24,829 nucleotides of DNA from a virus: UHGV virus genome UHGV-0244087. One strand, written 5' to 3'. Of the stretch, positions 1 to 24,829 are shown piece after piece (within the stretch, counting starts at the first letter, position 1; the number at the start of each line of letters is the position of its first letter). The position numbers were made by a program, and so were the translations under genes. The notes beneath the pieces were generated by a model. The model ran no database searches. It was not told where the DNA came from and saw only the letters and a program-made list of their open reading frames with translations.

Positions 1-1233
1 AGGATATTGTTCTTTTGTAAAGGCGCGCCCGTCGCACTTTAACCAGCCTGCTGGCGGTGTGGCGGTGGGCCACGGAACAGGCACACCAACGGGTAGCGCC
101 GAGCCTTCTCCTAAACCAAGGTAATTGAGGACATCTTTTATACTGCCCTTAGCGATAATAGCGCGACCAATAGCTGTAAGGGTTGCCAGCGCTGCGCGGT
201 CTGCTCCGGTAAAATAAGGCAACCGATCTGCTGCAGTGGCAAGTCCTGCCAGAGCAGTGAGCGTGGCATCTGCCGGTTGTTTTCCGTTTGCCAGATCGTA
301 TGCAGCCTTGACCGCTTTCGGTGTGGCGGCCAGTATTTCAGACGTGCTGTTGATAGCACTGCTCAGTTGTACGGTGCCTTTTGCCGTCAGCGAGGCAGCA
401 GGCACTCCCGTTATCTGACTCCACGGGTGAGTGTGGCTGACGGGCGCCTTGCCGGCTGCAAGGTCGTATGCAGCCTTGACGGCCTTTGGTGTGGCGGCCA
501 GTATTTCAGACGTGCTGTTGATGGCACTGCTCAATTGTACGGTGCCTTTTGCCGTCAGCGAGGCAGCAGGCACTCCCGTTATCTGACTCCACGGGTGAGT
601 GTGGCTGACGGGGGCCTTGCCGGCTGCAAGGTCGTATGCCGCCTTGACGGCTTTTGGTGTGGCGGCCAGCGTTTCAGAGGTGCTGTTGGTGGCGCTGCTA
701 AGTTGAACAAAGCCTTTTGTGGTCAGCGAGGCGTCCGGGTGACGTCGTGACTGTTCGTGCTTTGAGATTTTATCATCCACATATTTGCGGGTTGCCAGAA
801 CCACAGACGGGTCGATTTTCAGCGTGATGGCTTCGGTGTTCGTGACAACCAGAATCATGCGGATAGTCTGGGTGCGTCCACTGCCTTCCTGCAACTGCGG
901 TTTGTACGTTTCCGGGCAGTTTGCCACCGCAATGAGTACACCTTCATCATCATAAAGACCAATCTCACGGATCCAGAATCCTCCCTCGCTTTCAGGGATG
1001 ATTTGCTCCGCAATAATCTGGCTCTGATTGTTAGGGTCAACACTCAGAAGATTCAGCGGTGCAATGCGTTTCTGGTTAATCAGTTTTGTTTGTGCAGGGT
1101 CTGGTGTTGGTAACACACCATTTGCATCACCAACGGCCATTTGCGTCAGATTCAGCTTACTGCCGAGCATCGTCGCGTTAGCCAGTCGTGCCGCGCCCTG
1201 ATTAGTCAGAATGGCGTAGTATTTCACTGTCAT
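1..1233 (-). CDS. H: Tail fibre protein (P2 gpH-like), partial; the 3' end runs off the window
   Basis: ATG at 1231-1233 (minus) overlaps the stop of the I gene; the frame stays open to position 1. Translation contains three tandem 56-aa repeats typical of phage tail-fibre repeats. Sits where H follows I in P2 gene order. Confidence 0.85.
   Translation of the reverse strand, partial: MTVKYYAILTNQGAARLANATMLGSKLNLTQMAVGDANGVLPTPDPAQTKLINQKRIAPLNLLSVDPNNQSQIIAEQIIPESEGGFWIREIGLYDDEGVLIAVANCPETYKPQLQEGSGRTQTIRMILVVTNTEAITLKIDPSVVLATRKYVDDKISKHEQSRRHPDASLTTKGFVQLSSATNSTSETLAATPKAVKAAYDLAAGKAPVSHTHPWSQITGVPAASLTAKGTVQLSSAINSTSEILAATPKAVKAAYDLAAGKAPVSHTHPWSQITGVPAASLTAKGTVQLSSAINSTSEILAATPKAVKAAYDLANGKQPADATLTALAGLATAADRLPYFTGADRAALATLTAIGRAIIAKGSIKDVLNYLGLGEGSALPVGVPVPWPTATPPAGWLKCDGRAFTKEQYP
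280..740. repeat. Three tandem copies of a ~168-bp unit inside the tail fibre gene (third copy degenerate)
   Basis: The 17-mer tcgtatgcagccttgac recurs at 296 and 464, and with one change at 632, giving a 168-bp period. The plus-strand ORF 277..750 in the track is an artefact of this repeat. Confidence 0.9.
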
Positions 1234-1838
1234 GCGTTTACTCTCAGATTATCAATTAAATGAATGGCCGGGGCAGGGAAATAATCCCCTTCGACAATAA
1301 TGGACTCCGGGGTGTAGGGATAAACCGTCAGGGCGTCGCCGTAATAGCATCCCGTACCAACGAAAATCTTTCCGTTCACACTCAGGCTGATCGCCAGCCC
1401 CGTCAGATGGCGACTTACTGGTTTTGCATCCGCAATAAGGCGCTCAAGTTCCTGATACATTTCATCGGTGATGCCCTGATCAAGTACTCCGACAACAATG
1501 CGAAATGTCCCAGGCTCCTCATTGAGTTGCCACCACTCCTTTACTTCAATCAGGTAGCCGAGAGCCTCCACGGCTCTTCGCAGTGCGCTGATGGTCCCTT
1601 TGTGTCGGTGTATCAGCCATGCATCACGAATCACCTGTCGCTTTGTCTCTTCCGGCCAGTTGCGATCCCAGCGGTCAACGGAAAACGCCCAGGCGAGATA
1701 AGGCAGCAGATGCACCGGGCAGGTGTCCGGCGACCACAACGTGTTGAGGTCTACCGGAATGTCTGTAATGCGTGTTCCGACGGCTTCGGCACAACGCATG
1801 AAATTGCTGGCTGATGGGGGTAACAACGAATTACTCAT
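1230..1838 (-). CDS. I: Baseplate assembly protein (P2 gpI-like)
   Basis: Recalled similarity to P2 gpI (LWSPDTCP..LLPYLAWAFSVDRWD). Start moved to the internal ATG at 1836-1838, which has an AAGGTGGA ribosome-binding site and lies 2 nt after the J stop. Confidence 0.85.
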   Translation of the reverse strand: MSNSLLPPSASNFMRCAEAVGTRITDIPVDLNTLWSPDTCPVHLLPYLAWAFSVDRWDRNWPEETKRQVIRDAWLIHRHKGTISALRRAVEALGYLIEVKEWWQLNEEPGTFRIVVGVLDQGITDEMYQELERLIADAKPVSRHLTGLAISLSVNGKIFVGTGCYYGDALTVYPYTPESIIVEGDYFPAPAIHLIDNLRVNA

Positions 1839-2727
1839 TGCGTCCACCTTCGCTGATGGTGAATGACTCACAGCGCGCCGCCTGTATGTCGCTGATGGCC
1901 ATATTCTGTGTGGGTTCGATTATCTCCACGCGTTGCACACCGTGCACATGCAGTGCGGCAGCAATGGCGGACAACGCCACGTCCTGACCGATAAGCCCCT
2001 GCTCAGCCAGCCACTTCCTGAACGACGATTCAGCCGCGGCCAGAATAGGTTCGGATTCCGGGCCGGGGTAAAAGTACAGTTTTGCATTCAGCCGCCATGT
2101 CACGATTCTGGCGCTCTGTACGGTCAGGCGGTCGGCCACCGGGCGGGTATCCTCTGCATTCAGAACGGCGCGAACGGTATTAAGCAACGCCTCCGTTGCT
2201 GTGCCGTCGCCTTCAGTGGACAGGATGGAAACCGTCACGTTGGCCGGAGACGGGCTGATGGCTCGCGCGTCGCGTACCAGACCGCTGGCGCTGCGTGCAA
2301 AATACTCGTATGCGCCTGACGGGCCAGCAACACTCAGACCGTCATACGCCCGTTGCGCCCGCAGTCTCAGCGATGTGTCGCTTTCCATCACCGCGTCGGT
2401 GGTATCCGTTGCCGGAGTGATAACCAGGCGCTTTGTGTTCATATTGCCCGCGAGGTTGTCCAGGTCTGTCCCGGCGCTGTGGCTTAACATGCAGGCGCGT
2501 GCACCCTCATTGACCCGCTGGCGTAACAGCATTTCACGAAACGCTGTTGTCTGGGCGATAACGTTCAGGGGTTCCGATTCCAGCTCCAGCGCGGCGGAGA
2601 CGGCTTCACGCTGTTCGGCAGGATAGGACGCAATCATCATGGCCTTTGTGTCAGCCAGAATTGCCTCAAAATCAGGCTTCGCGATGATGGCGGGTTCCGG
2701 TAACTGGGAAAGGTCAACAGCAGGCAT
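1831..2727 (-). CDS. J: Baseplate assembly protein J (P2 gpJ-like)
   Basis: 298 aa, ATG start, position between W and I; size and order match P2 gpJ. Confidence 0.9.
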   Translation of the reverse strand: MPAVDLSQLPEPAIIAKPDFEAILADTKAMMIASYPAEQREAVSAALELESEPLNVIAQTTAFREMLLRQRVNEGARACMLSHSAGTDLDNLAGNMNTKRLVITPATDTTDAVMESDTSLRLRAQRAYDGLSVAGPSGAYEYFARSASGLVRDARAISPSPANVTVSILSTEGDGTATEALLNTVRAVLNAEDTRPVADRLTVQSARIVTWRLNAKLYFYPGPESEPILAAAESSFRKWLAEQGLIGQDVALSAIAAALHVHGVQRVEIIEPTQNMAISDIQAARCESFTISEGGRNE

Positions 2728-2730
2728 GAT

Positions 2731-3081
2731 TTACTCCCTCAGCGTGATGGTTAACTCAACATTCTGCATGGTCTGCATGACAGTGCCCGACAGCGTCACC
2801 CCGGCGCGGCCTCCCGCTTTCCAGACAACGTCGATGGCGTCCAGGGCAATGCGGGGTTCCCATCGTGTCAGCGCAATCACGGCAGCACTCATGCATTGCA
2901 GACGCGTGGTGTTATTCATGGGTTCGTCAATCAAATCAGGTACAAGGCTGCCATATTCCCGTCGCATAACCCGGCTGGCCAGCGGGGTGGTCAGGATGTC
3001 CCTGGCTGACTGTTTCAGGTGCTCCATATCATTCAGGTTTCCCGTCCCGTCCGGATTCATTCCTGTGTAGCGGGTTGTCAC
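2731..3081 (-). CDS. W: Baseplate protein W (gp25-like)
   Basis: 116 aa; N-terminus MTTRYTGMN resembles recalled P2 gpW MTARYLGMN. GTG start overlaps the V stop. Confidence 0.9.
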   Translation of the reverse strand: MTTRYTGMNPDGTGNLNDMEHLKQSARDILTTPLASRVMRREYGSLVPDLIDEPMNNTTRLQCMSAAVIALTRWEPRIALDAIDVVWKAGGRAGVTLSGTVMQTMQNVELTITLRE

Positions 3082-3659
3082 TGCGGGCCTCCTGTCGAAT
3101 CGCTGCCGCCTTTCACACCACCGTGTTTATGCGTATGCACTGTGATGCCGTTTGAGGTGAAGTTGCCGCCGCTGTGCGTGATATTGCCGCTCATCTTTCC
3201 CCCTTTTGTGACGTCAAGCGTCGCTGTTCTCAGAAGGTTTGTGCATTCCACGACGGGCGTATCCAGTGTCACGCTGACGGATGCCTGCAGGGTGGCTGTT
3301 TTCATGCCGCTGGCGCTCAGTGCGCCAGCGTCTGCGTCGTAGCGGAACACCGCGCCATCCGGCGCGCTGACCACGATTTCTTTCAGGCTTTTGCCGGGGG
3401 CCGGACTGGCATCACTCCACAGGCTGCCAATTATCATGGCGGTTTCCGGGTTGCCGCCAATGCAGGCAATTACCACCTGTTCGCCTGGTGATGGCGGCAG
3501 CCACACATTGAAGGCTCCCGCGCGCGTGGTGTTCCAGCGCAACCAGCCTGTTTCCAGTTCGCCGCTGCGAACGCGCACGCGCCAGGACTTCTCATCAACT
3601 TCAGAGATGATCCCGGTGCGGATGATGTTGCTCAGCAGTCGCATGAGTTCTGCGCTCAC
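3078..3659 (-). CDS. V: Baseplate spike/hub protein V
   Basis: 193 aa; NIIRTGII..GEQVV..THKH motifs resemble recalled P2 gpV. Start is uncertain: GTG at 3659 overlapping the upstream stop, or ATG at 3644. Confidence 0.85.
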   Translation of the reverse strand: MSAELMRLLSNIIRTGIISEVDEKSWRVRVRSGELETGWLRWNTTRAGAFNVWLPPSPGEQVVIACIGGNPETAMIIGSLWSDASPAPGKSLKEIVVSAPDGAVFRYDADAGALSASGMKTATLQASVSVTLDTPVVECTNLLRTATLDVTKGGKMSGNITHSGGNFTSNGITVHTHKHGGVKGGSDSTGGPQ

Positions 3660-4291
3660 CGTACAGCCTCCGCAATCCGGCCCAGCACCGTGTTATAAAT
3701 CAGGCGCTCATCTGCCTGGCTGATACCCAACAGCTCACGTACCGGGTAATCGGTGAAAATGCCCGGCGCAACCTGATCGCGCTCACCGAACTGATGAACG
3801 CGTGCAATACGTGCGGCCACGCCGCTGTAACCCACCGTCACACCGGAGGCATCTGCACGGGCTTTCAGGTAGCGGGCGGTGCGCAGTTTTACGAACATGG
3901 GGACGCGCTTTGTGCTGTCCTGGTTGATGCGCCGGGTGCGTATTTCCAGAAAACGGTCGATGTCATCCCGGTAAAACGTGCGGATATTGTTTTTATCCTC
4001 ATCCCACCCGGTAATGGTTCGCCCGTATTTCCCCGTGTCGTGATGCCAGTTTTTCAGCGTGCGTGCTTCGTTATTCCAGATAAAGCGAATGCGCTCCTGT
4101 ATCCGGGTTACGCGGCGTCTGCGTGGTGTCCATTCGGTCCCGTCCGGCGCTTTTTGTGACCGGATACGCGCCTGCTGGGCGCGACGTAAATCCTGTGCCA
4201 GCTTTCTGGCGATGTTATTGATGGCCTGCTGATTCAGGCTGTCGCGGATAGCCTCAAAGGTTTCATCCACGCTGGTGAATGCCTTATCCAT
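3656..4291 (-). CDS. Phage virion morphogenesis (tail completion) protein at the P2 S position
   Basis: Sits between R and V as in P2. Start is uncertain: ATG at 4291 or GTG at 4300. Does not match the recalled P2 gpS sequence closely, so the family assignment is tentative. Confidence 0.7.
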   Translation of the reverse strand: MDKAFTSVDETFEAIRDSLNQQAINNIARKLAQDLRRAQQARIRSQKAPDGTEWTPRRRRVTRIQERIRFIWNNEARTLKNWHHDTGKYGRTITGWDEDKNNIRTFYRDDIDRFLEIRTRRINQDSTKRVPMFVKLRTARYLKARADASGVTVGYSGVAARIARVHQFGERDQVAPGIFTDYPVRELLGISQADERLIYNTVLGRIAEAVR

Positions 4292-4751
4292 CGCTTTCAC
4301 CCCACGTCACATCCTGGAATACATGCGACCAGTCGCCTTCGGAAGAAGGCAGACGGGGTTTTGGCTCCGGCAGGTGTTCTGCCTGCGGTGTGCCCTGACT
4401 GTTGCGCGTGATGCGAACGCGTTCCCGCAGGGGGAGCGTAAACAGGAGATCGGCGCTGTCATCGTCATTGATAACGGCAGAAAATTTGATGTCCTGATTA
4501 CGCTCCGGATTGAGCAACAACTGTGGCTGATTTTCGGATAACCACGCCAGCAGCGGCAGCGTGAGGTCGTCCAGCTCTCCGGCGTAATCCATGACAAACA
4601 TCACCATCTGATAGCGGTAAACAAACGAGGGCGCTTCTCCGGTCGTTTCAATGTTGCCGCTCTCCACGAAAATGGTGAATTTCTCGGGATTAGCCTGGCA
4701 CCACCGACACCCATGAAGCATGGACTCTCGCAGACTGTTTGTCTTAAGCAT
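4284..4751 (-). CDS. R: Tail completion protein R (P2 gpR-like)
   Basis: 155 aa, same length as P2 gpR; ATG start; immediately upstream of the S-position gene. Confidence 0.85.
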   Translation of the reverse strand: MLKTNSLRESMLHGCRWCQANPEKFTIFVESGNIETTGEAPSFVYRYQMVMFVMDYAGELDDLTLPLLAWLSENQPQLLLNPERNQDIKFSAVINDDDSADLLFTLPLRERVRITRNSQGTPQAEHLPEPKPRLPSSEGDWSHVFQDVTWGESDG

Positions 4752-4774
4752 CTGTTTTGCTCTCCTGCTCTTCC

Positions 4775-6655
4775 TTATGCTGCGGGATTATTGATTTCCA
4801 GCACCAGGCTGCCGATATCGACGCCGTACGCGGCATTTTTAGTGATATCAGTTAACGTCAGCGCATTCAGCCCCAGTGTCAGACTGTCTTTTATGACCTG
4901 GAATGCCGGGCCAGCCACTCCATTCAGTTTCGGAGTAACCGTGGCACTGCCGGCGGTGAACACCAGCTCCAGCGTCTGCCAGTCGTTACTGTAATTCCCG
5001 AACTCGCCCAACTTTGTGTTTCCGGCTTTCTTGTGATGCATCAGATTCAGTTTGCCGTCTGTGGTCTGGGTGAAGAACGACATCAGGAACGGGTTACCAG
5101 TCCCGGTCATCGCCACGACGTCAGGTAACGCTACATCGGTATACAGATAAATTCCCAGACCGAACTGGTTGTTGGTCAGTGCGCCTGACAGTCGAAACTT
5201 ACAGCTCAGTCTGCCACCCCGTGTCAGCAGGGAGACTGCGTCATCCACCGGATGCATCAGGGACCAGGTTTTATTGCTCTGCTTGGTAACCTTAAACACA
5301 CCATCTTCCAGCGCAACACTGCCGCCGGTGATGGTCCAGCCCTGCGCAGCAGCCTCTCCGGCTGTCGGCAGCAGGGAGACTGTACGAACGGATGTGTCAC
5401 CATCAGACGGCCCCGATGGAGTGTCGCCGCCGGGCGAGGGTTTAATCTCCGGTGCGGTACCGCTGATGAAGGCGCTGGTTCGACCAACTGCGTTCAGAAT
5501 AGCGGTTGCCAGGCGATCCGAAATAATGCTCCTGCGCGCCCATGAACTGAAATGTGTCGGACGATTTGACGATACCCAATTACCATTACTACGGGATTGC
5601 GCGCCGTAATAACCTGCATCAGCAATATCCGGGTCTTCTGCCGGTAAGTTGGTGGGCGTGTTGTTGCCGTTACCGTCGGTCATGAACGGCACAAAGAAAA
5701 CGTTGTCGCTCTCCCTGTTTTTGTACGCGCCGTAGACGGAGTCATACTGTGTGCCGTATGTGTTTTTCCAGTAATACGTCGTGTCGCCACAAATCCACGG
5801 TACAACTGCAGCACTGCCGCCATGGCACTGCGCGTTAAATCCGGAAAGGTCAGTACGGAACTGCTTCAGCATGGCCGTGAACAGGTCCGGTTGCTGTGCG
5901 TAGGTGGCAGCGCTCATGTCAAATTCGCCCTGCATCCAGCACACCGCCAGCAACACATTTTTCGGGTTCTTCTGTAATGCAGCTTTAGTGCGCGCAATCA
6001 GGTCCTGATATAACGGTTTACCCACACCCCAGCGCGCCGAATCCTGGCTGGCCCCCGTGGTCGTACTGAATGTTCCCTCCGCGCCCTGAGTGAATGCCGA
6101 ACCACCACGGCAGCATGGTACCAGCAGGATCCCCGCGTTATTCGGGATATACGGGAGCAGTTTTTTGGCAATATGTAAGCCCTGGCCGACACAGCCGTAC
6201 TGCCCTTTGCTCAGGTCTGCCTTCGGATGATTCAGTGCGCTCATATCCTGAACATCATGCAGGCAGTGGTCTGCCGGAATGATGTCGTTAAATGCGCATG
6301 CTTTACCACCGGGAGTCACTGTGTTGCGACGGGCCAGTTGCTTAATGCGTGGGTGGGGCGCATCGTAAGAATCCGGCAGCGGCATTCCATCACCATATGA
6401 CATGGCATTGGATTGACCAGCAAGTACCACCACGTAATACCACTCCGGCACGCTGCCGTGCTGGGGGGAATCAGGTGAGATGTCTGTAGTGCCATCGGCC
6501 ACCATTGCCTGCATTAGATACCACGGGGTGCCGGGTTCGTAGGCAACCCGCGTCTCCCCCTGAAGATGCCACCCTTTCGCAAGATGTTCATTCACCTTTT
6601 GAGTCAGTTCAGCCTGTGTCATGGCTGTAATCAGTGCAAAGTTCTTACTGGTCAT
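4775..6655 (-). CDS. NanS-p-like prophage esterase: N-terminal DUF1737-type domain, central sialate O-acetylesterase (SGNH/SASA) domain, C-terminal lectin-like domain
   Basis: 626 aa. N-terminus MTSKNFALITAMTQAELTQKVNEHLAKGW; esterase motif WYYVVVLAGQSNAMSYGDG. Start ATG overlaps the LysC stop, and the gene ends 23 nt before R, so it sits inside the late operon. Confidence 0.8.
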   Translation of the reverse strand: MTSKNFALITAMTQAELTQKVNEHLAKGWHLQGETRVAYEPGTPWYLMQAMVADGTTDISPDSPQHGSVPEWYYVVVLAGQSNAMSYGDGMPLPDSYDAPHPRIKQLARRNTVTPGGKACAFNDIIPADHCLHDVQDMSALNHPKADLSKGQYGCVGQGLHIAKKLLPYIPNNAGILLVPCCRGGSAFTQGAEGTFSTTTGASQDSARWGVGKPLYQDLIARTKAALQKNPKNVLLAVCWMQGEFDMSAATYAQQPDLFTAMLKQFRTDLSGFNAQCHGGSAAVVPWICGDTTYYWKNTYGTQYDSVYGAYKNRESDNVFFVPFMTDGNGNNTPTNLPAEDPDIADAGYYGAQSRSNGNWVSSNRPTHFSSWARRSIISDRLATAILNAVGRTSAFISGTAPEIKPSPGGDTPSGPSDGDTSVRTVSLLPTAGEAAAQGWTITGGSVALEDGVFKVTKQSNKTWSLMHPVDDAVSLLTRGGRLSCKFRLSGALTNNQFGLGIYLYTDVALPDVVAMTGTGNPFLMSFFTQTTDGKLNLMHHKKAGNTKLGEFGNYSNDWQTLELVFTAGSATVTPKLNGVAGPAFQVIKDSLTLGLNALTLTDITKNAAYGVDIGSLVLEINNPAA

Positions 6656-6933
6656 TGTGTTACTCCCGTCTGGTGTGTCAGTTCGGCTATTCTCTTATCC
6701 AGTTCAGCAATGGCCCGTTTATCCGCGTTACAGGTTTCCAGTGCATCCAGAAGGCGGTCGCCCCATATTCCGAGGTTTCCCCATGTGGGTGGGTCAGGGA
6801 AGGGGGGAGGCGTTACCGGCATGGTCAGCGTCTGCGGTATAAGCCGGACTGACGGCGCTGGCCCTGGCGCGTTCTGCGTGCCTGCGCAACCTGTCAGTAA
6901 AACGAGCGTCAGGCAAAGCGTGGGCGCATTCAT
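6652..6933 (-). CDS. lysC: Outer-membrane spanin lipoprotein (LysC / Rz1-like)
   Basis: 93 aa starting MNAPTLCLTLVLLTGCAG (signal peptide plus lipobox), proline-rich. Begins inside lysB in another frame and extends past it, as in P2 lysB/lysC. Confidence 0.8.
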   Translation of the reverse strand: MNAPTLCLTLVLLTGCAGTQNAPGPAPSVRLIPQTLTMPVTPPPFPDPPTWGNLGIWGDRLLDALETCNADKRAIAELDKRIAELTHQTGVTQ

Positions 6934-7189
6934 CTTTTGCAATATCGTTGCGTAGCTGTTCACGTCTTACCTCTCCGTCCTGATTGCGTTGCTGATTTTC
7001 CGCGCGGAGCTGAGCCAGCACCTGCTGCATATCCTGTACCCCGGCGCTGATGATATTCAGTGTGTCGACGGTACTTTTCAGGGTGCTGGCCTGCGCTTCG
7101 TTTCTGGCGTTCTCCCGGCCCAGCGACCACGACAGACGCATGGATGTAATCAGAAGGAAAGCGACGCCAAGCGTGGGCCAGAGCTTCAT
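6794..7189 (-). CDS. lysB: Inner-membrane spanin (LysB / Rz-like)
   Basis: 131 aa; N-terminal transmembrane segment WPTLGVAFLLITSM followed by a charged coiled-coil region. ATG overlaps the endolysin stop. Confidence 0.8.
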   Translation of the reverse strand: MKLWPTLGVAFLLITSMRLSWSLGRENARNEAQASTLKSTVDTLNIISAGVQDMQQVLAQLRAENQQRNQDGEVRREQLRNDIAKDECAHALPDARFTDRLRRHAERARASAVSPAYTADADHAGNASPLP

Positions 7190-7578
7190 GCCGGATAGGC
7201 TCCGTGTGGTAACTGAAAATGCGGTCCGTCTTTCAGGGTCTTCCAGTCGCCGCCCCATTCCACCGGAATATTCAGTTCCTGGCTGGCCTGTCTGAATGCT
7301 GCTGCGATTTTTTCGTACAGCGGCCATTCCCATGACACCTGGTTGCCGACATAAGCCACAACATCCACGGCATGCCCTGTGAGATGGCGACTGTTCATGG
7401 TCTGGCTCTTGCCTGTGGTCACGAGCTGCTTCTGACGATAACGACTGCGCAATCCTTCGGTGATACCAAAATCCACTTCCGAAATTTCCAGTGCCCGTCG
7501 GGTCACTTTCACCAGATCAGGATTTACGCCCTGCAAATTCTTTTCGCTCCGGCTGCTGAATTTAAATGTGTTGCTCAT
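7186..7578 (-). CDS. Endolysin, peptidase M15 family (L-alanyl-D-glutamate peptidase, T5-endolysin-like)
   Basis: 130 aa; MSNTFKFSSRSEKNLQGVNPDLVKVTRRALEIS resembles the recalled T5 endolysin N-terminus, with an SRH...G.AVD zinc-site pattern. Sits between the holin and the spanins. Confidence 0.8.
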   Translation of the reverse strand: MSNTFKFSSRSEKNLQGVNPDLVKVTRRALEISEVDFGITEGLRSRYRQKQLVTTGKSQTMNSRHLTGHAVDVVAYVGNQVSWEWPLYEKIAAAFRQASQELNIPVEWGGDWKTLKDGPHFQLPHGAYPA

Positions 7579-7898
7579 TCGTCCTTCTCCTTCACCCTGC
7601 GATTAAAGGCCGCAATAACCTTGTCGCGTACTTTCTCTGCCCCCATAAAACCGATTGATGCGCCGATAAACGTTACGGCATCTTCAGGAAACCCGAAGAA
7701 GCGCAACGACCCGGCCACGGCCATGGCAAGAACGCCGCACGCCAGCGATCCCGTTACGGTCTGAACCAGTGTTCGTCCGTCATAAAGACTCATCAGCGCG
7801 GAAATGCTGACCGCCGCGCCTACTGCATAAACCGTTGGCAGGTGGTCAAAGAGCCACGCAATAACCTGCTCTGTGATCCCTGTTTGAATGGTGCTCAC
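7575..7898 (-). CDS. Holin (three predicted transmembrane segments)
   Basis: GTG start at 7896-7898 preceded by a GGGGGGAG ribosome-binding site, 2 nt after the X stop. Three hydrophobic segments and a charged C-terminus. The track ORF 7575..8117 is over-extended into X. Confidence 0.7.
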   Translation of the reverse strand: MSTIQTGITEQVIAWLFDHLPTVYAVGAAVSISALMSLYDGRTLVQTVTGSLACGVLAMAVAGSLRFFGFPEDAVTFIGASIGFMGAEKVRDKVIAAFNRRVKEKDE

Positions 7899-7900
7899 TG

Positions 7901-8101
7901 CTACTCCCCCCACAACTGAATCATTTCTCGTTTCTTCTTCTCCGGCTCCGGCATCTCCACTTCCTGCCCGGCGTCCAGAAATACCTGCTGACAGAGTCCG
8001 GGGTTGGCATCCAGCACCTTTTCGGTGACGCCCTGCGTCGTGCCGTAGTACCGGAAACAGAGCGAATCCACGGTGTCGTCTTCCAGTGCCTTCACTTTCA
8101 T
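7901..8101 (-). CDS. X: Tail protein X (P2 gpX-like)
   Basis: 66 aa starting MKVKALEDDTVDSLCFRYYG, close to the 67-aa size of P2 gpX. ATG overlaps the L stop by 1 nt. Confidence 0.85.
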   Translation of the reverse strand: MKVKALEDDTVDSLCFRYYGTTQGVTEKVLDANPGLCQQVFLDAGQEVEMPEPEKKKREMIQLWGE

Positions 8102-8595
8102 CAGCACAACTCCGCAAAGATTCGCGGGCGGCACAGAATGTCAGAGATGGCCCAGCTCACATCGCGCCACAAATCCGATGTCTGTATATCCAGTGCGTCC
8201 GCCCGGCGATCGCCCTTGTCCGTTGTGTCCGCATCGCGGTAACGCTCCAGAATCAGGGCACGTGTGGCGGTATAAACAGCATTGCGCCAGTGCCAGAGAT
8301 TGACGCTTTCTCCGTTAATTACGGGTGCCGGAACATCGGCCAGCGTCTGATGGCCAGCCGCCTGCTGTTCCTGCTGCCACGCTTCCAGTTCGCGGGTAAC
8401 GTGAGCCACGGCCCCAGTGGCGGTATGCAGCAGGCGGGAGGTGGTCACGCGGCCCGGCAGTCGTACCGCCAGACGCAGCTCGCGCAGCACAATATCCGGC
8501 CAGAATGCACCTGCTGAAATGCGAGTGTCGCCATCATCGGTATCGGTGATGTCGTCCTCTGCGGGTCCTGGTTCAGTTCTGGCAACCATACTCAT
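8101..8595 (-). CDS. L: Head completion/stabilisation protein L
   Basis: About 164 aa, between M and X. Start set at ATG 8593-8595, which has an AGGAG ribosome-binding site; the track start at 8604 is a GTG without one. Confidence 0.85.
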   Translation of the reverse strand: MSMVARTEPGPAEDDITDTDDGDTRISAGAFWPDIVLRELRLAVRLPGRVTTSRLLHTATGAVAHVTRELEAWQQEQQAAGHQTLADVPAPVINGESVNLWHWRNAVYTATRALILERYRDADTTDKGDRRADALDIQTSDLWRDVSWAISDILCRPRIFAELC

Positions 8596-8699
8596 GGAGT
8601 TCACTCCTGAAAAAAAAATCGGGCGGTGGGTGCGCGGTGTAAACGGTCACGGAGTCAAACCGGAACACCGCGCACGCCGCCCGCTGACGGGGTCAGTCG

Positions 8700-9500
8700 T
8701 TAACCGCGCTTCGCCTTCTGCGACGCGGTGATTTTTCGTGTTGCAGGCTTCTGCGTTGTCTTTTTACTTTTGCTGCTTTCGTCCTGCGTCTGCTGTGCGC
8801 TGGCGTCTTCTGGTGCGGCTGCGGAATCGGCTTTTTTCAGGGCGCGGGAAAGGGTTGCAATCTCGCGTTTCACACCTGCGTTCGGGTTCAGGTGCATCGC
8901 TTCGCGCAGCAGCTTCAGTGATGAGGCCATGTTGTCTGCATCGGTCAGGCCACGACGGGCAAAGGCACACGCCTTGCATAATTTGGCGCGCACTTCGTCC
9001 GGCATGTCCTGGTTGGCGACAATTTCCCAAAGTGTGTCCAGTGGTTCGATAAAGGCGGATAAATCCGCGTCGGCATCCGTCCCGGCCTGCGTCAGTACCG
9101 GGTTGCAGATTTCTTCGGTCAGTACCGTGGCAGCAGTACGGCCAAAGTTATCCGGCATGATGAGGTTGTGACGGACCACATATGCACCAATACGCAGCGC
9201 CAGCGGAAGATCGCCGCAGTCAATCGCCCACACCATCAGCGTGGCAATCACTTCATCCTGCTGCCCGCCGTCAGCTTCCAGCGTTCCCTCAATCCAGCCG
9301 GAAAAATCCGGCAACAACTCTTTTTTGATGGCGGCTTTCGCGCTTCTGGCCTGTACGCCCTTTAGCCTGGCCTGTGCCAGACGCAGACGATACAGCACCT
9401 CTTCATGCGCGGTACGCGCGGCGTGGTCCACACCTTCATTCGCCCGGCCTGCGCGCTGTGCCATCACGTTCAGCCAGTGTTGTTGTGCAGGAGTAATCAT
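8700..9500 (-). CDS. M: Terminase endonuclease (small) subunit M
   Basis: 266 aa; ATG with GGAGAG ribosome-binding site; position between N and L as in P2. Confidence 0.85.
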   Translation of the reverse strand: MITPAQQHWLNVMAQRAGRANEGVDHAARTAHEEVLYRLRLAQARLKGVQARSAKAAIKKELLPDFSGWIEGTLEADGGQQDEVIATLMVWAIDCGDLPLALRIGAYVVRHNLIMPDNFGRTAATVLTEEICNPVLTQAGTDADADLSAFIEPLDTLWEIVANQDMPDEVRAKLCKACAFARRGLTDADNMASSLKLLREAMHLNPNAGVKREIATLSRALKKADSAAAPEDASAQQTQDESSKSKKTTQKPATRKITASQKAKRG

Positions 9501-9545
9501 TTTTTCTCTCCGTTACAGGCGGGCATGATGCCCGCCGTGAGTTGA

Positions 9546-10598
9546 TTAGCTGTCGGCGAACTTCAGGCCAGTGATCATCGCGCACTTGCCATAGTCTTCA
9601 ACGACATAAGCGTCATTGATGGACTGGTAGGTGGCGATGCGGTTGTATTCCGGCTCGTCTTTCATCAGGCGACGCATTGAACCTTTCTGCCAGTAAATCG
9701 ACAGGTTGTTGAACGAGGTGATAAGCATCGTTGCATCCGGGAAGAACGGCGCAAGGAACACGCCCAGCCCGCCAATGGTGCGCGATGACAGGATGAGCTG
9801 CCCGGCAAGTAATTCCGCATTGGGATTCTGGCCGCTGATGCTGTTCAGCACGGGCAGACGCAGCGAGTTAAACAGGTTGCGCCCCATAATCACCGCGAGG
9901 TCGTCAGCTTCCTTGTGCCATTCATCCAGCAGGGATGAGCGCGCATCCTGTACCAGAGCATCGGCATTCGCATACTTACCCGCGTGCGCCACAGTGTTGT
10001 CCATGTTGCGGGAGGTCAGCGTCACGTCATTCATTACGCGCTCGCTGGCATCGGTTCTGATGTGCTCCAGCCAGCCCACGTTAACGTCCTGAAGCAGCTT
10101 GTTGGTGTGAAAATCAGACTCGTAGGCGTGGGATGTGCCGTTAAAGCCAATCATGATGCGATCAAGCGCTACCTGCCGGGCGATCTGTGTACTGATACGG
10201 GACTGAAAATCGCTGTGGGCCGCCCAGGTATCAAGCTGTGGGTACGAAATAAAGGTATCGTAGTTCACCTGTTCGCACTGGTACTGACGAGACTTCATAT
10301 CGATCACGTTATTCGGGTTACGGCGTTTGATGCCGTCATAACTGCTATTCGTGCGCGCAATTGGCCCGGTGGTGTCCAGGAGGATTTTTTCGCCTTTCTG
10401 GTCGGTCACGCCGATCACGTTAATTCTTTTCGTAAATTCGGTACTTTCCTTTGAGGCGTTTTCAAAACGCTGCTGCACCGCGGGTTCCACGGTAAATCGC
10501 GATACCAGTGCAGATACCGGGATATTGTTAAGCGACGCCTGCTGCGCCATATAGCAACCCAGCTTGTTGCGGGTAATATCTGACATCACCAGATTCAT
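9546..10598 (-). CDS. N: Major capsid protein N
   Basis: 350 aa; FTVEP, IMIGFNG, DATMLITSFNNLSIY and YVVEDY motifs resemble recalled P2 gpN. Confidence 0.9.
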   Translation of the reverse strand: MNLVMSDITRNKLGCYMAQQASLNNIPVSALVSRFTVEPAVQQRFENASKESTEFTKRINVIGVTDQKGEKILLDTTGPIARTNSSYDGIKRRNPNNVIDMKSRQYQCEQVNYDTFISYPQLDTWAAHSDFQSRISTQIARQVALDRIMIGFNGTSHAYESDFHTNKLLQDVNVGWLEHIRTDASERVMNDVTLTSRNMDNTVAHAGKYANADALVQDARSSLLDEWHKEADDLAVIMGRNLFNSLRLPVLNSISGQNPNAELLAGQLILSSRTIGGLGVFLAPFFPDATMLITSFNNLSIYWQKGSMRRLMKDEPEYNRIATYQSINDAYVVEDYGKCAMITGLKFADS

Positions 10599-10621
10599 AA
10601 AAAATTTGCTCCTTTGTCTTA

Positions 10622-11458
10622 TCAGAAGTCAGCCAGCTGGTCGGAGGCTGCGCCCGTTGCGGTGAAGCGGTTCTGCGGATCGCCGTCCTGCGTGCGCAGT
10701 TTTTCCTTCAGTGCTGTCAGCTCTGTGGTCAGTGACGTGATTTTCTGACGGTCCTGCTTATGGCGGGCTTCCAGCACATTAAAACGGTCGATAATGTCGG
10801 CCTGTGACGTTGCGACGCCTTCCACCGCTTCCTGAATACGGGAAAAACTGGCGTCATCCGCTTTGCGGCCACGGCCAATAATCCCCATTACGCGGTTAAC
10901 CCACTGGGTGCCTTCTTCCTGGCGTTGTTCTGCCATTTCGATGATTTCAGACTCAATGGCTTCGGAGATAAGCGGCGCTTCACCCTGGATACTGTTGAAC
11001 GTCATCACCGCCTGACGTTGCTGTGCCGTGAATTTCAGGCGCTCAGTGCCCAGGCTTGCCGGGGTGTCGGTCATCGCCAGCCCGACCAGATAGGCGCGCC
11101 CGTTAACGGAGAACTGCGGGTGCAGTTCGATACTGGAATAGATTTTCTTGCCGTCCGCGACAAGCTGCTTCATGCGCTCGGTCGGTTCGATTTCTGCATA
11201 CAGCGCAGTACGTCCGGCCAGCGGACCTTCCGTAATGTCTTCCGTACTCAGTGCGGTGACATCGCCCATTGCGGAAAATTCGCTTGACGGGCATGGCGAG
11301 AGATAGTGCTCAACGTTCACGCGGGCAGCGTAAACATCCGGGTTGAAGTTCTCGGCGGCTTCACGCAGATGCACCGGACTGATTTCACGGCCATCAACAG
11401 TTGATCCGGAGACAGCCACGCGAAACTTTTTGCGGGATGTCTTTTTTTCATTAGCCAT
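10622..11458 (-). CDS. O: Capsid scaffolding protein O
   Basis: Start set at the internal ATG 11456-11458 (MANEKKTSRKKFRVAVSGSTVDGR) with a GAGGGG ribosome-binding site; resembles the recalled P2 gpO N-terminus. Confidence 0.85.
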   Translation of the reverse strand: MANEKKTSRKKFRVAVSGSTVDGREISPVHLREAAENFNPDVYAARVNVEHYLSPCPSSEFSAMGDVTALSTEDITEGPLAGRTALYAEIEPTERMKQLVADGKKIYSSIELHPQFSVNGRAYLVGLAMTDTPASLGTERLKFTAQQRQAVMTFNSIQGEAPLISEAIESEIIEMAEQRQEEGTQWVNRVMGIIGRGRKADDASFSRIQEAVEGVATSQADIIDRFNVLEARHKQDRQKITSLTTELTALKEKLRTQDGDPQNRFTATGAASDQLADF

Positions 11459-11612
11459 AGTTTTTGCCCCTCTGACTGGTTCTTCAGTCATGATGGCAAA
11501 GCGTAACAGGCTGATACAAAGGGCTTTTGTTGTAAGAAAACGGCCAGAACAGGGGGTTAAGGAGAACAGTTTCGCGCGCGGGTAATCTTCCTGTAATTAC
11601 TCAGGGGGAGCA
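11459..11612. promoter_or_regulatory. Divergent intergenic region between O (minus) and P (plus); expected site of late promoters
   Basis: Gene arrangement only. No Ogr-type TGT-N12-ACA dyad could be placed confidently by eye. Confidence 0.4.
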
Positions 11613-13364
11613 ATGATTCAGGACGCTTTTGTGCGCCAGCGTGCGCGGCAACTTTACTGGCAGGGTTATCCGCCCGCAGAAATATCACGTCTGATGGGAA
11701 TAAACCCGAACACGATTTATGCGTGGAAAAAACGCGACCAGTGGGATGAAACGCCACCCGTGCAGCGTGTCACGCAGTCCATCGATGCGCGCCTCATCCA
11801 GCTTACTGAAAAACAGAATAAAACAGGCGGTGACTTTAAGGAAATAGACCTGCTGACCCGGCAGCTTAAAAAACTGCATGATGGCCAGCCGGATGCGACG
11901 GCCACAGGAAAGAAAGGCCGGGCGAAAAAACTCAAAAATCATTTCACGCCGGAACAGATTGCCGCACTGCGGGAAAAAATCATCAGCAGGCTGGAGTGGC
12001 ATCAGCGGGGCTGGTTTGACTCCCTGACCCTTTGCAGGGAAGCCGGGATACGTAACAGGATGATCCTGAAATCCCGACAGATTGGCGCGACCTGGTATTT
12101 TGCACAGGAAGCACTGCTGATGGCGCTGCGTGACGATGTGGCGCAACCTTACCAGCGTAACCAGATTTTTTTGTCTGCGTCGCGTCGTCAGGCGTTCCAG
12201 TTTAAAAGCATTATTCAGAAGGCCGCGGCTGAAGTTGATGTGGAGCTGAAAGGGGGCGATAAAATCATCCTCTCCAACGGCGCAGAGCTGCATTTTCTCG
12301 GCACTTCTGCTGCGTCGGCGCAGTCCTATACGGGCAATTTTTATTTTGATGAATTTTTCTGGGTCAGTCGCTTTGCTGAACTGCGCAAGGTGGCTGGCGC
12401 TATGGCAACCCTCAGCGGACTGCGGCGCACCTACTTCTCCACGCCATCCACCGAAACGCACGAGGCATACGCCTACTGGAACGGCGACCGCTGGAACGAG
12501 AAAAAGGCCACGCATAAACGCCAGCGTTTTTCTGTGGACTGGAAAACGCTGCATAACGGGCTTATCTGCCCTGACCGGACGTGGCGGCAAATTGTCACGC
12601 TGGAAGATGTGGTTAATCACGGCTGGAAACACACCGATATTGATGAAATTCGTGATGAAAACACCGAAGACGAGTTCCTCAATCTCTATATGTGTGAGTT
12701 TGTCCGCGAAGGGGAATCGGCATTTAACCTGAATATCCTGATTGGCTGTGGTGTTGACGGATACGACGACTGGAAAGACTGGAAACCTTTTGCTCCCCGC
12801 CCGATGGGGAATCGTCCGGTATGGATTGGGTATGACGCAAACGGCAGCAGTGGCAACGGCGACAGCGGCGCTGTGTCCGTGGTGGTTCCTCCGTCTGTTC
12901 CTGGTGGCCGTTTTCGAACGGTGGAGACGCGACGCGTTCAGGGGCTGGAGTTTGAAGAACAGGCCAGAGTCATTGAAGAGTTCACGTGTCGCTACAACGT
13001 GGAACACATCGGCATTGATGTGACGGGCGGGAACGGGGAGGCTGTTTATCAGATAGTGAAACGGTTTTTCCCTGCTGCTATTCCGTACACCTTCACGCTG
13101 TCATCAAAACGGTCGCTGGTACTGAAAATGCTGCAAATAATGCGTGCCGGGCGGTGGGAATACGATCGCGCCGAACGCGAGCTGGTCGCAGCCTTTAACG
13201 CCGTGCGTAAGGTGAAAACACCGGGCGGCTTTATCACTTACGAAACGGACCGCGCGAGGGGGATCAGCCACGGCGACCTTGCGTGGGCAACCATGCTTGC
13301 TGTCATTAACGAACCAATTGGCGGCGAAGGAGAAAACGAGCGTTTCACAGTTATGGAGTTCTGA
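11613..13364 (+). CDS. P: Terminase ATPase (large) subunit P
   Basis: 583 aa, close to the 590-aa size of P2 gpP; AGGGGGAG ribosome-binding site; followed by Q with a TGATG overlap. Confidence 0.9.
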   Translation: MIQDAFVRQRARQLYWQGYPPAEISRLMGINPNTIYAWKKRDQWDETPPVQRVTQSIDARLIQLTEKQNKTGGDFKEIDLLTRQLKKLHDGQPDATATGKKGRAKKLKNHFTPEQIAALREKIISRLEWHQRGWFDSLTLCREAGIRNRMILKSRQIGATWYFAQEALLMALRDDVAQPYQRNQIFLSASRRQAFQFKSIIQKAAAEVDVELKGGDKIILSNGAELHFLGTSAASAQSYTGNFYFDEFFWVSRFAELRKVAGAMATLSGLRRTYFSTPSTETHEAYAYWNGDRWNEKKATHKRQRFSVDWKTLHNGLICPDRTWRQIVTLEDVVNHGWKHTDIDEIRDENTEDEFLNLYMCEFVREGESAFNLNILIGCGVDGYDDWKDWKPFAPRPMGNRPVWIGYDANGSSGNGDSGAVSVVVPPSVPGGRFRTVETRRVQGLEFEEQARVIEEFTCRYNVEHIGIDVTGGNGEAVYQIVKRFFPAAIPYTFTLSSKRSLVLKMLQIMRAGRWEYDRAERELVAAFNAVRKVKTPGGFITYETDRARGISHGDLAWATMLAVINEPIGGEGENERFTVMEF

Positions 13365-14410
13365 TGAGCAGAAAAAATAAAAAAGTGCGCATGAGTTCAC
13401 GCATTGATCTCGCTGATGCGCTCAGGAAAGAATCATCGCTCAGTGCATTCACATTTGATGGTCCTTATCGCCTGACCGGGCATGACCTGCTGGACAATAT
13501 GTACTGTGCTGATAACGGGCGGTGGTATGAAACCCCGGTGGACTGGTACGGTCTGGCAAGAGCAGCCCGGCAAACGTCCTGGCATCAGTCTGCGCTTTAC
13601 TTTAAGCGCAATGTATTACTCGGTTGCTACATCCCGCACCCGCTGCTTTCCCGGCAGGATTTCTCGGCGCTGGCGCTGGACTGGTTTGTGTTCGGTAACG
13701 CATTCCTTGAGCTTCGAAGCAATATGCTCGGCGAACCGCTTAAATTACGGCACGCCCTGGCGAAATACATGCGACGCGGAAGCGATCTTGAATCATGGTG
13801 GTATGTGCAGGATGGCAAGGACGCGTTTCAGTTTCGTCCTGGCAAAGTGTGCCACCTGATGAATCCGGATATTAACCAGGAAATCTACGGCATGCCGGAA
13901 TATCTTGGCGCATTACTCTCGGCCAGCCTTTCTCATTCGGCGGACATGTTCAGAAAACTGTACTACGACAACGGATCCCACGCCGGGTGCATCATCTACA
14001 TCGGTGCAGCGCAGGTAAACCGCGAAAGCATGGACTCCCTGAAAGAAACGCTACAGGGGGCACGTGGTGGTGGTGCGTTTAAAAACGTGCTCATTCATGC
14101 GCCCAACGGGGGCAAAGAGGGGGTGCAAATTTTGCCGTTCCAGCAGATCACCGCAAAAGATGAATTCATGAATGTTAAGGCGGCATCCCGTGATGATGTG
14201 CTGGCTGCGCACCGCGTTCCGCCGCAACTGATGGGGGCGATGCCGGGCGAAAAAAGTGCGTTTGGCGATGTGGAGAAGGCAGCGCGGGTTTACGCAATTA
14301 ACGAGCTGATGCCCGTCATGGAGGCTATGAAGCACATCAATGACTGGCTTGGCGAAGAGGTGATCCGTTTTAACTCTTATGCTCTTCTTGATGAAAAAAC
14401 AGCCCCGTGA
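13364..14410 (+). CDS. Q: Portal protein Q
   Basis: 348 aa; FTFDGP..WYETPV..GLAR resembles recalled P2 gpQ; sits downstream of P. Confidence 0.9.
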   Translation: MSRKNKKVRMSSRIDLADALRKESSLSAFTFDGPYRLTGHDLLDNMYCADNGRWYETPVDWYGLARAARQTSWHQSALYFKRNVLLGCYIPHPLLSRQDFSALALDWFVFGNAFLELRSNMLGEPLKLRHALAKYMRRGSDLESWWYVQDGKDAFQFRPGKVCHLMNPDINQEIYGMPEYLGALLSASLSHSADMFRKLYYDNGSHAGCIIYIGAAQVNRESMDSLKETLQGARGGGAFKNVLIHAPNGGKEGVQILPFQQITAKDEFMNVKAASRDDVLAAHRVPPQLMGAMPGEKSAFGDVEKAARVYAINELMPVMEAMKHINDWLGEEVIRFNSYALLDEKTAP

Positions 14411-14420
14411 TGGGGCTGTC
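14399..14420. terminator. Bidirectional intrinsic terminator between convergent Q and the 174-aa gene
   Basis: Perfect hairpin cagcccc-gtgat-ggggctg (14400-14418), flanked by an A-run upstream and a T-run downstream. Confidence 0.75.
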
Positions 14421-14424
14421 CTTT

Positions 14425-14949
14425 TTACCAGAGTTGAACCATTTTCTGGGTGCCGTCAGGCTTGAGATTATCAATTTCAGAGAGAACGTAATATTGAATG
14501 GCTTCACAAACGGTGGTGTAGGGTGAATTACCTTCTTTAAGTGGCACGATATTATTATTAACGCGAACCTGTATTTCATCGTTATACATTGCGATCGAAA
14601 CAGGCGTGTGCACGAACGCGACTTCGCCAGGTGTGTCGTCAACCACCGTTTCAATACTAAAAGTCAGTTTTCGCTCATCATTGCTGCCCCGTGCTTTGGG
14701 GGTAGCGGCAGGGATCTGGGATAAAGGCATTCTGCGAAATCCTTCGGCTGCTTCCAGTCCGCATGAAACGTAATGCTGGCGATTACCGTCGCTATCTGTC
14801 CAGGTCTGTGATGGCAGCTCCAGCGAGATTTCATAAGCATCAACAATGCCCTGGGCAAGGCGTACAAGCGGGGTCAGATCTTCATTGCGGCGAAAGCTCT
14901 CCTTTACCTGCTCCCGTTTTTCTCTTAACTGCTTGTAATTAATGACCAT
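14425..14949 (-). CDS. Hypothetical 174-aa protein, orphan cargo convergent with portal
   Basis: ATG at 14947-14949 with a GGAGG ribosome-binding site 8 nt upstream. No family recognised. Confidence 0.65.
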   Translation of the reverse strand: MVINYKQLREKREQVKESFRRNEDLTPLVRLAQGIVDAYEISLELPSQTWTDSDGNRQHYVSCGLEAAEGFRRMPLSQIPAATPKARGSNDERKLTFSIETVVDDTPGEVAFVHTPVSIAMYNDEIQVRVNNNIVPLKEGNSPYTTVCEAIQYYVLSEIDNLKPDGTQKMVQLW

Positions 14950-15048
14950 AAGACAGCCTCCATTGATTTCTTTGCTCGTATTTTGCACTTATGAAGTATG
15001 GTCGGCAAGGTGCCGTATCGCTGACGCGCTTCGCTTGTCTGCTGCTTC

Positions 15049-15077
15049 GCCGGGGCATAAAAAATTTATGCCCCGGC
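15049..15077. repeat. Perfect 29-bp palindrome in the non-coding stretch upstream of the 174-aa gene
   Basis: gccggggcat-aaaaaattt-atgccccggc, 10-bp arms extendable to 13 bp through the A/T loop. No U-tract follows on either strand. Confidence 0.7.
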
Positions 15078-15448
15078 TCTCCAGCTCCTGTATCAATCAG
15101 ATAATTTCACGACGCCTTCCAGTTTATCGCCACCATCGACGGTCAGACTCTTACGCAATTCCACCGCGTTGACTGTATGTTCTCGCTGCCTCAGTGCGAT
15201 TTTGACGGCCTTACCTTTCACCCCATCAAATCAAAAGCCCTCACGCCTTTTTCATGCTCAGCGTGAGAAATATGGCCATTCTGTTGTGTCTCTGCGACAT
15301 CGTTCAGGGAATGCTATTTACCCCCTGAAACGCGGGCTGTTCCCCCGTCACCTGCGCGCAGAAAAAGCGCGTTTTTTTGTGCACGCACGGATCCTTGACG
15401 GATCCAGCCGCCATGCGGGCCGGAAGGGTAAAAAGTCGTTCAAAAAAA

Positions 15449-15478
15449 TTGTGCAAATTTGTGCACTTTTGTGCAAAC
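15449..15478. repeat. Three tandem 10-bp iterons (TTGTGCA core)
   Basis: ttgtgcaaat, ttgtgcactt, ttgtgcaaac in direct succession; a fourth ttgtgca core lies at 15377-15383. Confidence 0.7.
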
Positions 15479-15480
15479 AA

Positions 15481-15505
15481 AAAGCGCCCCTGAGGCGCTT
15501 TAGTG
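15481..15505 (-). terminator. Intrinsic terminator ending the minus-strand cargo operon
   Basis: Hairpin agcgcc-cctga-ggcgct followed on the minus strand by a T-rich run (ttttgtttg); lies about 30 nt after the stop of the 87-aa gene. Confidence 0.65.
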
Positions 15506-15535
15506 TTTTATAGGTTGTGTATATTTGCTGGGTCC

Positions 15536-15799
15536 TTATCCTGCTGTGCTTTCAACTGATGAGGGGAACAAAATCTTTTCATCAAACCCTGCATTCATAT
15601 CATGGACAGCAACACACCAATCCATTGACGAACGATTATCAAGAGCCTCCATGATTTCATCCATGCGGCGCAGGTCATACAGGTAAATGCTTTTATCGCC
15701 AATGGTGTAAAAACCAATTTTTTTCGGTGATGGACAGCGATCAAGAACGTCCTGTAATTCGCTCAACCATGCTTGTTCTTTTTTTGTCAAAGTTGCCAT
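15536..15799 (-). CDS. Hypothetical 87-aa protein, fourth gene of the cargo operon
   Basis: ATG with an AAGGAGAG ribosome-binding site that is embedded in the last codons of the upstream gene. No family recognised. Confidence 0.6.
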   Translation of the reverse strand: MATLTKKEQAWLSELQDVLDRCPSPKKIGFYTIGDKSIYLYDLRRMDEIMEALDNRSSMDWCVAVHDMNAGFDEKILFPSSVESTAG

Positions 15800-15800
15800 A

Positions 15801-16292
15801 TCACTCTCCTTTGATGCGAATGCCAGTGGTACTCATTCTCCTGATTTCCCAGAGCACACGAGGAACACCACCGTTTCCGACCGGATCGCGTTTACTCCGC
15901 AGGGCGACGCTTGATTCCGCCCAGCTTTTTCTTGGAGGAAGCTCTTTCACACGAACAAAACCAGCTGCGCGGAGAGATGCTCCTGATTCATCTGCCTGGG
16001 TGTACGTAATACAACGTTGATAACCCATAGCCTTTGCTGCCCGCCAGACAGCACCATAAAGCGCGCTGTTAGCGTTGCGTTCTCCTGTGGTACATGTGCG
16101 ATTTACTTCAAGCGTTAATCCATCGTCCAAATGTCGTGCAACAGGTCTACCGGCTGTCGCCACACCTATCAATTCTCCGGCATCATTTCTCAGACCAATG
16201 CTGAATTTATGCCCCACCGGGGGTTTATTGTGTCGGTGATGTCTGGATATAAACGCCTTCGCAACACGAAGAGTAACCGGTGAAATTTGCAT
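15801..16292 (-). CDS. Hypothetical 163-aa protein, third gene of the cargo operon; possibly acyltransferase-like
   Basis: ATG at 16290-16292, 2 nt after the stop of the 104-aa gene, with the same embedded ribosome-binding site. A loose resemblance to GNAT-toxin N-terminal regions (FISRHHRHNKPP..IGVATAG) is not verified. Confidence 0.6.
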   Translation of the reverse strand: MQISPVTLRVAKAFISRHHRHNKPPVGHKFSIGLRNDAGELIGVATAGRPVARHLDDGLTLEVNRTCTTGERNANSALYGAVWRAAKAMGYQRCITYTQADESGASLRAAGFVRVKELPPRKSWAESSVALRSKRDPVGNGGVPRVLWEIRRMSTTGIRIKGE

Positions 16293-16294
16293 TC

Positions 16295-16609
16295 TCACTC
16301 TCCTTTGATGCCAATGTTTACAGACTGGCAAGCCTCTTTGAGCACCCAGTCAACAGCGTCTTTCCATGCTCCGGTTTCGACTGGCGGATTCTCACGCTTT
16401 ACCTGTTCATAGAAATGTACTGCTCTAACCAGTCCATCTGACGGTTTTGCCTGTAGTGCAGCCTGAGCTATGCGGTATGCCTGGAGCATACGGGCGTCGT
16501 TGATATCCATTCCGAACGGAATTTCTGATGATTGTGACTCTGCATCTTCAAGCCTGGCAATTTCTTTACGTAAGAAGTATTTCAACTCTTGTTTCTGTTT
16601 TCTGTTCAT
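16295..16609 (-). CDS. Hypothetical 104-aa helical protein, second gene of the cargo operon
   Basis: ATG overlaps the stop of the upstream gene (ATGA). C-terminus ...NIGIKGE parallels the ...GIRIKGE end of the next protein. Confidence 0.6.
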
Positions 16610-16938
16610 GCGTTTTTTTCCTTTTTGTCTGTCACTTCTTTCCTGATAATTTCATTGCACAAATCCACGCACTCATTGCAGATGTAAACAGACGGTCCGG
16701 CAATCACCTTTGTGACTTCGTACTGGGATTTATTGCAGAAGCTGCAATAAACCGTCTTCTCGCCTGAAGTCCATGTTTTGCTGGTTTCGCCAGACATCAG
16801 TTGTTTGAGGTCTTTTTCACGACGAAGAACTATCTGGCCACATTCAGCTATTTTTTGGATGTTGACATTTTCTTCTTTCGCCAGCGCTTCCATCCGCTCA
16901 ATCAGTCGCTGCGCTTTTTCTCTGTCAATGTGTTGCAT
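16606..16938 (-). CDS. 110-aa protein with a C-terminal ClpX-type C4 zinc-binding domain and an N-terminal helical region
   Basis: [41 protein letters not shown] is near-identical in pattern to the recalled E. coli ClpX N-terminal domain ([40 protein letters not shown]), with the same C-x2-C-x18-C-x2-C spacing. ATG with an AGGGGGA ribosome-binding site. Confidence 0.75.
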
Positions 16939-16972
16939 TGTGTCCCCCTTGTTTATGCTCCCGGGTTAAAGT

Positions 16973-16996
16973 CATCAGGGCGGATGCGCCCTGATG
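16973..16996. other. Perfect 10-bp-stem hairpin between parR and the zinc-binding-domain gene
   Basis: catcagggcg-gatg-cgccctgatg. No U-tract follows on the minus strand, so it is unlikely to be a simple terminator. Confidence 0.6.
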
Positions 16997-17001
16997 TTGT
17001 G

Positions 17002-17313
17002 TTATTCGGGAAATAACGCCCGGATATTTCCGGCCATCTGACTGGTTATCTGTGCGGCTGATACTGGCTGTGACGCGGGGCGTTCTGTCCTGGTTTGTGT
17101 CATTGATAACGCCTCATCATCAGCCCATGCAGCCAGTCGGTAAGCCTCTGCCGGATTCATTTTCAGTAGTGCCAGCCCGGCCAGAAAAGCCACGCGTTGA
17201 CCACTTTTGCGGGCTTCTGGTGTAAGGCTGTCCAGCCAGGCGCATGCTTCGCCTTCGTTCTTGACGGCGGCGGGCTTCAGATAGAAACTTATCCGTCTGG
17301 TTGGTGTCGTCAT
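17002..17313 (-). CDS. parR: ParR (StbB)-like centromere-binding protein
   Basis: 103 aa; RRISFYLKP..LDSLTPEARKS..AFLAGLALL..NIRALFPE parallels recalled R1 ParR (RRTIAFKLNP..LDSIPQGERSR..LTAGLALY..LRSLFPKE). AAGGAG ribosome-binding site; start 5 nt after the parM stop. Confidence 0.75.
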   Translation of the reverse strand: MTTPTRRISFYLKPAAVKNEGEACAWLDSLTPEARKSGQRVAFLAGLALLKMNPAEAYRLAAWADDEALSMTQTRTERPASQPVSAAQITSQMAGNIRALFPE

Positions 17314-17317
17314 TGGT

Positions 17318-18277
17318 TTACTCCTTGCCCATTGCGTACAGCCCATTAACCAGAGCAAACTGTGGCACCCCGTCCGCGATGAAAGTCGCATTAACTCCGC
17401 AGGCTTCGCGGATAGCGGGTGCCACAATCTCTGCCCCGCCACCGACAACCATCACCCGCCCGTAACCCGAAAAACCCGCCAGCGCGCGGATCACGCGTTG
17501 TTTCAGTGTTTCTTCCTTTTCACGAATAACCGCCATCAGGCTGGCGTAATGCGCGTCATTGTGGATGTGCTGGCGCAGCCAGGCTTCATCATGGCGATGT
17601 TCGATAATGGTATTGGCGATGTGGTGACTGGTACGCATACCGTTAGTGGCCATCACCGACAGTACGGCATCGGCCATCAGGGAAACGCCTACGTGTGGAT
17701 CGCAAAACACCTGGCTGATACCTGCCAGTTGTCCCTGAACCTTTGCCACATCCAGCGTGGTTCCGCCTAAATCCACAATCAGCAGGGATTCAAACGGACT
17801 CATGTCAGCCAGTGCCTTAAAGCCAGCCGGAATGGATTCAGGCATAACCCGTACGTTACGGATAGTGAATGCTTCGCCGTTCTGGTACTCCACCGGGCGC
17901 ATAACGTTCGCTTTTTTGCGGTTGATGTTGGCTATGTCCGGCTGTGCGTTTGTGTCGAAATACTCGCTCAGTGGCAGGGTGACAACCACATCCACCTCCT
18001 GTGGCGTGATGCCTGATTTGACCAGCGCGTGATGAATGGCAATGACATTCACATCGCTGTACTGGTATTGCGTGTCAGTCGTCTGGACAAAGCGATCGCT
18101 GACCGGATCAAAACCATAGCGCACGCCATCAAGCATGTAGTTCGCGGGCTGCGTGCCACCGAACGGCGCAGACCATTCCGACTTGAAGCTGTTCGGGCTG
18201 ATGGCGTTGCGGCGTTCGCCGTTCTCAGTCCATGCCAGCTTGATGTTGGTGGAGCCGTCATCGATACAAATTTTCAT
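17318..18277 (-). CDS. parM: ParM (StbA)-like actin-family ATPase
   Basis: 319 aa; MKICIDDGSTNIKL..ISPNSFK..YSDVNVIAIHHAL..VMPESIPAG..LIVDLGGTTLD..VGGGAE tracks recalled R1 ParM along its length. Confidence 0.85.
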   Translation of the reverse strand: MKICIDDGSTNIKLAWTENGERRNAISPNSFKSEWSAPFGGTQPANYMLDGVRYGFDPVSDRFVQTTDTQYQYSDVNVIAIHHALVKSGITPQEVDVVVTLPLSEYFDTNAQPDIANINRKKANVMRPVEYQNGEAFTIRNVRVMPESIPAGFKALADMSPFESLLIVDLGGTTLDVAKVQGQLAGISQVFCDPHVGVSLMADAVLSVMATNGMRTSHHIANTIIEHRHDEAWLRQHIHNDAHYASLMAVIREKEETLKQRVIRALAGFSGYGRVMVVGGGAEIVAPAIREACGVNATFIADGVPQFALVNGLYAMGKE

Positions 18278-18307
18278 GTCGCTTTTCCTTATGTTGATTA
18301 ATTAATC

Positions 18308-18418
18308 GTTTACGGGATTCTGAAATCCCGTTTTTGCCTGTTTTATGCGCGCTTCATATATCGCGGCGCGTTTTTTGCTCATTTACGGGATTTGTGAATC
18401 CCGTTTCTGTCTGTTTTT
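18308..18418. repeat. Two direct copies of a ~37-bp element, each with an 8-bp inverted repeat (acgggatt..aatcccgt) followed by a T-rich tail
   Basis: Copy 1 at 18308-18344 (gtttacgggattctgaaatcccgtttttgcctgtttt) and copy 2 at 18382-18418, 74 bp apart. They lie just upstream of parM, and copy 2 overlaps the last codons of A. Confidence 0.75.
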
Positions 18419-21176
18419 TGTTTCCACTGGTCAGGCCACCCCGCAGCAGGTCTGCTTTGCGGCGGGCGCGTTCAGTGGTTTCACTGATTCTCTGTGCGTG
18501 CTCTGCGTCGCGGATGGCGCGCAGCATGTCAGAAAGCACGGTAACGGGTGTTTTCATGGTGTTCTGGTCTTGCTGAAGTGTGGATGCCAGGCGTGCGGCG
18601 GCTTCGGGGTCTGATGCCCTCAGCTGTTCCAGATAGCTGGCGACCGGGTTATGGCGGATCTCCGTACTGCTTACGCCGTGGTTACGGCTCAGGCGCTGCC
18701 AGAGCTGCGTGATCCGGCTGTCCGGTCGGGTATCCGGTTTGCGTACAATTTCAAATCCCTGCGGTGCAATGATGCTGCCGTCAACGTACAGACTGCCGCC
18801 CCGTAACAGGTGCTGCATCTGCTGTTCACCGATATGCAGGCCGAGAGATTCGGCAGATTCCCGCCATTCTTTAGCGAGTAATTCGTGGTTATCAGGCAAA
18901 GGCCGCTGCTGTTTGCGGCTCTGTGTCCAGCTCTGCATTTCATCACTGCTGTTTTTTGCCTGTTTGTCACGAAGCGAACGCATCAGCGCCCGGCGTTCGT
19001 GCCGTTTCAGTGAGCGCATCCATTCGTTCACGTCAACGCCGTCAGGAAGCTGCGGCCACGGTGCTGGCCGTTCTTCCGGCTGTTCTGTCCCGTTGTTGTC
19101 CGTTTCCTGTACACGGGGACAGTTATTGCCACGAGTCCAAGGGGCGGCATGGCCGCCCTGAAGGTCAAAACCATTTTCGCGGGCGTTGTCTTCTGGTTCT
19201 GGTTTACGTCTTACCAACTTCCAGTTATCCGGATGCGTGCACACACGGGAGGATTCCCCGATGAGTGGTGACCAGATCCCGTAAATCTGTACGCTCTGTT
19301 CGCCGTAATCGTTCAGCTCATCTGCGAGGTCGTAGGCGGTGCGAATCAGGTAGTCCTTGCGTGGAACAAGCACGCCACCCTGTTTTTCAATGTAGGAGGC
19401 AAAACACCCGGCATCAGCGGCAGCGAGTACCGCATCCATTGCATCATCCTTCAGCCGTTGCGGGCCTTCCGGGTTGCGTGCCATCTGGCTGGCAAGGCGG
19501 CGGAGTTCACGCCATACCTGACGGGAGGGGATGCCAAAGAACTGGAACTGGCGGACCCGATGAAGACGCGCCCAGCCAATGGCGCGCTCCACGCTCTCGG
19601 CCATTGATTTTCCGGTTTCGTGGTCAACGCGTGGCTTGCCCGTTTTCGGGTCGATGCCATCTACGGCGCGGCTGTCCAGGTTTTTTCCGATGTAGGTCGC
19701 GATATAGCTGGTTGGTGTGCCTTTTGAGCCGTCGACATACTCCGCCTTAAAGCGCGGAGTAATATCATCGCCCAGTTCGTGACGATCTTCCTGAATGGCA
19801 ATATCGCGGGTGATGGCCACGATGCTGTCGATTTCTTCCGGATGAGCAAAGACCATCATATGCCAGTGCACGGTGCCGTCATGGTGAGGCTCCACCGTGC
19901 GGATGCCATACCAGCGCAGGCCGTCGCGGTTCAGTTTTTTGCGGACTGCCGCAAAAAACGTGTTAACCAGGTAATCGCTGGAGTCGCGCATGGTGGCCCC
20001 GTTCCATTTGGGGTTCGGATGACCGTTCTCCGTTGTTGCGTGGTATTTTGACGGGCAGGTGACGGTCAGAAACACCGCTCTGTCGCTACGGGCTTCGGCC
20101 AGAAGTTCCAGTCCCTTCATGGTGGCCATCATTTCTGCCTTACGGTGAACCGGGTTACTTACTCCCGCGTAATACACCGTCTCGAGATCAATCGTGAACC
20201 CGTCTTCATTTTCCAGCATGAAACTTTTCAGGAAATCGCGTGTTTTCTCGCGCTGTGCGCGAAACTCGCTTAACGCGTCCTGGCTCAGATAGGGCGATGT
20301 TTTTCTGGAAACCAGACAGGCGGCGCGGAGTTGTTCTTCTCTCCACTCGCAACGTAACAGCCACAGTTTGCGTTTCCACCATTCCGCACAGGTCAGGCGG
20401 AGGATTGCGCCCGGCAGCAGCTCCGTGTCCGGTTCGTTCCTCCGGTCTTTGTCTGTTGTCAGTGCGTCATAATGTGGAGGCATGGCGTGCAGGTGTAACG
20501 CCATGCGGGCCAGCATCTGATACGCCTTCAGCGTTACATCCATGGTCAGTTCGCCATCAGTCGCGCCAAAGCCATCGCAGAGTTTTTCGAAGGTGCTGCT
20601 GAACATCGCCGCCGTCATGGTGGCCAGCGTCTGTATCTGGTGTTTGTTGAGCTGCGGCAGGTAAAGCAAATCGTCCAGGCGTTCGCGTCCGGCAAGGGAG
20701 CGATAACCCGGTGTCAGCCAGCGTCTGTCAGTGCGATCCAGACGTTCGAATATTTTGCGCAGGGTTCCGCGTGCATAGCGTTCCGCCTGCCAGCTCTTTT
20801 TGCCTTTCCGGCGATCGGCTTCCTGTTTTTTGCGCAGGAAGGAGAGGTGGCGAATAAGCGGATCGCGCAGATAGGACGGCAGCAGGCGCAGCGAGGCCAT
20901 GGCTTCATCCACCGCGCCGCGTGCCCGTTTTCTGGCGTCTCCTGCCAGTGTGATGGTTTTGTCCTGTTTTTCCTGTGCGTCCAGGCTTTTATTAATCAGG
21001 TTGCCCAGCGGTGTGGCGGAGAACGCCGCATCAGCCATTTCCTGGCGGCGTTCGTTCTCTGCCCGGTAGGCATCCAGCCAGGAGGAAAGTGCGGATTCAG
21101 GTGCGGGGATCTCCGTTCCTTCACGTCCTACTGCGTGGCGCGGTTGTTGCCAGTCCCTGATGTACTCTGCCGTCAT
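18354..21176 (-). CDS. A: Replication initiation endonuclease A (rolling-circle), with a long C-terminal extension
   Basis: 940 aa, recognised as P2 gpA-like from overall sequence and position downstream of the early-region ORFs; ATG start. Recalled P2 gpA is 761 aa. Confidence 0.85.
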   Translation of the reverse strand: MTAEYIRDWQQPRHAVGREGTEIPAPESALSSWLDAYRAENERRQEMADAAFSATPLGNLINKSLDAQEKQDKTITLAGDARKRARGAVDEAMASLRLLPSYLRDPLIRHLSFLRKKQEADRRKGKKSWQAERYARGTLRKIFERLDRTDRRWLTPGYRSLAGRERLDDLLYLPQLNKHQIQTLATMTAAMFSSTFEKLCDGFGATDGELTMDVTLKAYQMLARMALHLHAMPPHYDALTTDKDRRNEPDTELLPGAILRLTCAEWWKRKLWLLRCEWREEQLRAACLVSRKTSPYLSQDALSEFRAQREKTRDFLKSFMLENEDGFTIDLETVYYAGVSNPVHRKAEMMATMKGLELLAEARSDRAVFLTVTCPSKYHATTENGHPNPKWNGATMRDSSDYLVNTFFAAVRKKLNRDGLRWYGIRTVEPHHDGTVHWHMMVFAHPEEIDSIVAITRDIAIQEDRHELGDDITPRFKAEYVDGSKGTPTSYIATYIGKNLDSRAVDGIDPKTGKPRVDHETGKSMAESVERAIGWARLHRVRQFQFFGIPSRQVWRELRRLASQMARNPEGPQRLKDDAMDAVLAAADAGCFASYIEKQGGVLVPRKDYLIRTAYDLADELNDYGEQSVQIYGIWSPLIGESSRVCTHPDNWKLVRRKPEPEDNARENGFDLQGGHAAPWTRGNNCPRVQETDNNGTEQPEERPAPWPQLPDGVDVNEWMRSLKRHERRALMRSLRDKQAKNSSDEMQSWTQSRKQQRPLPDNHELLAKEWRESAESLGLHIGEQQMQHLLRGGSLYVDGSIIAPQGFEIVRKPDTRPDSRITQLWQRLSRNHGVSSTEIRHNPVASYLEQLRASDPEAAARLASTLQQDQNTMKTPVTVLSDMLRAIRDAEHAQRISETTERARRKADLLRGGLTSGNKKQTETGFTNPVNEQKTRRDI

Positions 21177-21182
21177 AGTGAT

Positions 21183-21548
21183 TTACTTCGTCATGCCATT
21201 CAGGGTGTCGCGGCAGACTGTAGCCAGCCGCTGAATTTCCAGCACGGTGTCTTCTGTGTCGGCATGGCGATGTGTGATGCGGATGCTGTCGGCAATCACA
21301 TCGACGATTGCAGAGGATGGGCGCTGGTAAATGCCAATAACGGACGGGGTGCCACCTTCAATGCGGTAAAGCCTGTAATTTCCCTCGTGGCTGTCAATCA
21401 TGTAGCGACCATCAATAACAATCTTTCCGTCAGCGAGCTGCGGTACAGGCAGGGATTTCAGGTACATGTCATAACGATCACGCACGCGAGCGGCAAGATC
21501 ACGTTCTGTGTTGAGCAGGTATTCAAGAAAGTCGTTGGCGAGAATCAT
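21183..21548 (-). CDS. Hypothetical 121-aa early-region protein immediately upstream of A
   Basis: ORF ending 7 nt before the A start; no family recognised. Confidence 0.55.
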   Translation of the reverse strand: MILANDFLEYLLNTERDLAARVRDRYDMYLKSLPVPQLADGKIVIDGRYMIDSHEGNYRLYRIEGGTPSVIGIYQRPSSAIVDVIADSIRITHRHADTEDTVLEIQRLATVCRDTLNGMTK

Positions 21549-21620
21549 TGCGGCAATCCTCTTGTTACAGATGTGCGAAGGCCTCCCGCCGCAAGGTGCA
21601 GGAAAGGCCCGGAACAGGAA

Positions 21621-21851
21621 TTAATGGAGTTTGTTTTGCTGCTGGATGAGCTGTTGAAGCTCGCGCAGATCATCCGCCAGATAGCTGAAAACAGCGGCGG
21701 AATAGATGTTTGATAGTGCGTGGCTGCGCTCATGCAGCATATTGATGTGCATGATATGCGCGACGCGGAATGCGCGGAAAAGTCTGCGGTTGATTTCAGT
21801 CTGGATGTGACGACGCGCAGCGTATGCGCGCTGTTGTTTGCGGTTTGCCAT
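21621..21851 (-). CDS. Hypothetical 76-aa basic protein
   Basis: ORF with a weak GAGG ribosome-binding site; arginine-rich N-terminus; no family recognised. Confidence 0.4.
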   Translation of the reverse strand: MANRKQQRAYAARRHIQTEINRRLFRAFRVAHIMHINMLHERSHALSNIYSAAVFSYLADDLRELQQLIQQQNKLH

Positions 21852-22030
21852 GGGGTGGCCTCGTACGTAGTAAGTTTTAAAAACTCACCATCCAGAGGTT
21901 CCAAGCTCGGGGTGGTGAGACGTACAGGGTTGGAACTACCGGCTACGCACGAATCCGGCCCGACCGAAGTCGGCCCCATACGCCCCACCATAATTCTGAC
22001 GCGAAAAAGACGTGGCGATACGGTACGCAC

Positions 22031-22051
22031 AAAAAAACCGCTGGCGCGGTT
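22031..22051 (-). terminator. Intrinsic terminator (minus strand) inside the non-coding island
   Basis: Hairpin aaccgc-gcca-gcggtt followed on the minus strand by a run of seven T. Confidence 0.6.
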
Positions 22052-22187
22052 GTGCGCGTGCATAGTCAGCGGGGTTCCAATCCCGGCACCCGTTTTATGA
22101 GGTGCAGCGGAAATGTAACCTGACTGATTGCGGCATGGCAAGCGGTTTTTTTGTGAGAACGGCATACTAAAAAATCCTGATACTGCT

Positions 22188-22212
22188 CCGGCCAGCGGTT
22201 TTCACTGGCCGG
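22188..22212 (-). terminator. Hairpin immediately after the SPFH gene stop; weak terminator
   Basis: ccggccag-cggttttca-ctggccgg, 8-bp perfect stem; the T-run on the minus strand starts only about 11 nt later. Confidence 0.45.
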
Positions 22213-22218
22213 GTTTAA

Positions 22219-23049
22219 TTACTTCACCGGAACAAACGGAACAGCGGTGTTACTGGTCATGTATTGCGGTAGCGTGCCGTTCCATTTGTTAATCGCTTCC
22301 AGCTCCATAACGCCGGGATTCTGGCGCAGAGCTTCGCCGCGTAAACGAATGGCGTCGGCTTCAGCCTGGGCTTTTGTGCGAATGGCATCGGCTTGTCCGG
22401 CAGCTTCTGCGCGCAGCATGTTGGCTTCAGCTTCGCGTTGCTTGACTTCCTGTTCACGTTGCAGGGTTTTCTGGTTTGCCGTGACTTTGGCGTTAATGCT
22501 GTCGATAACGGTTGGCGGATATTCCGGTTTACCGACATAAGAGAGGCTCATGACCTGAATACCGATGGGGGTCATCTCTTCCTGAATATCTTTAAGTGCT
22601 GAATCCAGCAGTTCAGACTTACCACCGTCGATAAACTTATCGGTGGTCATTTTGCTGGCCAGTCGGTTGAGTGCATCGGCGATCTTCTGGCGCAGGTCAG
22701 TGTCGGTAATGTCGTCCACGCCTTTGCGGTAGGTCTGAAACACCGTGGTAACTTTGGATGGATCAACTTTGTAGGCCACGCCGATGTGATAGCCGATGGT
22801 TGTGCCGTCACTCATCTGAAAGCTGAACGGCTCATCGTAGGTCTTCATTTGTTTGAAGGTCGGGAAGATGTAAACCTCGGTATTCCAGCCAGTCCAGTAG
22901 CGACCAACGCCAACCACTTCGCCAACGCCTTTGTCGTCGCCCAGCTTGTTGACTTTGATGCCCATATTACCTGGCTCAACGCGATCGCAGCCAACCAGCA
23001 GGATGGCGGCAAAAAGCGGGAGAATCTGAAAGAGTCTGAATTTCTTCAT
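22219..23049 (-). CDS. SPFH/band-7 (prohibitin/HflC-like) lipoprotein
   Basis: 276 aa; N-terminus MKKFRLFQILPLFAAILLVGC (signal peptide plus lipobox); band-7 core followed by an Ala/Glu/Arg-rich coiled coil (EAEANMLRAEAAGQADAIRTKAQAEADAIR). Confidence 0.75.
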   Translation of the reverse strand: MKKFRLFQILPLFAAILLVGCDRVEPGNMGIKVNKLGDDKGVGEVVGVGRYWTGWNTEVYIFPTFKQMKTYDEPFSFQMSDGTTIGYHIGVAYKVDPSKVTTVFQTYRKGVDDITDTDLRQKIADALNRLASKMTTDKFIDGGKSELLDSALKDIQEEMTPIGIQVMSLSYVGKPEYPPTVIDSINAKVTANQKTLQREQEVKQREAEANMLRAEAAGQADAIRTKAQAEADAIRLRGEALRQNPGVMELEAINKWNGTLPQYMTSNTAVPFVPVK

Positions 23050-23249
23050 TGTTTAATTTCCTTGATGTACTTACTGAAAAGGCGAACAACGCCTGCCGGG
23101 TACAGCATGGCAATGAAAATGCCCAACAATACCAGGAAGGAGCTGTCTGATGAAATCATTCGGGGGAGTACCCCTACATACAGAATGAGAGAGACGAGGA
23201 CGCATACCAGCGCCCATGCATATGCACGAAACCATGTCTTGTTGTTCAT
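23046..23249 (-). CDS. Small membrane protein (67 aa, two predicted transmembrane helices) translationally coupled to the SPFH gene
   Basis: Internal ATG at 23247-23249 (MNNKTWFRAYAWALVCVLVSLILYV...); its stop overlaps the SPFH start (ATGA). Ribosome-binding site is weak. Confidence 0.55.
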   Translation of the reverse strand: MNNKTWFRAYAWALVCVLVSLILYVGVLPRMISSDSSFLVLLGIFIAMLYPAGVVRLFSKYIKEIKQ

Positions 23250-23259
23250 GTTGCGGCCC

Positions 23260-23556
23260 TTACTGGTTAAGGAAAAAATCGAAAACCTTGTCAATGCGTT
23301 GCAGCAGCTCTTGCTGTATTGCTTCCGGCGTTTCCGGTTCGCCTGGCGCCTCCAACGTCGCGCAGAAATCAGCGATTTCATGATGGAGTGTCAGGCGAAT
23401 GGCAGGGGCCGTGGTTCTGGCGTGCTCCAACTCATCCAGCAGTGCCAACACCACTGACGGTTGTAAGCTCACGCGAGATGGTAGTGATTCACGGGGGGGT
23501 ATTCTTTGCACGGCAGTCGCCAGTTCGCGTAGTTCCTGGTGGTTGATGATGCTCAT
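23260..23556 (-). CDS. Hypothetical 98-aa acidic protein
   Basis: ORF in the early-region gene string on the minus strand; no family recognised. Confidence 0.5.
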   Translation of the reverse strand: MSIINHQELRELATAVQRIPPRESLPSRVSLQPSVVLALLDELEHARTTAPAIRLTLHHEIADFCATLEAPGEPETPEAIQQELLQRIDKVFDFFLNQ

Positions 23557-23804
23557 GCTCTGGCTTCCTTCAGTAACTGGTTAAACATATTGGTAAGTGG
23601 ATTGCCGCACCCGAACGGCATCGGGTTTACCTGGTAAGAGAAGCGACCACCTGTTTTGCGCTCTTTTCTTATGACTGAACCGCTACGCCAGAGTCGGCGT
23701 AACTCCGCATTAATAGCTGTGGTTGGGGTATTCAGTGCTGCGGCGATTTCTCCACCGCTACACCCCGGATTGGCGGCGATATAGTCCAGAATGGTCATCT
23801 GCAT
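23553..23804 (-). CDS. Small winged-helix DNA-binding protein (FaeA/PapI-like fold suspected)
   Basis: 83 aa; ILDYIAANPGCSGGEIAAALNTPTTAINAELRRLWRSGSVIRKERKTGGRFSYQV resembles small wHTH regulators. Stop overlaps the next start. Confidence 0.55.
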   Translation of the reverse strand: MQMTILDYIAANPGCSGGEIAAALNTPTTAINAELRRLWRSGSVIRKERKTGGRFSYQVNPMPFGCGNPLTNMFNQLLKEARA

Positions 23805-23998
23805 GACTCCTGTACCTGTCGGATAAGGTTCACCCGCACCACGTTGGTGGCGCAGAAGTAAGTGCCGTCAGTGAGGTAGATGTGGTGTGCATCCTTTTCT
23901 GAACGGTGTTTGTCGATTGTGGTAATCAGGCGTTCGTCGACTTCGTATTCACGTCCTCTGGAGGTAAAACGAACGACAGGAAAGTGCTTAATTGCCAT
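23795..23998 (-). CDS. Hypothetical 67-aa protein
   Basis: Start moved to the internal ATG at 23996-23998 (MAIKHFPVV...). The track start at 24058 is a TTG that overlaps the upstream gene by about 70 nt. Confidence 0.45.
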   Translation of the reverse strand: MAIKHFPVVRFTSRGREYEVDERLITTIDKHRSEKDAHHIYLTDGTYFCATNVVRVNLIRQVQESCR

Positions 23999-24305
23999 TG
24001 CGCCCACTGTTCTGTTTCTGGCGACGGATGCGGGATAGCTGGATTTCCAGCTCTTCAATGTGGTCGTGCAACTCGTCTATTTCGGCGAAAAGCGAATCAA
24101 GGGTTGATGAGAGTTCCGTTAACAGGGCCTTTGCCGCCAGTGCAACAGTAAACGTGCCGATGTCGCGTTCCGGGTCAATTTCACTAACAAGTGTTCTGGT
24201 TAGTTCAAGAGCGACGGGGAGCGCCTCTTCCAGTTTGCAATCCTGGAGATGAGCAAGAATAGCTAATGCGTCGCATTGAATTTTGTCTTCTTTATTTTGT
24301 TTCAT
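23988..24305 (-). CDS. Hypothetical 105-aa acidic coiled-coil protein
   Basis: ORF in the early-region string; no family recognised. Confidence 0.5.
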   Translation of the reverse strand: MKQNKEDKIQCDALAILAHLQDCKLEEALPVALELTRTLVSEIDPERDIGTFTVALAAKALLTELSSTLDSLFAEIDELHDHIEELEIQLSRIRRQKQNSGRNGN

Positions 24306-24395
24306 CGTTGCCGCCTTATTTGAATGTACAAAGCCCTCCGCGAGTGCGGATTGTTTTCATGTTTTCTTATTTAATCGTGTGTTTTATTTGTGCTG

Positions 24396-24509
24396 TTATT
24401 CTTCAGTGAAAAAACGCTCAATCTTTTTTACTGAATGAATAATTCGCACAATGCCAATTGCGCAGACCACTGAAATAATCAGAACAAGCCATGAGATAAA
24501 TATACTCAT
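24396..24509 (-). CDS. Putative 37-aa hydrophobic single-pass membrane peptide
   Basis: MSIFISWLVLIISVVCAIGIVRIIHSVKKIERFFTEE, translated by hand. Its ATG overlaps the stop of the 81-aa gene (ATGA). Below the ORF-track size cutoff. Confidence 0.4.
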   Translation of the reverse strand: MSIFISWLVLIISVVCAIGIVRIIHSVKKIERFFTEE

Positions 24510-24751
24510 GCAATATTCCCCAGCTTATACGGTTCAATATGTTCCCCGCATTCTGCGGCACAGATCAGCTCGGAAAGTTCGTTAAGTGCATCCAGATCAT
24601 CAGCGTAAAAAGCCACGTCATACAGACTCCGGATTGCCCTGGTCAATGAGTCACGGGCTGCACGTTCAGCATGAACGCCTGATGCACTTAAGCGAAAATA
24701 AAAACGCTCAAGTGCTTTGTTAATGAGAGTTTTATATTCTTTGCCCATCAC
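24506..24751 (-). CDS. Hypothetical 81-aa protein
   Basis: ORF in the early-region string; GTG-ATG double start; no family recognised. Confidence 0.5.
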   Translation of the reverse strand: MMGKEYKTLINKALERFYFRLSASGVHAERAARDSLTRAIRSLYDVAFYADDLDALNELSELICAAECGEHIEPYKLGNIA

Positions 24752-24759
24752 AACGCCCT

Positions 24760-24829
24760 TTAATCTGCTTTCTGTATTTCAGCTTCTGAATCCATACAAA
24801 TAATTTCGATATAGGGTTCATCGCCATTA
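24760..24829 (-). CDS. 3' end of a further minus-strand early gene; the start lies beyond the window
   Basis: Open frame from the window edge to a TAA at 24760-24762, translated by hand as ...NGDEPYIEIICMDSEAEIQKAD. Confidence 0.35.
   Translation of the reverse strand, partial: NGDEPYIEIICMDSEAEIQKAD

What the first reader, a model, noticed from the sequence alone, without database searches (positions are those of the whole stretch)
22219..23249. SPFH/band-7 lipoprotein with a coupled two-helix membrane peptide inserted in the early region
A lipobox-bearing SPFH protein with a C-terminal coiled coil is translationally coupled (ATGA overlap) to a 67-aa two-helix membrane protein upstream. The arrangement resembles host SPFH plus small-partner pairs such as YqiJ/YqiK and YbbJ/QmcA, but here it is carried as a moron between early ORFs and followed by its own hairpin. 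Membrane-scaffold pairs in prophages are candidates for superinfection exclusion or abortive-infection modules.
Basis: partly seen in the sequence, partly recalled or inferred. Interest (0 to 1): 0.6.

Follow-up and report, generated by a model that had tools for sequence, protein, structure and literature searches.

The report
Phage SPFH lipoprotein with two-helix partner
A P2-like E. coli prophage carries an optional two-gene cassette, a small two-helix membrane protein plus a periplasm-facing SPFH (stomatin/HflK-like) lipoprotein; the same pair is found in hundreds of phages, including the lytic model phage N4, and I found no reported function for it.

Summary
Window 22219-23049(-) encodes a 276-aa SPFH/Band_7 protein with a lipobox and a 65-residue C-terminal helix. 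Window 23046-23249(-) encodes a 67-aa two-helix membrane protein whose stop overlaps the SPFH start (ATGA). Comparison with an empty-site relative shows that the pair is a discrete ~1.1-kb cargo in the early operon of a P88-like (P2-like) prophage, present in about 10% of such prophages in E. coli.

The interpretation needs correcting in four ways:
- The partner is not NfeD-like. It belongs to its own family with a conserved P-x-L-I-S loop.
- That partner is found beside, or fused to, this SPFH family across distant phages.
- The pair is not prophage-specific. It occurs in 385 phage records, including the lytic phages N4 (gp19/gp20), LUZ24-like, rV5-like, crAss-like and phiCbK.
- I found no promoter for the cassette, and the hairpin is not a canonical terminator. 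It looks like an early lytic-cycle gene pair, not a lysogen-expressed moron.

Best reading: a lipid-anchored SPFH cage on the periplasmic face of the inner membrane, like HflK/C, with a detachable transmembrane anchor. Its role is unproven. Superinfection exclusion or envelope protection is the leading guess. The papers found note such phage genes only in passing and report no phage function.

The parts
23046..23249 (-). Small partner gene: 67-aa protein with two transmembrane helices. Predicted N-in/C-in, with a short periplasmic loop P29-R-M-I-S33-S-D-S-S.
   Evidence: ORF and sequence. phrog_1130 at 1.6e-20. Hydrophobic segments and the K/R distribution. P29 is invariant and S33 nearly invariant in 22 partner or fused sequences.
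22219..23049 (-). SPFH/Band_7 lipoprotein gene, 276 aa: signal peptide with lipobox, SPFH domain, 65-residue helix, and a conserved C-terminal W-x-G-x-x-P tail.
   Evidence: Pfam Band_7 at 1.3e-30. phrog_200 at 3.6e-111. AF2 pLDDT 91. Foldseek best hits are HflK/C, erlin, prohibitin and stomatin cages. The C-terminal motif is present in 242 of 260 homologues.
22987..23049 (-). Signal peptide and lipobox (MKKFRLFQILPLFAAILLVG-C21), followed by Asp at +2.
   Evidence: Sequence. Cys is invariant. C-D-R is found in 96/96 close homologues. That Asp+2 means inner-membrane retention comes from established knowledge of the E. coli Lol-avoidance rule; it was not tested here.
23046..23049 (-). ATGA stop/start overlap between the two genes.
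   Evidence: Sequence. The same -4 overlap occurs in all 57 close viral loci whose partner is at least 83% identical, and a -20 overlap in the 22 others. It is also -4 in Stx2 phage, BcepF1, L087 and L091, and -8 in N4.
22188..22212 (-). 10-bp GC-rich hairpin starting 7 nt after the SPFH stop codon. It lies inside the inserted cassette.
   Evidence: RNA fold of the 76-nt stretch: -22.8 kcal/mol, z=-2.95. Not scored as an intrinsic terminator on the - strand.
22156..23246 (-). Extent of the inserted cassette relative to an empty-site relative (boundaries good to a few bases).
   Evidence: BLAST and alignment against Escherichia phage PhiR44_2. The flanks are shared at 90-92% identity and the cassette is absent.

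Best explanation
The cassette is a phage accessory module, not a host-type SPFH-NfeD operon.

Shown:
- Gene 1 encodes a 67-aa hairpin of two transmembrane helices.
- Gene 2 encodes an SPFH protein with a lipoprotein signal peptide.
- The two genes overlap.
- The pairing recurs across very distant phages, and in roughly one in seven distant clusters the two are a single ORF.
- The cassette is optional cargo inside the early operon.

Inferred architecture: the SPFH protein is exported, lipidated on Cys21 and, because of Asp at +2, kept in the outer leaflet of the inner membrane. Like HflK/C, prohibitin and stomatin, it uses its long helix to assemble into a ring or dome. Here the dome would sit on the periplasmic face. 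The two-helix partner, with both tails in the cytoplasm and its conserved P-x-L-I-S loop in the periplasm, would act as the detachable transmembrane anchor or fence of that dome, at about 1:1.

Inferred timing: the pair is made with early or middle lytic genes, after induction or infection, rather than in the quiescent lysogen.

Inferred role (weakest step): by fencing off patches of inner membrane, the assembly protects the infected cell's envelope. The most likely form of this is blocking DNA entry by a second phage (superinfection exclusion during the lytic cycle), analogous in logic to T4 Imm/Sp but unrelated in sequence.
For: Domain and fold:
- Band_7 at 1.3e-30.
- AF2 model with pLDDT 91: SPFH domain, then a helix over 179-243.
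- Best structural matches are the cage-forming HflK/C (7vhq), erlin, prohibitin, stomatin and QmcA-YbbJ.

Periplasmic orientation:
- The lipobox Cys is invariant.
- C-D-R is found in 96/96 close homologues.
- Fused forms have two helices, then a third helix, then SPFH. That places the SPFH domain outside if the N-terminus is inside.

Link between the two genes:
- A partner is present in 79 of 79 close viral loci that have enough upstream sequence.
- All 5 distant relatives looked up (33-53% identity) have a small hydrophobic ORF abutting the SPFH start.
- The same arrangement is seen in Stx2 phage, Cyrano, N4 gp19/gp20, BcepF1 and PhiSH19.
- About 17 of 116 full-length cluster representatives are fused, and they carry the same loop motif.
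- Two fusions were each seen on two or three independent contigs.

Lytic-cycle use:
- 385 phage records carry a homologue, including the lytic phages N4, LUZ24-like TL, rV5-like SSE121, phiEa104, crAss-like and phiCbK.
- The position is early or middle in N4, TL and BcepF1.
- There is a 10-nt gap and no promoter-like site upstream in the window.

Exclusion idea:
- An N4 superinfection-exclusion system is stated to be uncharacterised (PMC12642591).
- N4 gp18, next door, is annotated 'similar to P22 gp17'.
- The PhiSH19 pair sits next to a gene annotated as a superinfection exclusion protein.
Against: - No experiment bears on function, and no paper found assigns one. A 2026 paper says the reason an SPFH gene sits in a phage genome 'remains unclear'.
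- There is no sequence similarity to any known exclusion or defence family: no PADLOC hit for the SPFH protein and no Pfam hit for the partner.
- Oligomerisation, lipidation and inner-membrane sorting are inferred, not shown.
- The neighbour-gene clues are annotations of unknown quality.
- Some family members lack an obvious two-helix partner: phiEa104 and SSE121 have soluble upstream ORFs, and TL gp11 has one helix.
- N4 rapid-lysis mutants did not map to gp19/gp20, so there is no link to lysis inhibition.
- A prophage SPFH protein in Pasteurella is expressed in the lysogen. This shows that at least some phage SPFH genes are not purely lytic-cycle genes.
Confidence: 0.4

Rival explanations
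1. HflK/C mimic. The phage SPFH cage acts on the host membrane protease FtsH, or another inner-membrane protease, by enclosing it or by competing with HflK/C. This would change the turnover of phage or host proteins such as lambda-type CII/CIII/Xis, LpxC or membrane proteins.
For: HflK is the only solved protein found by sequence (E=1.2e-4). HflC and HflK are the top NCBIfam hits, and HflK/C chains are the top fold matches. The predicted orientation is periplasmic, as for HflK/C. The pair sits next to int-xis in Stx2 lambdoid phages. Others have speculated the same for a Burkholderia phage SPFH protein (PMC10269572).
Against: Identity to HflK/C is only 16-18%. NCBIfam scores are far below the cut-offs (25.7 against 134.4, and 23.5 against 159.4). 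All cage-forming SPFH proteins score about equally by fold, so the match is to the superfamily. The module occurs in lytic phages with no lysogeny decision. Nothing here shows contact with FtsH.
Confidence: 0.2
2. One reading: a lysogen-expressed moron that protects the host by superinfection exclusion or abortive infection, as a prophage defence module.
For: It is optional cargo at a variable site. About 10% of P88-like prophages in complete E. coli genomes carry it (145 of ~1446 genomes), and a related Citrobacter phage carries a different gene at the same site. Membrane proteins are common among prophage exclusion genes (established knowledge). A Pasteurella prophage SPFH protein is expressed in the lysogen.
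Against: No promoter-like site was found, and there are only 10 nt to the upstream gene. The genes lie inside the early operon, which in P2-type phages is repressed in lysogens (established knowledge of P2; not tested for this phage). The hairpin is not a canonical terminator. There is no PADLOC model hit for the SPFH protein. The same pair at 61% identity is found in strictly lytic N4 and in many other lytic phages, where abortive infection makes no sense.
Confidence: 0.12
3. The small protein is the active agent: a holin-like or channel-forming peptide, similar in size and topology to class II holins. The SPFH cage would regulate it, setting lysis timing or membrane potential during infection.
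For: It is 67 aa with two helices, N-in/C-in, and a charged C-tail. That resembles pinholin S21 in size and topology (from memory, not tested). Eukaryotic stomatins are known to regulate channels (established knowledge). The partner and signal peptide diverge much faster than the SPFH body: 45-100% and 35-100% identity against 97-100%.
Against: Only isolated, insignificant holin hits were found (E 0.04-0.17 in one member each). The module is never in the lysis cassette in the phages examined, and this prophage has its own holin, endolysin and LysB/LysC set. Covalent fusion to SPFH fits a structural anchor better than a regulated toxin. N4 rapid-lysis mutations map elsewhere.
Confidence: 0.1
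4. Lysogenic-conversion surface or vesicle lipoprotein that acts on the animal host (a TLR2 agonist or virulence factor), as reported for the prophage SPFH protein PM0222 of Pasteurella multocida.
For: PM0222 is a prophage-borne 'HflK/C-like' SPFH protein of 25-35 kDa. It is found in outer-membrane vesicles, activates TLR1/2, and its deletion attenuates virulence (PMC9872710). The window's relatives occur in Stx-converting phages and in clinical E. coli isolates.
Against: Asp+2 predicts inner-membrane retention, not surface exposure (plus the established rule). The family is widespread in lytic and environmental phages, including Caulobacter, Myxococcus, crAss-like and soil phages. Any triacylated lipoprotein stimulates TLR2, so that activity need not be the selected function.
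Confidence: 0.05

Closest known systems
Escherichia phage P88 gp11/gp12 and phage N4 gp19/gp20 (PHROG families 1130 and 200)
   Same: These are direct homologues with the same two-gene layout. P88 is 93% identical in DNA over the whole region and 99% in protein. N4 gp20 is 61% identical, with a 68-aa gp19 that carries the same L-P-S-M-V-S loop and overlaps gp20 by 8 nt.
   Different: Nothing of substance differs. None of these has a published function that I could find. They are annotated only as 'lipoprotein', 'membrane protein', 'serine protease' or 'gp'.
Bacterial SPFH-NfeD operons (E. coli QmcA-YbbJ, YqiK-YqiJ; B. subtilis FloA/FloT with NfeD)
   Same: An SPFH scaffold is encoded next to a small membrane protein. 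The SPFH fold and long helix match the QmcA-YbbJ cryo-EM structure 8z5g (E=9e-9). A cage enclosing the partner's helices is a plausible shared principle.
   Different: The partner has no NfeD/OB-fold domain. The anchor is a lipid on Cys21 rather than an N-terminal helix or hairpin. The predicted orientation is periplasmic, whereas QmcA faces the cytoplasm (established knowledge). The pair is phage-borne.
HflK/HflC-FtsH complex
   Same: These are the nearest solved relatives by sequence and fold. The SPFH dome is periplasmic and sits on the inner membrane.
   Different: Identity is 16-18%, and scores are far below the HflK/HflC equivalog cut-offs. This is a single gene rather than an HflK+HflC pair. 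It is lipid-anchored. No link to FtsH has been shown.
T4 Imm and Sp (superinfection exclusion by small early membrane or periplasmic proteins)
   Same: The logic is the same: early-expressed small inner-membrane and periplasmic proteins of a lytic phage acting at the envelope. This is an analogy from established knowledge.
   Different: No sequence or fold relationship was detected (no Pfam hit). Function is untested here.
Pasteurella multocida prophage protein PM0222
   Same: A prophage-encoded SPFH 'HflK/C-like' protein of similar size.
   Different: It is reported in outer-membrane vesicles and as a virulence factor. Its homology to this family and the presence of a partner gene were not tested.

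Membership tests
SPFH / Band_7 superfamily (Pfam PF01145) | Profile match above the curated cut-off | tested here: met
   E=1.3e-30, 107.2 bits against a cut-off of 23.6, covering profile positions 2-176 of 176.
SPFH / Band_7 superfamily (Pfam PF01145) | SPFH alpha/beta fold followed by a long helix, as in cage-forming members | tested here: met
   AF2 pLDDT 91.2 with a helix over 179-243. Foldseek probability 1.00 to HflK/C, erlin, prohibitin, stomatin and flotillin.
SPFH / Band_7 superfamily (Pfam PF01145) | Assembly into a large homo-oligomeric ring or cage | not testable with these tools
   Only monomer prediction was available. This needs native PAGE or cryo-EM.
Phage families phrog_200 (lipoprotein) and phrog_1130 (membrane protein) | Profile match to both families in adjacent genes | tested here: met
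   3.6e-111 and 1.6e-20.
Bacterial lipoprotein | N-terminal signal peptide ending in the lipobox [LVI][ASTVI][GAS]C | tested here: met
   The sequence is ...A-I-L-L-V-G-C21. The Cys is invariant in 53 homologues, and lipobox types LVGC, LTGC and LAGC are seen in 96 close homologues.
Bacterial lipoprotein | Actual lipidation and Lsp cleavage; inner- versus outer-membrane sorting | not testable with these tools
   Asp at +2 in 96/96 close homologues predicts inner-membrane retention by the E. coli +2 rule (established knowledge).
SPFH-NfeD operon | Partner carries an NfeD (PF01957) OB-fold domain | tested here: not met
   No NfeD hit at E<=0.1 for the window protein, nor at E<=1 for 22 partner or fused N-termini. 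A partner profile does not find YbbJ in the PDB at E<=10. 67 aa with two helices leaves no room for an OB fold.
HflK / HflC | Match to the NCBIfam equivalog models above cut-off | tested here: not met
   HflC 25.7 bits against 134.4; HflK 23.5 bits against 159.4.
HflK / HflC | Two paralogous subunits encoded together; association with FtsH | tested here: not met
   There is a single SPFH gene in the cassette. FtsH association cannot be tested here.
Moron (autonomously expressed prophage cargo) | Present or absent between otherwise collinear relatives | tested here: met
   Empty site in PhiR44_2, 569R5 and 705R2. 145 E. coli genomes carry the full context, out of ~1446 with the P88-like early region.
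Moron (autonomously expressed prophage cargo) | Own promoter and own terminator | tested here: not met
   No sigma-70-like site on the - strand upstream of 23249, and a 10-nt intergenic gap. The hairpin lacks an adjacent U-tract and is not called as a terminator. The consensus scan is crude, so a weak or non-sigma-70 promoter is not excluded.
Known anti-phage defence or exclusion systems | Match to a PADLOC model or to a known exclusion family | tested here: not met
   No PADLOC hit for the SPFH protein. The small protein has only a 20-residue match to PDC-M18B at E=0.008. There is no Pfam exclusion family hit.

The most novel reading that the evidence does not exclude
The pair is a widespread, so far unrecognised phage device. 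A lipid-anchored SPFH cage is built on the periplasmic face of the inner membrane early in infection, with a fast-evolving, exchangeable two-helix anchor. It would physically fence the membrane against entry of a second phage genome, and would be the missing superinfection-exclusion system of N4 and many other lytic and temperate phages. A further twist: in the fused forms the lipobox Cys is still invariant. These may therefore be polyprotein precursors that signal peptidase II cuts internally into an anchor peptide and a lipoprotein.
Probability: 0.22. Interest if true: 0.75.

Novelty: new variant of a known kind. Interest (0 to 1): 0.48.

Why it matters
SPFH scaffolds such as HflK/C, prohibitin, stomatin and flotillin are now known to form membrane cages, but what they are for is still debated. 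Here is a version that phages carry again and again: 385 phage records, spanning temperate P2-like, lambdoid Stx and phage-plasmid genomes, and lytic N4-like, LUZ24-like, rV5-like, crAss-like and jumbo phages. It always has the same small partner logic, and it occurs in genetically tractable systems (N4, P88, Stx phages). A phenotype there would give a clean, non-essential model for what an SPFH cage does. It could also identify a general phage strategy at the inner membrane, including the uncharacterised exclusion system of N4. If there is no phenotype, it remains a well-annotated accessory gene of unknown function.

Tried and rejected
- PADLOC scan of the pair and its neighbours gave nothing meaningful.
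- The NfeD/YbbJ relationship of the partner was rejected.
- Scanning genome contigs with protein alignments failed twice, because no stretch was conserved enough. I used exact-protein look-ups of distant representatives instead. That is a small sample: 7 proteins.
- Literature searches on SPFH with prophage, phage defence, superinfection exclusion, anti-phage and phage-encoded found only passing genome-annotation remarks. A search for N4 gp19/gp20 found nothing relevant.
- The N4 rapid-lysis mutant table does not include gp19/gp20, so a link to lysis inhibition was dropped.
- A fold search against viral models returned only other unannotated Band_7 proteins.
- A spanin (Rz/Rz1-like) reading was considered and rejected. 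The phage has its own LysB/LysC next to the holin and endolysin, and the pair is in the early region.
- The longer 111-aa alternative start of the small ORF (23381) was rejected. It overlaps the upstream gene, relatives use the 67-aa form, and the empty-site junction falls at the 23249 ATG.
- The 206-aa ORF at 21545-22165 is most likely a spurious 'ash' translation of the isrK/C4 RNA region.
Full report
**What is there.** On the minus strand, window 23249-23046 encodes a 67-aa protein and window 23049-22219 a 276-aa protein. The stop of the first overlaps the start of the second as ATGA. Each start has an AAGG(G/A) Shine-Dalgarno-like motif 8-9 nt upstream.

The large protein matches Pfam Band_7/SPFH over the whole profile (E=1.3e-30, 107 bits against a cut-off of 23.6). 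It also matches the phage family phrog_200 'lipoprotein' (3.6e-111). Its N-terminus is a signal peptide ending in the lipobox L-V-G-C21. That Cys is invariant in an alignment of 53 relatives at 31-60% identity. The next two residues are D-R in all 96 close homologues where the motif could be located.

An AlphaFold2 model (pLDDT 91.2) shows the SPFH alpha/beta domain, one continuous helix over residues 179-243, a short helix, and a flexible tail. The tail carries a W-x-G-x-x-P motif found in 242 of 260 homologues. The small protein has two hydrophobic segments and K/R-rich ends. It matches phrog_1130 'membrane protein' (1.6e-20).

**Genomic setting.** The window is a P2-like prophage of the P88 type (genus Xuanwuvirus) in E. 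coli. The region is 99.9% identical to two E. coli chromosomes and 93% identical to phage P88. Annotation of the whole window shows the P2-type head, lysis and tail genes, and the replication endonuclease gpA.

The pair lies in the early operon, co-directional with the genes around it. The order is cox-like gene, small ORFs, MarR-type wHTH, Ead/Ea22-like ORF, the pair, isrK and C4 RNAs, derepression protein, gpA.

Alignment with the relative PhiR44_2 shows that window ~22156-23246 is simply absent there. The flanks, at 90-92% identity, join directly. The cassette begins at the small ORF's ATG and ends about 30 nt after a hairpin, just upstream of the promoter-like site for isrK.

Among 5426 complete E. 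coli genomes, about 1446 carry the P88-like early region and 145 carry the full cassette in this context, roughly 10%. A Citrobacter relative carries a different gene at the same spot. So 'inserted cargo' is right.

'Moron with its own hairpin' is less well supported:
- Only 10 nt separate the upstream stop from the ATG.
- No sigma-70-like promoter is found upstream on this strand.
- The 10-bp hairpin at 22188-22212 is stable: the 76-nt stretch containing it folds at -22.8 kcal/mol, z=-2.95. But its U-run starts 13 nt downstream, and the scan does not score it as a terminator.

**The pairing is conserved and sometimes fused.**
- The same SPFH gene, at 92% DNA identity, sits next to int-xis in Stx2-converting phages and phiP27, where it is annotated 'serine protease'. 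An unannotated 62-aa two-helix ORF overlaps its start by ATGA.
- Phage-plasmid Cyrano has the pair at 76% DNA identity.
- Among 80 close viral contigs, 79 have the partner. The one exception is cut off by the end of the contig.
- An exhaustive profile-free search finds 221 clusters (at 50% identity) with E<1e-30. Of 116 full-length representatives, 75 have a lipobox N-terminus. About 17 carry an N-terminal extension of two helices with the same loop motif as the small ORF, followed by a third helix, the Cys, and the SPFH domain.
- Two such fusions were each found on two or three independent contigs. An AF2 model of a fused form gives three helices, then the SPFH domain.
- All five unfused distant representatives that were looked up (33-53% identity) have a 35-72-aa hydrophobic ORF abutting or overlapping the SPFH start, in phage-like neighbourhoods.
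- An alignment of 22 partners and fused N-termini has an invariant Pro and a nearly invariant Ser in a G-x3-P-x-L-I-S-A-x-S loop between the helices.
- The pairing is not universal. phiEa104 and SSE121 have soluble upstream ORFs, and TL gp11 has one helix.

**The partner is not NfeD.** No partner or fused N-terminus hits Pfam NfeD at E<=1. A partner profile does not find YbbJ, or anything meaningful, in the PDB. The resemblance to YqiJ/YqiK and YbbJ/QmcA is therefore one of principle (an SPFH protein plus a small membrane protein), not of family.

**Not prophage-specific.** tblastn finds the SPFH protein in 385 phage records. These include the following strictly lytic phages:
- N4 (gp20 is 61% identical; gp19 is 68 aa with the motif L-P-S-M-V-S and an 8-nt overlap; the pair lies in the middle-gene region after RNAP II)
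- the LUZ24-like phage TL
- rV5-like SSE121
- phiEa104
- BcepF1, where the two genes are the first in the genome and are annotated 'membrane protein' and 'HflC/HflK family inner membrane lipoprotein'
- crAss-like and Lak phages
- phiCbK and Mx1

A more distant SPFH lipoprotein in the Vi01-like phage PhiSH19 also has an unannotated 72-aa two-helix ORF overlapping its start. This distribution argues for a job done during the infection cycle. It argues against abortive infection as the general function.

**Mechanism.** By sequence, the only solved relatives are HflK and prohibitin-2. By fold, the best matches are the cage-forming HflK/C, erlin, prohibitin, stomatin, QmcA-YbbJ and flotillin.

The lipobox, together with Asp+2 (the E. 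coli inner-membrane retention signal, from established knowledge), predicts a protein on the periplasmic face of the inner membrane, the same side as HflK/C. The topology of the fused forms agrees: N-in, two helices, then a third helix leading out.

I therefore read the pair as a lipid-anchored periplasmic SPFH ring or dome whose two-helix partner is a detachable transmembrane anchor or fence at about 1:1. This architectural reading is reasonably well supported, although the assembly itself is unproven.

**Uneven divergence within the module.** Among close relatives the mature SPFH domain is 97-100% identical. The partner ranges from 45 to 100% and the signal peptide from 35 to 100%. The 92%-identical stretch shared with Stx phages stops inside the signal peptide. 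The N-terminal module is thus exchanged or diverges much faster than the scaffold.

**What the assembly is for is not known.** I rank the possibilities as follows:
1. Envelope protection or superinfection exclusion during the lytic cycle. It fits the early/middle position, the inner-membrane/periplasm location and the spread across lytic and temperate phages. A 2025 preprint also states that N4's exclusion system is still unidentified (PMC12642591).
2. Modulation of FtsH or another membrane protease, as an HflK/C mimic.
3. The lysogen-expressed defence reading.
4. A holin-like role for the partner.
5. A role in virulence, as reported for the Pasteurella prophage SPFH protein PM0222.

None of these can be decided with sequence tools.

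**What is known.** The genes are annotated in databases under various names: P88 gp11/gp12, N4 gp19/gp20, PHROGs 1130 and 200, 'SPFH domain-containing protein', 'serine protease'. Genome papers mention them in passing. I found no experimental study of phage function. A 2026 paper says explicitly that the reason for an SPFH gene in a phage 'remains unclear'. I also did not find the conserved non-NfeD partner, its fusion to SPFH, or the fast-evolving N-terminal module described anywhere.

**Verdict.** The feature is real and correctly observed. It is a member of a large, already annotated but functionally uncharacterised phage gene-pair family. I rate it a new variant of the SPFH-plus-small-partner theme. 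Interest is moderate. It is not surprising in kind, but it is widespread, structurally interpretable and directly testable in N4 and P88.

Noticed in passing
window 21908-22105 (-) and 21621-21851 (-): Directly downstream of the cassette lie an isrK Hfq-binding RNA (22031-22105, 67 bits) and a C4 antisense RNA (21908-21995, 80 bits). A 76-aa 'derepression protein' follows (Pfam Derepression, 1.3e-7). Together they look like a P1 immI-like or antirepressor control module inside a P2-like early operon. The 206-aa 'ash family' ORF at 21545-22165 overlaps both RNAs and is probably a spurious translation.
   Followed up: partly
window 4775-6655 (-): A 626-aa protein with DUF1737, a SASA sialate-O-acetylesterase domain and DUF6645 sits right after lysC in the late region. 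It is a NanS-p-like esterase of the kind known from Stx prophages, here as cargo of a P2-like prophage. It has no PADLOC hit.
   Followed up: partly
window 17002-18277 (-): A ParM-type actin-like segregation protein and a small partition protein lie immediately after the replication gene gpA. This suggests that this integrated P2-like phage family also carries plasmid-style partition genes.
   Followed up: no
window 15801-16292 (-): An XF1762-family protein has a weak, below-cut-off match to the Mom DNA-modification family (E=1.5e-4, 22 bits against 27.1).
   Followed up: no
L100 1773-2324 (Citrobacter phage Shae_phiSM): The insertion site that holds the SPFH cassette in the window holds a 183-aa 'DNA binding protein' in this relative. 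The site between the Ead/Ea22-like gene and isrK is therefore a variable-cargo spot in Xuanwuvirus phages.
   Followed up: no
L098 1432-1650 (-) (Salmonella phage PhiSH19): An unannotated 72-aa two-helix ORF overlaps the start of the SPFH lipoprotein of this Vi01-like phage. Its upstream neighbour is annotated 'superinfection exclusion protein'.
   Followed up: partly
L003 3467-3655 (-) (Stx2a phage Stx2_EH2201): A 62-aa two-helix partner ORF with an ATGA overlap is present but unannotated in Stx2-converting phage records, and the adjacent SPFH gene is mislabelled 'serine protease'.
   Followed up: yes
alignment A5 (fused homologues), column of P0001 Cys92: All 20 fused two-helix-plus-SPFH proteins keep the lipobox-position Cys after the third helix. 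That is unexpected for a plain uncleaved transmembrane anchor. It hints at internal processing by signal peptidase II, or at a second internal start.
   Followed up: no
P0001 versus L066-type loci: The 347-aa protein P0001 (96% identical) looks like a frameshift fusion within the 20-nt overlap of the partner and SPFH genes of the L066 group. It could be a real variant or a sequencing error.
   Followed up: partly
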